Positions 1 to 64,000 of a stretch of 64,000 nucleotides of DNA are shown here, one piece after another. The position numbers were made by a program, and so were the translations under genes. Under the pieces are notes generated by a model that saw nothing but the letters and a program-made list of their open reading frames with translations, ran no database searches and was not told where the DNA came from. Within the stretch, counting starts at the first letter, position 1. Each line of letters opens with the position of its first letter. This DNA is from an uncultured Bacteroidales bacterium (GTDB lineage: Bacteria > Bacteroidota > Bacteroidia > Bacteroidales > Paludibacteraceae), in contig CAMEKM010000004.1 of NCBI GenBank assembly GCA_945921355.1, positions 6,305 to 70,304 on the forward strand, given 5' to 3'.

Positions 1-1
1 A

Positions 2-649
2 GATAAGTTCCTCAAACTGCTTGTCAAAGAGTGGAAACACCTGCTAACCAAAGACCCACAAAAAGCAAAACACTTTGTCCGCATCGTCAGCGACAAAGCA
101 TTGGAGCGTTTGATTAGTTACTTGCCTATATCCAATAGCGAAGCGTCCCATAGCGAAGTGTCACAACTCCCCTCCCTTCAGGGAGGGGCTGGGGGTAGGC
201 TTTATCACGGCGGTCACTACGATAAGGAAACACGCTACCTCAGCCCAACCATACTGACTAATGTATCGGAGGACGCTCCAGTGATGCAAGAAGAGATTTT
301 CGGTCCAATCTTCCCCGTGCTGACATTCAAGGAGATAGATGAGGTTATCACTTTTGTTACCGACCGTGAGAAGCCATTGGCATTGTATTATTTCGGTACC
401 AATGGCGATTATGTATTGCGCCATACATCTTCAGGCGGTGCTTGTGTGAATGATGTGATTATGCACATAGTGAATCACAATGTGCCCTTTGGCGGTGTAG
501 GCAATTCGGGTATGGGGTCATATCATGGCAAGGAGAGTTTCCTATCCTTCTCTCACCGCCGTTCGGTAGTATCTACCCCAACCTTCATCGACATGCCCTT
601 CCGCTACATGCCGTATAAGCTATTCAACCTCATAAAGAAAATGGTCTAA
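2..649 (+). CDS. aldehyde dehydrogenase family protein, C-terminal part (5' end outside window), with an in-frame ~26-aa repeat-encoded insertion
   Basis: The frame is open from nt 2. ALDH-type motifs EEIFGPIFPV and PFGGVGNSGMGSYHGK are present. The segment ISNSEASHSEVSQLPSLQGGAGGRL is encoded by a hairpin repeat at 121-204. Confidence 0.8.
   Translation, partial: DKFLKLLVKEWKHLLTKDPQKAKHFVRIVSDKALERLISYLPISNSEASHSEVSQLPSLQGGAGGRLYHGGHYDKETRYLSPTILTNVSEDAPVMQEEIFGPIFPVLTFKEIDEVITFVTDREKPLALYYFGTNGDYVLRHTSSGGACVNDVIMHIVNHNVPFGGVGNSGMGSYHGKESFLSFSHRRSVVSTPTFIDMPFRYMPYKLFNLIKKMV
165..204 (+). repeat. hairpin element CCCCTCCCT-TCA-GGGAGGGG followed by CTGGGGGTAGGC, lying in frame inside the ALDH CDS
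   Basis: The inverted repeat is read directly. The same element type recurs at least 8 times inside the CDS 11968-13626. Confidence 0.85.
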
Positions 650-715
650 TAATGCGTTGAGCCATAATACCTTACAAAAAAAAATAGGAAGAGGCATGCT
701 CTTCCTATTTTCTTA

Positions 716-1573
716 TCATTGTCCTTCCCACGATGCAGGCCATGGATTGTGCGTGATACCTGCCATCTCTACCATCTGTGCATGTGCCACCTCGCGCAAA
801 CGTTCCACTTCCACTTTACGTGGTTGGGTAATATCTGGAAATATCGGTTCGCCTATGGTCACTGTCAGCAATGGCAATTCCTTTGGTCCGAATAGGCGGA
901 AGATGCCTTTACGTTCGCGATAAGTGATGACGCATGGCAACAGCGGTTTGCCATACTTATAACTCATTGTGAACGCACCTTTTTGGAACGGACGTAATGG
1001 TTTATACATATCCCATCTACATGCTTCTGGGAAGATATGAAACCACCAACCACGACGATGAAACTCATCAAAGGCTTCATTAAATTTCTTTAATGCAGTC
1101 ATGTTAGTAGTTGAATCTGGAATAGGTACTCCACCTGCCAAACGCATAAAAAATCCATCCTTTGTACGGAAATTAGGAGCGAACATGGGTATGCGTGTGG
1201 TATGTGCCCCATTCACAGCGAGTAACACACATGGACAATCTAAACGATAGACGTGATTAGCAATCGTAATCGCACCATGAGCCAACTCTTTCTTGTAGCG
1301 CTTCAACACCTCACGCCCACGAATACGCAGACCCATTTGTATGCGCAATTTTAGACGCAACAGCACATGAATCACCAAATAATATCCCCACAGCAAGTTC
1401 AGTTTGTAGCCCAAACTATCATCCAAGTATGGAAAATGCTCATCAATAGTTAACTCTTTGGTGTATTTTGGAAACAATGTTCGTTCAAACGGATTAGTTT
1501 GAGGATACTCCAAGGCAGGTTGAGGAATATATACCCCATCCTTCACTTTTAATTCGTGATATTGCTGATTCAT
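716..1573 (-). CDS. lysophospholipid/glycerol-3-phosphate acyltransferase family protein (PlsC-like)
   Basis: 285-aa ORF with an HX4D acyltransferase motif (ANHVYRLD). Confidence 0.7.
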   Translation of the reverse strand: MNQQYHELKVKDGVYIPQPALEYPQTNPFERTLFPKYTKELTIDEHFPYLDDSLGYKLNLLWGYYLVIHVLLRLKLRIQMGLRIRGREVLKRYKKELAHGAITIANHVYRLDCPCVLLAVNGAHTTRIPMFAPNFRTKDGFFMRLAGGVPIPDSTTNMTALKKFNEAFDEFHRRGWWFHIFPEACRWDMYKPLRPFQKGAFTMSYKYGKPLLPCVITYRERKGIFRLFGPKELPLLTVTIGEPIFPDITQPRKVEVERLREVAHAQMVEMAGITHNPWPASWEGQ

Positions 1574-1596
1574 AACGAAATGGATTTAAGGTCCTA

Positions 1597-2961
1597 CTAT
1601 CGACCCAACGCACGCTCAATCATGGCTACATCTTGCCTTAAGACAGCATCATAGCTCATATGATTGGTTATTGCATTGAGAGAATATGCCACGGTGGCAT
1701 GGTCGCGATGCACATATGCTCCTATCTCCGCGAGCGAACTCTCGGTATATTTCTTGATTAGATACATCACAATACTGCGCGCACGAACGGCATCACGCTG
1801 ACGTGTACGCGCGGAAATCGCCTTTTCAGGAATATTGAGATGTTGACATACAGCAGTAATAATATCCGATGGCACATAGGTACGAGGATTCAACTCCACC
1901 AGACGACCTACCACTTTCTGCGTCAGCGCCATATCTATCGCACTATCTGTCAAGGTAGAATATGCCAACAAACTTGCCAATACACCCTCCAAATCACGCA
2001 CATTATCCGTCACATTATTGGCAATATAATCTATAATCTCATCGCTCAGTTTGATACCATTCTTCTTGATATGGAATGCTAGAATATCCTTGCGCAACTG
2101 GTAATCTGGACGAGTAATCTCAGCTGCTAAACCCCATTTGAAGCGCGACAACAAACGCTCTTGTACACCACGCAACTCCATTGGACTACGGTCTGAGGTC
2201 AAAATCAGTTGCTTGTGACTCTGCTGCAAATAGTTGAATATCTGGAAAAACGTATCTTGTGTTCCTTTTAAATCAGAGAAATATTGTATATCATCTACAA
2301 TCAGCACATCCACCGACTGATAGAACATCAAGAAGTCTGGCACGCGATTGTGGTTCACTGCATCTTGAAACTGCAATTTGAATGTATTAGCCGTCACATA
2401 CAGCACGCGAGCATTATCAAAATGTTGTGCCACATAATTACCGATTGCGTTAGCCAGGTGCGTCTTACCCACTCCACTGCCTCCAAATAAGAACAATGGG
2501 TTAAAAATAGTCTTACCCGGTTGTTTAGCAATCTCCACGCCTGCTGCACGAGCCAATTTATTCGGTTCACCTTTGACAAAATTATCAAACGTATACTGTA
2601 AGTTCAGTTGCGACTCCCACTCCTCTACGACTGTTGGATTGGATGATTCCAATGTTCTGCGTACTGTTGTTTGCTTAGCACTATCGCTTGGAATATCAAT
2701 CGAACCACCAGCCATAAGAATGCGGTACTCCAATTGTACTTTTGCGCCAAATACCTTTCTTAATACGCGCGAGAGAATATCCAAATAATTATCTTCTATA
2801 TAATCAACCACAAACTGACTCTTCACTTGCAATACCAACAAATCGTTCTCCCATTGCAATGCAACAATCGGAGCGAACCATGTTTGGTACGCGCTCTGCG
2901 ATAAATTGTCACGCAAAATCTGCTGACAATCAGCCCACAATATGTTTACATCATTTGTCAT
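1597..2961 (-). CDS. dnaA: chromosomal replication initiator protein DnaA
   Basis: 454 aa with Walker A GGSGVGKTHL, an AAA+ core (LIVDDIQ) and a C-terminal DnaA-box-binding domain (HATVAYS). Confidence 0.95.
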   Translation of the reverse strand: MTNDVNILWADCQQILRDNLSQSAYQTWFAPIVALQWENDLLVLQVKSQFVVDYIEDNYLDILSRVLRKVFGAKVQLEYRILMAGGSIDIPSDSAKQTTVRRTLESSNPTVVEEWESQLNLQYTFDNFVKGEPNKLARAAGVEIAKQPGKTIFNPLFLFGGSGVGKTHLANAIGNYVAQHFDNARVLYVTANTFKLQFQDAVNHNRVPDFLMFYQSVDVLIVDDIQYFSDLKGTQDTFFQIFNYLQQSHKQLILTSDRSPMELRGVQERLLSRFKWGLAAEITRPDYQLRKDILAFHIKKNGIKLSDEIIDYIANNVTDNVRDLEGVLASLLAYSTLTDSAIDMALTQKVVGRLVELNPRTYVPSDIITAVCQHLNIPEKAISARTRQRDAVRARSIVMYLIKKYTESSLAEIGAYVHRDHATVAYSLNAITNHMSYDAVLRQDVAMIERALGR

Positions 2962-3291
2962 TGATTAAGAAGAAATCCGAACAAGCGGATCTCCAAAAGA
3001 ATCCGTTTTTCACGAAATCGAGTGCAAAGGTACTGCTTTTTTTTCATTCCACCAAATGCCACCTCAAACAACATTTTTAGTTCAATTTTATTCTACAAAT
3101 AATCAGTCAGTTATGTTTCCACATTTGGTTATCACCAAGTTAAGCATTCTATCAAGCGTAACTCACTGAAATTCATATATTAAAATTTCATAACGTTCCA
3201 CAAAATTGTTTCACAAAAAATCCCTAACCAGCTTTATTATCAGCCGATTAGGGACTTTCTAAACATTTATCAAAAATTAGACAATCGAAAA
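2962..3291. promoter_or_regulatory. AT-rich dnaA upstream region with DnaA-box-like 9-mers (possible oriC-associated region)
   Basis: TGTTTCCACA at 3113-3122, TTATCACCA at 3128-3136, GTTCCACAA at 3194-3202 and TGTTTCACA at 3206-3214. There is no ORF in 330 bp. Confidence 0.35.
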
Positions 3292-4194
3292 TTACTTCCC
3301 TTTAGGCAATTTCTTCTGAATGAATGGACGAGCTTTTATCGACATTACTACCGAATCCACATTCAGCACCGCACTATCCAAATCTTTCAGTGCCGTATTA
3401 AGATTATCATATAGGGCTTTATCGTTCAACAACAGCCCCAATGTTCCCTCTTCCGACTCTAATGCTGTGTTCACCGAAGCTATAACGCGATTCAGTTCGG
3501 CAATGGTATTCTGTATCTGCGCCTGACGCACGTCGGCCATCACCGCTTGCAAGTCTGCTAAGGTGCTATCCACCTTCTCCACCACCCCAGGCAAATCATT
3601 GTGGGTCAAATGACGAATATCCTTACCGCTAACCTCCAAGTCGGCTGTAATTTGCTCAATATGCTTCAGGGTAGCTGCTAAGTTACCCTCTTCCATCTCG
3701 TTGTTAAGCGTAGCCACCAATGCGTTTGCTTGCATCAGTACACTATCCAAATGCGCCAAAATACCAGTTTGCAAATTATCCACCAATCCTGGCACCACGA
3801 TAGATGGCAATGTATCGCCTTGTTGATAAGGCATGGCGCGATTGGCGAGTGCAGGCAACTGCAACTCAATGGCACTACCACCCAGCAGACCATCGGCAAG
3901 CAACGCCATTTGTGTACCACGAGGAAGCACAATTCCTTTGTCGATATGTACCCCCACAACAAACGCAGGTGTACGTGTAAAATCATATTGTATGCTTTCT
4001 ACTAAACCCACCTTGTGACCTAAGATATACACAGGTGCTTGCTCGGTTAATCCATTACTGCGCTCAAAATAGCCGTAGTAACACTCTGTTGGCGAAAAGA
4101 TATTCACTCCTTTCAAAAAATTAAATCCAAAATACAAGATGCCAGCACATACTATTGCCAGCACTCCCACTTTCACTTCTCTTGCGTATTTCAT
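3292..4194 (-). CDS. MlaD/MCE family protein
   Basis: N-terminal TM segment plus an MCE-like start (REVKVGVLAIV...FLKG) and a coiled-coil C-terminus. It overlaps the upstream amidase gene by 4 nt. Confidence 0.7.
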   Translation of the reverse strand: MKYAREVKVGVLAIVCAGILYFGFNFLKGVNIFSPTECYYGYFERSNGLTEQAPVYILGHKVGLVESIQYDFTRTPAFVVGVHIDKGIVLPRGTQMALLADGLLGGSAIELQLPALANRAMPYQQGDTLPSIVVPGLVDNLQTGILAHLDSVLMQANALVATLNNEMEEGNLAATLKHIEQITADLEVSGKDIRHLTHNDLPGVVEKVDSTLADLQAVMADVRQAQIQNTIAELNRVIASVNTALESEEGTLGLLLNDKALYDNLNTALKDLDSAVLNVDSVVMSIKARPFIQKKLPKGK

Positions 4195-4928
4195 CTCTTA
4201 TAATAATTTTCAAAGGCATTAAAAATGCCGTTCACTATTCCATTTTTGCCTGCTTCACTTGCGAGCCACTTCTCCTCTTCTGCATTGCTGATAAAGCCCA
4301 TCTCCACCAGCACACTTGGGCATGCCGATTGCAACAACACCCAAAATGCAGCTTGTCTCACTCCACGATTCGCACGTTGCAGCGTACCCACAAACTGTTT
4401 TTGCACCAATTCGGCAAACACCAAACTATTATCCATATACTGGTTCTGCATCAATTCGAAGATGATATAGCTCTCTATCGAATTAGGGTCAAAACCCTGA
4501 TATACCGTCTGATCGGTCTCCAGCTTCATCACCGCGTTCTCGCGCATGGCCACATCCAGATTATCCTCCATGCGGTCTGTACCAAGAATGAATGTCTCTG
4601 CGCCACATGCTTTTCTATTCTCTGCGGCGTTAGTGTGAATACTGATGAATAAATCCGCATGATTCTTATTCACGATATCCGCGCGTTGTTGCAGTGGCAG
4701 GAACACATCTGTTGTACGTGTCATCACCACATTCACATCGGGATAATGTTGGCGTATCTTATCTGCCAGTCGCTGTGCTACGCATAGGTTGAGGTCTTTC
4801 TCTTTCAGTTTCAGTACATGTCCTATTGCACCAGCATCATTACCGCCATGTCCAGCGTCTATTACCACGGTAAATGACATGCAACACAGTGCCACTACTA
4901 TCACTAATATTGTCCGTACAAATTTCAT
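4191..4928 (-). CDS. N-acetylmuramoyl-L-alanine amidase (Amidase_3)
   Basis: Signal peptide, VVIDAGHGGNDAGAIG, and SIHTNA motifs. Confidence 0.9.
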   Translation of the reverse strand: MKFVRTILVIVVALCCMSFTVVIDAGHGGNDAGAIGHVLKLKEKDLNLCVAQRLADKIRQHYPDVNVVMTRTTDVFLPLQQRADIVNKNHADLFISIHTNAAENRKACGAETFILGTDRMEDNLDVAMRENAVMKLETDQTVYQGFDPNSIESYIIFELMQNQYMDNSLVFAELVQKQFVGTLQRANRGVRQAAFWVLLQSACPSVLVEMGFISNAEEEKWLASEAGKNGIVNGIFNAFENYYKR

Positions 4929-4940
4929 ACCAATCCAATT

Positions 4941-5047
4941 TGGCTACAAAGGTAGTACTTTTTTCCAATATATACAATATTTTTTAGCAAAAAAATAGTT
5001 TTTTTGTACAACCTACTTTGCTAAATCACAAAATTATTGTACCTTTG
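4941..5047. promoter_or_regulatory. divergent promoter region (amidase operon leftward, manA rightward)
   Basis: Minus-strand -7 box TACCTTTG at 4947-4954. Plus-strand TTTG at 5017-5020 and TACCTTTG at 5040-5047, with a 19-nt spacer and the ATG at 5066. The two -7 regions are mirror images (GGCTACAAAGGTA / TACCTTTGTAGCC). Confidence 0.65.
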
Positions 5048-5065
5048 TAGCCAAATTGAATTGGT

Positions 5066-6442
5066 ATGCAAAGACATTTACACGATATATCTCCACTGAG
5101 TACCTCCTATGAGATGGGACTCAAGCGTGTGCTGCTTTCTGCTAATGAGAGTGGATGTAGTATCACGCAGATTGCAGTGATTGAACTAAAAGCAGGCGAA
5201 CATAGTGCGCAACATATCCACCCGGATTTGCAAGACGCGTTTTTTATCCTCGATGGCGAGATTGATATCACCATTGATGGACAAGTGCATCATTGCAAAC
5301 CCGAAGACTTTGTTTTCGTAGAGCACCTCAAGGCCTACGAGCTGCACGCCATTACGGATGTACGTATGTTGGCGATGGGCTGCGTGATTGAAGCGCAGCG
5401 CACCAAGCTATACCCTATGCTCTTCGAGCCCAACCTACGCACTATGGTATGGGGTGGCAGACGTTTGACTAATTGGAAGCAGTTGCCCGAACAAGATAAT
5501 ATAGGCGAGAGTTGGGAAGTATCCACGCTGGATATGCTGCCTTCGGTGGTTGCTAATGGTACATGGGCAGGATATCCACTCCGCGAAGTAATCGGCAAGA
5601 TGCCTGATGCTATTCTGGGTAAGGCTGTAGCCAAGAAGTATCAGAACGATATGCCTCTGCTGGTCAAACTCATTGATACAAAAGCGGACTTGAGCGTACA
5701 AGTCCATCCCGATGATGCGATGGCGCTGCGCGAACACAATGCATCGGGCAAGACAGAGATGTGGTATGTGATTGATGCCGACCCTGATGCTTATATCTAT
5801 GCGGGATTCAAAGAGGAGCTCACTCCCGAAGAATACGCACATCGTGTAGCAGATGGCACCATCATAGATGCATTAGCAAAACATGAGATTCATACTGGCG
5901 ACGTGTTCTATATCCCTGCAGGTCGCGTGCATGCGATAGGCAAGGGCGTGCTATTAGTGGAGGTGCAGCAGTCATCGGATGTCACCTATCGTATCTACGA
6001 TTATGATCGTCTGGGCTTAGACGGCAAACCGCGTGCATTGCATACCGAACTGGCAGCGCAGGCGCTGGATTATCGCGTGCATAAGGAGTATAAGAATAGT
6101 TATAGGGATGATATAGATACTGCCAATCCATGTTTAGATACCGAGCACTTCAGTGTGCGCGTGGTGTCGCTTACGCAGGCTATTCACCGCAATATGGTGA
6201 ACTACGATTCGTTTGTGATCAGCACTTGTACGCAAGGTAGTTGCAAGATTCGTATCCGCAGTACGCGCGATGAGGTGGAATTGCGCGAAGGTTTCTCGTG
6301 CCTGATTCCCGCGGCCATTGCCGATTATGATATCATTCCTATCACGCCTACGGCAAAACTGCTGGAAGCATATATCAACAATAGTTCTCAGAAAACATTC
6401 CGTCGCATGATTTCGCAATTCTTGCACTTGAGCGGATTCTAA
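5066..6442 (+). CDS. manA: mannose-6-phosphate isomerase (type I) with an N-terminal cupin domain
   Basis: PMI motifs SWEVS, LLVKLIDTKADLSVQVHPDD, EMWYV and VEVQQSSDVTYRIYDY. Residues 1-110 form a separate cupin (HIHPDLQDAFFILDGE). Confidence 0.85.
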   Translation: MQRHLHDISPLSTSYEMGLKRVLLSANESGCSITQIAVIELKAGEHSAQHIHPDLQDAFFILDGEIDITIDGQVHHCKPEDFVFVEHLKAYELHAITDVRMLAMGCVIEAQRTKLYPMLFEPNLRTMVWGGRRLTNWKQLPEQDNIGESWEVSTLDMLPSVVANGTWAGYPLREVIGKMPDAILGKAVAKKYQNDMPLLVKLIDTKADLSVQVHPDDAMALREHNASGKTEMWYVIDADPDAYIYAGFKEELTPEEYAHRVADGTIIDALAKHEIHTGDVFYIPAGRVHAIGKGVLLVEVQQSSDVTYRIYDYDRLGLDGKPRALHTELAAQALDYRVHKEYKNSYRDDIDTANPCLDTEHFSVRVVSLTQAIHRNMVNYDSFVISTCTQGSCKIRIRSTRDEVELREGFSCLIPAAIADYDIIPITPTAKLLEAYINNSSQKTFRRMISQFLHLSGF

Positions 6443-6456
6443 TAAAGATCCATACT

Positions 6457-7641
6457 ATGCATATCACTCTTATCGCAGGGGCACGCCCCAATTTCATGAA
6501 AATTGCTCCGCTGATTCACGCTATCAAATCAGCAGAGGCAATAGGCAAGGACATCCATTATAGCCTCGTGCATACAGGGCAGCATTACGACAAGAATATG
6601 TCGGATACCTTTTTTGAGGAGCTGAATATACCTATGCCCGATGCCAACTTGGGGTGTGGAGGCGGCACACAAGCTGAGCAGACAGCTAATATCATGGTTG
6701 CATTTGAGAAGCATCTGTTGGCGCACCCTACCGACTTAGTATTAGTAGTAGGTGATGTAACTAGTACAATGGCATGCTCTATTGTGGCTAAGAAACTCAA
6801 CACCAAGGTATGCCATGTGGAGGCAGGTATCCGCAGTTGGGACCTAACAATGCCCGAAGAGATTAATCGCATGGTCACCGACGCGTTGGCAGACTATATG
6901 TTCACCACCTCGGAGATTGCCAACAAGAATCTACTGATGTCTGGAGCTACGCTTGTCAATAGCCCATCACCGATTGCCAATTACCAATTGCCCGCGCTGC
7001 AAGAGGAACAGTATGCTTTCCAACGTATCTCACAACGCGTATGGTATGTAGGCAATGTGATGATTGATACGCTACTGGCTAATCGTAACCGATTCCGCCG
7101 CCCCGCAGTATTCGACGAATTACAACTCACAGAGGGACAATATATCATGATGACCATGCACCGTCCTGCTAATGTAGATGAAGAAGTGCATCTCAAAACG
7201 CTCATGGAGCAGATTATCACCAATGTACATGGCTTGCCAATCATCTTCCCTATCCACCCACGTACTGCCAAAATATTTTATAATCTATGGGGCGATGAAG
7301 CTACCTTGCGTCAGTTATTCCCTAATCTGCATATTGTAGAACCAATGGGATATCTTGAGTTCAACTATATGGTAGAGCGTGCTAAAGCTGTAGTGACCGA
7401 CTCTGGAGGTATCACCGAAGAGACTACCGTGATGGGGGTACCATGTATCACTTTGCGCGACAATACCGAACGTCCTGAGACTTGCACCGTAGGCACCAAT
7501 GAGCTAATAGGCACCAATCCTGCGGCAGTGAAGCCTGCACTGGATTTGCTCTTCAGCGGTCAATGGAAAAAAGGAGCTATCCCTGCACTTTGGGATGGTC
7601 ACACAGCCGAACGTATTGTAGATATTCTGCTAACGTTATAA
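6457..7641 (+). CDS. wecB: UDP-N-acetylglucosamine 2-epimerase (non-hydrolysing)
   Basis: GARPNFMKIAPL, HTGQHYD, HVEAGIRS, GNVMIDTL and DSGGITEE motifs. It carries an extra loop of about 25 aa that includes a 3x heptamer at 6973-6993. Confidence 0.9.
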   Translation: MHITLIAGARPNFMKIAPLIHAIKSAEAIGKDIHYSLVHTGQHYDKNMSDTFFEELNIPMPDANLGCGGGTQAEQTANIMVAFEKHLLAHPTDLVLVVGDVTSTMACSIVAKKLNTKVCHVEAGIRSWDLTMPEEINRMVTDALADYMFTTSEIANKNLLMSGATLVNSPSPIANYQLPALQEEQYAFQRISQRVWYVGNVMIDTLLANRNRFRRPAVFDELQLTEGQYIMMTMHRPANVDEEVHLKTLMEQIITNVHGLPIIFPIHPRTAKIFYNLWGDEATLRQLFPNLHIVEPMGYLEFNYMVERAKAVVTDSGGITEETTVMGVPCITLRDNTERPETCTVGTNELIGTNPAAVKPALDLLFSGQWKKGAIPALWDGHTAERIVDILLTL

Positions 7642-7652
7642 GCAAACTTGTG

Positions 7653-8447
7653 CTACTTTTGCGCTATAATCAATAATCTTTTAACGATATTCTTCAGCGA
7701 TTGCATGAGCAGTTCCTTGCTCCATGCCATGATGTTATCAGCCCACCGTTGCGGGTGGGTAGTTATCATAATATGCTTAGGTAGTTGTCCTCGATTGAGT
7801 GCATGGATAAGGTCATCTGTGGTATGATATACTAGTCCCTGTTCTATCCATTGATCTTGATAGGTAGGAATCTTATCGCGAACTGACACGTTGAACCCAT
7901 CCCAGCAGCGACCTGTATCGGTCAGGTAGAACACATCACTGAAATCTACGTCGAAGTATGGTTCGCCGATTATGCCCAGCGATTGATAGTTATAGTGTTT
8001 CCATAGTTCACGTCCATCCCATTTACTGGTAGGTGCGCCGTGCATGCAGATGGTACGCACGGGATAGAATTGGCGGAAATATTGCAATTGTTCTTGAAAG
8101 TGCGAGTACGCTTTTTCTACATTTCCATTGCATATCGCCATATCTTCGTAGTGATAACCTATTTCATGCCCTAGGGAGGCTATTTGTTGGATGTATTCTG
8201 GCTGATTGCTCGCCTTGACCACACGAAAATAATAGCTTGATTGAATACCAATCTCATACTCTATGTGCGCAAAAGCATAGCTATTCTCAGGTAATGCTTC
8301 CACATCATGTCGCATGATTATGTACCTCTCTGGTAATGCTTCTCCTCTATCTCGACAGTCGCAATACTGCTCAAAGGTGATGAATTGGTATCCTTGCTGC
8401 TGTAATGCAACCAAGAGTTGTTGGTATTTGCTTAGAGTAAAGTCCAT
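7653..8447 (-). CDS. polysaccharide deacetylase family protein
   Basis: RHDVE...GYHYE...CMHGAP motifs. I place the start at MDFTLSKYQQ (8447), because the longer ORF-track start reads into the MITE-like repeat. Confidence 0.7.
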   Translation of the reverse strand: MDFTLSKYQQLLVALQQQGYQFITFEQYCDCRDRGEALPERYIIMRHDVEALPENSYAFAHIEYEIGIQSSYYFRVVKASNQPEYIQQIASLGHEIGYHYEDMAICNGNVEKAYSHFQEQLQYFRQFYPVRTICMHGAPTSKWDGRELWKHYNYQSLGIIGEPYFDVDFSDVFYLTDTGRCWDGFNVSVRDKIPTYQDQWIEQGLVYHTTDDLIHALNRGQLPKHIMITTHPQRWADNIMAWSKELLMQSLKNIVKRLLIIAQK

Positions 8448-8480
8448 ATTAGCCCACTTGGTTATATGTTTTAATTTTTT

Positions 8481-8728
8481 AACATAAATACGCTTCGTTA
8501 CACTCGCTATAAAAATATACAAAAATCTGGTATTATATTTTGTCGTTGCATATAAGAAGCAGCCCGCTGCTTTAGTATGCAAACCAAAATAACAATTTTT
8601 TTGATTATCTACCCATTTTTTGTTTTAGTCACCAATGCGGGACGCATTCTTTGGACTAAAAACAAAAATATGTTTCCTTGATTTTTAATTATTTTTATAG
8701 GCATCAAAGATGCCGTATTTTTGTTATA
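8481..8728 (+). repeat. ~247-bp structured MITE-like element, copy A
   Basis: Terminal inverted repeat AACATAAATACG / CGTATTTTTGTT and three internal hairpins. Homologous to 33151-33397, 49354-49597 and the ends of 48698-49337. Confidence 0.85.
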
Positions 8729-8734
8729 GAGAAT

Positions 8735-9901
8735 CTACTTAAACTGCTCCCAGAAGGCTGTATTCTCTTGATTATCTCGTGTTTGCTGTTGGCTATTAGG
8801 ATAGTTCTCAATGAACCAAGTGAGAAATTTTGCATAATCAATCTTCTCGCTGAGCATCTTTTCGCGGCGAGCGGTGAAGACAGTCTTACGTTCGTCCGCA
8901 TCCATCGCCACGAGTTGTTCAACCGCATCATATAATGCTTGTGTTCCACTTGGCTGTATGCTACCATCTACCCTGCGGATGGTGCTATCCGTAGTTAGCG
9001 GTGTAGCATGTACTCCGTAGCCGAGTTGATAAGTATCTTCTAATTCTTGTAGATACCCTATCCTACCCACAAAATCGTTGAATCGGACAAATGGCACACC
9101 TAATACTCCCGCTTCTGCTGCCATCGTCTGGCTATCCCCTAAATAAAGCGATGCATAGGCCATCACGTGGTGCATATCCAGCGGATTGATGCGGATACGA
9201 TATGGTTCAAACTGTGGTTCTAATTCGCGCTCTGAAGTGATATATATCTGTCCGTGTGGCGAAAGTATATCTATCAATCGCTGCGCAATCTCAGTATTAA
9301 TACCTTTTACTCCATCATCATGATGTGCTTTCAGCGATGCAAATCGCATTACAAAATATGGTTTTGTTGTATCAATCCCATACCCCTCAACCACCGCTTT
9401 ATCCGCCGTAAAGTGATTAGGATGAAGATATGCTAACTCTTGATAAGATGGATATTTGGTTGCCTTTTCATTCCATTTTCCACTATTGCATACAATCGGA
9501 TTCAATATGGCATTAGCACCTGGATAAGACAACTTAGCATAAAATGGTACTACCGAAGCATCATCTTCATTGCAATTGACTACAGGTATTCCAGTTAATG
9601 GACCAATGATGGAATTTTCTACACTTGTTCCAGTCATGATATCGGGCTTGAATGTAGCACAAAATTGTGCTTGTCGTACTGTTCGTTTCAAGACCCCCAT
9701 GGCCATACCTATCTTGTTGCTTTTGCGTCCCTCTGCTAATATATTATGATATTCCCATCCCTGATTATCCAATAGTTGTTGCAAGATATCTTTCTTTTTG
9801 ATAAGAATCTCTACTTTATGTCCATGCTCACGCCAATTAGTAATTGCATTTTTATACAAATAAAAGTGCGCAGGATGTCCTAAATAAACTAATATTCTCA
9901 T
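8735..9901 (-). CDS. DUF354 domain-containing protein
   Basis: 388 aa. The start MRILVYLGHPAHFYLYKN and the overall pattern are typical of the DUF354 family found in polysaccharide loci. Confidence 0.7.
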   Translation of the reverse strand: MRILVYLGHPAHFYLYKNAITNWREHGHKVEILIKKKDILQQLLDNQGWEYHNILAEGRKSNKIGMAMGVLKRTVRQAQFCATFKPDIMTGTSVENSIIGPLTGIPVVNCNEDDASVVPFYAKLSYPGANAILNPIVCNSGKWNEKATKYPSYQELAYLHPNHFTADKAVVEGYGIDTTKPYFVMRFASLKAHHDDGVKGINTEIAQRLIDILSPHGQIYITSERELEPQFEPYRIRINPLDMHHVMAYASLYLGDSQTMAAEAGVLGVPFVRFNDFVGRIGYLQELEDTYQLGYGVHATPLTTDSTIRRVDGSIQPSGTQALYDAVEQLVAMDADERKTVFTARREKMLSEKIDYAKFLTWFIENYPNSQQQTRDNQENTAFWEQFK

Positions 9902-9936
9902 AATGTATATTATTTTAGATTTTTCTTTTTGATATT

Positions 9937-9976
9937 TTCACCCCAAATTTCCCAATCTCATATAGCAGCGGTTTGC
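9937..9976 (-). repeat. 40-bp perfect duplicate of the 3' end of the FemAB-like gene (partner 11993-12032)
   Basis: TTCACCCCAAATTTCCCAATCTCATATAGCAGCGGTTTGC is identical at both sites. Confidence 0.95.
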
Positions 9977-10046
9977 AATACACATTTTCGCGATTTTCGC
10001 TGTATAGGTACTACTTTTTATGGGATTATGCAAGTATCTGAGATGA

Positions 10047-11192
10047 TTAACAAATTTTTCCTTCCCAAAGCAATTTGAGAAATTCCATAGCAGGTAGTAC
10101 CTCCACTCCATTCAACATACGCGAATTGCGATCCATAGAAACAACTATCAAACGAGCATTAGCATACTCTTCAGCAAACGCTTTTAGTCCTTTCGTGTGT
10201 TTTGACTGTACCTCATCCGTACTTTTAAACTCTATTGCTACACGTCCGTCACCTATCACAGCATCAACTTCATATCCGCTAGCTGTACGCCAATAACTCA
10301 ATTGTTCGTTGCTCTCTGAGTAGCCCAAATATGCCACCAATTCCTGTATTAAAAAATGTTCAAAAGCGTGACCAAAATCCACAGAACCTGGCTGCATATT
10401 GAAACGATGGAGCAAATGATTAGCCACCCCTACATCAAAATAGTAGAAACGTGGAGCAGTAATAGCTCGGCGCTTTTTAGAACGCGTAAACGCAGGTATC
10501 ATATACCCTATCAATGTCTGCTGTAATATTGTAAAGTACTCCTTTACAGTCACTGCACTAACACCACAGTCCTGCGCAATATTACTATAATTGATTATTT
10601 CTCCATTACATTGTGCCGCAATATCTAAGAAACGATTAAACGATGCCAACTGACGAACCACAGCCTCGTCTTGAATCTCTTCTTTAAGGTATGTACCGAT
10701 ATACGCCTCTAAACGTTTTTGGGGATTAATAGCTAAATAATGACGTGGAAGCATACCATGATTGATAGCACGTATGATATCAAAATCTGGAATCTCTGCG
10801 CTTACAAAAGGATACAATTTCACAGACATAGCACGCCCTCCTAAAAGATTGGTACCTATACGCTTGAGTTTACGTGCGCTTGACCCACACAAGATAAATC
10901 GTATACCACAATTAACAATCAACCAATGAACTTCGTCTAACAGCTGAGGTATCTTTTGTATTTCATCTATAACAACTAAAGTCTCTTGTCCAAAAGAGAG
11001 CAGTTCTTCACGTAGTAATTGCGGACGACGTAACAAGCGAGTATATTCATCGCTCTTTAACAGATCATAAATCTTAGCATCAGGATAAAGATTTTTAATT
11101 AGCGTACTTTTTCCGACTTGTCTAGCTCCCCACAGAAATACACTATCTTCTTGTGCATCAGCAACTTTCTGTATTCGTACAAACTCATTCAT
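10047..11192 (-). CDS. AAA family ATPase (AAA_14 + DUF4143 type)
   Basis: Walker A GARQVGKST, Walker B VVIDEIQ, and a C-terminal DUF4143-like region. Confidence 0.85.
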   Translation of the reverse strand: MNEFVRIQKVADAQEDSVFLWGARQVGKSTLIKNLYPDAKIYDLLKSDEYTRLLRRPQLLREELLSFGQETLVVIDEIQKIPQLLDEVHWLIVNCGIRFILCGSSARKLKRIGTNLLGGRAMSVKLYPFVSAEIPDFDIIRAINHGMLPRHYLAINPQKRLEAYIGTYLKEEIQDEAVVRQLASFNRFLDIAAQCNGEIINYSNIAQDCGVSAVTVKEYFTILQQTLIGYMIPAFTRSKKRRAITAPRFYYFDVGVANHLLHRFNMQPGSVDFGHAFEHFLIQELVAYLGYSESNEQLSYWRTASGYEVDAVIGDGRVAIEFKSTDEVQSKHTKGLKAFAEEYANARLIVVSMDRNSRMLNGVEVLPAMEFLKLLWEGKIC

Positions 11193-11272
11193 CTTGGTTA
11201 ATTATAATGACAATCTAAAGTTAAACTTTGCATTATCCTGACAAAACAAAGTTATGTTTTGTATTTTCGCTG

Positions 11273-11304
11273 CAAAGGTACTACAAAAAATGCACATATG
11301 CAAG
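11273..11304 (-). promoter_or_regulatory. promoter of the ATPase gene
   Basis: -7 box TACCTTTG (11273-11280) and a -33-like TTGC about 20 nt upstream. Confidence 0.55.
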
Positions 11305-11419
11305 CAAAGTGAGCACTTTTTCATGGATTTTGCAAGTATTTTGTTTATTTTCTTTAAGCGTAGAGCGTAGAGTGTAGAGGCAGTGGTTAGTTTCTACGCT
11401 TTACACACTACGCTATTTG

Positions 11420-11779
11420 TTATTCTTTGTATTTTGATCGTAAAGCAGAAAGTTGTCTTGCTATACCATCAACCTTTTCTTCAATTGTATTATATTGTTC
11501 TTTGGTTATATATCCTAAATCCACAGAGACATCTAATTGGCTGTCCACTTCCATCATAGATGCGTATGCAAATCCAAGGAAGTGTGCTTTTTCTTTGTCA
11601 GACATACGATTCATACCCTCTGCTATATTAGATGTTATAGAGATTACAGCACGACGAATCTGGTCACATAAGGCATATTTTTCTTCTATTGGAAACAGTT
11701 TCAGCAGTTTATACACATCAACCACTAAACTCTTTGCATCTTGATACACATTCAAGTTTTTATACGAATACTTATTCAT
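11420..11779 (-). CDS. four helix bundle protein (23S rRNA intervening-sequence protein family)
   Basis: YKNLNVYQDA...RRAVISITSNIAEG...EVDSQL pattern. The ATG is at 11779; the ORF-track TTG start lies 6 nt upstream. Confidence 0.85.
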   Translation of the reverse strand: MNKYSYKNLNVYQDAKSLVVDVYKLLKLFPIEEKYALCDQIRRAVISITSNIAEGMNRMSDKEKAHFLGFAYASMMEVDSQLDVSVDLGYITKEQYNTIEEKVDGIARQLSALRSKYKE

Positions 11780-11802
11780 AATCAATTATCTATCTCATTA
11801 AA

Positions 11803-11981
11803 CACTCTACACTCTACACCCTACACTCTACACTCTACACCCTACACTCTACACCCTACACTCTACACTCTACACCCTACACTCTACACTCTACACCCTA
11901 CACTCTACGCCCTACACCCTACACCCTACACTCTACGCCCTACACCCTACACTCTACACTCTACACCCTACACCCTACACC
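11803..11981 (+). repeat. (CTACACY)n heptanucleotide tandem array, ~25 units
   Basis: Read directly. The plus strand is almost G-free. The complement carries TAG every 7 nt. Confidence 0.95.
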
Positions 11982-13626
11982 ATTTCATCCACTTCACCCC
12001 AAATTTCCCAATCTCATATAGCAGCGGTTTGCGAACACAAAGGAATTGCCCGTGCTCCACCAATTCGCCGCCAAATTCCATCTTAAAGTCGCGCACACCA
12101 TAAGGCACATTGGGTTTGCCAGCTCCCATAAAATCAAAGAGGGGCAAGTTGTTACTCTTGGCATATTCGATGGCGGCATAGGTGGCCATCACTGATGGAT
12201 ACAGTTCGCGATACTCCTCATCCAGTCCACATACATACCACTCGTATATGGCTTTGTTATTGAGGATTGGGCACATCATTCCGCCAATGACTTTATCTTG
12301 GTACTTTACCAGTAGGTACTTTCCTACTCCACTGCGATAGAAGTGCAAGAAAAACGCTTCGCTCCATAGCGGTGTACGCACCTTGGTGCGATAGAGTCGG
12401 CTGAGTATCTGGTACCAATCGCGTATTTCTTGTTCGGATGTTGCTAATACAATCTCTACCCCATTCTTTAATGCCTTCTTCACTTGACGGACACGTTGCT
12501 CGGTCATGGTGTGCGTAGCAGTGCAATGCACATGAATATCATAGTGTGGCTGGTAGGCGAAGCCGGCATTTTGAAACACCTTCTTCCAACGACTGTAGTC
12601 GTGGAAGTTGCGAGTTTCAATATAGATCGGTAAGCCTACCCCAGCCTTCCCTGAAGGGAAGGGGGATTGTTTCGTAGAATCTAAAGTCCTTCCTTTTAGG
12701 GAAGGATTTAGGATAGGCAGATTTTTCACTGCACTTAGCAGCGCACTCAGCGCTTCGTCGCTGATATCCTCTGCGAGCAATGGTCCGCCGATGATAATCG
12801 CACGGCGAGTGAAGAACTGCTTGATTGCATTGCGCTCACGCGTGATGTAGCCAACTATCACGCCTACCAGCCTATTCCCTGCCCTTCCCTGAAGGGAAGG
12901 GAGTGTAGAGCCCCCCCCTAACCCCTCCCTAAAGGGAAGGGAGTTAATACTAGGTAAGGATTTTAATGTATCTTTTATCTTTTGGATAACAGCATCGGGA
13001 TTGCAGAGCAATTCTTCGTTTTTGAAACGGAATTCTATATAGCCCAAACGATGTAAATGCGCTGTACGTGCCTCATCATATTCCTTCTGTCGAGGATCAT
13101 TATGATATCCACCATCCAACTCTATTATCAAACCCTTATCCAAACAAATAAAATCTACTATATAGCCTAATATAATATGTTGACGACGGAAATGTGCTCC
13201 TAACTTATTTCCCTTCAACATATCCCATAGCACAGACTCTGCCTCTGTGGGATTTTTGCGATTATTCACCGCATTCTCCTTCAACAAACCATACTGTGTA
13301 CTATCCGCCGTATGCGCACCAAAAACCTTCGCAAAACTATTGTATTCTCTTCCCTTTAGGGAGGAGTTAGAGGTAGGCTCTTTTAGGGAAGGATTTAGGA
13401 TAGGCTGATTGAAGGGGTTAGGGGTAGGCTCATAAAAGTCCTTCCCTTTAGGGGAGGATTTAGGAGAGGCTTCCACACCTATGGCAAACGGTGTCATCTC
13501 TTCTGGATTAGCCGCATAGAACTCATACGCCTCCTTGGTTTGGAACCACGTGGCATAGGGCGAGCGGTCAATGAGCGCTTGCCATTGCTGTGGGTCTATT
13601 TCGGGGTATATTAGGAGTTGTGTCAT
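11968..13626 (-). CDS. FemAB/GNAT-like acyltransferase family protein interrupted in frame by repeat elements and a DUF559 nuclease domain
   Basis: The N-terminus (YATWFQTKEAYEFY) and C-terminal two-thirds (EWYVCGLDEEYRELYPS, FDFMGAG, FKMEFGG) look FemAB-like. Residues ~53-253 and ~303-333 are insert-derived. Confidence 0.65.
   Translation of the reverse strand: MTQLLIYPEIDPQQWQALIDRSPYATWFQTKEAYEFYAANPEEMTPFAIGVEASPKSSPKGKDFYEPTPNPFNQPILNPSLKEPTSNSSLKGREYNSFAKVFGAHTADSTQYGLLKENAVNNRKNPTEAESVLWDMLKGNKLGAHFRRQHIILGYIVDFICLDKGLIIELDGGYHNDPRQKEYDEARTAHLHRLGYIEFRFKNEELLCNPDAVIQKIKDTLKSLPSINSLPFREGLGGGSTLPSLQGRAGNRLVGVIVGYITRERNAIKQFFTRRAIIIGGPLLAEDISDEALSALLSAVKNLPILNPSLKGRTLDSTKQSPFPSGKAGVGLPIYIETRNFHDYSRWKKVFQNAGFAYQPHYDIHVHCTATHTMTEQRVRQVKKALKNGVEIVLATSEQEIRDWYQILSRLYRTKVRTPLWSEAFFLHFYRSGVGKYLLVKYQDKVIGGMMCPILNNKAIYEWYVCGLDEEYRELYPSVMATYAAIEYAKSNNLPLFDFMGAGKPNVPYGVRDFKMEFGGELVEHGQFLCVRKPLLYEIGKFGVKWMKWCRV
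12634..12718. repeat. two hairpin elements (CCTTCCCTGAAGGGAAGG type), in frame in the CDS
   Basis: GCCTACCCCAGCCTTCCCTGAAGGGAAGGGGG at 12634-12665 and TCCTTCCTTTTAGGGAAGGATTTAGGATAGGC at 12686-12718. Confidence 0.85.
12863..13470 (-). mobile_element. ~600-bp insertion: a DUF559 (Vsr-like endonuclease) coding segment flanked by inverted clusters of hairpin elements, in frame with the host CDS
   Basis: DUF559 motifs NPTEAESVLWDML, FRRQHIILGYIVDFIC and IIELDGGYH span about 12961-13266. Hairpin clusters lie at 12863-12943 and 13347-13470 in opposite orientations. Confidence 0.6.
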
Positions 13627-15134
13627 AATTTAAGCGTTTCCAATATATATTTCAGCAGGTCATCTTTACTAAGATGTATCCAACCTTTTTGTTGAATTTC
13701 TTGAAATGTTTTCGATTTTTTGTCCAAAAGATGTCGTTTTTCTTTCTCATCTACAATGGCAGTCAACATCAATTCACCATTACGTGTTTCGTGCAATGAA
13801 ATATCTTGTAGTAGCACACCATTCTCAGATCTATACTCACGCACCATCGTTGGTACATGATGCAACAACTTCGTCCGATATCTCTCAGGCAGCAGTTCTG
13901 AAATATATGCTTCTATCTTATCTGCCCAATACCTGCTAACGCCTGCATCCATAAGATATGTCCAGCAAGCAGAAAGCACGTTTGCCACATCGTCTATGAT
14001 ACTAGCTGCATTTTTTATCGAATTTTCCTTGGCAAACACCAACAGATCTTCTTCTGTGATATTAGCCACCTTACCACGCATCGATAGTTGATGGTAGTTT
14101 GTGTATGGCATAGCCTTCATATCGACAGTAAACGTAACATCGTATGCTGGTGTGATTTGCCATCCTCCGTTCCGTGGCAGCATAAATGCAAAGTTCTTAG
14201 AATGATCATCCACATTACCTCCCAAGACATTCATCACCATACGCCTGAATAATTGCTCTTGCTCCATTTGCGAAACGCCCAATCGTCTTGCTACGGTCAT
14301 TAGGTCCTCATACGAGCATGCTGTTTCGCTCATTGCAGCTAATGTTTGGATGTGAATTCGTTCGCCATTTTGGCGGTCGTAACGTTCAGTCAAAAAGTGG
14401 CATTGTCCATCTATCCATTTCAATTGCGATGGCATCATATTCACTCCCATAGCTATGGCCATATTGTAGTAAGCCATTTCTACTTGCGTATGTGGGAAAT
14501 CCGTATTTTCTGCAAATTTCAGGATATAGTATTTATATTCCTTAGGCCAATCCAATTGTCCAGAGCGTATCTCACCTGTTTGCGTATGTATTGCCAAGAT
14601 AGCTTTGGGGTGTTGTCCTCCAGCCGAAGTGCCCACTGCATACAAACGTTGCATGGTCATTGATTCTTCGGGTAATACCGACACTTCTGCACGTTCATCA
14701 AAGATACGCTGCGCCAAGGCATATAATTCGTGTATTTGTATATCCTTGGTATCGTCCTGCAATTCTACTGCAGGTTCAAACTGCAATGCGCCCATACCAC
14801 GACTACCAATAAACGATAATTTATCCACAGGGGTGATGTCGCTACTCTTGATTCCTCTCATTTTCGCCCAATACTCAAACACGCGATTACCCCATCTATC
14901 GGGCAGAGAGTCTGCGATAAAAGGAGGAAGTCCTTGGTAAAGTTTCTCTTTATTTCCCAAGATGGGTTTCTTTGCGGCTATGGATTGGATGGAACATGTC
15001 AATGGTGCTACATCTACACCTGTACGCAAAAAATCTGGGCTATATTCAAATATAGCTCTGTTTGCGGAAGCATCCCAATACATCACTCCTACTTCTTGTC
15101 CCCACAACAGTACTTTTACCAGATTATTTTCCAT
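13623..15134 (-). CDS. hipA: type II toxin-antitoxin system HipA family toxin (long form, ~100-aa C-terminal extension)
   Basis: HipA N-terminal coupling domain and kinase motif GGNVDDHSKNFAF. The stop overlaps the start of the FemAB-like gene (ATGA). Confidence 0.88.
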   Translation of the reverse strand: MENNLVKVLLWGQEVGVMYWDASANRAIFEYSPDFLRTGVDVAPLTCSIQSIAAKKPILGNKEKLYQGLPPFIADSLPDRWGNRVFEYWAKMRGIKSSDITPVDKLSFIGSRGMGALQFEPAVELQDDTKDIQIHELYALAQRIFDERAEVSVLPEESMTMQRLYAVGTSAGGQHPKAILAIHTQTGEIRSGQLDWPKEYKYYILKFAENTDFPHTQVEMAYYNMAIAMGVNMMPSQLKWIDGQCHFLTERYDRQNGERIHIQTLAAMSETACSYEDLMTVARRLGVSQMEQEQLFRRMVMNVLGGNVDDHSKNFAFMLPRNGGWQITPAYDVTFTVDMKAMPYTNYHQLSMRGKVANITEEDLLVFAKENSIKNAASIIDDVANVLSACWTYLMDAGVSRYWADKIEAYISELLPERYRTKLLHHVPTMVREYRSENGVLLQDISLHETRNGELMLTAIVDEKEKRHLLDKKSKTFQEIQQKGWIHLSKDDLLKYILETLKL

Positions 15135-15444
15135 GTCTGATTCTTTTTTTCTGTTTCGATTGCAGTTTCAGCAGTTGGTATGGCGAGATAGGTATTTCTG
15201 GTAGAATCTCAGTTATCCCCTCTAATTGTTCGATCACACGCAGTAGTGCCAACAGGTTTCCCATGGTGATATTTACAGCTTTGCCATTTTCGAATGCACG
15301 CAACGTAATGAGACTAACACCTGCCTTTTCTGCCACTTCTTTTTGTGTCAATTCAGCGCATAGTCTGTAAGTTTTGTACTGTGCTCCTAGAGACTGAATA
15401 ATCTCTGCATTGGATAATCCTTGTATATTATCTTTAGTCAGCAT
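15124..15444 (-). CDS. helix-turn-helix (XRE-type) transcriptional regulator, HipB-like antitoxin
   Basis: 106 aa with an HTH (LTQKEVAEKAGVSLITLRAFENG). It overlaps hipA by 11 nt. Confidence 0.82.
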   Translation of the reverse strand: MLTKDNIQGLSNAEIIQSLGAQYKTYRLCAELTQKEVAEKAGVSLITLRAFENGKAVNITMGNLLALLRVIEQLEGITEILPEIPISPYQLLKLQSKQKKRIRHGK

Positions 15445-15469
15445 GGTTCTGTATATATCAATTTCGCTG

Positions 15470-15501
15470 CAAAGGTAAATATTTTTTCTCTTATATGCAA
15501 A
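15470..15501 (-). promoter_or_regulatory. promoter of the hipB-hipA-(FemAB-like) transcription unit
   Basis: TACCTTTG at 15470-15477 and TTTG at 15498-15501, with a 20-nt spacer. It lies 26 nt upstream of the ATG. Confidence 0.65.
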
Positions 15502-15573
15502 TTTTTCGCATAAAAGATAATATTTTTTCTCTTTTTATCCTTGAGATACCCTCCTTAAGGTCGTTACCTCGCC

Positions 15574-15786
15574 TCTACACCCTACACCCTACACCCTACA
15601 CTCTACACTCTACACTTTACACCCTACACTCTACACTCTACACCCTACACTTTACACCCTACACTCTACACCCTACACTCTACACCCTACGCCCTACACC
15701 CTGCACTCTACACCCTACACTCTACACCCTACACTCTACACTCTACACCCTACACTCTACACCCTACACTCTACACCCTACACCCA
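15574..15786 (+). repeat. (CTACACY)n heptanucleotide tandem array, ~30 units
   Basis: Read directly. Same unit and orientation as 11803-11981. Confidence 0.95.
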
Positions 15787-15805
15787 TAGCCTTTTATTAC
15801 ACTTT

Positions 15806-17095
15806 TCAATCTTTACGTTGCAATAGCCAATCTGCTGCTAAAACGCAATGAATTATTTTTCCATTCACTTCAATATCTCGTTCTTCGCCACGCATCATGA
15901 TAAGTGTCATGTTATTACAATTTGTTAATTTTGAACCTTTTAGCAAACCATTAATTTCTCTGTTATACAATTTAGTGGATGGATCTATAAAGTCATATGT
16001 CACTTGTATCAGTTCGCGCACATGCGAGGATTCTACCACTACAAAATCCACTTCAAAATCCTGCACCTTACGCAGATAATAAAGTTGTTCGTACTCCGAA
16101 TGCAGACGTCGCAGCAGTTCTACTGCTACCACATTCTCCAAACGCAAGCCAAAACTTTCTGTCAACAAAGCATTTTCATGTTGCGAGATAAAAGCATTAT
16201 CCACGGCATATAATTTGCGCCCCGAATTACGCTCACTGCTCTTGAGCGAAAACTTAGGAATAAGACAGAGCAAATATGCATTTTGTAGATAGGTGATATA
16301 GTTCTTTACAGTATGCACCGACTTGATGCCCAACTCTTCCGCAATATCGTTGAATGATTTTTCTTGGCAAAACCAATCTAGCAAGCGATTAGCCAAGTCC
16401 GACAATGTTTGCTGATAGCGAACCTTATATCGATGACATATATCCTTTTTGATAATCGCCTCACGCAATGAGAATAGATAGTTACGTTTGTTAATCTCAG
16501 GCGAGGTTATTAATTCGGGGAAACCACCAGACATAATATACTCGTCCAATGCATGATCGCGAAGCCCATATGCTAAGGTAGTAGCAGTATTTATATCCAC
16601 CCCCTTGATAGCACAATATTCTGCAAATGAAAATGGATATAGTTCTATTTGATGATAGCGCCCTGTCAGATGCGTACTTAGTTCTCCACTAAGTAAATTC
16701 GCATTACTACCCGTAAGTATCAATTTAACCCCTTGTCGAAGCAATCTATTCACAAACAAGTACCAACCACTGACATTTTGTACCTCATCTAGGAATAGAT
16801 GTGTGAATGCCCCATAGATAGCATAGAGTTCTTGCAATATATCATCTAAATCTTCTGCAGACACTCGTTGTAAGCGTTCGTCATCGAAATTTACATAAGC
16901 GAAATGTACGCCACTTTGCAAGAGAACTTTTTGGCACAATGTAGATTTTCCACTACGTCGTACGCCAATTACTATCTGAGCCAGTTTGCTATTAAGTTGA
17001 ATCTCCTGTTCTTCTTTTCGGGTACATAACGTGCCCAAATCAATTGTTTCCAACTCTGCTTTTTGGTTCGATAAGATTCGTTTTAAGTCCTTCAT
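15806..17095 (-). CDS. AAA family ATPase (AAA_14 + DUF4143 type)
   Basis: Walker A GVRRSGKST and Walker B LFLDEVQ. It is a paralogue of 10047-11192. Confidence 0.85.
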   Translation of the reverse strand: MKDLKRILSNQKAELETIDLGTLCTRKEEQEIQLNSKLAQIVIGVRRSGKSTLCQKVLLQSGVHFAYVNFDDERLQRVSAEDLDDILQELYAIYGAFTHLFLDEVQNVSGWYLFVNRLLRQGVKLILTGSNANLLSGELSTHLTGRYHQIELYPFSFAEYCAIKGVDINTATTLAYGLRDHALDEYIMSGGFPELITSPEINKRNYLFSLREAIIKKDICHRYKVRYQQTLSDLANRLLDWFCQEKSFNDIAEELGIKSVHTVKNYITYLQNAYLLCLIPKFSLKSSERNSGRKLYAVDNAFISQHENALLTESFGLRLENVVAVELLRRLHSEYEQLYYLRKVQDFEVDFVVVESSHVRELIQVTYDFIDPSTKLYNREINGLLKGSKLTNCNNMTLIMMRGEERDIEVNGKIIHCVLAADWLLQRKD

Positions 17096-17121
17096 AAGAT
17101 ATATCTATCTAAAAATCGCCG

Positions 17122-17153
17122 CAAAGTTACTGAAAATCTTTGATATATGCAAA
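17122..17153 (-). promoter_or_regulatory. promoter of the second ATPase gene
   Basis: TAACTTTG at 17122-17129 and TTTG at 17150-17153, with a 20-nt spacer. Confidence 0.65.
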
Positions 17154-17250
17154 CTAAACTGCACAAAAATAGAAATTTCCATTGTCTAAACTGCACAAAA
17201 ATAGAAATTTTCCTTGTCTAAACTGCACAAAAATAGAAATTTTCTTGAAA
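17154..17250. repeat. 3 tandem copies of a 32-bp unit (CTAAACTGCACAAAAATAGAAATTTTCCTTGT)
   Basis: Read directly. Each unit contains TATTTTTG, a -7-box match, on the minus strand. Confidence 0.9.
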
Positions 17251-17251
17251 A

Positions 17252-18244
17252 TCACACTATCGATTCATATATCGCCATCAATCGCTCAGCGACTTGGGTG
17301 TTGCTGAGTCCCATCTCAATAATGCGTTCGCGACCATTGGTGCGTTCCTTAAAGTGTAATGCTTCTTGCAGCAATACTACCATCTCATCAAGGCTCTTTT
17401 CATCCGCATCCCAGCGTTCGTGGGTCTTGCGTGGATTGCGCAAGATATAATGTCCAGACAAATCACCTAGCAAAGTGCTCACATCAGCTATGTCCGTCGC
17501 AAGGATTGGGCAATTGCATGCCATTGCTTCTTTGAGAGTTTGTGGCGAACCTTCGGAGTGAGAAGGCAGAGCAAATAGATCGCACGCATTCATTCGCAAC
17601 ACACATTCAGCACGGCTCAATCCTTTCATCTCTAAACATACAATATTGCCACATCGTTCCCCACCCTCTACAGGAACCCATGATGCTTGCTCAATGCGCT
17701 CAACGGCATCACGGAGGATTGCGTAATTTTTGCGTAAATTACTAAATCCACCGCCAAAAAGAATGTATTTGACACCATCTTCAAAGCCTAATTGCTGGCG
17801 AGCAGCAGCTTGATCCATGATATGACAATCATCCATATTCACACCACAAGGGATGATGGAGAATTTTTTGGCTTTGAAATATACTAAATCATGAATGTGT
17901 TGTGCCACATACACCACATGCTTTGCCCGCAAGGAGAAAAGTGATGTCAATAGGTTGACATGCCAGTTCAGTGTCTCACCGTTATGAAAGGTGGTTACCA
18001 CAGGTACGATCGACTGCAGTTCTGCTGTGATGGCAGAAAGCCCAAAATGTGCATGTACGATATCGGGCTGACACGCACGTATTTTTTGCTTGAGTGCTTT
18101 CACGGCACGCAAATAATTGCCCCGAACTAAGAAATACTCCACTTCGCAGCCTAATGCACGCAATGACTCACCCTGTTCTGTAACGAATGGGAGCTGGTGG
18201 TCGGCGAAATTCGACTTGTATCGGCTAACTTCTAAAATTTTCAT
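17252..18244 (-). CDS. glycosyltransferase family 4 (GT-B)
   Basis: The C-terminal EGSPQTLKEAMACNCPILATD motif is typical of GT4. Confidence 0.85.
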   Translation of the reverse strand: MKILEVSRYKSNFADHQLPFVTEQGESLRALGCEVEYFLVRGNYLRAVKALKQKIRACQPDIVHAHFGLSAITAELQSIVPVVTTFHNGETLNWHVNLLTSLFSLRAKHVVYVAQHIHDLVYFKAKKFSIIPCGVNMDDCHIMDQAAARQQLGFEDGVKYILFGGGFSNLRKNYAILRDAVERIEQASWVPVEGGERCGNIVCLEMKGLSRAECVLRMNACDLFALPSHSEGSPQTLKEAMACNCPILATDIADVSTLLGDLSGHYILRNPRKTHERWDADEKSLDEMVVLLQEALHFKERTNGRERIIEMGLSNTQVAERLMAIYESIV

Positions 18245-18253
18245 ATTAACAAT

Positions 18254-18781
18254 TCATTTTCTCATACGAATCACTTTGGCAGGATTACCTCCTACGATGG
18301 AATAATCAGGTACATCTTTTGTCACCACAGCTCCTGCACCTATAATACTATGTGCTCCAATGCGTTTACACCCTGGCAAAACAATCGCCCTGGCTCCAAT
18401 CCAAACATCGGTTTCTATCTCCAATGGTGAATCAGGGTAGTTTGAACTTGCCCCGATTAACTCATCTGGATTGTCATAAGAATGCCCTCCTCCTTGAAAC
18501 AAAACATCTTCACCCATCATGATATGATCTTTCATCGTGATAATACGATTATGAGAACAGAAATTTTTCCCTATACTAACTTTATATCCAACAGAAATTT
18601 TACTTCCATTGCCAAAATATGCTCCTTGTTCAAGATTCAGTCTTTCTCCACATTGTGCAAATAAATGTTTTGCACAACAACGACGCAATGCTTTGGCTAT
18701 TGCTCCTATTATCGGTACTGTAGACTTAGGCAAATGCCTGGCAAAGCCATAATACAATATCATCCAAAAAGTTCGCATCAT
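18254..18781 (-). CDS. hexapeptide-repeat O-acetyltransferase
   Basis: Left-handed beta-helix repeats ([12 protein letters not shown]...[25 protein letters not shown]). Confidence 0.8.
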
Positions 18782-18787
18782 CTTTTA

Positions 18788-19777
18788 TTATTTTAATTTT
18801 CTTCGAATATTTCCATACTGCATAAACACCCATACTGTCAACCGAAACCCTATCCAACGTTTCATTGCCACCACTCTATTTGACTTTATAGATATACTAT
18901 GGTTTAACAAGGACGAATAGTCCTTCAATATGTGATAACTATCTTTTCTTTCTTGGATAGAAAGTTGTCCATAATTATATAAACAATTGGTGTACATCTG
19001 CGCCAAATACCCCATTACCGTTTGCCAATACAATTCGGTAGTAGCATCCACTACTCTATCATTATATAGATGCACAAACTTAGCAAAAATATGCTCATAC
19101 GAACGTAAGTAGCGTATGGTATATGTAGTGCTGATACTGCCCTCGCGATGTTGATAGCCGTATAATGGCAGATTAATAGCACGCACATTGCTTACATGTC
19201 GCCATAGGCGCAAACTCCAATCTACATCTTCACTCAGCAGTCCCTTCTGAAAATATATTTGATATTGCTCCAACAAATCACGTCGAATCAATTGGAAACA
19301 CGCGCTCATATTAAATGACTGCGTTCGAACCAACTGCGCAAACACTTCTGCTCCAGTATGAGTCGCCATATACTCCACATCATACGCTTTGCGTACGGTT
19401 TGATGATGAGCATATACATCCACCGCTTGAAAGAGCAACACATCTGGTTGCTCTGCGTGCGCTAAAGCCATCAGTTGCTCCAATCCATCATTCAGCAGAT
19501 ACACATCATCGCTATCCAAGAAAGCGACATAGTTTCCGGTTGCTACCTTTAGTCCCGCATTACGGGCATCGCTGAGACCACCGTTCTCTTTATGCACAAC
19601 TTGTATATGACTATCCTGCTGCGCCAGTTGATCGCATAATACGCTAGACGAATCTGTACTACCATCATTTACAAGAATCACTTGCAAATCTTGATATGTC
19701 TGCGTGATTACAGATTGAACGCAACATTGTAGATATTGCTCTACATTATATACTGGTATGATGATGCTGAGTTGCAT
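18788..19777 (-). CDS. glycosyltransferase family 2
   Basis: LSIIIPVYNVEQYL, VNDGSTD and FLDSDD motifs. Confidence 0.88.
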   Translation of the reverse strand: MQLSIIIPVYNVEQYLQCCVQSVITQTYQDLQVILVNDGSTDSSSVLCDQLAQQDSHIQVVHKENGGLSDARNAGLKVATGNYVAFLDSDDVYLLNDGLEQLMALAHAEQPDVLLFQAVDVYAHHQTVRKAYDVEYMATHTGAEVFAQLVRTQSFNMSACFQLIRRDLLEQYQIYFQKGLLSEDVDWSLRLWRHVSNVRAINLPLYGYQHREGSISTTYTIRYLRSYEHIFAKFVHLYNDRVVDATTELYWQTVMGYLAQMYTNCLYNYGQLSIQERKDSYHILKDYSSLLNHSISIKSNRVVAMKRWIGFRLTVWVFMQYGNIRRKLK

Positions 19778-19798
19778 AATTCTATAGATTGCTTTGGG

Positions 19799-21268
19799 TT
19801 ATTCCAGACATATTGAATTATCTGGTAGAGGTTTAATTGAACTATGACTCATCTGACGACGATAGGTGTTCGCCATCAGCCGTTCATAATTCACACTATG
19901 TATCACAGTAAATAATATAGCCATAAATACTGGAGTGCGGAATATGAATCCTGTGTACATAAAATACTCCCATGCACATATGGTTAGAAGCACATATTTG
20001 ATACGTTTATGCCTGCAATAGAACAAAAATGCAAAACTAAATAATATTGTGCATAATGCTCCTAATAATCCCGTAGTCACATAACTTTGAAATACACCAG
20101 TGGCAGAACCCTTATGATTGACATGTATTGTCAATGGCAGTTTGTCAAATTCCTCATAATCAGTACTATACATACTATTAAATCCCAATCCCCACCAATC
20201 TTGGTCGATGGTCTCATGGTCTCCTATCAATAAACGCAACATAGCAATAGTAGCACCTCCACGCCCCTCGGCTTCTATGTACTGATTTTTTTGAGCTATG
20301 ATAGCCCCACCCGCATATTGTATATGCTCATCTGCTTGTGCTATGGCATCGGATTGCCCCTGCAATCCTTCTTTTCCAAACTGATAGGTTTCTGCATATC
20401 CCATCGCATATTCCCAATCAAAACTACCCCATATCTTATGTTCTGGATTCAACGTTGGAGTTAAACGTACTCCACAATATAACAATAAAGGAACAAGCAA
20501 TATAGTTATAGCAATAGTAGAACCTTTCAAACGTAATTTGGGTACATATATCATGAAAGCGGCTACTACTACTGGAAGAATAAACATCACCGCTCGTTTG
20601 CCCGTAGTAAATCCGACTAATAGTAAACCTAATACATATAACCAATCCCACTTACCTAATTGTCCTTTTCTATAATACCATAGATTGATAAACCAAAGAA
20701 TCGGGATAGTTGTTCCTTGTGCACCACCAATGACTGTGAATGATCCTACTAACCCCTCCATCTGCCAGCCAATAACAAACATCTTAAATACAGATATGAT
20801 AATCTGCATCAAGCCAATATCATAAAATAACGCTAACAATCGCTCTCCTTTGCCGTTATATATGATATATTTAACAATGAAATAAAGCAATAGAATCTCC
20901 ACATATCGCGAATATTGGCTCAGCACAATCGTAATTGTGTTTTGCGTATATACAAACACCGACACTATAAACTGAATGGAAAATAACGCAAAAGTAATCA
21001 GCAGCCATCGTTCTCGCTTTTGATAGGTTCTATATGTATATAATTGATAAAAGAAATAGATACTCAATAATAGCATAGCCATCTTATACATATTTTCTAT
21101 TGTTTTACCATAAAAAATGAATACACGAGGCCAAGATAAAAGAATAAAGAGCAGCGAAATGGTATCCTTACGATACTTCCAAAGCATATAGATAAGGGTA
21201 CAAGTTATAAAAACTTGCATCCATATCTGTCCAGAAATTGAAAGCCCAGGTATTAACTCAAAGCGCAT
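19799..21268 (-). CDS. O-antigen polymerase (Wzy)/O-antigen-ligase-like membrane protein
   Basis: 489 aa with about 10 hydrophobic segments and one large loop (about residues 280-390). Confidence 0.6.
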   Translation of the reverse strand: MRFELIPGLSISGQIWMQVFITCTLIYMLWKYRKDTISLLFILLSWPRVFIFYGKTIENMYKMAMLLLSIYFFYQLYTYRTYQKRERWLLITFALFSIQFIVSVFVYTQNTITIVLSQYSRYVEILLLYFIVKYIIYNGKGERLLALFYDIGLMQIIISVFKMFVIGWQMEGLVGSFTVIGGAQGTTIPILWFINLWYYRKGQLGKWDWLYVLGLLLVGFTTGKRAVMFILPVVVAAFMIYVPKLRLKGSTIAITILLVPLLLYCGVRLTPTLNPEHKIWGSFDWEYAMGYAETYQFGKEGLQGQSDAIAQADEHIQYAGGAIIAQKNQYIEAEGRGGATIAMLRLLIGDHETIDQDWWGLGFNSMYSTDYEEFDKLPLTIHVNHKGSATGVFQSYVTTGLLGALCTILFSFAFLFYCRHKRIKYVLLTICAWEYFMYTGFIFRTPVFMAILFTVIHSVNYERLMANTYRRQMSHSSIKPLPDNSICLE

Positions 21269-21271
21269 AAA

Positions 21272-21820
21272 CTATTTTGTTTTCAATACTCTTGCAGGCA
21301 CTCCACCTACAACTACATTATCTTCTACATCTTTTACCACCAATGCTTGAGCTCCAATCGTAACATTATTGCCGATAGTAACTCCACCAATAACCTTGGC
21401 ACCGCAACACACTTCTACATCATCTCCCAAAATCGGTAGTTTATCCTCATTATACCCTATAGTTACTTGTTGGAAAATCTTTGCATTCTTTCCAATTCGT
21501 TCCGCAGTAATAATCGTTGCAAATCCATGCTGAATCAGAAAGCCACCACCAATATCTTTACAATGAATATACAAACTATCTAACGGAGAACATATCCAAC
21601 GCAAAAAATATTGCGCTTTCCCCATGCGATAATAACAAATATTACGGAACTCCTTGTACTCTGCCATCAAAAATACAAACGTCCAATATGATGAACTATA
21701 CGGACATTGTTTCCAGTCAGCCCATCGCATCATATCAGCTACGAAACGAATATTTTTGTGTACCAATAGGTATAAGCCCCATAGTTTTAACGCATGTAAT
21801 ATGTGTAGTAATTTATGCAT
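21272..21820 (-). CDS. serine-acetyltransferase-like hexapeptide acyltransferase
   Basis: C-terminal LbH repeats (IGGVTIGNNVTIGAQALVVKDV..VVGGVPARV). Confidence 0.75.
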   Translation of the reverse strand: MHKLLHILHALKLWGLYLLVHKNIRFVADMMRWADWKQCPYSSSYWTFVFLMAEYKEFRNICYYRMGKAQYFLRWICSPLDSLYIHCKDIGGGFLIQHGFATIITAERIGKNAKIFQQVTIGYNEDKLPILGDDVEVCCGAKVIGGVTIGNNVTIGAQALVVKDVEDNVVVGGVPARVLKTK

Positions 21821-22508
21821 GCAGTATCTTTTTGATTTCTATTACAATTTGACGAATAATCTTCTTATACCAAGGATACCAACTTATATCCCATAGGTGC
21901 AAAGCATATGAATTCACTGATTTGTACTTCAAAAAATCCTTTTCCATACGTTTAGAGAATGGAAACGAATAAAAGTAGTCATATGGATATATTTTAGCAG
22001 TATGATCTCCCAATACAATAGGAGTAATGATGCGTGGAACTATAAACTGATCCAAATAATTAGCATCAAATATCAATATATCATATTTTGCCAAGATTTG
22101 TTCTATACACGCACATTCTTGAGACGCTCCCAACACGCCACAAGAAACGATATTCATTGTTGTATTTTCCCATGCTGCAAAGAACTCCGCATCCAACAAA
22201 TCATCCATATTGCGTATCAGATACATATCCGTATCTAAATACACTCCACCGCAATGATATAGTGCCCAAAAACGCACATAGTCGGCTACAAAAGCATATT
22301 TCTTAGCAGCATAAGCACCTTTCACAAAGGAATGTCCCATTGGATTAGGTAAATTATGCTCAGCCGCATAAGTAGCACAAGTTTCCTCGTTCCATAGGCA
22401 AAACTCATAATCCGACAAATGTTTATGCCATGTAGCTATGCACTTACGTACCGTCCTTGAAAATGGCTTGGGACCGAACCAACAGTAGTGGATTATTTTT
22501 GGAATCAT
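21813..22508 (-). CDS. glycosyltransferase (GT32-like, DXD)
   Basis: IPKIIHYCWFG start and GGVYLDTDM DXD motif. Confidence 0.75.
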   Translation of the reverse strand: MIPKIIHYCWFGPKPFSRTVRKCIATWHKHLSDYEFCLWNEETCATYAAEHNLPNPMGHSFVKGAYAAKKYAFVADYVRFWALYHCGGVYLDTDMYLIRNMDDLLDAEFFAAWENTTMNIVSCGVLGASQECACIEQILAKYDILIFDANYLDQFIVPRIITPIVLGDHTAKIYPYDYFYSFPFSKRMEKDFLKYKSVNSYALHLWDISWYPWYKKIIRQIVIEIKKILHA

Positions 22509-22510
22509 AA

Positions 22511-23425
22511 TTATTTCAATAATCTATTAGCTATTCGTAATAATAACTTCACCATCTTACTATCCCCCACTCTGCTCAATCTTGGATATCTACCCAATAG
22601 CAGATAATCTCGTTGCATGCGCTTGCTCATATAGCGATCCAAAATCTGCTGGCGCTCCTTCGCGCAGAATTCGGGGCTGTGGTAACTCAAACCCGTATTC
22701 TCAAAATAGGCAATATCTACATCTTTATAGTGCAACGTCACCTCATTGTGAAAAGCAATCACACGAAAGAACCAATCGAAATCCGAACAAATGCGCATAT
22801 CGGCATCGTACATGCCGTATTTGTCAAATAGACTGCGACGGACAAAGGAGGCTTGATGCTTCATGCAGCTGTTGTACAAGTCCACGAAACTCGGATTAGC
22901 AACTCCGCGGGCGATGCCGACGCGTTGACCATTGCCGTCAACGATGATTTCGTTGCCGTAGAGGATATCGGGGGTAGAGGTTAAAGGTGAGAGGTTAAAG
23001 GTTAGAGGCTTGAATATTAACTCTAATACGTGTTCATTGCAGAACGTATCGCCAGCATTCAGGAAGTAGCAGTATTCCCCGTGCGCAAGGCGGATGCCTT
23101 TGTTCTGAGCATCATAGACACCCCTATCTTTTTCGGAAATCCATGTAATAGGCGATGAGGTGATAAGGTGATTAGGTAATGAGGACAGATTATCAGCTTT
23201 GCTATTCTCTTGCCTTATAGCCTTATAGCCTTCTGGCCTTATATCCTCATTATCAGCATACTCGCGGATAATCTCCACGCTACCATCCGTCGATGCACCA
23301 TCCACAATGATATGCTCAAAGTCGCGAAAGGTTTGGGATTTCACAGACTGTATCGTACGGTACAAACCTTCTGCGTTGTTGTAGTTAATAGTTATGATTG
23401 ATAGTCTCATCTTATAATGGTTCAT
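22511..23425 (-). CDS. glycosyltransferase family 2 with two in-frame periodic-repeat insertions
   Basis: [19 protein letters not shown] and FLNAGD motifs. The inserts are encoded at 22971-23010 and 23151-23243. Confidence 0.85.
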
Positions 23426-24014
23426 TTACTTTTATACCATCCCGACGAATAATGCGCGCAGGATTCCCAACCACCAGACAATTATCAGGAACATCTTTTG
23501 TTACTACGGCCCCTGCTCCAATGACGGCGTTATTGCCAATGTGAATATTACCTAAAACTAATGCACCCGCTAATATATGCACATTGTCTCCTATTGTAGG
23601 ATAGTCATTTTTATCTGTAGCTCCAATTGTAACCTGCTGATTAATCCAACAATTTTTACCTATTGCCTTGGCGACAACAATTGTGCTAAATCCATGACAA
23701 AAAAACAATCCACCACCTATTTCCGAATCGCAGCTAATCAATGGTTCGTTCTGAGATGGATAGATACCTCTCAAAAAGACCGAACATCTCTTCAAACGAT
23801 AATACAACACATTACGAAATGTTCGTTCCACAATCATCAAGTAAACGAAGTCTCTATACTTCACATTAGCGATTCTATTTGGATAATCATGAAGATAATA
23901 CTGAATATCCGCATGTATTAAATCCCATTTCTTTGATTTCTTTATAATAAGCCAAAAAACTAAGAGTATAGGATATGAAAAGAATATTTTAACCTTATGC
24001 ATCATAATTGCCAC
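23412..24014 (-). CDS. serine-acetyltransferase-like hexapeptide acyltransferase
   Basis: LbH repeats ([38 protein letters not shown]). It is a paralogue of 21272-21820. Confidence 0.75.
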
Positions 24015-24853
24015 TTTTTTCTTTCAAAACTATAATGTACAATATTTTTTTTCATCCATCTATTTTGCACTTTATTCGACCTGCGACAACGAATCTTATT
24101 GCGCATACCATATGTTTGACAAATAGTCCGTACTTCCGTCTCATAACGGTTCTGTCCTTCTATTGACAACTGTTCCCCATGCTGACGAAAGCCACCTAAG
24201 ATAGTGTTGACAGAATACAACTTGGACACTTGAAACATTTTGCACCACAATTCAAAGTCTGCAGCAAGACGATATTGCAAGTTCAGTCCCCCCACCTTGT
24301 CGAATAAAGACTTGCGGAAGAAAGTACTCTCCTGTTGCAACCATCGGAAATCACCACGCTTAAATCGCTCCCACGACCAATATTGAGTTGGGAATGTTTT
24401 AACGCATAATCCCTCCGCATTATAGAGCGTAGGCGTACCTGTCAACCACTCCACTTCATGCAGTTGAGCAAAGATCTGCCCTACGATATGCAGCGCATTT
24501 GTGTGGTACATATCGTCGGAGTTAAGCCATGCAACAATCTCTCCAGTTGCCATTGCCATACCTTTCATGATTGCGTGGTACATACCGTTGTCGGGCTCAG
24601 AGAGCCAGCGCAAAGCGTGGACAGCGGCGTTGCCGTTTTCAGAGCCTTTAACCTCTAACCTTTCACCTCTAACCAACTCATCCGCATACTGGCGGATAAC
24701 ATCCACGGTACCATCGGTGCTACCGCCATCTATGATGATATACTCTAGATTAGGATAATCTTGACTGATTACCGACTGGATGGTCTGCTCAATCATCCCT
24801 ACTCGATTATAGACTGGAGTAATAATCGATATTTTAGGATATTGCATCATCAT
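24002..24853 (-). CDS. glycosyltransferase family 2 with an in-frame heptamer-repeat insertion
   Basis: [19 protein letters not shown] and WLNSDD motifs. The insert is encoded at 24640-24680. Confidence 0.85.
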
Positions 24854-25701
24854 TTTACAAATCTTCCAAATTTAGTCATTAATCTAAATGGCAATATGCG
24901 TGCCCATTGACACCAACGCGGAGCATATTGCGCAAAATATTTACGATAGCTATCTGAATCCCTATTTTGTTTACATAATTGCAACAAATAGCGGTGTCCA
25001 ATATATGGTGCCACGAAATCGCGATGCTCATACATGCACATATCAAGCGATTCAGCATTACGCTGAGAGGAGTTGATACCAGTTGGTTTCTTATACCATC
25101 GATACAGCACATGGGGGGAATGAACAAATTTTACACCACTTTTCAGCATCCTTATCTGCAACTCATAGTCCTGACAGCCGAATGAATATGCTATCGCAAG
25201 TGGATATTGAATAGCAACTTCCCTACGTGTCGCATTTTGCCCATAGGGCAAAATGCGACACGTAAAAAATTTGTCTATTCGCAACTGATTATTGCTATCC
25301 ACTAAAATAGAACAATCTACAACACGATTACTCTCACTTTCTATCAACTCATAGTTACCAAATACAACATCTGCACTTGGGTTTTCCTCAAAAGTCCGTG
25401 CTATATGCTCCAACGCATCTACAGGTAACTCATCATCTCCATCTACAGTATATATATAATCCCCTTTTGCTTCAGCAATACCCATATTGCGTGTTATGGA
25501 AACACCCACATTTTTTTCGGCGTACAACACCTGGATTCCTTCTTGCTCTAACTCACGACACACTTGTAGAGTTTCCGCATGATCAGAGAAATCCTTGACC
25601 ACGATTATTTCGTAGTCAGTATATGTCTGATTACGTATGGATTCCACTGCTTTGCGCAGTTCCAAACCTTCGTTATAGCAAGTAATGATTATTGAGAACA
25701 T
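24850..25701 (-). CDS. glycosyltransferase family 2
   Basis: FSIIITCYNE and VDGDDEL motifs. Confidence 0.85.
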   Translation of the reverse strand: MFSIIITCYNEGLELRKAVESIRNQTYTDYEIIVVKDFSDHAETLQVCRELEQEGIQVLYAEKNVGVSITRNMGIAEAKGDYIYTVDGDDELPVDALEHIARTFEENPSADVVFGNYELIESESNRVVDCSILVDSNNQLRIDKFFTCRILPYGQNATRREVAIQYPLAIAYSFGCQDYELQIRMLKSGVKFVHSPHVLYRWYKKPTGINSSQRNAESLDMCMYEHRDFVAPYIGHRYLLQLCKQNRDSDSYRKYFAQYAPRWCQWARILPFRLMTKFGRFVK

Positions 25702-25707
25702 ATGTTT

Positions 25708-26679
25708 CTATTTCAACAAAATGGCTAATTTATCTTTATAATTAAGAATTTCCTTCCACTCACAAGACATGTCTTTAATCTTATTGATCAAAGGCAAATG
25801 TCTTAAGTGTTTTTTTAGAGCAGTTTTAAAATTCTTATATAACCAATTATGCGATTTTGCTTGTAAAACAAGCGGATAGTAAGCGCGAAGCGTTTCTCTT
25901 GTCACATCTACACTTATGGTCTTATTCAATAAATCCGATAATAGAACTTGAGTACTTACTCCTAACTGATTTAGATAGTCTTTTCTAACGATATCTGATA
26001 AGTTTTTCTGCTTATCTGCATTCGAAATACTTATTCCTTCCTCACATTGACGAATATAGCCTAATACTTCAGGAATATTTATCATGTCGCCATATTGGAG
26101 CAGTTCGGTCCATAGTTTATAATCTTCCGCACATTTATATTCTTCACGATATCGTAACTTATATTGTTCTAAAATATCTTTACGAATCATCATTGTTGAA
26201 TGAGCAAACTGACAATAAATCGCCATATCATATCGAATATCTTGCACATCCGTTGCTACATCCACTGGAGTTTGCCGTTGATCACCATATATAGCATATA
26301 GTGTACCACATGCTACGATTTGAGGATTAGCCTCTAGACGATGTACTTGTTTCTCCAAGCGATTAGGAAGAGAAACATCATCCGCATCCATACGAGCAAT
26401 GTATTTACCACGACAGAGATCTATTCCTCGATTGAGCGTTTTTACAATACCCATATTAGATTCATTGGCATAGTACTTTATTCTCTCATCTGAATAGCTC
26501 AATATTATCTCTTCCGTAGTATCAGTAGAACCATCATTGATAATAACAAACTCAAAATCTGTAAAAGTTTGAGTAAGAATGCTATCAATCGCCTCACGAA
26601 TATAAGCAGCCGCATTGTATGCTGGCATTAGTACTGATATGATAGGTTTTATTTGCGACATAGCATTTGTTTTGCCCAT
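25708..26679 (-). CDS. glycosyltransferase family 2
   Basis: ISVLMPAYNA, INDGSTD and RMDADD motifs. Confidence 0.88.
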   Translation of the reverse strand: MGKTNAMSQIKPIISVLMPAYNAAAYIREAIDSILTQTFTDFEFVIINDGSTDTTEEIILSYSDERIKYYANESNMGIVKTLNRGIDLCRGKYIARMDADDVSLPNRLEKQVHRLEANPQIVACGTLYAIYGDQRQTPVDVATDVQDIRYDMAIYCQFAHSTMMIRKDILEQYKLRYREEYKCAEDYKLWTELLQYGDMINIPEVLGYIRQCEEGISISNADKQKNLSDIVRKDYLNQLGVSTQVLLSDLLNKTISVDVTRETLRAYYPLVLQAKSHNWLYKNFKTALKKHLRHLPLINKIKDMSCEWKEILNYKDKLAILLK

Positions 26680-27638
26680 TTTCTTAGTTTTTTATAATAA
26701 ACATAAATATTCCAACATAATGTTTTAATGGAGCTCTGACCACTGACAATGAGTATGTTACCATTTCTGAATATAATCAATCCTATGCAACTATCTTTTT
26801 GATTATGTGCTGAAAAATATATTAAATAATCATCATTATATTTAACAAGACAAGCTCTATATAATCCGACTTCATAAAAATCCCATTTTCTTCTAGATGG
26901 ATGAATAACGTGACAAAAATACTTAAAGTGGTATCCGTCTATACTTTTAAACCAATCTATGGATTGATTATCCACATCGAATACTAACATTTCATACCGA
27001 CCATCAATATATTGAACATCTATATGCCATGGAATAGTCTCATCATTATCTAATTTACAAATAACAGAAGTCGTCCATAACAATCCATCTATTGATTGTA
27101 TCAATCTTACATGCCTATCCTTGTTAGTATGCACATCATCGACATACCAACACCTGTAACCATTAGATGCTGACCAAGTAATAGCAGGAGATATTATATC
27201 ATTTCCATACTTCTCTCTCGAATTAGCTTCATGCAAGTCTATCACAACAATACGCTCTGACCATTCTAATCCATTAGTAGAAATCCTTTTATATAAAATA
27301 TTTATCTCATCCTCACACATTAAACGATAATATAATTCTAATGTATCGTTTTTCTTCACCAAATGAGGATCTGAGAAATAACATTTTTTTTCTATTTCTA
27401 TCTCTGTTAGATCATCTATTGGATTATTGATCGGAGTCCATTTAATTCCATCATCAGAATAATACACACATGGAACTTCATAACGATCTCTGTAAGGCAA
27501 TCTATCTACTATTGGATAGGGTGTTTGAGCCATCCAATACCTATGACCAAACAATCCTTCTTGGGTATATACTACAGTAGGATGATAGGGTTGATTTATT
27601 CCCCATGGATCTTCTATATTTAATGGTAGAGGTATCAC
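26649..27638 (-). CDS. hypothetical protein (possibly a beta-propeller glycosidase-like fold; weak call)
   Basis: 329-aa ORF embedded in the GT cluster. Repeated W/DG-containing strand patterns (YYSDDGIKW, SIDGLLW, SIDGYHF) are present, but there is no firm motif. Confidence 0.45.
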   Translation of the reverse strand: MIPLPLNIEDPWGINQPYHPTVVYTQEGLFGHRYWMAQTPYPIVDRLPYRDRYEVPCVYYSDDGIKWTPINNPIDDLTEIEIEKKCYFSDPHLVKKNDTLELYYRLMCEDEINILYKRISTNGLEWSERIVVIDLHEANSREKYGNDIISPAITWSASNGYRCWYVDDVHTNKDRHVRLIQSIDGLLWTTSVICKLDNDETIPWHIDVQYIDGRYEMLVFDVDNQSIDWFKSIDGYHFKYFCHVIHPSRRKWDFYEVGLYRACLVKYNDDYLIYFSAHNQKDSCIGLIIFRNGNILIVSGQSSIKTLCWNIYVYYKKLRKWAKQMLCRK

Positions 27639-28571
27639 TTAATATTTTCTTAGAATAATTTTTATGCTACGTTTAATTGATTTCTTACTAAATTTATTCA
27701 TTAGCAAATATATAGATATATACTTCACTAACCGAATCTCAATGATATGCCTCCTATTACGAACTAAACCGATTAACTCATCATATATCTTATTAGCATA
27801 TTCATCTTTATATTGCATATAATGAACTGATTTCGTCATATAACGCCTATAATATGCTCGTAAGTAAACTAATGAACGATAATATGCACATTTTTTTATT
27901 TTCTCTATACTACCTAATGACAAAGAATTCGTATTATCTTGCCGATATTGATATAAACTTTCATCAACAAAACCTACACAACCCACATCACCTACTTCCT
28001 CTAATTTCAAAAAAATATCTTTATCCTCTGCCTGTCTTAATGTAGCATCAAAACCAGAAGTTTTTACATATGCGCTTCTTTTGAAAGAGGCAAATGCTAC
28101 CACTCTATTAGGATGACTTAAAATATAATCATCTAGTTCACCTTTTTGTGGACCTACAGGATAAGCATATGGAACTAATTGATTATCATTCCATAATTCT
28201 CTATATTTGGAACCAATCAACACCCATTCTGGATGCATAATATGAGCATTTACCATCGTTTCTAATGCATTTGGTTCTAATTTATCATCTGCATCCAAAT
28301 ATGCCATTAATTCTCCTTTGGATTCGATGCATCCATACCATCTAGAATAACCTAGTCCTCTATTTCTGTGATTTTGCAAAATATGAATACGACTATCATT
28401 TTTATAATCATTGCATACTAACAGGGAGTTATCAGTAGAGCAATCATCCACAACAATAAGTTCCCAATTAGAATATGCTTGTTGTAAGACAGATTCAATT
28501 GCCTCACTAATATAACATCCATTATTATAATTGGCCATAATAATGGAAAACAGAGGAGATGTATTTTTCAT
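27639..28571 (-). CDS. glycosyltransferase family 2
   Basis: FSIIMANYNN, VDDCSTD and YLDADD motifs. Confidence 0.88.
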   Translation of the reverse strand: MKNTSPLFSIIMANYNNGCYISEAIESVLQQAYSNWELIVVDDCSTDNSLLVCNDYKNDSRIHILQNHRNRGLGYSRWYGCIESKGELMAYLDADDKLEPNALETMVNAHIMHPEWVLIGSKYRELWNDNQLVPYAYPVGPQKGELDDYILSHPNRVVAFASFKRSAYVKTSGFDATLRQAEDKDIFLKLEEVGDVGCVGFVDESLYQYRQDNTNSLSLGSIEKIKKCAYYRSLVYLRAYYRRYMTKSVHYMQYKDEYANKIYDELIGLVRNRRHIIEIRLVKYISIYLLMNKFSKKSIKRSIKIILRKY

Positions 28572-29443
28572 AGTTTATGTCTCAAGATAGGGGGTACTAT
28601 ACCATGATACAAGTTCAGTAACCATTCTGGTAGGTACTCTCGTAGTTTATGTTTTTTAGCAGGAGCAATTCTCTGAATTACAATTCGCTTAGCCTCTTCA
28701 AACCAATCATGATATATGCCATCGAAGATTTCATCTGCTCTTGCAATATTATTCAATACCATTTCATTCTGATAATTCATTCCCAATCCAGACCACACTC
28801 CGTGACTATGAATACGATATACTGATGTTGCAACACCCAATTGAGCAATAAATCCATATTGTGCCATATAGATTCCCAAAACCCAATCATCAAATGTTTC
28901 GCCAAAAATACTATCTGGCACTTGTTTTAACAATTTAGTCCTGTAACAACAAGCAGAATGATTATCCACTCTATTTTGAAGAATATGATCTTGAGTGTTC
29001 ACATAACATATATCACCTTCACGTAGATTTTCCCGCAAACAAAATATTTTCTTATCTTGAAAATAGAAGATTAGTTTGTTTACTGACATCGAACATTCTT
29101 GATGTTCAGACAAACACATCACGTGATTCTGCAAATGATATGGACTGGTCCACCAATCATCCCCCTCCAACACACATACATAATCACTCGTACAGGCAGC
29201 AAAAGCTCGCTTGTAATTATTAATATGCCCCATATTTACCTCTGTTGGAAGATAAACAAATGGAAATGGAGACTGCGCTTCATACGACCGAATAGTTGCC
29301 AATGTATCATCTGTAGAAGCATCATCCGCTACAATCACACGCACCTCTACATCAGAGTTCACTCGCTGCATCATTACGCCGTCTAAAGCCTGAGCAATAT
29401 ATTGCGCCTGGTTGTATGTAATAAGTAAGATATCTAACCGCAT
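28568..29443 (-). CDS. glycosyltransferase family 2
   Basis: LDILLITYNQ, ADDASTDDT and LEGDD motifs. Confidence 0.8.
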   Translation of the reverse strand: MRLDILLITYNQAQYIAQALDGVMMQRVNSDVEVRVIVADDASTDDTLATIRSYEAQSPFPFVYLPTEVNMGHINNYKRAFAACTSDYVCVLEGDDWWTSPYHLQNHVMCLSEHQECSMSVNKLIFYFQDKKIFCLRENLREGDICYVNTQDHILQNRVDNHSACCYRTKLLKQVPDSIFGETFDDWVLGIYMAQYGFIAQLGVATSVYRIHSHGVWSGLGMNYQNEMVLNNIARADEIFDGIYHDWFEEAKRIVIQRIAPAKKHKLREYLPEWLLNLYHGIVPPILRHKL

Positions 29444-29459
29444 AACTCAAGTATTTATT

Positions 29460-30407
29460 TTACCTCTCCGCTCTCATTGGATTTACCAAGAAATCCTTAT
29501 ACGCCAAGCGGATGCCTTCTTCCAACTCCGTCTTGTACGTCCAGCCCAACGCAGTGGCTTTGCTTACATCCAGCAGTTTGCGAGGGGTGCCATTTGGGCG
29601 GGTGGTATCCCACTCTATGCGGCCTTCGTAGCCCACGACCTTAGCCACCATCTCTGTCAGTGCCTTGATAGTCAGTTCCTTACCCGTACCTGCATTCACC
29701 GTTTCGTTACCCGAATAGTTATTCATCAGGAACAGGCAGAGGTTCGCCAAGTCGTCCACGTACAAGAACTCGCGCAATGGGCTACCATCGCCCCAGCAGG
29801 TGACTACTTCTGCCCCACTCTCCTTCGCCTCGTGGAAACGACGGATCAGCGCAGGCAGCACGTGCGAGTGCTCTGGGTGGTAGTTATCGTTAGGACCATA
29901 TAGATTGGTTGGCATGACGGAGATATAGTCGGTGCCATACTGGCGGTTGAGGAACTCACAGTACTTCAAGCCCGAGATCTTGGCTAAAGCGTATGCCTCG
30001 TTGGTCTTCTCCAACTCACCCGTGAGCAAGCAACTCTCTGGCATAGGTTGTGGTGCCAAGCGAGGATAGATGCAGCTGGAGCCAAGAAACAGCAGTTTCT
30101 TGCAGCCGTTTTGCCAAGCAGAGTGGATGACGTTCATCTCGAGGATCATGTTGTCGTACATGAAATCCGCGAGAGCAGATTGGTTAGCTACAATACCGCC
30201 GACCTTGGCCGCAGCGAGGAAGACGTACTCAGGTTGTTCAGTAGCGAAGAACTGCTCTACTGCCTCTTGGCGGCAGAGGTCGAGTTCCGCATGGGTGCGG
30301 GTGATGATGTTGGTGTAGCCTTGCTTTGTCAGCTCACGCACAATGGCTGAGCCCACCATGCCGCGGTGTCCTGCTACGTATATTTTGGATTCTTTATTCA
30401 TGTTCAT
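29460..30407 (-). CDS. fcl: GDP-L-fucose synthase
   Basis: [25 protein letters not shown] and NLYGPNDN motifs. Confidence 0.92.
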
Positions 30408-30496
30408 TCATAAAATTAGAGCGTTCGTAATACTCACTGTAGTACGCATTGCTGGAGTACGCTACGCTGGAGTACGACTACGTCTGTAGTTTTTTA

Positions 30497-30847
30497 TTAT
30501 TTCAAGTGATTAATCATACCTGACAACAACTTAGATTCTTCAACTATCAATTTTTCCAATTGTTGAAATTGCTCATCTGAAATATAACCAATATAATTAG
30601 CTACATCCAATTGTGCCAACACTTCCATCAGAGAACCATAAGCTATTTGCATAAAATGTCCCTTGTCTTTATTAGTAGAGCGACCTAATCCCTCGGCTAT
30701 ATTTGATGGCACCGATATTACTGCTCTACGTAATTGATCAGAGAGAGCAAATTTTTCAGTTGAAGGCATAGTTTCTAACAAAGCATATACTGCCTTAACG
30801 AGTTCTCTAGCAGTTGTATACACTTGTAATTTTCTAAAACTATGCAT
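30497..30847 (-). CDS. four helix bundle protein (23S rRNA intervening-sequence protein family)
   Basis: FRKLQVY...LRRAVISVPSNIAEG...EVLAQLDVA pattern. It is a paralogue of 11420-11779. Confidence 0.85.
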   Translation of the reverse strand: MHSFRKLQVYTTARELVKAVYALLETMPSTEKFALSDQLRRAVISVPSNIAEGLGRSTNKDKGHFMQIAYGSLMEVLAQLDVANYIGYISDEQFQQLEKLIVEESKLLSGMINHLK

Positions 30848-31051
30848 ATCTCTTTTGTTTACTTCACTTTATTATAGTTCGCTTGTATTGCTCACTACAG
30901 AGCGGACTTTGTCATGAAGAGCCCTTTGTTGTATTTCGTTTCACTGTAAATCGTTTCGCTTCCGCTACACTGTAGTGACACTACAGCACCATCGGTGCGC
31001 TCTACAGCGTCAGCGCTCTACAGGGCTTTGCCCGTACTACAGCGAAGCGTA

Positions 31052-32155
31052 CTACTTAACAATGCCCCTCTCGAGATACTCAGCGAGGTTTACGCGGGCT
31101 TGCTCCGCCGCGTGGTCGGCAGCTACCTTCTGCATATCGTGTCTTACCATCAACTTCACCAGCTCCTCGAAGCTGGTCTTCGCAGGGTTCCAACCCAATG
31201 CCTTCTTTGCCTTCGTTGGATCACCCCACAAGTTCACCACATCCGTTGGGCGATAGAAGTCGGGCGATACCTCTACCAAGGTCTTGCCTACCAAATGCTC
31301 AGGTCCTGCTACGCACACGCCTTTCTCATCAGCATCCTCGCCACGGAACTCCAAGGTGATACCTACCTCGCGGAATGCCAAGTCACAGAACTCGCGCACC
31401 GAGTGCTGCACACCCGTAGCAATCACGAAGTCCTCTGGGGTCTCGTGCTGCAAGATCAGCCACATACACTCCACATAATCCTTTGCATATCCCCAGTCGC
31501 GCAGCGATGAGAGATTACCCAGATAGAGCTTATCTTGCTTGCCCTGCGCAATACGTGCAGCCGCCAAGGTGATCTTGCGGGTCACAAAGGTCTCACCACG
31601 GCGCTCCGACTCGTGGTTGAACAAGATACCCGAGCAGCAAAACATATTGTATGCCTCACGATACTCTTTCACAATCCAGTAGCCATAGAGTTTCGCTACA
31701 GCGTATGGCGAATATGGGTGGAATGGTGTGTTCTCGTTTTGTGGCACCTCTTCCACCTTACCATAGAGCTCAGAGGTCGATGCTTGATAGATGCGACATG
31801 TATCTGTCAGCCCGCAGGCGCGTACAGCCTCCAGCACACGCAGCACGCCCGTAGCGTCGATGTCAGCGGTGAACTCAGGCGAGTCGAAGCTGACTTGCAC
31901 ATGGCTCTGCGCAGCCAGGTTGTATATCTCATCAGGACGCACCTTACCGATAACCTGAATCAATCCCATTGAATCCGACAGGTCGCCATAGTGCAAATGG
32001 AAATGAGGTTGTCCCTCAAGATGCGCAATGCGCTCACGATAATCCACCGAGCTACGACGGATGATACCGTGCACCTCGTAGCCTTTCTCCAACAGGAACT
32101 CGCTCAAATAGGAGCCGTCTTGTCCTGTAACACCTGTGATTAATGCTTTTTTCAT
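31052..32155 (-). CDS. gmd: GDP-mannose 4,6-dehydratase
   Basis: [32 protein letters not shown] and [10 protein letters not shown] motifs. Confidence 0.95.
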
Positions 32156-32239
32156 ATTTTCTTGTAATTTTTTTCTAGTGATCCTAGTGATCCTATTGCT
32201 ACTCGGGCTACTAACCCCCTATTCGTCGCCATTTGGCGA

Positions 32240-32271
32240 CAAAGGTACAACTTTTTTCTGACATACGCAAA
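32240..32271 (-). promoter_or_regulatory. promoter of the gmd transcription unit
   Basis: TACCTTTG at 32240-32247 and TTTG at 32268-32271, with a 20-nt spacer. Confidence 0.6.
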
Positions 32272-32337
32272 TATTTTAGGCGAAAGGTGACAGATTATAG
32301 GTTAAAGGCAATGTTTTATCTTTAGAAGCCATAACAT

Positions 32338-32763
32338 CTACACCAATCCACGCCACACTTTCGCCCTGACATAGCAATCAAACTTGATATAAATTTTTCG
32401 TTTCTTTGTTCTTGGGTCTATTGGAGCATCTACTTCTGCTTTTTTCAATTGCATTTGCCAACACTTTTCCCATTTAACTCGTTCCTGCAAGTCATCTAAA
32501 ATAGTTTTTGTTAGCGCGCATGCTTCTTTCCATCGATCCAATTTTTCTTTCTCAGCCCCCTTAGCAGGATTCTTTTTCCAATCACGCGGATCATGTACCA
32601 CATATGCCTCTTGTGCCATCACACCTATGATTCTACCCTTGCCATCTCGCACTTTTTTCTGACGAAAAACCACTTTGTCTTTGCTATGCAATTTCCCCTC
32701 AAAATGTTCTATTGGGGCAATCCATTTCACTTTTGCCATATCATCGATATTTTTATTGTCCAT
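32338..32763 (-). CDS. hypothetical protein (141 aa, Lys/Trp-rich)
   Basis: Clean ORF with no recognisable motif. Confidence 0.45.
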   Translation of the reverse strand: MDNKNIDDMAKVKWIAPIEHFEGKLHSKDKVVFRQKKVRDGKGRIIGVMAQEAYVVHDPRDWKKNPAKGAEKEKLDRWKEACALTKTILDDLQERVKWEKCWQMQLKKAEVDAPIDPRTKKRKIYIKFDCYVRAKVWRGLV

Positions 32764-33150
32764 TCCTTATCGCAAAAACCGCTATATGTACTATGCTCTT
32801 ACTATGTGATTAGTATGTTGTTACTATCTCATTCATAGCACTTGCTAATACCTTCTTTCCCCAATCTCTATCACACTCACTCCCATTCTCATCATCAACA
32901 CTGTGATTGCCTTTAGGACGGTTTGATCGCGTTCTTTATTATTTCTGCTGCAAAGATACTGCTATCTCCAACTACACTGTGGGTTTCCGCCACTTTCTGC
33001 CCGTTTCAGCCCGAATAAAGTAGTTTCTGTCGGTTTCTGCTGTAAAAATACAACATCAATATTGACATTAATGTTTTTTTAATATTAACCTATATTTTTA
33101 ATTATTTTTATAGGCACCAAGTGCCGTATTTTTGTTTCAATTTTTTCTTT

Positions 33151-33397
33151 AACATAAATACGCTCGCTTCGCTTGCTACAAAAATATACAAAAATCATGA
33201 ATCATATTTTGTTTTTGCATATAAGAAGCAGCCCGCTGCTTAAGTATGCAAACCAAAATAACAATTTTCTTGATTATCTACCCATTTTTTTTGTTTTAGT
33301 CACCAATGCGGGACGCATTCATCTGACTAAAAACAAAAAGATGTTTCATCGATTTTTAACTATTTTTATAGGCATCTGTGATGCCGTATTTTTGTTA
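33151..33397 (+). repeat. ~247-bp structured MITE-like element, copy B (preceded by an orphan right end at 33094-33137)
   Basis: Aligns end to end with 8481-8728. Confidence 0.85.
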
Positions 33398-33429
33398 TAA
33401 AAAAACAAAAAAAGGCGGTTACCCGCCTT
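33398..33429 (-). terminator. intrinsic terminator downstream of hipA-2
   Basis: On the minus strand, AAGGCGG-GTAA-CCGCCTT is followed by a T-run (TTTTTTTGTTTTTTT). Confidence 0.6.
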
Positions 33430-33596
33430 AAATCCCCGCCTCTACACTCTACGCCCTACACTCTACACCAGCAGCTCTGCTGCTTGCCTCTAAACTCTAA
33501 ACAGTAGCTCGCCCCGCGAGCGTTCACTAAACACTAAACCCTAAACAGTAGCGCCTCTGGCGCGTCCTCTAAACACCAGCAACTCCGCTGCCCCGC

Positions 33597-34694
33597 CTAT
33601 AGCGTCTGCGTCAGAGTGCGTAGTTCACGAATAATCTCACGTGCTCTCGTGGGCAAGATGCGAATACTCTCAGCAGCAGCTATCATATCCGCCTCCGAAG
33701 GCTTACCATGCCCCATTACCGAAGTGGCATGTTCACCATTATACCCTTGTACACAGCGGGTTAGATCGTATGCAGGAGCCAGATGCCAGCCATCATCCAG
33801 GTGGACAAAAGAGAAGTTCTTGGCATGATCATCCTTGTTGCCTATCAACACATTGAAGACCATTCGTCTAAACATCTGCTCCACCTCCGCGGGACTCTGC
33901 GTGATATAACCCGTCAAAGCCAATAGCACCTTATAATCCGTTTTGGGCGGATAGATATTCTCGTTGAGCAATGCAGCTGCCGTAGCCATATGCAGAGGTT
34001 GCCCATCTGAAGATATATCAAAGCGTTTGCTTGCAAAATAGCTATCACTGAGCAATTTAAAGTCGGGTACCTCAATTCCACATCGGCGTGCTAATTGATT
34101 GCAATGATACTCTTGCACGCCCATATCCATGGGGTCGTAGGTATGTCGGAACTTCACCAGCCATTGTCCATCCTCATCGTGATACAGGCATTTCGGACGG
34201 CAGCCACCGCTATTACCGCTGCTCAGATACAAGGTATCGGCACCTTCTGTGGTTTTCTCAGCCAACACATCGAGTGCCATCTGCTGCAGGGTATTGAGTT
34301 CGGGCAATAGGAACTGCTCAGCAGGCATCATCTCTGGCTCATAACGCAGTGCTCCCATACCAGACGAGCCCACGATAGCCAAGCGCTGAAGCGGCGTGAG
34401 GGATAGTTCGTCGATCCCATGCTGGCGAAGCATACGATTGAGCAAGAAGCGTCCATATCCATCTGGTAGGCTATCCTCAAAGATACCAAAATTACCATAG
34501 AAAGGTGTAGGTTCTGCAATGAATAGATCCGCACGCAAAGGGATTTGCAGTGGCGAAATAGAGAAGCCATGCGCCAGCCACTCGGGGGCATATTCAAAGG
34601 TGCAACGCGTGTTGTCGGGCGTGCGAGAGATAGTCCCTACCCGATGGTCACGGTAGAACACCTGCAACTTATTTACGGAATGTATTGCGTCCAT
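33597..34694 (-). CDS. hipA: type II toxin-antitoxin system HipA family toxin (short form)
   Basis: Kinase motif IGNKDDHAKNFSF and a HipA N-terminal coupling region. Confidence 0.85.
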   Translation of the reverse strand: MDAIHSVNKLQVFYRDHRVGTISRTPDNTRCTFEYAPEWLAHGFSISPLQIPLRADLFIAEPTPFYGNFGIFEDSLPDGYGRFLLNRMLRQHGIDELSLTPLQRLAIVGSSGMGALRYEPEMMPAEQFLLPELNTLQQMALDVLAEKTTEGADTLYLSSGNSGGCRPKCLYHDEDGQWLVKFRHTYDPMDMGVQEYHCNQLARRCGIEVPDFKLLSDSYFASKRFDISSDGQPLHMATAAALLNENIYPPKTDYKVLLALTGYITQSPAEVEQMFRRMVFNVLIGNKDDHAKNFSFVHLDDGWHLAPAYDLTRCVQGYNGEHATSVMGHGKPSEADMIAAAESIRILPTRAREIIRELRTLTQTL

Positions 34695-35019
34695 GCTTGC
34701 GACCTTTGTTGTTTTGGATGATTTCTAATTCTGCCATGGTACGGTAGATAGGTTCTGCCATTACGGCTTGGAGCGGTTGGCTATAGCCCAATGCTTTGGC
34801 AATGGCCACATATTGACGGAGCGATAAGGTGGCTTTCTGCTCAAACTTGGCGATAGTAGCCACAGGCACACCGCTCATCATCGACAGTGCCTCTCGCGAC
34901 AGCCCTCGCTCCAAACGTCGTGCTTTGAGTTGCTCAGCCAATAGGCGCATAATATCTTCGGTTGATTCCGACTCAAATTGATAAAGCAAATTACTACTAT
35001 TGTATTCAATCTCTGCCAT
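34669..35019 (-). CDS. helix-turn-helix transcriptional regulator, HipB-like antitoxin
   Basis: HTH (LSREALSMMSGVPVATIAKFEQ). It overlaps hipA-2 by 26 nt. Confidence 0.78.
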   Translation of the reverse strand: MAEIEYNSSNLLYQFESESTEDIMRLLAEQLKARRLERGLSREALSMMSGVPVATIAKFEQKATLSLRQYVAIAKALGYSQPLQAVMAEPIYRTMAELEIIQNNKGRKHGRNTFRK

Positions 35020-35057
35020 TTTTCAATGATTTTAGATACTATTGTATGAAATTTCTG

Positions 35058-35089
35058 CAAAGGTAGTGAATTATTTTGAATCACGCAAA
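35058..35089 (-). promoter_or_regulatory. promoter of the hipBA-2 module
   Basis: TACCTTTG at 35058-35065 and TTTG at 35086-35089, with a 20-nt spacer. Confidence 0.62.
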
Positions 35090-35121
35090 TATAATCACAA
35101 AAAAACCGACGAATATTTTCA

Positions 35122-35232
35122 TTTTTGGTTTTAGTCACCAATGCGGGACGCATTCCTTTTGACTAAAAGCAAAAACATATTCCCTAGATTTTTAATTATT
35201 TTTATAGGCACATCGTGCCGTATTTTTGTTAT
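35122..35232 (+). repeat. right half of the MITE-like element, copy C
   Basis: Contains hairpin 2 (TTTAGTCACCAATGCGGGACGCATTC..GACTAAA), hairpin 3 (GGCACATCGTGCC) and the right end CGTATTTTTGTT. Confidence 0.8.
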
Positions 35233-35233
35233 T

Positions 35234-35263
35234 AAAAAACAAAAAAAGGCGGTCACCCGCCTT
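35234..35263 (-). terminator. intrinsic terminator downstream of 35442-36302
   Basis: On the minus strand, AAGGCGG-GTGA-CCGCCTT is followed by a T-run. It is a duplicate of the 33398-33429 module. Confidence 0.6.
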
Positions 35264-35441
35264 AAATCCCCGCCTCTACACTCTACGCCCTACACTCTAC
35301 ACCAGCAGCTCTGCTGCTTGCCTCTAAGCTCTAAACTGTAGGCGAAGCCGTCCTCTAAACCCTAAACAGTAGCACCCATGGCGCGTTCTCTAAACAGCGC
35401 TGAAAGCGCGCTCATTATTCAAAGGAGTTAAAGAGCATGGG

Positions 35442-36302
35442 CTATCTTTTATTACATTTTAATACATTTCGCAAGCAAGAAAATGGTTTAAGGATAAACT
35501 TTCCGAGACGATAAGCATGAGAGGATCTAACCTTTTCTTCTGATAAAACGCGCTGCTCTTCGGCAACCGATTGCAAGGTTATCTCAATTTGACGAGTAAT
35601 CAATGTAGCCAAATATTCATCTGGAATATAGTTAGGAAGTTGAATAGGTAATTCTCCAAATCTTTTTACCAAATATTGAAAAGATTTAATTATTCCATTA
35701 TCTACCTCAATCACTTGACGAGTATATGGACTATGCTCTAAAAAACCTTGCATAACATTATCAAAATAAGTTCCTTCCGAGCAAATATACGGATGATTAT
35801 TTTTAGCAGCTAAATAGGTGTATACAATATCACTACTTGTACAATTTTGCATTAAATCCTCATCTATGGCTTTTAAATTATCTCCAAAATGCTCGTATTT
35901 AGTTAAGGATGCATTTCCGCAATGGCATTGTAAACCAAACAGAACTACTTTGTTTCCACTTATGGGAAATTGAGGATATTTTTTATGCATCACCATAAAA
36001 TCCTCTATCATATTTGGTGGAAAAATACAATCATCATCAATATTTATAACACATGCTTCCGGATATTTCAATAACGTAGGAAGAAATTTCTTATATACCT
36101 TTGTATTTGGTACAAAATTAACTTCTATCTGGTGAGATTCTATATATTCTTGGATATTCTCAGGTACAATTTCATCGTATGCTAAATTAATAACGATTTT
36201 ATCTGGCCGTACCGTTTGAGCATAAATAGTATCTAGTACTATTGGTATGTTGTGCATTCTAGGTTTCCACGTCGTCATGGAAACAATAATTTCTTCTTGC
36301 AT
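35442..36302 (-). CDS. putative glycosyltransferase
   Basis: IVSMTTWKPR start and a DDD motif (VINIDDDCIFP). AT-rich. Confidence 0.55.
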   Translation of the reverse strand: MQEEIIVSMTTWKPRMHNIPIVLDTIYAQTVRPDKIVINLAYDEIVPENIQEYIESHQIEVNFVPNTKVYKKFLPTLLKYPEACVINIDDDCIFPPNMIEDFMVMHKKYPQFPISGNKVVLFGLQCHCGNASLTKYEHFGDNLKAIDEDLMQNCTSSDIVYTYLAAKNNHPYICSEGTYFDNVMQGFLEHSPYTRQVIEVDNGIIKSFQYLVKRFGELPIQLPNYIPDEYLATLITRQIEITLQSVAEEQRVLSEEKVRSSHAYRLGKFILKPFSCLRNVLKCNKR

Positions 36303-36321
36303 AAATCTTATCTTGATTGGA

Positions 36322-37284
36322 TTATTTTAATTTCAACAAACGACATAAAGATAATAACATTTTTCGGATAGAAAAAACAACTCCTTTTATACCATTTATT
36401 TTTACATCCATTCTTAAAAAATACAATATTTCTTTAAACAAATTTTTAAAATTATGCTTCTCTATTTTGTATCGCAAATATTCCAGAAAAGTAGGGTGCA
36501 AAGTTATTATTAATCTTAGTAAGTCTTTATCGTCCATATTTCTATCCCAAACTTCTCGAGCGATACAATACGCCATTTTATTCTTGTCCATCAAACTTTT
36601 GGAAGAATGTACACTACCATCATGGCGTCGATATACCGCACCATCAAATGGAAAACAAAATCCGCCCCCTTGCTTTAACAAATAATAATTCATATGAAAA
36701 TCACGCCAATATTTAAAGTCTCTTGTATTTGGCATGTTTTTTAATGCATCATTGCGAATCAACAGGGTCATGGTCTTGGTAAACCAACCTACATTTAGAT
36801 TTTCTTTGTTGGTAAACACATAACCATTAGGATATGAATTTAGAATATGAGAAGCATAATCATTATCCCAAGTCCCATCATCTTGATTATATATTTTGTA
36901 TCTATGACAGCACAACACATACTCCGGATTCGCCTCCATAAAATCCACTTGCTTTTGCAGTTTCAGCGGATCGGTCCAATAATCATCGCCTTCGCATTGA
37001 GCTATATATTTACCTACCGCACGTGGCCAATTATAGGTAGCCGAGATATTTTTACCTTTTGAATATTGATTTTCAGTCTGATAAATAGGTTTAAATATGT
37101 CAGGATATTTTGCTTCATATTCACGAATAATATCAGCTGTTCCATCCGTGGATGCATCATCATGTATTAAAATCTCATATTTAAAATTTGTCTTTTGCAT
37201 GATGAAACCATCCAAACATTGCCTTATGTATGGTGCATGATTATATGTAATACAACAAATCGATACTAATACATCTGAATTCAT
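36322..37284 (-). CDS. glycosyltransferase family 2
   Basis: VSICCITYNH, HDDASTDGT and CEGDDYW motifs. Confidence 0.85.
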   Translation of the reverse strand: MNSDVLVSICCITYNHAPYIRQCLDGFIMQKTNFKYEILIHDDASTDGTADIIREYEAKYPDIFKPIYQTENQYSKGKNISATYNWPRAVGKYIAQCEGDDYWTDPLKLQKQVDFMEANPEYVLCCHRYKIYNQDDGTWDNDYASHILNSYPNGYVFTNKENLNVGWFTKTMTLLIRNDALKNMPNTRDFKYWRDFHMNYYLLKQGGGFCFPFDGAVYRRHDGSVHSSKSLMDKNKMAYCIAREVWDRNMDDKDLLRLIITLHPTFLEYLRYKIEKHNFKNLFKEILYFLRMDVKINGIKGVVFSIRKMLLSLCRLLKLK

Positions 37285-38630
37285 AATAAATTTGCTAAAT
37301 ATTTAACTATCTTAAAATAGACATCTTTATGGTGCTTTCGTTCTATTGCATTTATCAAATTGGAATGCCAATTTATACAAATAGTTCCCTGATATTTGTT
37401 TACTATAGCAAATGTTTCTTTTACATCTATCAATGTTTCCTCTGGTGTCCATTTATTTCTCATCGCCACACTATCCATCGCAATAAATGGAATTTCTAAT
37501 ATATCCATCTTTTCACGTTTCACTATGTCAAACATATGATATGGATAACAAATTCCACACCTAAAACCATTATAGTATTGGTATCCTAATCCACTATCAT
37601 ATTGAAATAAATTATTCCACTGATTAAACGTGTTCATATTATAAAACAACCCATGATTACGTCCTCCACGTATAACATTTTCTCCCACTATGGCACATAA
37701 ACGTTGATACTCACAAACAAATTGAGAATTATTATCAAAAGTGCTCTCAGATGGATGTATACCCACATAATGTCCACGCCTTAATATATTTTTTATTGAT
37801 TTTGTCACTTTTGGCTCGCTTACAGAATATGTCCATCCAGATTCCCCCGAGAGACAAGCTTTAAAATAAAAATAATTTTTAAGTCCGTGTTTATCACTGT
37901 AATCCATCAATTCATCATAACAATCAAACGGAGATTGACCCTTAACCTTATATGTCAAATAATTTTTTAACGAAGTAATGGCTTTGCTATACTGTTTATC
38001 TTTAAAAGCTAAACCAAATAAGTTTTTTATCAACACCGCAAAACTAGACAAATAACACCTATCAACATCATGCGTAACCATAATCTTATGAAAACTATTT
38101 GCAGAATAAATAATTCCCATCTTATCAAAAGTCACTTTAAGCCAATCAAGATATTCATTTACAATGGCTCTTTTCGTACAGTTACTTCTCACACATAACA
38201 ATTTGCTCTCATCACATTTTCCTGTTTTTTCACGTCCCAGTAAAAACTCCTCCCATCTAGTTAGACAAAAAAACGCAGATGCAAAAATATCAATACCACA
38301 TATTATTTTTTGAGCATTTTCCTCATAATAATCAACACCATAAATTATTGGCAAATCTTTTATATGATTAGAAGATGCAAAACGAACAATGGGTGGAATA
38401 TTTTCTAATTGGAAATAAGACAATTCCGACTTATTGTTATTCCAAAAGTGATCTTGAATAATAAATATCTTATCTTCAAAATATAAGGATGTACAATCAG
38501 CCTTATCATCTACTTCTATACGATAATTGATATTCAACACATCCCCAAGAAGGACAGAAATTATATACTGTCTCTCTTTTACATTATTTGATGGTATTGA
38601 TATTTTTAGTACTTGTTCCTTCATAATCAC
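37281..38630 (-). CDS. hypothetical protein, possibly a divergent polysaccharide deacetylase
   Basis: VTHDVDRCY and GIHPSES resemble the HDVD...H pattern of the deacetylase at 7653-8447. Otherwise unassigned. Confidence 0.45.
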   Translation of the reverse strand: MIMKEQVLKISIPSNNVKERQYIISVLLGDVLNINYRIEVDDKADCTSLYFEDKIFIIQDHFWNNNKSELSYFQLENIPPIVRFASSNHIKDLPIIYGVDYYEENAQKIICGIDIFASAFFCLTRWEEFLLGREKTGKCDESKLLCVRSNCTKRAIVNEYLDWLKVTFDKMGIIYSANSFHKIMVTHDVDRCYLSSFAVLIKNLFGLAFKDKQYSKAITSLKNYLTYKVKGQSPFDCYDELMDYSDKHGLKNYFYFKACLSGESGWTYSVSEPKVTKSIKNILRRGHYVGIHPSESTFDNNSQFVCEYQRLCAIVGENVIRGGRNHGLFYNMNTFNQWNNLFQYDSGLGYQYYNGFRCGICYPYHMFDIVKREKMDILEIPFIAMDSVAMRNKWTPEETLIDVKETFAIVNKYQGTICINWHSNLINAIERKHHKDVYFKIVKYLANLL

Positions 38631-39618
38631 TTTCTACTCCCCACAACAACTTAAAGCGCTGTAATTCCATTTCTTTTTTGTATGCCTCCAATAATTGACG
38701 ATAATCATATTGAGGTATATATCCCAATTCATTCATCGTCTTTGAAATATCGTTAACATATTCTCTTCCATTAGGTTTCTCTGGACAATAAATCACTTTT
38801 GATGGATTTGATTTTGGAGAAAAAACTTCTACTATACCCTTGATTTGTTCTTCCAAAGTAACAGGAATTCCTCTTCCCACATTATACATTCCTCCATCTA
38901 TATTTGCTTGAAGTGCTTTATCTATCACCTGGATTGCATCGTTCACATATACAATTTCCTTTGCCTTCGTAGGATCACCCCAAATTTCTACATTCTCTCC
39001 ACGAATAGCTTTATCAATAATCAAGCGATATGCCATATATTTTCTTTCTCCATTGACATAGAAAAATAAATTAGGATGATATGCATAAATTGTGGGCAAT
39101 CTTAAAACAAATCGTTTCAATCCGTACTGATGATAATAATGCTCGATTAAATCCACAGCAGCATTTTTACATATAGAATACACAGCATGATCACCAACCA
39201 ATGGGAATTTCTTCACTATATCAGAAGGTATAGGTTCTTTGCCCATCAAGTAATTGCTATCTGCTCTTGATTGACCAAATATAATTCTATTAACTTTTTT
39301 ATCTATGCAAAAATTTAGGACATTCAATGTTCCTTTGATAACAGAATCTATATATATTTCAGGATGATATCCTTCCATCGCAGCTGGCATTACGCCAGCC
39401 AAGTGAATAACTGCATATATATCATCTTCTTCTATTATGCTAAATGCCTCTTTTTGAGTAATATCTACCGAGTAATACTTAATTCCATTTTCGGAAAAAA
39501 AATTATTATCACTTCGTCTTCTACCAATAGCAATGATAGAATATTTTTCACTCAGTGCGGTAGCTGTATATGCACCTATCAAACCAGTAGCACCAAAAAT
39601 AACGATTTTCTTCCTCAT
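38584..39618 (-). CDS. NAD-dependent epimerase/dehydratase family protein
   Basis: IVIFGATGLIGAY Rossmann motif and YSICK catalytic YxxxK. Confidence 0.85.
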   Translation of the reverse strand: MRKKIVIFGATGLIGAYTATALSEKYSIIAIGRRRSDNNFFSENGIKYYSVDITQKEAFSIIEEDDIYAVIHLAGVMPAAMEGYHPEIYIDSVIKGTLNVLNFCIDKKVNRIIFGQSRADSNYLMGKEPIPSDIVKKFPLVGDHAVYSICKNAAVDLIEHYYHQYGLKRFVLRLPTIYAYHPNLFFYVNGERKYMAYRLIIDKAIRGENVEIWGDPTKAKEIVYVNDAIQVIDKALQANIDGGMYNVGRGIPVTLEEQIKGIVEVFSPKSNPSKVIYCPEKPNGREYVNDISKTMNELGYIPQYDYRQLLEAYKKEMELQRFKLLWGVESDYEGTSTKNINTIK

Positions 39619-39621
39619 ATT

Positions 39622-40311
39622 TTATATCAATGAATAGTGTTTTAACATTTTTTGTATATTATCTATTGAATTGAACATTAGAATGTCAATCATAGATAAT
39701 CCTGAAATAAACTCATTTCCATATTGTGGATATGGGACTACATTAGATTGTACAAAGTACAAATTTATATTCTCTTTTTCAAAAATACTTTTGTCATACA
39801 ATTCTTGACCACCTATAGCATTGTAATAGGTATCAGCATCTAACAATTTACAGATTTCTAAAATTTTGTCTTGGCCTTTTAAGGTGTTGTCTTTATCAAT
39901 ATCTGAAGACATTATTATCTTAGTCTGGATTCCCAAATACTGGCAGACATGTTTAATACTATTCGCAATGAAATCTGCTAAATTATTTGACTGATAGGAA
40001 AATATCTTATCCAATAATGCCATTACATCATTATAGTATGGCGCCTTATGATATGCCATATGTATAGTTTTGCGTAATTTAGTAAAATCATCCGCAATCG
40101 TAATCTCATTGATTAGTTTATTTTGACTTGCTCCATTCAGCGCAATCGTAAACATTTGCTTATCATTATTCACTAAGATATTATTCCTATTTATCCAGCC
40201 TTTTTTAATGTAATTCACATCATCATATACCACATACGTATCAACAGCTGCCATCAACTGCCAATAACCGATATACGGCATAAAATATGGTTGCATGATT
40301 CCTAATTTCAT
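39622..40311 (-). CDS. WbqC family protein
   Basis: The start MKLGIMQPYFMPYIGYWQL is characteristic of the WbqC family. Confidence 0.75.
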   Translation of the reverse strand: MKLGIMQPYFMPYIGYWQLMAAVDTYVVYDDVNYIKKGWINRNNILVNNDKQMFTIALNGASQNKLINEITIADDFTKLRKTIHMAYHKAPYYNDVMALLDKIFSYQSNNLADFIANSIKHVCQYLGIQTKIIMSSDIDKDNTLKGQDKILEICKLLDADTYYNAIGGQELYDKSIFEKENINLYFVQSNVVPYPQYGNEFISGLSMIDILMFNSIDNIQKMLKHYSLI

Positions 40312-40420
40312 CGTTTAACGTTTTAATGAGTTAGTGTTTAGTGATTCGCTCACTCGTTAATTCCTTCATTCGATCATTCGATAATTCGCTCATTCGTTAA
40401 CTCCTTCACTCGGTCATTAG
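40312..40420 (+). repeat. octamer-periodic tract (TCNTTMAN)n, left copy R1 of the direct repeat bracketing the island
   Basis: AATGAGTTAGTGTTTAGTGATTCGCTCACTCGTTAATTCC... aligns with 50090-50210. Confidence 0.8.
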
Positions 40421-40468
40421 TCGGTGATGAGGAGGTGGTTGATTGGTAGCAAGAAGGTTGTAAAGTTA

Positions 40469-41740
40469 TCAAATATCATTATTCTCACTTAACAAACGTT
40501 TCAGCGAATCTATATCTGGCAAGGCTCGACGTAATTCCTCTGGCATCTCCGCTGATGTATGATACTTAGCCACTCCCATCGGACTATCATAACGTTGGAT
40601 AACATACTCTACATAACTCTTGTCCATATCTTGGCACAAAACGATGCCAATACTCGGATTCTCGTTTGGCTTACGAACCTCATCATCCAATATTTGCAGA
40701 TAAGTTTGCAACTGTCCCAAATAAATCGGCTTAAACTCTCCCAGTTTCAATTCCACAGCGACTAAACACATCAACTCGCGATTATAGAACAATAAATCCA
40801 CAAAATAATCCTTACCAAATTTCTCCAAGTGATATTGATTGCCTACAAATGTAAAATCCTTACCAAACATCATAATGAAGTTCTTCACATTTTGCACAAT
40901 CGCATTCTCCACAACTCTCTCATCCATATCAGCCGCATCACGTACCCCTAACTCTTCCACATTCATATAATCCAACAGATACTCATCCTTAAACATCTCA
41001 ATTGCTTTTAACGCTTGAACACGTTTGGGAAAGGTCGCTAAGAAGTTATTAGGCATCTTAGCTTGATGATGAAACAAATCTTGCTTTAAACAATCGCGTA
41101 ATTTGTATTTATCCCACTTATTCAGTGCTGCTTGGCGAATATAAAAGAGACGTTCCTCTTGTGTCTTGGTTTGAGTCAATATTTCAGTATGATGAGTAAA
41201 ACTAATAGATAAAAAAGCATGAGCGATTTCTACATCAAACATTTCACTGGAAAAATCAAGACGCGTAATAGATGTCAGCAATTTAGTCGCCATCGGCGAC
41301 TCGTTTTCGCTAGCCGTTGGCTGGAAAATTTCTTCTACATTCAATTTTGCAGCCGGCGGCTGCAAAATTGACATCTCACTTATTTTTGCAGCCGCTGGCT
41401 GCAAAAATGGAGTATATTCATTCTCATCAACCAATAGTCGTTGATGTACATGATTGCACCAAACTTCATAGAACTGACGCATATAACGAATACTACGTTC
41501 GCTAAATCCCTTGAGACCTGGCAATTCTTTTCGCAGTTGCTCGCTAATAGCCTTAATAGCACCACTTCCCCACTTCTGAGTTCGTGACTCTTCAGATATA
41601 TATCGACCTACGGAATAATACAAAGCCAAAACATCAGAATTCACATTGCGAATTGTACGAGCTTGACTCTGCAAAATTGCAGTTTTGATAGTTGTTACAG
41701 CCCTTGATATAGAGAGCAAAGTATTATCGTTTTCCATCAT
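40469..41740 (-). CDS. YhcG/DUF1016 family PD-(D/E)xK nuclease-like protein
   Basis: DUF1016 N-terminal pattern (SERSIRYMRQFY) and a C-terminal nuclease-like core (VDLLFYNREL..VAVELK). An internal 3x repeat lies at 41308-41407. Confidence 0.8.
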   Translation of the reverse strand: MMENDNTLLSISRAVTTIKTAILQSQARTIRNVNSDVLALYYSVGRYISEESRTQKWGSGAIKAISEQLRKELPGLKGFSERSIRYMRQFYEVWCNHVHQRLLVDENEYTPFLQPAAAKISEMSILQPPAAKLNVEEIFQPTASENESPMATKLLTSITRLDFSSEMFDVEIAHAFLSISFTHHTEILTQTKTQEERLFYIRQAALNKWDKYKLRDCLKQDLFHHQAKMPNNFLATFPKRVQALKAIEMFKDEYLLDYMNVEELGVRDAADMDERVVENAIVQNVKNFIMMFGKDFTFVGNQYHLEKFGKDYFVDLLFYNRELMCLVAVELKLGEFKPIYLGQLQTYLQILDDEVRKPNENPSIGIVLCQDMDKSYVEYVIQRYDSPMGVAKYHTSAEMPEELRRALPDIDSLKRLLSENNDI

Positions 41741-41765
41741 TTCAATATATATCTATTTCACGCTG

Positions 41766-41797
41766 CAAAGTTACAAAAATCTTTTGGATTATGCAAA
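41766..41797 (-). promoter_or_regulatory. promoter of DUF1016 gene a
   Basis: TAACTTTG at 41766-41773 and TTTG at 41794-41797, with a 20-nt spacer. The module is nearly identical to 50041-50072. Confidence 0.65.
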
Positions 41798-41809
41798 TTA
41801 CTCTCTCGC

Positions 41810-42052
41810 TCACCAGGCGGTAATGACACCATGCTGAGTGGTGTGTGCAAAATTTGCATATACCATATTTTTATCTAGTTCTCCCTCTGCAAAAAAATTG
41901 CTTATATGCCTTCCAATAGCCGTTCTATCTCGTTCAAACAATTGAGCCATTTGTTCCTGCGTAATCCACACAGTTTCCCCATCAAGCCGGACATCAAGTT
42001 GAGTTATTCCGTCTTGCGTTTGATAGATTACTATTTCTCCTTTATCTTCCAT
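41810..42052 (-). pseudogene. RhuM-family virulence/Fic-associated protein, N-terminal fragment only
   Basis: The 80 aa (IVIYQTQDGITQLDVRLDGETVWITQEQMAQLF.RDRTAIGRHI) match a RhuM N-terminus. The ORF stops where the DUF1016 promoter module begins. Confidence 0.6.
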
Positions 42053-42127
42053 TATTTCTTCGTTAAATCATTCACTTTCTTCTCTCGCTTCTCTCTCGGT
42101 GATGAGTCGGTAAAGCTTTATCAATTA

Positions 42128-42218
42128 TTTTACTAGTTGTTTTACTAGTTATTTACCAGTTTATATACTAGTTAAGTCTTTGCTTTACTAGTTATTTTAC
42201 TAGTCATTTTCACTAATT
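42128..42218. repeat. iteron-like array: 7 copies of TTTACTAGT(T) with ~12-bp phasing
   Basis: ACTAGT cores (or one-mismatch variants) start at 42132, 42144, 42155, 42167, 42187, 42199 and 42212. Confidence 0.85.
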
Positions 42219-42351
42219 CATTTATTTTTTTCCTCCGACTCACTTACGAGAGACTTACGGGACAGATACGAGAGGATGAGTCTGCATGTGATCCCAATGT
42301 GTATTACCATTTGCAATTTTGTACATTACGAAATTCACAAGCGAATCTTTA

Positions 42352-43668
42352 CTATAAATCTAACATCATATCTTTTGTAAAGGATAGCATGTATTCATTA
42401 AACTCATCATTTGTTATAAGATGTTCCATCATCTTCCAGAGCATTTCATCTGAAGTGCGACTAAAAGTATTATTGTTGTATACAGAACCTTGTGCTGCAA
42501 TGATAAAATTATATTTACTTAAATGCCTCACTCTCAATTCTGCTTTATTTGAGGTACTTACAATTTTTCCCCTAATTAATGCATGACCATCATCATACTC
42601 TTGACGCGTAATCAATCTATTGCAGAAACGATTACGTTTAAATATCGCATATTCTTCAGAGATATGTTCTAAAATACCATCTTTATACAAATTTCGTTGT
42701 ACTGCGCATTGAGTTTTATACAATCCAGTTGGACTATCTGGCATACATTCAACATATACGTATTGATTATAATATCGAGCAGTAGATGAATACACAACAA
42801 TTCTTTTTATAATAATTTCGTCGCTCCCCATTAAATATTTATTTCCTTTAAGATGTTTGAATTTATCAATGTTGCATGCACTGCCACATCTAAACCACCA
42901 TATAGGGTGAGTCGAATTATGCAACCCTTCTATGGACTGAAAATATAATGGCTGTTCTAATAAAGTAGTTAATGCTCGCTTGATATCCTTTTCTCTTGTA
43001 TATTCTTTCAATCCTCTAAGCCCAGGAAAGGCCTTTCCTATTCGAACATTAAACAATGTTGTGGAATCTTGTACGGCTTTGGGAATAATAGATGGTTTAT
43101 AAAAGTATTTAATTTTTAAATCCTCTACAAAAGAATGAAATTTCTCATACACAGAAGACTGAGGAGTACGATGTTTTCCATTCTTTCTTATTTCCTCAAT
43201 TACTTCCAGAATTGGCTGAGCAAGTTCACATTTAGAGCTATTAAATTGATAGACACGCTTATGATTAATATCGAATGGCAAGTCATTTATGTTCCAACTG
43301 CCTTGATGTGCAACAAGAATGATGTATCTATTTCCAACGGCGGACATCGCATACCCTAATTCCAATAACACATTAGGATTTGTAATCTCTTTATTTTGAG
43401 AACTACCATTCCCTATAAATTTATTAAAAGCTATAATAGGTGTTAGATCACAAATAAAGACATCACACGAATCTATTTTTTGTAAAATGCTGTGATCTAT
43501 TGCAGGCATTCCTGATTCTCCTAACGTAGAATGATCAATCACAACTTCATATCCATAAGATGATAGAAGTTCTTTTTTAGCCGACTCCAAAGCCGACTCT
43601 ATCAATTGTTTCTCTTTGTTCTGCGTATCAGATTGCCAAGAAAAGAATATTTTAAATTGTTTTTTCAT
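42352..43668 (-). CDS. TIR/nucleoside-2-deoxyribosyltransferase-like N-terminal module fused to an unassigned ~290-aa C-terminal region
   Basis: KIFFSWQSD, CDVFICDLTP, NPNVLLELGYA and LPFD motifs lie in residues 1-150. The remainder has no recognisable motif. Confidence 0.6.
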   Translation of the reverse strand: MKKQFKIFFSWQSDTQNKEKQLIESALESAKKELLSSYGYEVVIDHSTLGESGMPAIDHSILQKIDSCDVFICDLTPIIAFNKFIGNGSSQNKEITNPNVLLELGYAMSAVGNRYIILVAHQGSWNINDLPFDINHKRVYQFNSSKCELAQPILEVIEEIRKNGKHRTPQSSVYEKFHSFVEDLKIKYFYKPSIIPKAVQDSTTLFNVRIGKAFPGLRGLKEYTREKDIKRALTTLLEQPLYFQSIEGLHNSTHPIWWFRCGSACNIDKFKHLKGNKYLMGSDEIIIKRIVVYSSTARYYNQYVYVECMPDSPTGLYKTQCAVQRNLYKDGILEHISEEYAIFKRNRFCNRLITRQEYDDGHALIRGKIVSTSNKAELRVRHLSKYNFIIAAQGSVYNNNTFSRTSDEMLWKMMEHLITNDEFNEYMLSFTKDMMLDL

Positions 43669-43674
43669 ACAAGC

Positions 43675-44667
43675 CTATATGCGATTGTTTTTGACAAGGC
43701 GCCAATAATACTTACCAATAGGAGTTAAACGGCAAGACTTAGATTCCATAGCAGCAAAATACATAAAAGGAGCGCCAACTGGTTCGATGAAACCTATTTT
43801 TTGCAATTCTTGCAAGCACTTAAATTTCTTTATGTTTTCCGCATTAGCATATGGTTCTATGTATTTATGCTCTACTGTTGGGCTGTTCGTATCCTCATAT
43901 GAAGGATCCAAGGCATACTCCTTGTCCTGAGTTTCAAATAAAGCAGTAAGTTGATGAATCGTTTCATTTGGAACTCTAGGTGTCACATTTCGAATGGCTA
44001 CAAATTCCGACACATTCGTCTTAAATATAGGCCTTTGATCCCAAGCCCCTAACGAGCGATCAATATAAGCATATATTCCTCCCATTGTGATATTACCACT
44101 GAAGTCGGCAGCTTCTCCACTTAGAGCCGTTGTTAACAACTCTGTAAATATACCATGGCCACCCATTTCTACAGCTGATTCATCATCACGACATGCAGTA
44201 AGAATGGAAACTCCTGATGCCAATACGCTTGTCACAGCATCCACATCATTGGCCCCGAGTAAACCTGAGTGACAACAATCTAAAATCAAAACTTTGTGCT
44301 TAGCCTTTGAGTGATTTGCAATATCCATCAGATAATCCATCTTTATCCCTAATTTGGAATAATCTTTATTTACAGTTGCTATGTCAACATCTTGGGGGAA
44401 TACTAATTGTCCTCCATTGGCATCAACATATCCATGACCAGAAAAATAGAATAATGCTATATCTGCATCATCATGAAAGAGGTGTTCTATATATCCCTTT
44501 GCGTCTTCACTACGTTGCAAATCCGGCAATAGCATTATATCAAAGTTCTTTGAATTATCTTCGTTTCGTTCTAATACCGAAGCCAGCGCATTGATATCTT
44601 CAATGCATCCATGCAATTCACTACCGGCTGGGTAGTTATTTATACCTATTAAAAGTGCTCTTCTCAT
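43675..44667 (-). CDS. caspase-like (peptidase C14) protease with a ~100-aa C-terminal extension
   Basis: ALLIGINNY, FYFSGHGY (His78) and LILDCCHSG (Cys131/132) motifs. Confidence 0.85.
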   Translation of the reverse strand: MRRALLIGINNYPAGSELHGCIEDINALASVLERNEDNSKNFDIMLLPDLQRSEDAKGYIEHLFHDDADIALFYFSGHGYVDANGGQLVFPQDVDIATVNKDYSKLGIKMDYLMDIANHSKAKHKVLILDCCHSGLLGANDVDAVTSVLASGVSILTACRDDESAVEMGGHGIFTELLTTALSGEAADFSGNITMGGIYAYIDRSLGAWDQRPIFKTNVSEFVAIRNVTPRVPNETIHQLTALFETQDKEYALDPSYEDTNSPTVEHKYIEPYANAENIKKFKCLQELQKIGFIEPVGAPFMYFAAMESKSCRLTPIGKYYWRLVKNNRI

Positions 44668-44669
44668 GA

Positions 44670-45074
44670 TTATTTTGCCAAATTACGTATTGCTTGAACG
44701 ATAGATTCTGTATTCCATTTCACAATATCATCTGCTCTTTCTTGAATAACACGCGAGACATGCTCTTGTCCCCACGGAATGACACCTAAAACAGGGATAT
44801 TATTTTCAATAGCCGTATCAAGTTCCCATTGCATCCACTCGCTATACGATGCATATACTCCGGCAAGACCGATTACTACATCAGCCTTTTCAATTAAAGG
44901 CCTTACACATGCATGTAAATAATATACATTATCCGAATTAAATTTATTTTCTGGAGTTACTTCCAAAAAATCTACCTTAAAATAGCCACGCTCCTCCAGC
45001 AGTGCCCTAAGACTCTCTAAATCATCCAAATGATCCCATGAATGACTAATGAAAAGATTATAAGTTTTTGTCAT
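44670..45074 (-). CDS. TIR-like domain protein (DUF1863/ThsB type)
   Basis: 134 aa with NLFISHSWDH (beta1) and SEWMQWELDTAI (conserved Glu84). Confidence 0.75.
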   Translation of the reverse strand: MTKTYNLFISHSWDHLDDLESLRALLEERGYFKVDFLEVTPENKFNSDNVYYLHACVRPLIEKADVVIGLAGVYASYSEWMQWELDTAIENNIPVLGVIPWGQEHVSRVIQERADDIVKWNTESIVQAIRNLAK

Positions 45075-45184
45075 ATAAATTAAGTTTAAATGTTGATTTT
45101 GTTTTAATTATTATCCACCCCCGAATCTCTCCCATAAGCGAGTCGTGTTTGTCTCTCGCTCTTCTCTCGGTCATCTCTCGGTGG

Positions 45185-46378
45185 TTACTTATTTGCTTTC
45201 ATCAGTCGTTTTGTTTCACGCAGCTCTTTTTGCAGGAGTTCCATGCGTTCCTTCAGTTGCTCTTGCGTCGGAAGCATGTCCTTGATGCGTACATTATTAT
45301 ATGTTGCCACTCCCATCGGAGTGCTGATGCCACGGAACGACCATTGTACATCGGCTTTATTCATATCCGAACAAATGAGCAAGCCTATCGTCGGATTATC
45401 ATCCTCTGCTTTCAACAAGTCATCTACTGCATTGACGTAAAAATTCAGTTTTCCGGCAAACTCCGGTTCAAACGCTTTGGCTTTCAGTTCGCACACTATA
45501 TAGCAACGCAAACGGATATGATAGAAAAGCAAATCAATCTTGCGTGTAGTATCTCCGGCAATCAGTTCTTTCTGTCTTCCTATAAACGCAAAGCCGGTTC
45601 CGAGTTCCAACAAAAGATCCGTTACACTTTTGCTCAATGCTTCTTCTAACTCCTGCTCATCGTAAATCTCATGCTTCACGGTTGCAAAGCCAAAGTCATA
45701 ATTCTCCTTGAGTACTTCTTGCGCCAATTTGCTCTGCAATGCGGGCATGTGCTCGGCGAAGTTATTGAGAATCTTTCCTTGATGCTCATATAGATTAGCT
45801 TTGATGCAGTTCACCAGCGCCGCACGACTCATACCCTGCTCTATCGTCTTTCCTACATAGAAGAGCGCTTCATCAACTGATTTGCATTTGGAAATAATAG
45901 CAATATGATGTCCCCATGGAACGTATGCAAAAGAAGACGGAAATTCTCCAACGGGTTGCTGGAGTTTTTGAGAATCAATTTCTGCAACAGTTTGTTGCAG
46001 TTTTGAACTTAAAATTTCTCCAACAACTTGTTGGAGTTTTGTATCCTCCTGATAATAAAACAGATACCACTGTTTCATATACCATAGATTCGTAGTCGAG
46101 AAACCTTCTGCATTCGGGAACTCACGCTGGAGATCAAGGCTCACTTGCTCCACCACACCTGCGCCCCAACGCTCTTCGGCTTTCTTTTGCACTAAATCGC
46201 GTCCCAGTTCCCAATTGAAGAGCAACTTCTCTGCATTTACACGCACAGAAGCCTTCACTTGCGCCGAACGATACCGATGTTTCAACTCGGCAATCCATTC
46301 CGCGTAATCCGTATCAATGCGTATGTCGTGAGATTTCACGATACGCGGTTGCTTTGATATTTCATTTTCTTCTATCAT
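45185..46378 (-). CDS. YhcG/DUF1016 family PD-(D/E)xK nuclease-like protein
   Basis: STTNLWYMKQWY, VPWGHH and IDLLFYHIRLRCYIVCELK motifs. An internal 3x palindromic repeat lies at 45941-46040. Confidence 0.8.
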   Translation of the reverse strand: MIEENEISKQPRIVKSHDIRIDTDYAEWIAELKHRYRSAQVKASVRVNAEKLLFNWELGRDLVQKKAEERWGAGVVEQVSLDLQREFPNAEGFSTTNLWYMKQWYLFYYQEDTKLQQVVGEILSSKLQQTVAEIDSQKLQQPVGEFPSSFAYVPWGHHIAIISKCKSVDEALFYVGKTIEQGMSRAALVNCIKANLYEHQGKILNNFAEHMPALQSKLAQEVLKENYDFGFATVKHEIYDEQELEEALSKSVTDLLLELGTGFAFIGRQKELIAGDTTRKIDLLFYHIRLRCYIVCELKAKAFEPEFAGKLNFYVNAVDDLLKAEDDNPTIGLLICSDMNKADVQWSFRGISTPMGVATYNNVRIKDMLPTQEQLKERMELLQKELRETKRLMKANK

Positions 46379-46467
46379 TTTCTAAATTTGTCTCCCGGTC
46401 ATCTCCCGCTCATCGGTCGGTGAATATTTCTAAATGTTTACCTCTATCCTGACCAAGACAACAGAAG

Positions 46468-47952
46468 TCACATTATTAATCTAGCCTCATCGGGTTCCTT
46501 ATAGGCATTCGTTATTGTTAAATACTCATGAGCCTCTTCAAAACTACCACAAGGAATGCGCCCTGCATATTGTTGCATCTTATCTAAAACTTGTACAAGC
46601 GTAGAGATATCTCTTTGGTGACTAAATTTCTTCAAAGCTAATATATAATCATCGCGAAACACATTTGGAATGATTACTTTCGATTGACGCTGACTAACCA
46701 ACTCGGCATTCATCATAATGCGTGCCATACGCCCGTTACCATCATCAAATGGATGCACCTCAGCTATTATCACATGCATCATGATGGCTCGTGCCATCGG
46801 ATGAGTTAATGCATTATACAATCCGAATGCCTTCAACAATGTTCCTCTGACATATTCATAATCCACGAAATACGTCTCGCCGGCATGATTATTCCGCATT
46901 TTGAATAATCCCGGGTTCTTCGTTTGGCGAGCTTCTAATAATATCTTATGACGAGCCTGAAGCATTTGTAACAGTTCCTCCGCTGCTTGCGGAATACGCT
47001 GCATCTCTCTCTTATTAGCCGCGACAAAGTATGTCCCTAATATATCATGTGAGTCATCACGACGAGAAGGCATCGGACGTCCAGTCGAAATAATCGTCCG
47101 CGCATCCTCAATGGTAAATTCTGTTCCTTCGATATAATTGGAAAAATAACTCTCGAAAAATGCAAAATTTCTAAACGCTTTATCTTCCCACTGTACATTT
47201 TCTCGATAAGCAAACTCATAATTAGTCAAAAAGGCGAACGCTTTTTGAAACAAATCCATACGTTCCGCATCATAGGGTTCACCCATAGCACGCGCGATAG
47301 TAAGAGGAGAACGCAAAATGGATGAAGTGTGAGTCGTTAATATCGCACTAATGAGTTGGGATAGTTTTGCAAACTCCTTTTGGAATCCAAGTCTTTCAGC
47401 GGTCTCCCTTGCTTCATCACGCAATACATTCAATGCAGTTTCGCCATTGACTCGCACTATCTTCTCTAATTTCTCTTCAATCTGTTGCTGCCCCAAACAC
47501 TTATCTGCTCCGCCAATATTCTTAGATGCTTGCATATTTTCCAAAAAAGCGCGTGTCTGATGTGACATATATAAGCCATCTATGAACGGCCGATCATTGG
47601 CATCAACTTGCGGACCTTCTAATAAATGAACGGTAACTCCCGGTAGAATTATCTTTCTGGAATATTTATAGGTGAGAAATATATCACCTGAAGAGGTTGG
47701 CATACATTCAAATGCCGTGCGGTGACTTAAAATTGCCCCAGGATACAATCTGCCAAGTATAGAGAAAATGTTTCTCCGCACGATGTCCTCTCCTTTTGCC
47801 TCAAAATTAGTTGTGTATATCTTCGGGGCAATACGACGTATCTTTCCTTGCTTGAGAAGCTTGGAAATAGCATCTGAGGATTTCTTATCCGTTCCGGCAA
47901 ACATTACCTCATGTAATACTTGATAAGCAATATCTTCGGGATTTTTTTTCAT
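46468..47952 (-). CDS. Fic family protein (class II-like, internal inhibitory motif) with an extra N-terminal domain
   Basis: Fic motif HPFDDGNGRMAR. An (S/T)xxxE(G/N) motif, SNYIEG, lies upstream of it. Confidence 0.88.
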   Translation of the reverse strand: MKKNPEDIAYQVLHEVMFAGTDKKSSDAISKLLKQGKIRRIAPKIYTTNFEAKGEDIVRRNIFSILGRLYPGAILSHRTAFECMPTSSGDIFLTYKYSRKIILPGVTVHLLEGPQVDANDRPFIDGLYMSHQTRAFLENMQASKNIGGADKCLGQQQIEEKLEKIVRVNGETALNVLRDEARETAERLGFQKEFAKLSQLISAILTTHTSSILRSPLTIARAMGEPYDAERMDLFQKAFAFLTNYEFAYRENVQWEDKAFRNFAFFESYFSNYIEGTEFTIEDARTIISTGRPMPSRRDDSHDILGTYFVAANKREMQRIPQAAEELLQMLQARHKILLEARQTKNPGLFKMRNNHAGETYFVDYEYVRGTLLKAFGLYNALTHPMARAIMMHVIIAEVHPFDDGNGRMARIMMNAELVSQRQSKVIIPNVFRDDYILALKKFSHQRDISTLVQVLDKMQQYAGRIPCGSFEEAHEYLTITNAYKEPDEARLIM

Positions 47953-47970
47953 TATCTCTCAATTTTGCCG

Positions 47971-48002
47971 CAAAGATACGGATTTTTTTTGATTTATGCA
48001 AG
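47971..48002 (-). promoter_or_regulatory. promoter upstream of fic
   Basis: TATCTTTG at 47971-47978 and a -33-like TTGC about 20 nt upstream. I see no other canonical promoter motif between here and 42352. Confidence 0.5.
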
Positions 48003-48087
48003 TGTTTTGCGGATTTTTTTAGATTAATACTCTTCTTGTAAGGATTTTTTTATTACGATTCGTATTTTTTCTCGCTCATATTATTCA

Positions 48088-48146
48088 ATTAATTTCTCGC
48101 TCTTCCCTCGGTCATCTCCCGCTCATCGGTTGGTGATGAGTCGGTA
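48088..48146 (+). repeat. island junction repeat J5 (longest copy)
   Basis: TCTCGCTCTTCCCTCGGTCATCTCCCGCTCATCGGTTGGTGATGAGTCGGTAAA. Partial copies lie at 40405-40440, 42085-42116, 45150-45186 and 46390-46425. Confidence 0.8.
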
Positions 48147-48158
48147 AATAAAGTGTTT

Positions 48159-48650
48159 CTATTCCTTATCTACAATTATTGCTTCCACAAATTGTAATTG
48201 CAATAACGCTTTGTCCGTATGAAACGATACTTGATTAAACAGCACATGCGTTTTCAGTTGCACTACGGCAGCTTCTGCACTCAACTCCGCATTCTCATAC
48301 AAGCTGATGGTGGCATACAAGTTATCATTCGCTACTGGACCAAGCACAATATCATAATCATGCAACGGAGCAAAGCGACGATTGGCAACCACAAAATCCA
48401 ACCACTCCTTGGTCGCTCCGTTGTACTCCATTATCTTCAATACACCATCATTCAATAGATTATCATCCACCTCATATACAGACACCACTGCATTGCCTTC
48501 TCCAGCACGGTCGCGGCGAATACGCGCCCAACGGGCTGCCTGGTCAAAATCAACTGTGGTATAAAAGCCCTTGCCATAATCGGTATTGGGCCTACCTTGG
48601 CGAAGACTGGGTTTCCTGATCGTTACTGTTGAACCATGATATAGTTTCAT
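48159..48650 (-). CDS. DUF3990 domain-containing protein
   Basis: The pattern MKLYHGS....DYGKGFYTT..FDQAARWA is typical of DUF3990. Confidence 0.7.
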   Translation of the reverse strand: MKLYHGSTVTIRKPSLRQGRPNTDYGKGFYTTVDFDQAARWARIRRDRAGEGNAVVSVYEVDDNLLNDGVLKIMEYNGATKEWLDFVVANRRFAPLHDYDIVLGPVANDNLYATISLYENAELSAEAAVVQLKTHVLFNQVSFHTDKALLQLQFVEAIIVDKE

Positions 48651-48697
48651 ATTGCTTAATCTATTTTGTGACTATTCGAGGATTACTTTTTTTTATT

Positions 48698-49337
48698 AAC
48701 ATAAATACGCTGCGCTAGCGCTTGCTACAAAAATATACAAAAATCTTGTTATTCTATTTTGTTTTTGCATATAAGAAGCAGTTACTGCTTAAGTATGCAA
48801 AACAAAATTATTTTTGGTTGATATAATTAGGAACAATTTTGTATTTCAAAGGCACTTCTCCAAAGTTAATCAATATACCTAGTGGTAAGTTGGTTGCTTT
48901 TAGATAGTTTAATAGTTGTGCCGTATGCTCAGTCCTTAATTTTTCAACAGATTTGAGTTCTACAACTATATTGTCATAGCATACTAAATCAGCTTTGTAT
49001 GTTCGATCAAGTAAATGTCCTTTATAAGTGATTGTAATTAATTTCTCTGTTTCAAAAGGAATTCCACGTAACCCTAATTCAACATTCAACGCATCATGGT
49101 ACACCAACTCCAAAAAGCCTCGTCCTAAATGGTTCTGTACTTCCATAGCAGCACCAATGATATCAAAAACTTCTTGCTGGAATTGTATGTCGTTAGATTT
49201 GTTCATATCAGTTTCATTATTACATCTTTTGTTCTTGCTCACCAATGCAGTGTACTGCATTCAGTTGAGCAAGAGCAAAAAAAGTTTCTTGATTTTTAAT
49301 TATTTTTATAGGCATCAGAGATGCCGTATTTTTGTTT
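48698..49337 (+). mobile_element. MITE-like element copy D carrying a GxxExxY gene as cargo
   Basis: The left part (48698-48810) and right part (49215-49337) match the two halves of the empty copy at 49354-49597. The cargo sits between hairpin 1 and hairpin 2. Confidence 0.75.
48808..49206 (-). CDS. GxxExxY protein (PD-(D/E)xK-like; 23S rRNA IVS-protein-type family)
   Basis: IIGAAMEVQNHLGRGFLELVYHDAL and VVELK...LLNYLKATNLPLGILINF motifs. The start is set at MNKSND, because the longer ORF reads through the element's hairpin. Confidence 0.85.
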   Translation of the reverse strand: MNKSNDIQFQQEVFDIIGAAMEVQNHLGRGFLELVYHDALNVELGLRGIPFETEKLITITYKGHLLDRTYKADLVCYDNIVVELKSVEKLRTEHTAQLLNYLKATNLPLGILINFGEVPLKYKIVPNYINQK

Positions 49338-49353
49338 AAGTATTATTCTTTCT

Positions 49354-49597
49354 AACATAAATACGCTGCGCTGGCGCTTGCTACAAAAATATACAAAAAT
49401 CTTGTTATTCTATTTTGTTTTTGCACATAAGAAGCAGTATACTGCTTAAGTATGCAAAACAAAATTATTTTTTCCAATATTTCTTTTGTTCTTGCTCACC
49501 AATGCAACTTGGTTGCATTCATTTGAGCAAAGACAAAAGGATTATCTCCATGATTTTTAATTATTTATATAGGGCTTTAAAGCCCGTATTTTTGTTT
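49354..49597 (+). repeat. ~244-bp structured MITE-like element, copy E (empty)
   Basis: Same architecture as copies A and B, but with compensatory changes in all three stems. Confidence 0.85.
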
Positions 49598-49601
49598 CAA
49601 A

Positions 49602-50018
49602 TTACTTTTTTCTATTGTTAATAAATATATCTATATCGTGCAAAATCATGTCCTTACCTTGTGTATGAAGCATATCAAAGCCTTTTACCAGATACTCATC
49701 GACCCCATAACGACGGAAGAGAGCGTATGCCTCTAGTGAGGTCATATCATGTTTTTTTGCATAATTTTCAGTACAAAAAGTTAAAAATACAATCACATTA
49801 TTCGATACGATATGCCCGCTAGAGAACCTGCTTTGTTCCAATAAGCGATAAAGTGATTCTGTATCCAGATACCACCACTTGGCATTTTCATCGTACAACT
49901 TTGCATAAAAGGGCGAGTCATAAATATAGCCCAACGCAGCTCTCACGGGGATATGCTTGCGCTGCGAGACAAGCAACGCCAATTGTGATATTTTTAATGG
50001 AATAATAGATGCACTCAT
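49602..50018 (-). CDS. DUF3791 domain-containing protein
   Basis: 138 aa. This is a family-level guess based on size, sequence pattern and pairing with DUF3990. Confidence 0.55.
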   Translation of the reverse strand: MSASIIPLKISQLALLVSQRKHIPVRAALGYIYDSPFYAKLYDENAKWWYLDTESLYRLLEQSRFSSGHIVSNNVIVFLTFCTENYAKKHDMTSLEAYALFRRYGVDEYLVKGFDMLHTQGKDMILHDIDIFINNRKK

Positions 50019-50040
50019 ATTCTTATGTTATTTATCGCTG

Positions 50041-50072
50041 CAAAGTTACAAAAAACTTTTGGATTATGCAAA
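50041..50072 (-). promoter_or_regulatory. promoter of the DUF3791 gene
   Basis: TAACTTTG at 50041-50048 and TTTG at 50069-50072, with a 20-nt spacer. Confidence 0.65.
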
Positions 50073-50089
50073 TTTTACGTTTAATGCTT

Positions 50090-50210
50090 ATCGATTTAAT
50101 GTTTAATGAGTTAACGTTTAGTGATTCGTTCACTCCCTAATTCGTTCACTCTTTCAATCGTTAATTCGTTAACTCCTTAACTCCTTCATGCGTTCATTCC
50201 TTAACTCCTT
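50090..50210 (+). repeat. octamer-periodic tract (TCNTTMAN)n, right copy R2 of the direct repeat bracketing the island
   Basis: AATGAGTTAACGTTTAGTGATTCGTTCACTCCCTAATTCG... aligns with 40312-40420. Confidence 0.8.
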
Positions 50211-51360
50211 AATTCCTTACACACTCTATCACTCGTGTTACGTCCTCTTCGCTCAACGCATGGTGCATTGGTAAGCAAATCACCTGATTAGCAATCTTAT
50301 TCGCCATAGGCAAATTTACTGGGTTGGCACTTGGAATATCCTTATACGGATCAAAGTCCGTAATCAAAGGATAGAAATAGCGACGACCTAACACATTATT
50401 TGCCTTCATCTTCTCATATAACGCATCACGGGAGATGCCGTATTGTTCTTCGTCCACAAAAATGGGGAAATAACTAAAATTTAAGCGATGAGGCGAAAGG
50501 TTATTAGGCGATGAGGCAAGAGTATCAATCATTGGTTGGAAGATTTTTATTCCTTTCACATCTTGCAATGCCTCTACATATTGTTTAGCAACCTTTTTGC
50601 GTGCCTCGATTGCAGCATCAACTTGGCGGAGATTAAGCAGACCATATGCCGCACGCATCTCGTCCATCTTGCTATTGATACCTGGAGCCACAACAGTAGT
50701 TTCACCACGGAAACCGAAGTTCTTCAGGTTGTCCACATGGTACTTCATCTCTGCGGAATGGCAAATTAATGCACCGCCCTCAATCGTATTATACACTTTG
50801 GTAGCATGGAAACTCAAAGTGGAGATGTCGCCTGCATTTAATACCGATTGTCCGTTCTCAATGACGCCAAAAGCGTGCGCGGCGTCGTAGATTACTTTCA
50901 GATTATGCTTTTTAGCAATCGCATCAATCTCGGCTGTCTTGCATGGTTTACCATAGCAATGCACTGGCATGATAGCTACCGTATTGGGCGTAATGGCTGC
51001 CTCAATCTTCGCAGGATCAATGCCACAGGTTTCTTCCTCGATGTCCACAAAGACGGGCTTTAAGCCGTTCCACCAGATTGAGTGGCTAGTTGCTACAAAC
51101 GAATATGGTGTAGTAATCACCTCTCCCTCGTGAATGCCCAGTGCTTGGAAAGCCGTAATGAGCGGCAAAGTACCATTAGTAAATAGCGACAGAAACTCTA
51201 CTCCAAGATACTTGGCGAGTGCCTGCTCCAATTGTTGATGGAACTGACCATTATTTGTAATCCATTTACTATCCCATATCTGCTGCAGATATAAGGTAAA
51301 CTCCTCCAATGGTGGGAGTAATGGGGAAGTGACAGTGATTTGTGATTTATTTTCACTCAT
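50209..51360 (-). CDS. DegT/DnrJ/EryC1/StrS family aminotransferase
   Basis: PLLPPLEEF, DAAHAFG and SFHATKVYNTIEGG (PLP Lys) motifs. An in-frame repeat insert is encoded at 50483-50520. Confidence 0.9.
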   Translation of the reverse strand: MSENKSQITVTSPLLPPLEEFTLYLQQIWDSKWITNNGQFHQQLEQALAKYLGVEFLSLFTNGTLPLITAFQALGIHEGEVITTPYSFVATSHSIWWNGLKPVFVDIEEETCGIDPAKIEAAITPNTVAIMPVHCYGKPCKTAEIDAIAKKHNLKVIYDAAHAFGVIENGQSVLNAGDISTLSFHATKVYNTIEGGALICHSAEMKYHVDNLKNFGFRGETTVVAPGINSKMDEMRAAYGLLNLRQVDAAIEARKKVAKQYVEALQDVKGIKIFQPMIDTLASSPNNLSPHRLNFSYFPIFVDEEQYGISRDALYEKMKANNVLGRRYFYPLITDFDPYKDIPSANPVNLPMANKIANQVICLPMHHALSEEDVTRVIECVRN

Positions 51361-51364
51361 ATTA

Positions 51365-52651
51365 TCAACTCAATTTCTTCTCAGTATAATCAAACTTAGG
51401 TGTGATATCTCCAGGTTCTTTACCCATCCAGCCACCGATTGCTATTGCACGATTAGCCAATGTGAATGAGATAAAGTCTTGTTCATGCATTAGACATTCT
51501 ATATTGCTTGGTTGACTAAATGCCATAAAATCAAATGCATAACTACCCCAATTGAAGAAATCTTTAGGCAGATGGCAAATTTGCTCGTACTCACCAGTTT
51601 CATGCTTGGTTTCATAGCAGCGCCCTCCACCACACGTAGAGAACATACGCTCGCCTTGCTCGTTCTTCATATGCATGGTAATCCAAAACTTCTCGTGTGG
51701 TTGGGTCAGACGATAACGAATCACCACCTCCAAATCGTCGGTCACACGCATCACATCAGTGAACTGCCCACACTTAGGGCGCACACCTATCTCTAAGAGT
51801 TCAAAGCCATTTTTGCCTTTAAGCGGTTCGTTGTATACCTTGTAGTTATCAATATCATTATCACCACGCAAATAACGAGTTACGATAGGGTCAATATCAC
51901 CTGAATCAAGTAGCATACCATCCTTCAGGATAATACCATGCTTGCAGAGACTCTTCACACTGGTCATGTTATGACTCACGAAGAGGACGGTTCTGCCTTC
52001 GCCGCGGGAGACGTCTTGCATCTTGCCGATGGCTTTCTTTTGGAACTCGGCATCGCCGACGGCGAGGACTTCGTCCACGACAAGAATCTCAGGGTCCAAG
52101 TGCGCAGCCACAGCGAAGCCCAAGCGGACAGTCATACCTGAACTATAACGCTTAACTGGCGTGTCGATATACTTCTCGCAGCCAGAGAAAGCAACAATCT
52201 CGTCCAACTTACCAGCGATCTCCTGTTTGGTCATACCCATGATGGCACCGTTCATAAAGATGTTCTCACGGCCAGTCATCTCAGGGTGGAAGCCCGTACC
52301 GACCTCCAAGAGACTGGCGATACGACCGCGAGCGCGGATAGTGCCCACCGTGGGACCAGTGACTTTACTGAGGAGTTTGAGGAGCGTACTCTTGCCTGCG
52401 CCATTCTTACCGATGATGCCGACAACGTCGCCCTGCTCGACCTTGAAGTCGATATCACGGAGTGCCCAGACATACTCAGAATCGGCTTTCTGGGTGCGGT
52501 CGTTGACCGAGCCGATCTTGAGGTAGGGGTCTTCTTTGCGCAGGATGGCGGTTTGCCACCAGCGGTTGAGGTCGTGGCTGATAGTGCCTGTGGACACGAG
52601 GCCCAGGCGGTATTGTTTGCCTACGTGGTTGAATTCGATTGCTGTTGCCAT
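51365..52651 (-). CDS. polysaccharide/O-antigen ABC transporter ATP-binding protein (Wzt/TagH type) with a C-terminal extra domain
   Basis: Walker A GKNGAGKST, signature YSSGM and Walker B LVVDEVLAVGD, plus a ~170-aa C-terminal domain. Confidence 0.9.
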   Translation of the reverse strand: MATAIEFNHVGKQYRLGLVSTGTISHDLNRWWQTAILRKEDPYLKIGSVNDRTQKADSEYVWALRDIDFKVEQGDVVGIIGKNGAGKSTLLKLLSKVTGPTVGTIRARGRIASLLEVGTGFHPEMTGRENIFMNGAIMGMTKQEIAGKLDEIVAFSGCEKYIDTPVKRYSSGMTVRLGFAVAAHLDPEILVVDEVLAVGDAEFQKKAIGKMQDVSRGEGRTVLFVSHNMTSVKSLCKHGIILKDGMLLDSGDIDPIVTRYLRGDNDIDNYKVYNEPLKGKNGFELLEIGVRPKCGQFTDVMRVTDDLEVVIRYRLTQPHEKFWITMHMKNEQGERMFSTCGGGRCYETKHETGEYEQICHLPKDFFNWGSYAFDFMAFSQPSNIECLMHEQDFISFTLANRAIAIGGWMGKEPGDITPKFDYTEKKLS

Positions 52652-52819
52652 ATGTTTATCTGTTTTTATCTCCTTGCCCTAAAGGGCAGAAATCTTCAGT
52701 AAATCTTATTTTAATCTTATGATATTGTCTTAGTAGTTTGGATTGATGACGATAGACTTTGTCTATCTTATGTATTAATGTCTTATCACTCGCGCTCAAG
52801 CAAGGATCATAGCCAATGG

Positions 52820-53090
52820 CTAAATTGATTGTTTGGTTAAGTTCAATTTGACCAAACGAATACCATGGCTAAAATCATACGTATTGAAATTAATCAATAC
52901 CCCATTTTCCTTACCTGACAATTTCATATACGTTTTCAACTGCTTAAAATGGATTGGCAATATATCCTCTACTCACTAACTCATAAGCCAACGCCTTGTG
53001 ATACACCGACTCCAACAAGCCAGGACCGAGGGTGTTATATACCTCCATCGCCGCACCACGGATATGGTATGATAGTTCATGAGGGGCCAT
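52820..53090 (-). pseudogene. GxxExxY-family gene remnant (N-terminal 48 codons, stop, then an out-of-register C-terminal piece)
   Basis: Translates to MAPHELSYHIRGAAMEVYNTLGPGLLESVYHKALAYEL...* and later ...VLINFNTYDFSHGIRLVKL. Confidence 0.6.
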
Positions 53091-53141
53091 TGTGAATAAT
53101 CTACTTTTGCAATTTGCTATTCAATGAGCCGACAAAGGTAC

Positions 53142-53174
53142 AAAAAAAAAGCGATATGTGCAAATACATGTCGC
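53142..53174 (-). terminator. intrinsic terminator after fbp (overlaps the promoter of the GxxExxY remnant)
   Basis: On the minus strand, the GCGACATG..CATATCGC hairpin is followed by T9. Confidence 0.55.
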
Positions 53175-53230
53175 TTTTTTCGATGATTTTATGAATTTTA
53201 CAGGATATTTAACTATAATCGGTATGCAAT

Positions 53231-55225
53231 CTAAAGATTGCGCTCTTCAATCAGACCCATCTGATATGCCTGCAATAGCTGCTGCAAGTCGTTTACTTGG
53301 CGAATCAGTTCACGTCCACGGTCCGTATCACGCACCAAGATACGCTGATGCGTGAAATCCTGCAACTGGATACGCGAGTGGATATCTGAACCCGATACAA
53401 CTGCTTGCTCACGGCTCTCAAACTTCTCATGCTCGACCAATTGGATACCATGGCTGTTGTAAATCAGCGTATAACCCGAGATACCCGTTTTCTCTTGATA
53501 AGGTTTGGAGAAACCTCCATCAATGACAAAGCGTTTGCCATCTGCTCGTACAGGTTTCTCCCCTTTGATAGTGCGCACGGGTATATGTCCATTGATGATA
53601 CGCCCTGTAGCGGGATCCAAACCAAACTCACGCAAAATCATCTCGCATACATCTGGGCGGTCAGCCAACGTGTAGTACGCTCCGCGGTGCTCATGCTCCA
53701 ACTCAGGCACACCGATGAAGTAGCGCTCAAAGGTACTCATCTTGTCCTTGTGATACAACGGCGAACCATAGCCACACCAGAGATAGAGCATATAATCCAA
53801 AGCATCGGCTTTCTCCTGCCCCTTACCAAAATACGCCCGACGTACCACGCGGTCGATGCAATCCATGAGTGCCCTACCCTTGGCACGCACGCCACATACA
53901 TCCACCTCCATGAGCGAGCCATCATCGTTCAATGGGACAGCGGCATGATAGAGTAAAAATCTATTGCGAACAAGATACAGACTACCGTGTTGATACAATA
54001 TTCGCAGGTGCTTTTGCGCGCGTTCGGATTTGCGGAACGAACGTGCTAATTGCTGCATCAACTCGTGTTCTTCTTGCGACAATTCATAAGGGCTATTAGC
54101 CTGTATAGTAGGAAGATAAGAATCGGTGATAGGGTATTCAACGCCGTCTATAGTAATCACTCCACGAGCATAGTCAATTTTATCCAAAAAGAGGCGATCG
54201 GTCATCTGATATTCGGGATGACGCAAGATGGTCTGTCCTTCGAGCTTAAACTGGATAATAGAGATGGCTTTGTGCATCTTTGCCATGAGCTGTGCAGAGC
54301 GCGTAAGGCGAGGATTATTCTCAAAATCTTTGGTTTGGAAAATGGTACAAGGATCATTGCCGTAGGTCTCCATAGCAAAGTTGGCCAAAGGCAGCAGATT
54401 GATACCATAACCCTCTTCGAGCGTTTCGATATTGGCATAGCGGATACTGACACGCAGCACAGTAGCAATCAATGCCCAATTGCCCGCGAAAGCACCCATC
54501 CAAAGGATATCATGGTTGCCCCACTGGATATCATAATCACGCACCGTGGAAAGCACCTCCATAATCTTGGGTGCCCCTGGTCCACGATCGAAGATATCGC
54601 CTACTACGTGCAGCGTATCAATAGCCAGTGCATGGATGAGATAGGATATGGCTATCAGCAATTGCTCTGCCCTACCCGTATCAATAATCGCATCGATGAT
54701 TGCATGGAAATAACGTGTACGATCGCGCTCAATACTGGACTCATAGAGCAATTCCTCGATGACATAGGCAAAATTCTTAGGTAGCATCTTGCGCACCTTG
54801 GAGCGCGTGTACTTGACCGACACGCTGCGCGTTACATCGAGCGTCTGATGGATACGTCTGCGATACCAATCCACCATCGTAGGCGCAGCCATAGGCAATG
54901 CTTCGGCATCTAACCCCTGCTGCTGTACCATACGGATACGTTCGTCGGGATAGTAGATCAGTGCACATAGGGCACGTTTCTCGGCTTCGGAGATGGTATC
55001 GCCATAGATATCGTCCACCTTGCGTCTCACTACGCCAGAGGCATTCTTAATCATATGGATAAAAGCACTGGAAGCACCATGTAGGTCGCTCACGAAATGC
55101 TCCGTACCCTTGGGCAGCGAGAGGATGGCATGGAGGTTGATGAGTTCGGTCACCACTGCATCAGCATTGGGGAAGCGGTCGCTCAGTAGGCGGAGATAGC
55201 GCTCTTGTGATTGAAAATTATCCAT
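53231..55225 (-). CDS. fbp: fructose-1,6-bisphosphatase class 3
   Basis: 664 aa with calcineurin-like metallophosphatase motifs (VGDIFDRGP, GNHD) in the Fbp class III layout. Confidence 0.9.
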   Translation of the reverse strand: MDNFQSQERYLRLLSDRFPNADAVVTELINLHAILSLPKGTEHFVSDLHGASSAFIHMIKNASGVVRRKVDDIYGDTISEAEKRALCALIYYPDERIRMVQQQGLDAEALPMAAPTMVDWYRRRIHQTLDVTRSVSVKYTRSKVRKMLPKNFAYVIEELLYESSIERDRTRYFHAIIDAIIDTGRAEQLLIAISYLIHALAIDTLHVVGDIFDRGPGAPKIMEVLSTVRDYDIQWGNHDILWMGAFAGNWALIATVLRVSIRYANIETLEEGYGINLLPLANFAMETYGNDPCTIFQTKDFENNPRLTRSAQLMAKMHKAISIIQFKLEGQTILRHPEYQMTDRLFLDKIDYARGVITIDGVEYPITDSYLPTIQANSPYELSQEEHELMQQLARSFRKSERAQKHLRILYQHGSLYLVRNRFLLYHAAVPLNDDGSLMEVDVCGVRAKGRALMDCIDRVVRRAYFGKGQEKADALDYMLYLWCGYGSPLYHKDKMSTFERYFIGVPELEHEHRGAYYTLADRPDVCEMILREFGLDPATGRIINGHIPVRTIKGEKPVRADGKRFVIDGGFSKPYQEKTGISGYTLIYNSHGIQLVEHEKFESREQAVVSGSDIHSRIQLQDFTHQRILVRDTDRGRELIRQVNDLQQLLQAYQMGLIEERNL

Positions 55226-55280
55226 GGTTGTGTTTAGTGTTGAGTGTTTAGTGTTTAGTGACTGCAGGTTAATAAAAGAC

Positions 55281-55308
55281 GAACGACCATCTGGTAGGAT
55301 GGTCGTTC
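55281..55308 (-). terminator. hairpin immediately 3' of tRNA-Glu
   Basis: GAACGACCAT-(8 nt)-ATGGTCGTTC is a perfect 10-bp stem. Confidence 0.5.
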
Positions 55309-55309
55309 T

Positions 55310-55385
55310 TGGTAGTGCTACCGGGAATCGAACCCGGGTTTACGGCGTGAGAGGCCGTTGTCCTAGGCCACTAGACGATAGCACC
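55310..55385 (-). tRNA. tRNA-Glu (anticodon CUC), CCA encoded
   Basis: A manual cloverleaf fits: acceptor GGTGCTA/TAGCACT, D arm GTCT..GGAC, anticodon stem ACGGC/GCCGT with loop CTCTCAC, and T arm CCGGG-TTCGATT-CCCGG. Total length 76 nt. Confidence 0.9.
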
Positions 55386-55412
55386 CTAGCGATGTTCTCT
55401 CGAAATCGGCTG

Positions 55413-55444
55413 CAAAGGTACTGCTTTTTTTTGAAGTGACCAAA
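55413..55444 (-). promoter_or_regulatory. promoter of tRNA-Glu
   Basis: TACCTTTG at 55413-55420 and TTTG at 55441-55444, with a 20-nt spacer. Confidence 0.6.
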
Positions 55445-55479
55445 TATTTTCAAAAAAAAATGTAAAAAAGGTGCGTTTT

Positions 55480-55511
55480 TTTGTATATATACATTTTTTT
55501 TCGTACTTTTG
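55480..55511 (+). promoter_or_regulatory. promoter of the hemW-PBP1A unit
   Basis: TTTG at 55480-55483 and TACTTTTG at 55504-55511, with a 20-nt spacer. The ATG is at 55529. Confidence 0.65.
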
Positions 55512-55528
55512 TGCCATATTTCTATAAA

Positions 55529-56620
55529 ATGGCAGGAATATACATACACATACCATTTTGCAAAAGCAGATGCAAGTACTGCGACTTCTTTTCAACTACG
55601 CAATTGGAGAAGAGGGCGCGATATGTAGAAGCATTGCTGGAGGAAGGGCGCATGCGCCAACATGAGGTGAGTGAACCTATACATAGTATATATATAGGAG
55701 GTGGTACGCCGAGCATGATGGATAGGAATGACTTGTTTAAGATCATTCAATGTAGTTCAGAATGGTTCAATGTGGTGAAAGATGGTTCATTAGAACTCAC
55801 TATGGAGGCGAATCCAGGAGACATCACGCTGGAGCAAGCACAGGCATGGCGAGCAATGGGCATCAATCGACTGAGCATCGGCATACAGAGTTTTGATGAC
55901 GAACTATTGCAATTGATTGGCAGGCGCCACACGGCTGAACAAGCACGACAAGCAGTGGCGGTAGCACAAGTTGCAGGATTTGACAATATATCTATCGACC
56001 TGATGTATGCCCTACCCTCGCAAACGATGGAGCAATGGCAGAAAGATGTGGCAGAAGCATTGCAACTGGGCGTGCAACACATCTCCACTTATGGACTTAT
56101 CTATGAGGACGGAACGGTGCTTACGACCATGCTCGAACATGGTGTGGTGGAGGCTGTGGACGAAGACACAGAAATGCAGATGTATGACTATTTGGTGGAG
56201 CAATTAACTGCGAATGGATTTGAACATTATGAAGTAAGTAATTTCGCACTTAACGGACGGTACTCCAAGCATAATTCAAGCTATTGGAACAACACGCCAT
56301 ACATCGGATTGGGAGCTGGTGCACATAGCTACGATGGCAACGTAAGGCAATGGAATATCAGCGACTTGTGCACCTATATCGAGCAAGCCATGGCTCATAC
56401 GCTAATGCCCGAAAAAGAGCGACTAAGTGATGAGCAACGCCATACCGAACGCGTGATGCTGGGACTGCGCACTAGTGCAGGAGTATCACAAGATGACATA
56501 GTAATGAGCAAGGCACTGCCATATATCCAACAAGGACTATTGGTAGAGAAAGGTAATCGCATTGCAGCGACTACGAAAGGATTTCATATACTGAACAGAA
56601 TAATAGAAGACTTGATATGA
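55529..56620 (+). CDS. hemW: radical SAM family heme chaperone HemW
   Basis: IYIHIPFCKSRCKYCDF (CxxxCxxC) and the HemN-like C-terminus. The start is placed at MAGIYIH. Confidence 0.88.
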   Translation: MAGIYIHIPFCKSRCKYCDFFSTTQLEKRARYVEALLEEGRMRQHEVSEPIHSIYIGGGTPSMMDRNDLFKIIQCSSEWFNVVKDGSLELTMEANPGDITLEQAQAWRAMGINRLSIGIQSFDDELLQLIGRRHTAEQARQAVAVAQVAGFDNISIDLMYALPSQTMEQWQKDVAEALQLGVQHISTYGLIYEDGTVLTTMLEHGVVEAVDEDTEMQMYDYLVEQLTANGFEHYEVSNFALNGRYSKHNSSYWNNTPYIGLGAGAHSYDGNVRQWNISDLCTYIEQAMAHTLMPEKERLSDEQRHTERVMLGLRTSAGVSQDDIVMSKALPYIQQGLLVEKGNRIAATTKGFHILNRIIEDLI

Positions 56621-58905
56621 AAACGGAAAACAAGCAAAACGGAAACAAGCAATTTAAGAAGCAATTTGCAGCATGGTTTTGGGGTATCATAGGTGCAGGT
56701 ATAGTAGCTATCATATTGATATTCTGGATAATTAATAAGGGATGGCTGGGCTATCTGCCACCACTGGATGAACTGCAAAACCCTAAGAACAAGTTTGCCA
56801 CTGAGGTCATATCCGCCGATATGCAGTTGCTGGGTCGCTACTATCGCAACGAGAATCGCGTAGGAGTGGCATATACGGACATTTCTCCTAATATGATTAA
56901 CGCGCTGATTGCCACTGAAGATGTGCGTTTCTACGACCATACGGGTGTGGATGTAAAGTCGCTGCTGCGTGCTGTGATTATGCTGGGTAAAGCAGGAGGT
57001 GGTAGTACGATTACCCAGCAGTTGGCCAAACAACTATGGTCGCCCCGCGCCAACAACATCTTTGAACGTGCGCTGCAAAAACCTATCGAATGGGTGATTG
57101 CTACTAAATTGGAGCGTCTGTACTCCAAAGAGGAGATACTGACTATGTACCTCAACCAGTTTGACTTCCTCTATAATGCAGTAGGCATCAAATCGGCAGC
57201 ACAGGTGTATTTCAGCACCACCCCAGCTGAGTTGAAAATAGAAGAAGCCGCTATGTTGGTAGGTATGTGTAAGAACCCTGCATTGTATAACCCACGTCGT
57301 CGTCCTGAGAATGCTCTTAATCGTCGTAATACGGTGCTGAATCAGATGCAGAAATATGACTACATCACGGAGCATGTCTGCGATTCGCTGAAAGCATTGC
57401 CGATTGATCTTAAATACCAATCGGTGGACCATAAGCAAGGTCTTGCGCCGTATTTCCGTGAGTATTTGCGACAAGTGCTAACTGCTCAAGAACCTAAGAA
57501 GAGTAATTACTCGGAATGGAATCAATTGCAGTACGAGAGTGACAAACGCCAATGGGAAGAGAACCCACTCTATGGTTTCTGTAATAAGAACCACAAGCCT
57601 GATGGTATGCCATACGACCTATACATCGATGGTCTGCGCATATACACTACCATTGACTCGCGCATGCAACAGTATGCCGAAGAGGCAGTGAGCGAACATA
57701 TGCAAGCGTTGCAAAAGGGTTTCTTCCGCGAGAAACGCAAGAAATCGTATGCACCTTTCTCTAAAGACCTCACGCCAGAAGATATTGATGGTATTATGAA
57801 TCGCTCTATGCGTCAGACGGATCGCTACCGCGCACTCAAGAAACAGGGTATGAATGAGACGGACATCAAAAAGGTATTCAACACCCCTGTAGCTATGCGC
57901 GTATTCTCCTATGACGGACAGATTGACACCACTATGACCCCAATGGACTCTATCCGATGGAATAAGCATTTTCTGCGTTGCGGATTTATGTCGATGGATA
58001 CACACTCGGGTGCAGTTAAGGCATATGTGGGTGGGCCTAACTTCACGCACTTCCAATATGACATGGTCACTACGGGTCGCCGTCAGGTGGGCTCTACTAT
58101 CAAGCCCTACCTATTTACTTTGGCGATGGACGAGGGCATGTGGCCATGCGATAGCACAGTGAACGACTCTGTGACCCTTATTGATGGTAATGGTGTAGCG
58201 TGGACACCACGCGATGACCACCATGCTAATCAAGGTGAGATGGTCACCCTCAACTGGGGATTGGAGAAATCCAGCAACTGGATCACCGCCTATCTGATGT
58301 CGCTATTTACGCCAGAACAACTGGTGCGCATGATGCGTTCGTTTGGTATTGAAGGGCAATTGGATCCTGTGGTCAGTCTGTGCCTCGGTCCATGCGAAGT
58401 AAGCGTTAAGGAGATGGTGGATGCCTACACCACTTTTCCAAACAAGGGTATCCGTGTTGAACCGCTCTATGTGACTCGTATTGAAGATAATAACGGCAAT
58501 GTATTGGCTACTTTTATGCCTAAGACTTATGAGATTATTAGCGAGACTACCTCGTATAAGATGGTCTATATGTTGCAAAATGTGATGGATCACGGTACGG
58601 GTGTGCGTGCGCGTTTCCGCTATGGATTGAAAGCACCTATGGGTGGAAAGACGGGTACTTCGCAGAATCACTCCGATGGTTGGTTTGTTGGTTTTACACC
58701 TTCATTGGTTAGTGGCGTATGGGTAGGTGGAGAAGATCGTAGTATCCACTTCGATAATATGTCGGCTGGTCAAGGCGCTAACATGGCATTGCCTATCTGG
58801 GCCATATATATGCAGAAAGTGTATGCCGATGAGCAATTGGGCTATAGCGTAGAAGAACAGTTTGATATCCCTGCTTGGTTTGATGCGGAAGCGGGGTGTA
58901 AGTGA
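56617..58905 (+). CDS. penicillin-binding protein 1A (bifunctional transglycosylase/transpeptidase)
   Basis: GT51 motifs EDVRFYDHTGVD, GGSTITQQ and RKxxE-like. Transpeptidase motifs are STIKP, SSN and KTGT. Confidence 0.92.
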   Translation: MKTENKQNGNKQFKKQFAAWFWGIIGAGIVAIILIFWIINKGWLGYLPPLDELQNPKNKFATEVISADMQLLGRYYRNENRVGVAYTDISPNMINALIATEDVRFYDHTGVDVKSLLRAVIMLGKAGGGSTITQQLAKQLWSPRANNIFERALQKPIEWVIATKLERLYSKEEILTMYLNQFDFLYNAVGIKSAAQVYFSTTPAELKIEEAAMLVGMCKNPALYNPRRRPENALNRRNTVLNQMQKYDYITEHVCDSLKALPIDLKYQSVDHKQGLAPYFREYLRQVLTAQEPKKSNYSEWNQLQYESDKRQWEENPLYGFCNKNHKPDGMPYDLYIDGLRIYTTIDSRMQQYAEEAVSEHMQALQKGFFREKRKKSYAPFSKDLTPEDIDGIMNRSMRQTDRYRALKKQGMNETDIKKVFNTPVAMRVFSYDGQIDTTMTPMDSIRWNKHFLRCGFMSMDTHSGAVKAYVGGPNFTHFQYDMVTTGRRQVGSTIKPYLFTLAMDEGMWPCDSTVNDSVTLIDGNGVAWTPRDDHHANQGEMVTLNWGLEKSSNWITAYLMSLFTPEQLVRMMRSFGIEGQLDPVVSLCLGPCEVSVKEMVDAYTTFPNKGIRVEPLYVTRIEDNNGNVLATFMPKTYEIISETTSYKMVYMLQNVMDHGTGVRARFRYGLKAPMGGKTGTSQNHSDGWFVGFTPSLVSGVWVGGEDRSIHFDNMSAGQGANMALPIWAIYMQKVYADEQLGYSVEEQFDIPAWFDAEAGCK

Positions 58906-59097
58906 GGTTAGTGTTTAGTGGACGCCGCGGAGCGGCTATTGGACGCCCTTCGGGCTATAGAACGTTCACAAGCGAGCTATTGAGGAGGCGATAAGGCGAG
59001 AGGACGGCCGCAAAGCGGTCTACAGATAGCGCCGACTAGAGCATATAGATAGACGAGAGCATCTATAAGTTCCCTGAAATCGGCGCAGAAAAAACAA

Positions 59098-61098
59098 ATG
59101 AAGAAATTGTGGGGCATAATATTGTGGTTGTGCGTAAGCGTGGGAGCAATGGCACAACTCAACACCGATCGCATTACTGCTATCGGGCGTAATGCTTTGT
59201 ACTTTGACGACTATGTACTTAGTATTCAATACTTTAATCAAGTAATCAAGCTCAAGCCTTACTTGAGCGAGCCCTATCTACTTCGCGCAATAGCCAAGAT
59301 ACAATTGGGTGATTATACGGGTGCAGAATTGGATTGCAACGCTGCTATAGCGCGTAATCCATTTCAACCTGGCGCATATTATACACGCGGATTTATCTAT
59401 CGTCAGACCAATCAACTGGAAAAGGCGTCACAAGACTTTAGTGAAGCACTGATATTTGCTCCCGAGAATAGAACCTATATCGCTATGCGCGCCGATGTGT
59501 TAGCAGAAATGGAGCAATACGCCCTCGCCCTGCAAGATATTAACCACCTACTCCATCGTGAGCCACAGTCTGCTGCGTTGCACTTTGAGAAAGGTAGTAT
59601 ATGCTTGCGTAGCAATGACACTATTGGTGCGCTGGATGCCTTTAGCAAAGCTACGGAATATGATTCGCAGAATCCTGCCAACTGGTCAGCGCTTGGACTC
59701 GTACAACTGATGCAGGACAATCAAGACGATGCACTGAGTTCCCTGAGCAAGTCCATTGACCACGGTAGCAAATGGGCAGGTGACTACATCAACCGCGGTA
59801 TTATCTACTATCGCAAACATAATTACCGCAGTGCGCTCAATGACTACGATAAGGCAGTGACACTCTCGCCACGTGATGCCCAATGCTACTACAACCGTGG
59901 TGTACTACGACAGGAACTGGGTGATTATAATCGTGCGTTGGAGGATTTTACTCAAGCCATCAACTTCGCCCCCGACCGAATAGAGATTTACTACCAACGC
60001 GGTATGGTGCAATTGCAACTACGTCAATGGCAAGCAGCATTGCAGGATTTCAATACCATTATTGAGCGCTATCCCTACTTCCTGCCAGCATACTACCTCG
60101 CAGCACAGGCAGAAACCTCGTTGGGCAATAGCAGAGAGGCATACCAGTTGCGCCAACAAGCATATCATCTTGAGCAACAGAAAGATAGTATTCAATCGCT
60201 GCAAACTAATATGCAGATAGCAGATGCTCAGCCACAACAACGTGACCGACGCAAAGAGTTCTCTGCCCTTGCAGCACAAAATCAAGAAGCCACTGATGAA
60301 GAGAATCAGTATGATAGCGACACACGCGGAACGGTACAAAAGCACTATACCGACGTAGTGAACGAGCCTAATATCTTCCTTTCGTATTATGCTACGAACA
60401 GCAATGCTAATGCCCTGCGACAAACTAATTACTCGCACGTGACAGTGGATAACTACAATCGTAGCATGCAACTGCCAGCGCCACTCCGCTTCACAACCAA
60501 AGAGATGACACTGACGGCTGATATGGTGAATCAGCATTTTGCACAAATCAACAACCTGTCGCACCAGATTGACATGCTTGAGCAGATGGCGTCGCCTCGT
60601 TCGCAGAATAATGTCCAACTCTGTGCAGCATATATTGCGAGAGCATTTGAGTTTGCTTTGGTACAAGACTACTCCTCGGCATTGGATGATGTGACACGTG
60701 CGATATTGATGGACGGCAGTTTGTATTTCGCTTATTTCTGTCGTGCTAATTGGAGGTATAAATTATTAGAATACAAACGTGCGATGGGTGAGTCAACAGA
60801 ATCTGCCGACTTTGAGTTGATGATGCGTGACTATGATTATGTCATCAATCACCTACCTGACTTCTCGTTTGCATACTACAACAAAGCCAATATGCTGTGC
60901 ATACAGCAAGACTTTAAAGCAGCCATTTCATACTATAGCGAGGCTATAGCAGTAGATAGCGACTTTGCAGAAGCATACTTCAATCGTGGTTTGACCTATA
61001 TCTATATTGGTGAGAATGAACAAGGTATAGCCGACCTTAGCAAAGCAGGTGAATTGGGAATTTATCAGGCGTATAATTTGATTTCGAGGTTTCAGTAG
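59098..61098 (+). CDS. tetratricopeptide repeat protein (secreted)
   Basis: Signal peptide and many TPR-like A/Y/N-patterned repeats. Confidence 0.8.
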   Translation: MKKLWGIILWLCVSVGAMAQLNTDRITAIGRNALYFDDYVLSIQYFNQVIKLKPYLSEPYLLRAIAKIQLGDYTGAELDCNAAIARNPFQPGAYYTRGFIYRQTNQLEKASQDFSEALIFAPENRTYIAMRADVLAEMEQYALALQDINHLLHREPQSAALHFEKGSICLRSNDTIGALDAFSKATEYDSQNPANWSALGLVQLMQDNQDDALSSLSKSIDHGSKWAGDYINRGIIYYRKHNYRSALNDYDKAVTLSPRDAQCYYNRGVLRQELGDYNRALEDFTQAINFAPDRIEIYYQRGMVQLQLRQWQAALQDFNTIIERYPYFLPAYYLAAQAETSLGNSREAYQLRQQAYHLEQQKDSIQSLQTNMQIADAQPQQRDRRKEFSALAAQNQEATDEENQYDSDTRGTVQKHYTDVVNEPNIFLSYYATNSNANALRQTNYSHVTVDNYNRSMQLPAPLRFTTKEMTLTADMVNQHFAQINNLSHQIDMLEQMASPRSQNNVQLCAAYIARAFEFALVQDYSSALDDVTRAILMDGSLYFAYFCRANWRYKLLEYKRAMGESTESADFELMMRDYDYVINHLPDFSFAYYNKANMLCIQQDFKAAISYYSEAIAVDSDFAEAYFNRGLTYIYIGENEQGIADLSKAGELGIYQAYNLISRFQ

Positions 61099-61103
61099 GG
61101 TTA

Positions 61104-61997
61104 ATGGAAGAGATGAAAAAGCTTTGGCAGATAATACTAATTGGTTTGGGTGCTTGCCTCATTGTTCCTGATGCTATGACTGGTCAGGTGCTGTATCGGA
61201 TATCGGGTAATTCGGCAGTGGCACCATCGTATATCTTAGCAACCAATCGTATGGTGGATATGCAGTTTATTGACACCATCCCCAATGTATTCAAATGTTA
61301 TGCAGCATGCGATAAAGTGCTTACTGAGTTTGCCATGCAAGACTATGAAGCCCTTGCCGCTTTGCGACAAGCTGCCCTCCTACCCGATTCTGTTCGGCTG
61401 AGCAATTTCTATAGCGATGAGCAGTATCAGAAGATAGACGACGCTCTTCGCATCAATTTGGGCATGGGATTGGATAAGTTAGGCAGGATGAAACCATCCT
61501 ATCTCACTGAGATGTTTAGGAGTGAACTGATGAAGCGATGGCTTAAATACGATGCAGATCGTTCGATGGAGACATTCTTTGAGAAAGTTGCAGCGCAAAA
61601 TGATGTACCCGTATATGGATTAGATGATATAGGCGAAACGATGTATATGCTCTTTGACCGTGAGCCATTTCATTGGCAGTGCGAAGAGCTACTGAAAGTG
61701 GTAGAATATCCCGAAAAGGAAGTACGTTTTGAGCGCTCGCTGGTAGAGATGTATAAATATGGTCGCTTAGCAGATATGGCGTACTTCGTGAAAGGTCCGG
61801 ACAATCAGACGTCATTATCATTCTCAGACTATAAATTATATGCCCAACGCAACAAGCAATGGGTGAAACGATTAACGCCCTACCTCCGTGAAGGTAAGGC
61901 GTTTATCACGCTCAATGCCATTTATCTTGGTGGCGAAGATGGTCTGCTGGCTCAACTCCGAACAGCAGGCTATCGCGTAAAAGCGGTGAATAGATAA
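61104..61997 (+). CDS. TraB/GumN family protein
   Basis: Signal peptide and overall TraB/GumN-like pattern (SYILATNRM ... AFITLNAIYLGGEDGLL). Confidence 0.65.
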   Translation: MEEMKKLWQIILIGLGACLIVPDAMTGQVLYRISGNSAVAPSYILATNRMVDMQFIDTIPNVFKCYAACDKVLTEFAMQDYEALAALRQAALLPDSVRLSNFYSDEQYQKIDDALRINLGMGLDKLGRMKPSYLTEMFRSELMKRWLKYDADRSMETFFEKVAAQNDVPVYGLDDIGETMYMLFDREPFHWQCEELLKVVEYPEKEVRFERSLVEMYKYGRLADMAYFVKGPDNQTSLSFSDYKLYAQRNKQWVKRLTPYLREGKAFITLNAIYLGGEDGLLAQLRTAGYRVKAVNR

Positions 61998-62002
61998 TCC
62001 AC

Positions 62003-63208
62003 TTAGGCAAGTTTTGCCAATGCCTCTTTCATGCGGCGCATCGCCTCAATGATAAGGTCTTCGCTGGTAGCATAGGAGAAACGAATACAATTACTTTCAC
62101 CAAACGCACTACCCGATACACATGCCACATGCGCCTCTTGCAGCAGATAGGTCACCAGTTCATCGGCATTATGAATCACTTGTCCGTTGTATTGCTTGCC
62201 AAAGAAGGCTGTCACGTCAGGGAAGAGGTAGAACGCTCCTTGAGGCTCCAGCACTTTCATTCCAGGTATATCCTTTGCCAGTTTCACTATTAAGTCGCGA
62301 CGGCGATGGAATGCTTGACGCATTTCCTCGACGCAGGTTTGTGGTCCTGTGTATGCAGCTTCTGCTGCTTTTTGAGCGATGGTAGTGGCACAGCTGATGA
62401 CTTGTCCTTGCAAGCGTTTGACCGCGGTAATCAAGTCTTTGTTGTGGCTTGCCAACCAACCAATACGATAGCCCGTCATGGCGTATGCTTTGCTAACACC
62501 ATTGATGATGATGAGGCGGTCTTCCAACTCTGGGAATTGCGCCAAAGTTTCGTGTTTGCCCGTATAGAGGATATGCTGGTAAATCTCATCAGCCAACACA
62601 TTCACTTGTGGGTGGCGCTTCAGCACTTCCACTAAAGCCTTCAAATTCTCAAGCGTATAGACTGAGCCCGTAGGGTTGTTCGGCGAGCAGAGCATGAGCA
62701 GTTTGGTATTGGGGGTGATAGCTGCTTCCAGCTGCTCAGCGGTGAGGCAAAAATTGTTGTCCATCGTGGTTTTGACCATCACGCTCTTGCCTTGCGCAAT
62801 CTTCACCATCTCCACGTAACTCACCCAACATGGCGTAGGCATAATCACCTCATCGCCTGGACCAATCAATGCTTCTACAGCATTGCAGATAGCTTGCTTA
62901 GCTCCTACTGACACCACTATCTCGTTTGCATTGTACGGACGTACAGGGTAATGAACTAAATCACGGTTGAGGGTGTCGGCTATTGCCTGACGCAGAGCAG
63001 GGAAACCGGGTGTAGGACCATAATGCGAGATGTCATTATTGATGGCATCAATAGCCGCCTGCTTGACGTGAGCAGGTGCTGGGAAATCAGGTTCGCCAAG
63101 TGAAAGACCAATCACATCTACTCCTTCTGCACGGAGTTGTTGGCACAGCGCAGCTACTTGCAAAGTCGCTGATTCTTCAAGTGCTGCAATACGTTGTGAA
63201 ATCTGCAT
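62003..63208 (-). CDS. pyridoxal phosphate-dependent aminotransferase (class I, aspartate aminotransferase-like)
   Basis: SPNNPTG and SKAYAMTGYRIGW (PLP Lys) motifs. Confidence 0.9.
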   Translation of the reverse strand: MQISQRIAALEESATLQVAALCQQLRAEGVDVIGLSLGEPDFPAPAHVKQAAIDAINNDISHYGPTPGFPALRQAIADTLNRDLVHYPVRPYNANEIVVSVGAKQAICNAVEALIGPGDEVIMPTPCWVSYVEMVKIAQGKSVMVKTTMDNNFCLTAEQLEAAITPNTKLLMLCSPNNPTGSVYTLENLKALVEVLKRHPQVNVLADEIYQHILYTGKHETLAQFPELEDRLIIINGVSKAYAMTGYRIGWLASHNKDLITAVKRLQGQVISCATTIAQKAAEAAYTGPQTCVEEMRQAFHRRRDLIVKLAKDIPGMKVLEPQGAFYLFPDVTAFFGKQYNGQVIHNADELVTYLLQEAHVACVSGSAFGESNCIRFSYATSEDLIIEAMRRMKEALAKLA

Positions 63209-63245
63209 AAAGTGAATTATGAATTATGAGTTATGAATTTGCATG

Positions 63246-63277
63246 CAAAGGTAGTAAAAAATTCTTGAATACGCAAA
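63246..63277 (-). promoter_or_regulatory. promoter of the aminotransferase gene
   Basis: TACCTTTG at 63246-63253 and TTTG at 63274-63277, with a 20-nt spacer. Confidence 0.65.
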
Positions 63278-63315
63278 TATTTTATGCTTAGAGTTTATAG
63301 TTGGGGGGTTATAGA

Positions 63316-63355
63316 CCAAAAATAGGCTCCTTCTTACGAGGAAGCCTATTTTTTA
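63316..63355 (-). terminator. bidirectional-looking intrinsic terminator
   Basis: The AATAGGCTCC...GGAAGCCTATT hairpin is flanked by an A-run and a T-run. Confidence 0.5.
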
Positions 63356-63404
63356 TACTCGTTAGTCTAACTTCTAACAGCGAAGCGGTCTAACGTCTAA
63401 CTTC

Positions 63405-64000
63405 TTATTTTACTACAGCACCTTGAGCGTTGTATTGAACGCCATTCTTGATGATAATCAATTGACCGTTTACGATAGCCTTAACAGCCTTACCCTCAAC
63501 AGCAATGTTCTCAAGAGCGGTAGTAGGATCATCAATTTCGGGCTCGTCGAGAATAGTAACATCACCATTCTTCATTTGATTTTTCTCATTATACTTGGTC
63601 AATTTACCAAACATTTGGATGTAATCACCAACTACAAGTTCTTGTGGTACGTTGCACCAATAAGAATACAATGTATTTGCTCCACCTTTGGTGTCAGAAA
63701 CCCAGAATTTTTGTTGACCCTTAGAAAGAGTACCATCCAATTCAGTAACGTAACCCACTACAACATAATAGAGATCAGTTAATACGTTATTGTCGCTCAC
63801 TTGCGAAGCAATTTCAGCAGCTTCTGCGCAAGTTACCTTTGTTGCTTTGGTAAATGTAGTTTCAGTAACATCGCTGGCATTTGTACCATCGTGAGCAATT
63901 GCTTTTACTGTAGTTGTTTCCTCAACAGTAAAAGGAGCGGTGTACTCAGTGCTCTCAGTTGTAGGATCAGTGCCATCCAAAGTATAATACACTTTCAAGC
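63405..64000 (-). CDS. secreted protein, C-terminal part (5' end outside window), with a chitobiase/hexosaminidase-C-like (Fn3-associated) repeat
   Basis: VYYTLDGTDPT..S..YT.PF.V..TTTVKA motif. The ORF is open to the window edge. Confidence 0.55.
   Translation of the reverse strand, partial: LKVYYTLDGTDPTTESTEYTAPFTVEETTTVKAIAHDGTNASDVTETTFTKATKVTCAEAAEIASQVSDNNVLTDLYYVVVGYVTELDGTLSKGQQKFWVSDTKGGANTLYSYWCNVPQELVVGDYIQMFGKLTKYNEKNQMKNGDVTILDEPEIDDPTTALENIAVEGKAVKAIVNGQLIIIKNGVQYNAQGAVVK

What the first reader, a model, noticed from the sequence alone, without database searches (positions are those of the whole stretch)
42352..45074. Compact TIR-like / caspase-like protease / second TIR-like-plus-unknown operon: candidate Thoeris-related immune system with an undescribed third component
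Three minus-strand genes are packed with 2-nt and 6-nt gaps (45074-44670, 44667-43675, 43668-42352). By eye they are AT-richer than the housekeeping DNA. They sit among defence-type genes: two YhcG/DUF1016 nucleases, Fic and a RhuM remnant. Gene 1 (134 aa) has a DUF1863/ThsB-type TIR-like signature, NLFISHSWDH and SEWMQWELDTAI, with candidate catalytic Glu84. Gene 2 (330 aa) is a C14 caspase-like protease with ALLIGINNY, His78 in FYFSGHGY and Cys131/132 in LILDCCHSG. Gene 3 (438 aa) begins with a different TIR/nucleoside-deoxyribosyltransferase-like module (KIFFSWQSD, CDVFICDLTP, NPNVLLELGYA, LPFD), followed by about 290 aa I cannot assign. To my knowledge, TIR plus caspase-like protease pairs have been reported as a Thoeris variant, in which a TIR-made nucleotide signal activates the protease. 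I cannot place a three-gene form with two unrelated TIR-like modules and a large unknown domain in any described system.
Basis: partly seen in the sequence, partly recalled or inferred. Interest (0 to 1): 0.9.

Follow-up and report, generated by a model that had tools for sequence, protein, structure and literature searches.

The report
Type IV Thoeris plus TIR-X companion
The first two genes are a known anti-phage system (type IV Thoeris: a TIR signal-maker plus a caspase-like protease), and the third is an uncharacterised TIR enzyme fused to a widespread, unnamed domain that usually works alone but has repeatedly been attached behind this system.

Summary
The three minus-strand ORFs are exactly as described. 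Genes 1 and 2 are a type IV Thoeris system (ThsB TIR plus ThsE caspase-like protease). Gene 1 is 45% identical to the experimentally validated E. coli 328 TIR. Gene 2 is 39-41% identical over its full length, C-terminal domain included, to the caspases beside such TIRs in E. coli. This pair is already known.

Gene 3 is the new part. It has an effector-type TIR (CAP12/PycTIR, TIR-STING-like) fused to a confidently modelled ~235-aa domain, here called "X". X has no Pfam, PDB or BFVD match.

X is widespread: 597 cluster representatives. It always sits at the C-terminus, behind at least 43 different N-terminal modules, including TIR, SEFIR, DUF4062, NTase, kinase, caspase/CHAT and EAD11.

About 80% of gene-3 homologues stand alone beside unrelated neighbours. 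One lineage lost the TIR-caspase pair and kept gene 3 intact.

Even so, TIR-caspase-gene 3 recurs in three separate gene-3 clades. In the window's clade it moves as one 2.9-kb cassette.

Best reading: a known Thoeris system with a co-transcribed, probably autonomous NADase sensor-effector. A dual-effector Thoeris is not excluded.

The parts
45075..45196 (-). 5' leader of the cassette. It includes tandem 11-nt-period repeats (ACCGAGAGATG ACCGAGAGAAG AGCGAGAGA, read on the minus strand) at 45149-45196.
   Evidence: the repeat finder families D1/D3. The pattern CGAGAGANNNGCGAGAGA has 4 hits against 0.09 expected. The leader is conserved upstream of the TIR gene in all other trio contexts examined (L066/67, L068, L069). 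The 99.4% nucleotide identity to L066/L067 starts at 45177, inside this repeat.
44670..45074 (-). Gene 1, thsB: a 134-aa ThsB-type TIR protein, the predicted phage sensor and signal synthase. Candidate catalytic residue Glu84.
   Evidence: Pfam ThsB_TIR 3.4e-10. PADLOC ThsB 5.6e-15, full length. 45% identity, E=7e-37, to the validated E. coli 328 type IV Thoeris TIR; Glu84 aligns with the Glu of its WIDAEI motif (sequence taken from Yirmiya et al. Table S1).
43675..44667 (-). Gene 2, thsE: a 330-aa caspase-like protease. The C14 domain covers about residues 1-206, with His78 and Cys132. The C-terminal domain (about 207-330) is the one proposed in the literature to bind N7-cADPR.
   Evidence: Peptidase_C14 1.3e-17. 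Metacaspase and MALT1 hits align HG and DCCHSG with their catalytic dyad. H78, C131 and C132 are invariant in 26 homologues. 39-41% identity over the full length to E. coli caspases adjacent to EcTIR-type TIRs.
43174..43668 (-). Gene 3, N-terminal part (residues 1-165): an effector-type TIR / nucleoside-deoxyribosyltransferase-like domain, with Glu103 invariant in NVLLELGYA.
   Evidence: PF10137 CAP12-PCTIR_TIR matches 30 of 30 family members. Foldseek on the full model finds TIR-STING 7un8 (3.6e-6), SPARTA TIR-APAZ 8spo, NDT enzymes and SARM1. E103 is invariant. There is no match to PADLOC ThsB models.
42355..43071 (-). Gene 3, C-terminal 'X' domain (about residues 200-438): beta-rich, unannotated, a predicted sensor or regulatory module. 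Conserved motifs: FPGxRG, PIWWFR, YYxxYVYVE, EEY, DDG, ELRxRxL.
   Evidence: AlphaFold2 model with pLDDT 88 and pTM 0.82. No PDB match (best E 0.04) and no BFVD match. No Pfam hit. phmmer finds 597 representatives, always with X at the C-terminus of proteins 229-611 aa long. The N-terminal partners are diverse.
42244..42351 (-). Conserved 3' trailer of the cassette, ending ...CCCGTAAGTCTCTCGTAAGTGAG. TCTCTCG is the inverse of the leader's CGAGAGA.
   Evidence: The 99.4% identity to L066/L067 ends at 42244. The trailer motif is conserved in L066, L068 and L069 despite different downstream genes.

Best explanation
The 2.9-kb unit at 42244-45196 is one mobile defence cassette made of two modules.

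Module 1 (genes 1 and 2) is a type IV Thoeris system. On phage infection the ThsB TIR converts NAD+ into the signal N7-cADPR. The signal binds the C-terminal domain of the ThsE caspase-like protease. The protease then cleaves cellular proteins after arginine and aborts the infection. This mechanism is inferred from homology to the characterised systems.

Module 2 (gene 3) is most likely a self-contained sensor-effector. Its C-terminal X domain senses an infection cue and licenses the N-terminal CAP12/TIR-STING-type TIR to oligomerise and deplete NAD+. It is co-transcribed with the Thoeris pair as a second, complementary layer. This resembles the Pycsar plus type IV Thoeris composite operon Liu-DS6. 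Gene 3 is not an obligate Thoeris subunit.

What is shown: the domain identities, the homology to validated proteins, the cassette behaviour, the mostly solo distribution of gene 3 and the modularity of X. What is inferred: the NADase activity, the sensing role of X and the independence of the two modules.
For: Type IV Thoeris identity: together with the papers read.

Gene 3 autonomy:
- Of 81 gene-3 loci with at least 1.5 kb of upstream sequence, 67 lack any caspase or type IV TIR.
- The upstream neighbours are heterogeneous: Schlafen-HATPase-HTH, PIN, AIPR, T5orf172, DUF3732, IS66, HNH, a methylase and sugar-pathway genes.
- In L058-L060 only a 48-aa caspase remnant is left, yet gene 3 is intact. 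That copy nests inside the trio clade (87% identical to L068 and L069, dN/dS 0.12).
- Type IV Thoeris is sufficient as two genes. The 63%-identical caspase relative P0126 is in a two-gene locus. None of about 22 distinct viral type IV loci has a gene 3 or X-domain protein.

Effector-type TIR: structural matches are to NAD-depleting effector TIRs, and there is no ThsB model match.

X as a portable sensor or regulator: it is always C-terminal, behind at least 43 N-terminal module families that are typical effectors.

Precedents: Swarozyc, a TIR-like NADase with a C-terminal auxiliary domain that binds the phage portal; and Liu-DS6, independent yet synergistic systems in one operon.

Single cassette: the gaps are 2 and 6 nt. 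No junction repeat lies inside the trio, although one sits at every other gene junction of the island. The same leader and trailer occur in at least 5 genomic contexts.
Against: The association with type IV Thoeris is not a one-off. TIR-caspase-gene 3 occurs in three separate gene-3 clades. In L107 all three proteins are deeply diverged (34%, 56% and about 46% identity) and the caspase stop overlaps the gene-3 start (TGATG). In L124 gene 3 follows two ThsB-ThsE pairs.

A further four loci have a different TIR_2 protein directly upstream of gene 3.

This recurrence, the conserved downstream position and the tight coupling all hint at a functional link beyond co-transcription.

X has many invariant charged and aromatic residues across very different architectures. 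That fits a small-molecule pocket or an active site better than a fast-evolving surface for binding a phage protein.

No activity of gene 3 has been shown anywhere.
Confidence: 0.55

Rival explanations
1. Dual-effector type IV Thoeris. Gene 3 is a second effector. Its X domain binds the ThsB-made nucleotide (N7-cADPR or a co-product) and switches on the TIR NADase, so one signal triggers both proteolysis and NAD+ depletion.
For: The trio recurs in three gene-3 clades with tight or overlapping caspase/gene-3 junctions. About 10 of 58 distinct gene-3 loci have a TIR gene directly upstream. There is a precedent for a TIR-containing Thoeris effector, type IX ThsJ 'TIR and SLOG'. X has strongly conserved polar and aromatic residues, and its only faint fold hits are jelly-roll, cupin or cNMP-binding-like ligand binders (not significant). 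Other type IV loci also carry extra downstream genes, for example 3-TM proteins of 174-247 aa.
Against: Most gene-3 and X-domain proteins have no TIR or other signal synthase next to them. Profile-profile comparison finds no similarity between X and the caspase C-terminal domain that is thought to bind N7-cADPR (probability 0.3%). Gene 3 survives intact after loss of ThsB and ThsE. X is also fused to signal-making-type enzymes such as NTase and GGDEF/Cas10 palm, which is odd for a dedicated signal receptor.
Confidence: 0.2
2. Gene 3 is an additional ThsB-like sensor and signal generator. X recognises other phages, and the TIR makes a signal that feeds the ThsE caspase. This would broaden the phage range, as multiple ThsB genes do in other Thoeris loci.
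For: In related gut-phage contigs the position directly behind the caspase is held by a second, short TIR. That TIR is a bona fide ThsB (PADLOC ThsB 1e-41) and belongs to a TIR cluster that Yirmiya et al. list as caspase-associated. L124 has ThsB-ThsE-ThsB'-ThsB-ThsE-gene 3. Multi-ThsB islands are documented.
Against: The gene 3 TIR matches effector TIR families (CAP12/PycTIR, TIR-STING, SPARTA) and no ThsB model. Most family members have no effector partner nearby, so a pure signal generator would be useless in those loci. Gene-3 motifs are absent from the part of the Yirmiya Thoeris TIR table that is held as text.
Confidence: 0.12
3. Gene 3 is wired to the Thoeris pair at the protein level. 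It could be a substrate activated by ThsE cleavage in the low-confidence linker (residues about 165-200, containing the conserved HR motif). Alternatively it could be a guard that fires when phage anti-Thoeris factors such as sponges block the pathway.
For: ThsE is an Arg-specific promiscuous protease. The linker between the TIR and X has low pLDDT and a conserved Arg. Phage sponges against type IV Thoeris exist. Tight operonic coupling is seen in three clades.
Against: No direct evidence. The linker Arg is equally conserved in solo homologues. The mostly solo distribution argues against dependence on ThsE.
Confidence: 0.06

Closest known systems
Type IV Thoeris (ThsB TIR + ThsE caspase-like protease; Rousset et al., bioRxiv 10.1101/2024.10.24.620036 / Science 2025)
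   Same: Genes 1 and 2 form a short ThsB-type TIR followed by a roughly 325-aa protein with a caspase domain and a C-terminal domain, in the same order and with tight spacing. The catalytic Glu, His and Cys are present. Gene 1 is 45% identical to the validated EcTIR. Gene 2 is 39-41% identical over its full length to E. coli ThsE homologues. The locus lies in a defence island.
   Different: A third co-transcribed gene (gene 3) follows the caspase. The host is a Bacteroidales-like gut bacterium, and the locus is embedded in a polysaccharide-biosynthesis region. Signal chemistry is untested here. The window TIR shows no BLAST similarity to the Pseudomonas PsTIR, consistent with the several TIR clusters that pair with caspases.
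Liu-DS6 composite operon (Pycsar + type IV Thoeris + fifth gene; NAR 2026, PMC13069673)
   Same: A type IV Thoeris pair is co-operonic with another defence module and with an uncharacterised gene directly downstream of the caspase. The modules act independently but synergise, and they are co-transferred as one operon.
   Different: There the partner is a cyclase plus a TM effector, and the extra gene was dispensable. Here the partner is a single TIR-X protein. Homology between the Liu-DS6 fifth gene and gene 3 could not be tested because no sequence was available.
Swarozyc (DUF4062 TIR-like NADase + C-terminal auxiliary domain; bioRxiv 10.64898/2026.05.01.722283)
   Same: The architecture and proposed logic match: an N-terminal TIR-like NADase, a C-terminal auxiliary sensor domain, a single-gene abortive-infection system, horizontal mobility and varied neighbours. 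Some X-domain proteins carry DUF4062 at the N-terminus.
   Different: The gene 3 TIR is PF10137-type, not DUF4062. I found no evidence that X is the portal-binding AUX domain. Plasmid DUF4062 proteins, including one from Acinetobacter, matched only the N-terminal part of a DUF4062-X query.
CBASS/Pycsar TIR effectors (Cap12 TIR-SAVED, TIR-STING, PycTIR) and type IX Thoeris ThsJ (TIR-SLOG)
   Same: Same TIR subfamily by Pfam and by structure search. Same effector-plus-regulatory-domain layout.
   Different: X is not SAVED, STING, cNMP-binding or SLOG by any search run here. No CD-NTase or cyclase is nearby. Most homologues have no signal synthase as a neighbour.

Membership tests
Type IV Thoeris | Short ThsB/TIR protein with a catalytic glutamate | tested here: met
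   ThsB_TIR 3.4e-10. PADLOC ThsB 5.6e-15 over residues 1-131. Glu84 aligns with the Glu of EcTIR.
Type IV Thoeris | TIR homologous to an experimentally validated type IV TIR | tested here: met
   45% identity, E=7e-37, over 128 aa to the E. coli 328 TIR. No similarity to PsTIR, which belongs to a different TIR cluster.
Type IV Thoeris | Adjacent caspase-like (C14) protease with a His-Cys dyad | tested here: met
   Peptidase_C14 1.3e-17. The dyad aligns to metacaspases. H78 and C132 are invariant in 26 homologues.
Type IV Thoeris | ThsE-specific C-terminal domain (the putative N7-cADPR-binding domain) | tested here: met
   Alignment to E. coli ThsE homologues runs to the last residue (residues 1-330 against 1-321, 39-41% identity). 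The domain is conserved in the family.
Type IV Thoeris | TIR-then-caspase two-gene operon in a defence context | tested here: met
   2-nt gap. Neighbours match PDC-S02, PDC-S04/SoFic and PDC-S05.
Type IV Thoeris | TIR makes N7-cADPR, which activates Arg-specific proteolysis; phage defence | not testable with these tools
   Needs LC-MS or a reporter assay, plus plaque assays.
CBASS/Pycsar TIR effector (Cap12 / TIR-STING / PycTIR), considered for gene 3 | PF10137-type TIR domain | tested here: met
   25.5 bits against a cutoff of 24.7 for the window protein. 30 of 30 family members match, best 2.2e-6. Foldseek finds 7un8 at 3.6e-6.
CBASS/Pycsar TIR effector (Cap12 / TIR-STING / PycTIR), considered for gene 3 | Fused SAVED, STING or cNMP-binding sensor domain | tested here: not met
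   No Pfam hit on residues 166-438 in any of 30 members. No significant PDB fold match for the confident C-terminal model.
CBASS/Pycsar TIR effector (Cap12 / TIR-STING / PycTIR), considered for gene 3 | Adjacent CD-NTase or pyrimidine cyclase | tested here: not met
   The neighbours in the window are ThsE, a RhuM remnant, YhcG and Fic. The neighbours of 58 distinct homologues include no cyclase family.
ThsB (signal-generating Thoeris TIR), considered for gene 3 | Match to ThsB profile models | tested here: not met
   PADLOC returns only weak CBASS 'Effector TIR' models (E 0.003-0.004) and no ThsB model. By contrast the short TIR_2 third genes in L164 and L124 hit ThsB at 1e-41 and 3e-46.
Type IX Thoeris effector ThsJ (TIR-SLOG), considered for gene 3 | SLOG sensor domain | tested here: not met
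   No SLOG/LOG-type Pfam or structural match.
Swarozyc, considered for gene 3 | DUF4062 TIR-like domain plus a homologous AUX domain | tested here: inconclusive
   Gene 3 has PF10137, not PF13271. Five X-domain proteins do carry DUF4062. No KpSwz sequence or structure was available to compare AUX with X. Plasmid DUF4062 proteins matched only the N-terminal half of a DUF4062-X query.

The most novel reading that the evidence does not exclude
The X domain is a new receptor for a TIR-derived nucleotide (N7-cADPR or a co-product). [quoted passage not shown] More broadly, X would define a large, undescribed family of signal- or infection-sensing switch domains that control TIR, SEFIR, DUF4062, kinase, NTase and caspase/CHAT effectors across bacteria.
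Probability: 0.2. Interest if true: 0.8.

Novelty: new variant of a known kind. Interest (0 to 1): 0.6.

Why it matters
The TIR-caspase core adds nothing new. It does show that type IV Thoeris is common in gut Bacteroidales and travels as a small cassette inside polysaccharide loci.

The value is in gene 3.

(1) It exposes a large, unannotated domain family, X. X has 597 representative clusters, a confident model with no match among solved or predicted viral structures, and at least 43 N-terminal partner modules. These features give it the hallmarks of a general switch or sensor of bacterial immune effectors.

(2) Gene 3 has been captured repeatedly behind type IV Thoeris. That offers a tractable test of whether defence modules packed in one operon cross-talk, through a shared signal, dual effectors or a guard function, or merely co-travel.

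Either outcome is testable with a 2.9-kb construct and three point mutants.

Tried and rejected
- X is not detectably related to the caspase C-terminal sensor domain. hhalign of the two family alignments gives probability 0.3%.
- X has no known fold. Foldseek against the PDB (best E 0.04, TM 0.16) and BFVD (best E 0.09) found nothing. phmmer and hmmsearch against PDB sequences found nothing. Pfam found nothing on 30 members.
- Is X the Swarozyc AUX domain? No sequence was available. tblastn of a DUF4062-X protein against plasmids gave mostly N-terminal-only hits. This stays inconclusive and leans towards no.
- Is gene 3 strictly co-conserved with TIR-caspase? Rejected.
- Is gene 3 only a chance neighbour in one lineage? 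Also rejected. The trio is found in three gene-3 clades.
- The exact junction-repeat pattern CGAGAGANNNVCGAGAGA was not found in the fetched loci. Looser inspection showed degenerate versions in the leaders.
- Sigma-70 promoter and terminator scans gave nothing above shuffled expectation inside the cassette. Bacteroidetes-type promoters are not covered by the tool, and my by-eye search for TAnnTTTG upstream of gene 3 was not convincing.
- An exact look-up of the window's gene-3 protein found no record, so near-identical cluster members were used instead.
- The organism was not determined. Relatives come from Prevotella, Xylanibacter and other Bacteroidales MAGs and from gut metagenomes.
Full report
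**1. Observation**

The window contains the three minus-strand ORFs at the stated coordinates: 45074-44670 (134 aa), 44667-43675 (330 aa) and 43668-42352 (438 aa). The gaps between them are 2 and 6 nt, and every quoted motif is present.

The region is AT-richer than the flanks, 32-39% GC against 45-49%.

- Gene 1: ThsB_TIR 3.4e-10, PADLOC ThsB 5.6e-15.
- Gene 2: Peptidase_C14 1.3e-17, PADLOC caspase 3.5e-23.
- Gene 3: CAP12/Pycsar-effector TIR (PF10137, 1.4e-5) on residues 29-130 only. Nothing matches the remaining ~300 residues.

The neighbours are defence candidates: YhcG matches PDC-S02, Fic matches PDC-S04/SoFic, and the RhuM remnant matches PDC-S05. Further upstream lie PDC-M13/M10-type small genes. 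The whole island sits inside a polysaccharide-biosynthesis locus.

**2. Genes 1 and 2 are a type IV Thoeris system**

The literature describes a two-gene TIR plus caspase-like protease system. The TIR makes N7-cADPR, which activates an Arg-specific, promiscuous protease. The proteins are now called ThsB and ThsE.

Table S1 of Yirmiya et al. gives the TIR sequence of the validated E. coli 328 system. Gene 1 is 45% identical to it (E=7e-37), and Glu84 aligns with its catalytic-motif Glu.

I used that TIR to reach E. coli loci. The adjacent 321-aa caspases are 39-41% identical to gene 2 from the first residue to the last. That span includes the C-terminal domain that Rousset et al. propose binds N7-cADPR.

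His78 and Cys131/132 are invariant in 26 homologues. They align with the metacaspase dyad, and Cys132 falls at the catalytic-Cys position.

Every sequence-level defining feature is met. The signal chemistry cannot be tested here.

**3. Gene 3: anatomy**

An AlphaFold2 model of the full protein (pLDDT 81) matches NAD-consuming effector TIRs through its N-terminal domain. The matches are TIR-STING 7un8 (3.6e-6), SPARTA TIR-APAZ, nucleoside deoxyribosyltransferases and SARM1.

Glu103 in NVLLELGYA is invariant in 30 homologues. Gene 3 matches no PADLOC ThsB model.

The C-terminal part, modelled alone, is confident (pLDDT 88, pTM 0.82). It has no significant match in the PDB (best E 0.04) or in BFVD. 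It has no Pfam match in any of 30 members and no PDB sequence match. I call this domain X.

**4. X is a widespread portable module**

phmmer of residues 166-438 against 1.84 billion representatives gave 597 hits at E<=1e-3, of which 475 were at E<=1e-10. In every listed hit the domain is at the C-terminus of a protein 229-611 aa long.

Among 134 of these proteins with at least 60 aa upstream of X, the N-termini fall into 43 BLAST clusters.

Pfam identifies the following N-terminal modules: TIR_2, TIR, CAP12-type TIR, SEFIR, DUF4062 (a TIR-like NADase), NTase-conflict, protein kinases, Peptidase_C14, CHAT, GGDEF/Cas10-palm, UCH and EAD11. Many N-termini remain unassigned.

A constant C-terminal domain behind swappable effector-type heads is the usual signature of a sensor or switch domain in single-polypeptide immune proteins. 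Swarozyc is the nearest worked example: a DUF4062 NADase with an auxiliary domain that binds the phage portal. I could not show that X is that auxiliary domain.

**5. Is gene 3 part of the Thoeris system? Evidence for linkage**

In the window's clade the three genes behave as one cassette.
- The same trio, with 6-9 nt between caspase and gene 3, occurs in at least five different contexts: the window, L066/67, L068, L069-71 and L076-79.
- The 99.4% nucleotide identity to L066/67 spans exactly 42244-45177.
- All contexts share a 5' leader and a 3' trailer.
- 11-nt-period CGAGAGA repeats mark every other gene junction of the island, but none lies inside the trio.
- All three genes are under purifying selection, dN/dS 0.03-0.13.

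HMM searches of 108 gene-3 loci found the trio in two further, separate gene-3 clades.
- L107 has a TIR 34% identical to gene 1, a caspase 56% identical to gene 2 and a gene 3 about 46% identical. The caspase stop and the gene-3 start overlap (TGATG).
- L124 has the order ThsB-ThsE-ThsB'(TIR_2)-ThsB-ThsE-gene 3.

Four more loci have a different TIR_2 protein abutting gene 3.

**6. Evidence for autonomy**

- Of 81 loci with enough upstream sequence, 67 have no caspase or type IV TIR.
- Upstream neighbours are otherwise heterogeneous. They include Schlafen-HATPase-HTH (7 loci), PIN, AIPR, T5orf172, a DUF3732 ATPase, IS66, HNH, a methylase and sugar-pathway enzymes.
- In L058-60 only the last 48 codons of the caspase survive, next to a full RhuM gene. 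Gene 3 is nevertheless intact, nests within the trio clade and shows dN/dS 0.12 to its sisters.
- From the caspase side, the nearest non-clade relative (63% identity) is in a plain two-gene system. The E. coli systems are two-gene. None of about 22 distinct type IV loci on viral contigs has a gene 3 or X-domain protein.
- hhalign finds no similarity between X and the ThsE C-terminal domain.

**7. Other third genes**

Type IV loci do recruit other genes behind the caspase.

One type is a short TIR_2 protein of 180-186 aa (L164-L179; also 178 aa in L124). It is a strong ThsB match (1e-41 and 3e-46). It belongs to a TIR cluster that Yirmiya et al. already list as caspase-associated.

Another type is a predicted 3-TM protein of 174-247 aa (TM segments judged by eye).

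The published Liu-DS6 operon combines Pycsar, type IV Thoeris and an uncharacterised fifth gene. Its two systems act independently but synergise.

So the slot behind thsE accretes extra parts, and gene 3 is one occupant that has not been described. Gene-3 motifs are absent from the held part of the Yirmiya table. No paper in the library that I searched mentions such a component.

**8. Verdict**

Genes 1 and 2 are a known system, confidence about 0.9.

For gene 3 the best-supported reading is a self-sufficient TIR-NADase sensor-effector that is co-transcribed and co-mobilised with type IV Thoeris as a second layer. Overall confidence in this reading is 0.55.

The recurrence in three clades keeps alive three rival readings:
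- a signal-sharing dual-effector system (0.2);
- an extra ThsB-like signal generator (0.12);
- protein-level wiring to ThsE (0.06).

The finding is therefore a new variant of a known kind. Its interest lies in the recurrent TIR-X add-on and in the large, unannotated X-domain family, not in the TIR-caspase pair itself.

Noticed in passing
window 40403-40439, 41802-41824, 42078-42114, 45149-45196, 46388-46435, 48090-48148: Tandem 11-nt-period repeats (CCGAGAGA-type on the transcribed minus strand) sit at every junction between defence genes of the 40-48 kb island, but not inside the TIR-caspase-gene 3 trio. The trio cassette ends with the inverse motif (GTCTCTCGTAAGTGAG, around 42244-42260). They look like cassette boundaries or recombination sites, or shared 5' leaders. 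The pattern has 4 hits against 0.09 expected.
   Followed up: partly
window 42117-42209 and 40344-40418: There are two further short tandem arrays in intergenic DNA. One is TTTTACTAGTT-like units with an 11-12 nt period, between gene 3 and the RhuM remnant. The other is 8-nt-period ATTCGNTN units upstream of YhcG copy 1 (families D4 and D2). Function unknown.
   Followed up: no
window 42355-43071 (X domain); proteins P0384-P0529: The C-terminal domain of gene 3 defines a large unannotated family: 597 representatives at 50% clustering. It is fused behind at least 43 different N-terminal modules, including TIR, SEFIR, DUF4062, NTase-conflict, kinases, caspase, CHAT, GGDEF and EAD11. The largest N-terminal cluster (32 proteins of about 340 aa) has no Pfam match.
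   Followed up: partly
L058:7845-7988 (also L059, L060): A 48-codon remnant of the caspase 3' end (73% identical to gene 2 residues 283-330) lies between a full-length RhuM gene and an intact gene-3 homologue. This records deletion of ThsB and ThsE with retention of gene 3. The retained stretch might carry gene 3's own promoter.
   Followed up: partly
L069 vs L068 vs window (genes 2 and 3): The identities are incongruent. The L069 caspase is closer to the window's (88%) than to L068's (81%). Its gene 3 is 94% identical to L068's but only 76% to the window's. This implies recombination between the Thoeris module and gene 3 within the cassette.
   Followed up: no
L124:558-5302: A TIR-rich island with the order ThsB-ThsE, a 178-aa ThsB-like TIR_2, a second ThsB-ThsE pair, then a gene-3 homologue. 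The two caspases are only 54% identical to each other.
   Followed up: partly
L164-L179 (IMG/VR gut viral contigs), e.g. L164:2883-4826: A three-gene ThsB-ThsE-ThsB' arrangement on phage contigs. The downstream 180-186-aa TIR_2 protein matches PADLOC ThsB at 1e-41. It belongs to a TIR cluster listed as caspase-associated in Yirmiya et al. Table S1.
   Followed up: partly
L181:4987-5511, L183, L184:4987-5517, L185:2199-2723, L190:5006-5749: Type IV Thoeris loci on viral contigs carry a conserved protein of 174-247 aa directly behind the caspase. It has about three hydrophobic, membrane-spanning-like segments and no Pfam or PADLOC match. It may be a second, membrane-acting effector or an accessory protein.
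   Followed up: partly
window 48687-48815 and 49343-49472: A direct repeat of about 130 nt (96 nt at 94% identity plus 33 nt at 100%) lies upstream of two small genes in the PDC-M13/M10 region (48159-48650, 48808-49260, 49602-50018). It looks like a duplicated promoter or leader region.
   Followed up: no
window 45941-46040 and 41338-41409: Both YhcG/DUF1016 genes contain in-frame tandem repeats with a 36-39 nt period. These encode reiterated ...KLQQ.V.E... or ...LQPAAAK... peptides in the region between the DUF1016_N and YhcG_C domains.
   Followed up: no
L004:6572-7996, L010:1427-2812, L002, L098-L100, L110: In one gene-3 clade the gene is preceded, with a 5-nt gap or a small overlap, by a Schlafen AlbA_2 - HATPase_c_4 - HTH protein. 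This is seen in 7 distinct loci and may be another recurrent partner of TIR-X proteins.
   Followed up: partly

Follow-up and report, generated by a model that had tools for sequence, protein, structure and literature searches.

Proteins that combine a swappable effector and a constant sensor in one polypeptide are well known from the defense systems Avs, SpbK, Swarozyc, and CapRel. To our knowledge, the TIR effectors of Pycsar and CBASS systems always adjoin a cyclase and carry known nucleotide-binding domains. The Swarozyc protein KpSwz consists of a DUF4062 TIR-like NADase, a helical stalk, and an auxiliary portal-binding domain with an HTH/winged-helix fold (bioRxiv 10.64898/2026.05.01.722283). 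Type IV Thoeris is composed of two genes, which encode a ThsB TIR protein and the caspase-like ThsE (Rousset et al., bioRxiv 10.1101/2024.10.24.620036), and this caspase-like effector cuts after Arg upon binding N7-cADPR (bioRxiv 10.1101/2024.10.24.620036). [quoted passage not shown]

The gene compared here with these systems is found in a window of 64,000 nucleotides from the genome of an uncultured Bacteroidales bacterium, to which all positions refer. It occupies positions 42352–43668 on the reverse strand and encodes a protein of 438 aa (P0001 in our protein set). The initial annotation concerned positions 42352–43221, which are translated into residues 150–438 and the stop codon. The three peptides that it quoted are present at residues 254–270, 303–324, and 381–400, and the gap of 6 nt that it gave is also right, as 6 nt separate the end of the upstream caspase-like open reading frame (43675–44667) from the ATG at 43668. 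A total of 291 full-length homologs, with 38–77% sequence identity, have the same length and architecture; this maintenance of the architecture indicates that the gene is under selection. Almost all of these homologs are from gut or rumen metagenomes and from Prevotella/Bacteroidales MAGs, and the proteins are labeled as hypothetical or unnamed. The alignment of these homologs has a three-part pattern, with a conserved part (residues 1–165), a variable part (residues 166–195), and a strongly conserved part (residues 196–438). The C-terminal region, previously taken to start at residue 150, does contain a real conserved domain, but this domain begins near residue 196, and residues 150–195 are helices and a loop. 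Moreover, the description of this region as rich in Cys, Trp, and Tyr was overstated, given that Cys, Trp, and Tyr make up 2.1%, 1.2%, and 6.2% of the C-terminal domain (CTD), respectively, and that its Cys positions are not conserved among family members.

The N-terminal TIR-like or nucleoside-deoxyribosyltransferase-like domain (residues 1–165; 43174–43668, reverse strand) matches PF10137, the CAP12/Pycsar TIR family, at residues 29–130, in agreement with the N-terminal module proposed initially. This match is barely above the threshold (25.5 bits, compared to a gathering cut-off of 24.7), and precomputed matches to PF10137 are also available for P0011, P0021, and other homologs. Residues F8, S10, W11, Q12, D45, D69, D74, N97, N99, E103, P131, F132, D133, N135, and H136 are invariant in 26 homologs and form the motifs FxSWQ, D45, D69/D74, NxNVxxELG (with E103), and PFDxNH. 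E103 is located in NPNVLLELGYA and pairs with the Glu of NVVFEFG in Cap12 (PDB 7un8) in a non-significant alignment (E = 0.94); it is presumed to be the putative catalytic Glu. The linker (residues 166–195; 43084–43173, reverse strand), defined by the alignment and an AlphaFold2 model, runs from the end of one helix through the basic loop KHRTPQSS into a second helix. No other stretch of the protein varies as much among the homologs, and the two helices of this region (residues 151–163 and 173–189) are connected by a loop predicted at a pLDDT of about 65.

The CTD (residues 196–438; 42355–43083, reverse strand) is a predicted alpha+beta domain that is conserved and lacks annotation. Its motifs are STxFFxxRxxxAFPGxRG, PIWWFR, YVYVE, EEY, EYDDG, RxRxLxxYNFIIA, and SxxN. 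Among 150 diverse members, R209, F214, P215, G216, R218, W257, R260, E284, Y305, E338, E339, D359, D360, R379, R381, N387, and N398 are near-invariant, and Y305 is fully invariant. The charged residues in this set suggest a ligand-binding or catalytic pocket. In line with the initial annotation, which could not match this region to any family, the CTD has no match in Pfam (E ≤ 10) or NCBIfam (E ≤ 1), and PADLOC has no match on the CTD of this protein or of ten other family members. Likewise, neither a profile search nor a search with the whole protein found a match to the CTD among PDB sequences, no relative was found in IMG/VR viral contigs, and a limited literature search found no description of the CTD.

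For structural comparisons, two AlphaFold2 models were built on family alignments. The model of residues 150–438 has a pLDDT of 89.5, and the model of the CTD (residues 196–438) has a pLDDT of 93.9 and a pTM of 0.90. The latter contains two N-terminal helices around one strand, about 14 beta-strands, and two or three C-terminal helices. Despite this confident prediction, the CTD has no clear structural neighbor. Foldseek searches of both models against PDB had no match at E ≤ 1e-3; the best matches (E = 2.9e-3 and 1.8e-2) were scattered cupin-like chains with a TM-score of about 0.13. A Foldseek search of the BFVD viral structures likewise had no match at E ≤ 1e-3, and the best score in ESM Atlas (0.88) is under the usable range. 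In the exhaustive VIA-align comparison with 48,161 PDB representatives, the top match, aligned over 89 residues, was YojF (1njh; Z = 4.1–4.2), and alpha+beta sandwiches of the RWD-like and HutX-like kinds came next (Z = 2–3.8). Because these Z scores are below the typical score of unmatched models in the calibration of this tool, no fold was assigned to the CTD. SAVED, STING, SLOG, Macro, CARF, and cNMP-binding domains are absent from the Pfam and PADLOC hits of the CTD and from the Foldseek and VIA-align matches listed, although a distant kinship could escape such searches. Taken together, these results define the CTD as a separate domain that is conserved and has no annotation to date.

The distribution of the CTD was examined with a profile from ten CTDs (alignment A3), which was searched against 1.84 billion representative proteins. 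This profile matched 714 clusters at E ≤ 1e-3, including 399 at E ≤ 1e-30. In all 714 clusters the match reaches the C-terminus, and the preceding part ranges from 0 to about 370 aa. Among the best 147 representatives, the N-terminal parts form 35 groups without detectable similarity to each other. The largest group, with two to four transmembrane helices, accounts for 34 of the 147 representatives. Other partners include TIR_2, a CAP12-type TIR, DUF4062, a conflict-system Pol-beta nucleotidyltransferase (NTase; PF20697), a protein kinase, and the adaptor EAD11, as well as GGDEF, caspase, CHAT, and SEFIR/TIR domains, and several large N-terminal parts lack annotation. At least a dozen different effector, signaling, or adaptor domains are therefore exchanged on the CTD, and the PADLOC models match only these N-terminal parts, never the CTD. 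In the CTD tree, which is a rough FastTree inference, the partner types are interleaved and require 68 changes, compared to a minimum of 34 and a mean of 97 after shuffling. Regarding abundance, the CTD is sparse, with one copy in the genome of this window and occurrence in two of the 400 other genomes sampled from the phylum.

Domain exchange is also observed in the opposite direction. The same N-terminal domain is followed by other C-termini at loci L013–L030 in Lachnospiraceae, Clostridia, and Bacteroidales genomes, including a NACHT/STAND NTPase at L013. Both halves of the protein thus shuffle independently and conform to the pattern of a variable effector and a constant sensor or regulator. 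As judged from sequence comparisons, swapping in both directions makes the TIR-like domain the likely effector and the CTD the likely constant module for sensing or activation. Of the two ideas raised in the initial annotation, the exchange of N-termini on a constant CTD, which is the domain-swapping signature that this annotation suggested looking for, favors a phage sensor, and the other idea, an effector released by a protease, finds no support.

In the reading with the best support, which we consider somewhat probable, the 438-aa protein is an autonomous defense protein that unites effector and sensor in a single polypeptide. The CTD would detect a trigger of the infection, and the two-helix linker may act as a stalk that passes the change on. 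Recognition of the trigger would alter the oligomeric state of the protein and turn the effector on. The CAP12/Pycsar-type TIR-like domain may then degrade NAD+ or another nucleotide via E103, and this loss of nucleotide would stop the growth of the infected cell and abort the infection. By analogy, Swarozyc may be regarded as the nearest worked example for this effector-sensor reading. In both cases a single gene encodes a protein that begins with a TIR-like hydrolase, continues with a helical linker, and ends in a non-enzymatic module, a role that is predicted in the case of the CTD. Furthermore, P0165, a family member with a DUF4062 domain joined to the CTD, matches residues 3–195 of KpSwz (E = 1.4e-23) with its own residues 2–194, which cover only the TIR-like domain and the stalk, such that the CTD stands where KpSwz has its portal-binding auxiliary domain. 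However, the two proteins differ in several aspects. The protein in the window is of the CAP12/Pycsar type and has no match to PF13271 (DUF4062), which is present in the family members P0165 and P0144, and the CTD is predicted to be beta-rich, unlike the HTH/winged-helix auxiliary domain of KpSwz. The CTD has no sequence match to residues 196–326 of KpSwz, and KpSwz chains are absent from the fold-search results, although distant similarity could escape these searches.

One point against the effector-sensor reading is the charged or polar nature of the near-invariant CTD residues, which include several Arg, three Glu, two Asp, two Asn, and one Tyr. Such a set looks more like a pocket for a small ligand or for catalysis than like a surface that tracks fast-evolving phage proteins. 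A rival explanation gives the CTD a catalytic or toxic activity of its own, such as that of a metal-dependent hydrolase, and the N-terminal domains an additional or regulatory part. E284, E338, E339, D359, D360, R379, and R381 do resemble a catalytic or metal site, and some members, such as P0137 and P0140, consist of nearly the CTD only. However, the brevity of these members may reflect truncation on short contigs, and no similarity to a known hydrolase fold was found by PDB sequence searches, Foldseek, or VIA-align. In addition, where a constant domain is combined with polymorphic effectors, the constant part is normally the sensor or regulator. An enzymatic CTD therefore appears decidedly unlikely to us.

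The genes upstream of the TIR-CTD gene resemble a described system. The first gene of the module (44670–45074, reverse strand) encodes a ThsB-type TIR protein of 134 aa (PF08937 ThsB_TIR, E = 3.4e-10; PADLOC ThsB, E = 5.6e-15). It is followed, after 2 nt, by the gene for a caspase-like (C14) protease of 330 aa (43675–44667, reverse strand; PF00656, E = 1.3e-17; PADLOC 'caspase', E = 3.5e-23), in which the His78/Cys131-132 dyad is intact and the C-terminus is extended by about 100 aa. In gene content, this short ThsB TIR protein and the adjoining caspase with its intact dyad fit the make-up of type IV Thoeris. Similar to that system, the protease carries a C-terminal extension, and the catalytic residues are found at similar positions (Cys131/132 in the window and C129 in the published protein; E84 and E89, respectively). 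The TIR-CTD gene differs from type IV Thoeris in being a third gene that is mostly found without such a pair. For the caspase of the window, no close homolog was found in 300 genomes of the same family.

The layout of this island is marked by a repeat with an 11-nt periodicity. Copies of the repeat families D1/D2 are found at 40403, 41802, 42078, 45149, 46388, and 48090, located 5' of every other gene module of the island. One copy (45149–45196) lies 5' of the ThsB gene, and the next copy (42078–42114) lies 3' of the three-gene module and 5' of a RhuM-like fragment. Between the ThsB, caspase, and TIR-CTD genes there is no junction repeat, such that the three genes are probably one transcription unit. 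The missing repeat inside this trio hints at a functional link of the TIR-CTD protein with the ThsB/caspase pair and counts against its autonomy.

This link was evaluated with the neighborhoods of homologs, which comprise 10 genome loci and 80 metagenome loci (about 85 related loci, with some redundancy among the metagenome loci, many of which are cut off upstream, and with thin coverage of the other fusion types). A caspase gene upstream of the TIR-CTD gene is found in only two lineages among these approximately 85 loci. The first lineage includes the window and L055, in which the TIR-CTD protein is 76% and the caspase 90% identical to those of the window, the two genes lie 9 nt apart, and the contig breaks off upstream. 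The second lineage includes L107 and L108, with the order ThsB, caspase, TIR_2, ThsB, caspase, and TIR-CTD, the last gene being separated by 72 nt; here the CTD is 43% identical to that in the window and the whole protein about 43–45%. These two lineages are not sisters on a quick tree of the protein, in which L107 joins L109, a locus without a caspase gene, and the L009 group. In the L009 group, a TIR_2 gene (340 aa) overlaps the start of the TIR-CTD gene by 17 nt and an HNH gene overlaps its end.

Across all loci, no partner gene is conserved. The neighbors form 20 upstream and 18 downstream clusters, and apart from the caspase the other 19 upstream kinds are mostly defense or polysaccharide genes. 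The neighbors on the two sides include AlbA_2/Schlafen-HATPase_c_4-HTH, AAA ATPase, T5orf172, PIN, HNH, YhcG, ABC-3C CTD7, and TIR_2 genes. The spacing to unrelated upstream genes is often just as tight (−17 to +16 nt); the gap of 6 nt is therefore no evidence of a partnership. A consistent adjacency to, and co-evolution with, a protease is not observed, and the TIR-CTD protein is not a conserved component of type IV Thoeris. Its position behind the ThsB/caspase pair is best read mainly as a juxtaposition of cassettes.

These patterns bear on the hypothesis that the neighboring caspase licenses the protein, which would be a latent effector until a cut in the basic linker RKNGKHRTPQSS frees the TIR-like domain or the CTD. 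The protease-gated effector modules offer a precedent, as this is a common design in defense (bioRxiv 10.1101/2025.11.14.688446), and the window shares with them a gene directly after that of a caspase-like protease in a defense context. The gap is short, the caspase/TIR-CTD pair recurs in L055 and L107, and R161 and R167 in the lower-confidence linker loop may provide sites for a protease that, as in type IV Thoeris, cuts after Arg. However, the adjacency is limited to the two polyphyletic lineages described above, equally short gaps separate the gene from unrelated neighbors, no protease is consistently paired with the gene or follows its phylogeny, and the CTD has no EACC1 or NCBIfam match. 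Moreover, the linker motif KNGxHR is kept in homologs that have no protease nearby. The caspase has a C-terminal domain of its own, and its counterpart in the published system is itself a promiscuous executioner. Caspase and CHAT domains are also alternative N-terminal fusion partners of the CTD, such that they look like parallel outputs rather than upstream activators. Licensing by the caspase thus seems very improbable. As for a possible 'Rosetta stone' link, the caspase of the window and the caspase domains fused to CTDs have only about 25% sequence identity and thus no close kinship.

The gene order may alternatively be explained by a role of the protein as an additional effector of the type IV Thoeris-like system next to it. 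The CTD would then be a receptor for the nucleotide made by ThsB (N7-cADPR or a relative), and one signal would activate both the caspase and the TIR-like hydrolase. The TIR-CTD gene is the last gene of an operon headed by a stand-alone TIR gene in three contexts (the window and L055; L107/L108; and the L009 group), a recurrence that also speaks against autonomy, and the trio in the window has no internal repeat. The fusion partners of the CTD (transmembrane helices, TIR, and caspase/CHAT domains) resemble those of the signal-binding domains in CBASS, Pycsar, and Thoeris, and a pocket for a nucleotide could be lined by the conserved charged residues. The TIR effectors of Pycsar and CBASS (PycTIR and the Cap12 proteins TIR-STING and TIR-SAVED) have in common with our protein the PF10137 TIR subtype joined to a controlling second domain, and variants with transmembrane helices occur in parallel. 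They differ from our protein in that the TIR-CTD gene has no accompanying cyclase gene and the CTD matches none of their nucleotide-binding domains. Against a second effector, about 19 other neighborhood types lack an adjoining gene for a TIR protein, a cyclase, or another signal-making enzyme. Furthermore, the CTD is fused to signal makers (GGDEF and the conflict-system NTase), a combination more readily expected of an upstream sensor than of a downstream receptor. Published type IV Thoeris has two genes (bioRxiv 10.1101/2024.10.24.620036), and the lack of SLOG, Macro, SAVED, STING, and cNMP-binding folds among the matches listed argues weakly in the same direction. Overall, a role as second effector is unlikely in our view. 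The broader notion that a TIR-made nucleotide is bound by the CTD as a new kind of receptor domain, with the family forming an unseen class of second-messenger-gated effectors of unmatched fold, is likewise doubtful.

The context of the homologs is not uniformly that of a defense island, given that many are located in polysaccharide loci. Several of them sit among genes for sugar transferases, pyruvyl transferase, hexapeptide transferases, and glycosyltransferases, which may be explained by a role outside defense, either as an accessory gene of capsule or O-antigen loci or as a selfish cassette gene. However, every recognizable fusion partner of the CTD is a conflict-system domain, the other neighbors are defense genes, and the distribution is sparse and patchy. 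Such a role is hardly probable.

The design that joins a variable effector to a constant sensor is known, and the novelty at this locus is the CTD, which has no Pfam, NCBIfam, or PADLOC annotation and no solved or detectable structural relative. This domain is found in at least 714 clusters with about a dozen outputs, including transmembrane helices, four TIR types, caspase, CHAT, kinase, nucleotidyltransferase, GGDEF, and adaptor domains. Its recurrent place behind type IV Thoeris modules allows the idea of a second effector in Thoeris systems to be tested directly. Knowledge of the trigger of the CTD would add a new class of sensors to bacterial immunity and provide an annotation for many gut and rumen Bacteroidales proteins that are now called 'hypothetical'.

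The three genes that encode ThsB (44670-45074), a caspase-like protease (43675-44667) and the protein with an N-terminal TIR-like domain and an unannotated C-terminal domain (TIR-CTD; 42352-43668), all on the minus strand of the window, are flanked on both sides by YhcG/DUF1016 PD-(D/E)xK paralogues (40469-41740 and 45185-46378, both minus strand), which match the PADLOC candidate system PDC-S02 with E-values down to 1e-127. At three other loci with TIR-CTD homologues (L003, L111, and L114), a YhcG gene is also found after the TIR-CTD gene. The same island in the window encodes a 494-aa Fic protein (46468-47952, minus strand), which matches SoFic/PDC-S04 and whose N-terminus is hit by AbiEi models.

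A repeat search of the window found copies of a repeat with an 11-nt unit (TCTCTCGGTCA-like, read on the plus strand) at 40403-40439, 41802-41824, 42078-42114, 45149-45196, 46388-46435, and 48090-48148. These copies lie directly 5' of every minus-strand gene module of the island (i.e., WbqC-like, the two DUF1016 genes, a RhuM fragment, ThsB, and Fic), and none was found inside the ThsB/caspase/TIR-CTD trio. The repeat could serve the modules as a shared leader or promoter, or it could mark cassette junctions. Downstream of the TIR-CTD gene, before the next copy of this repeat, there is a further array (42117-42209; repeat family D3) of TTTACTAGT-type units, which are spaced 11-12 nt apart with one spacing of 20 nt.

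Among 300 genomes of the same family, no close homologue of the window caspase-like protease was found; the sole matches are proteins of approximately 680 aa that contain a caspase domain and share about 30% identity. TIR-CTD genes occur in strings with other TIR genes elsewhere. In L107 (1967-6711), and identically in L108, duplicated modules similar to type IV Thoeris, the published system of a ThsB TIR and a caspase-like protease, run in tandem in the order ThsB, caspase, an additional TIR_2 protein (178 aa), ThsB, and caspase, followed by TIR-CTD. These modules thus contain three TIR genes and two caspase genes in a single co-directional string. Another type of string, found in L009 (4962-8612), L102, L104, and L105, consists of three overlapping genes. 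In L009, a gene for a 340-aa TIR_2 protein overlaps the TIR-CTD gene by 17 nt, which in turn overlaps a gene for a 437-aa HNH protein by 4 nt. Such a string may represent a Thoeris-like operon carrying two effectors.

The N-terminal TIR-like domain of the window type is also found on another C-terminus. In a rumen Bacteroidales MAG (L013:5989-8481), it is fused to a NACHT/STAND NTPase, and this 830-aa protein has an Avs-like architecture. Moreover, TIR-CTD homologues are recurrently flanked by polysaccharide-synthesis genes (L005, L058, L068, L071-L077, L095, L098, L100, L101, and L103), including those for hexapeptide transferase, Bac_transf, PS_pyruv_trans, and GT1/GT4. Cassettes of this kind may preferentially land in the capsule/O-antigen loci of Bacteroidales.
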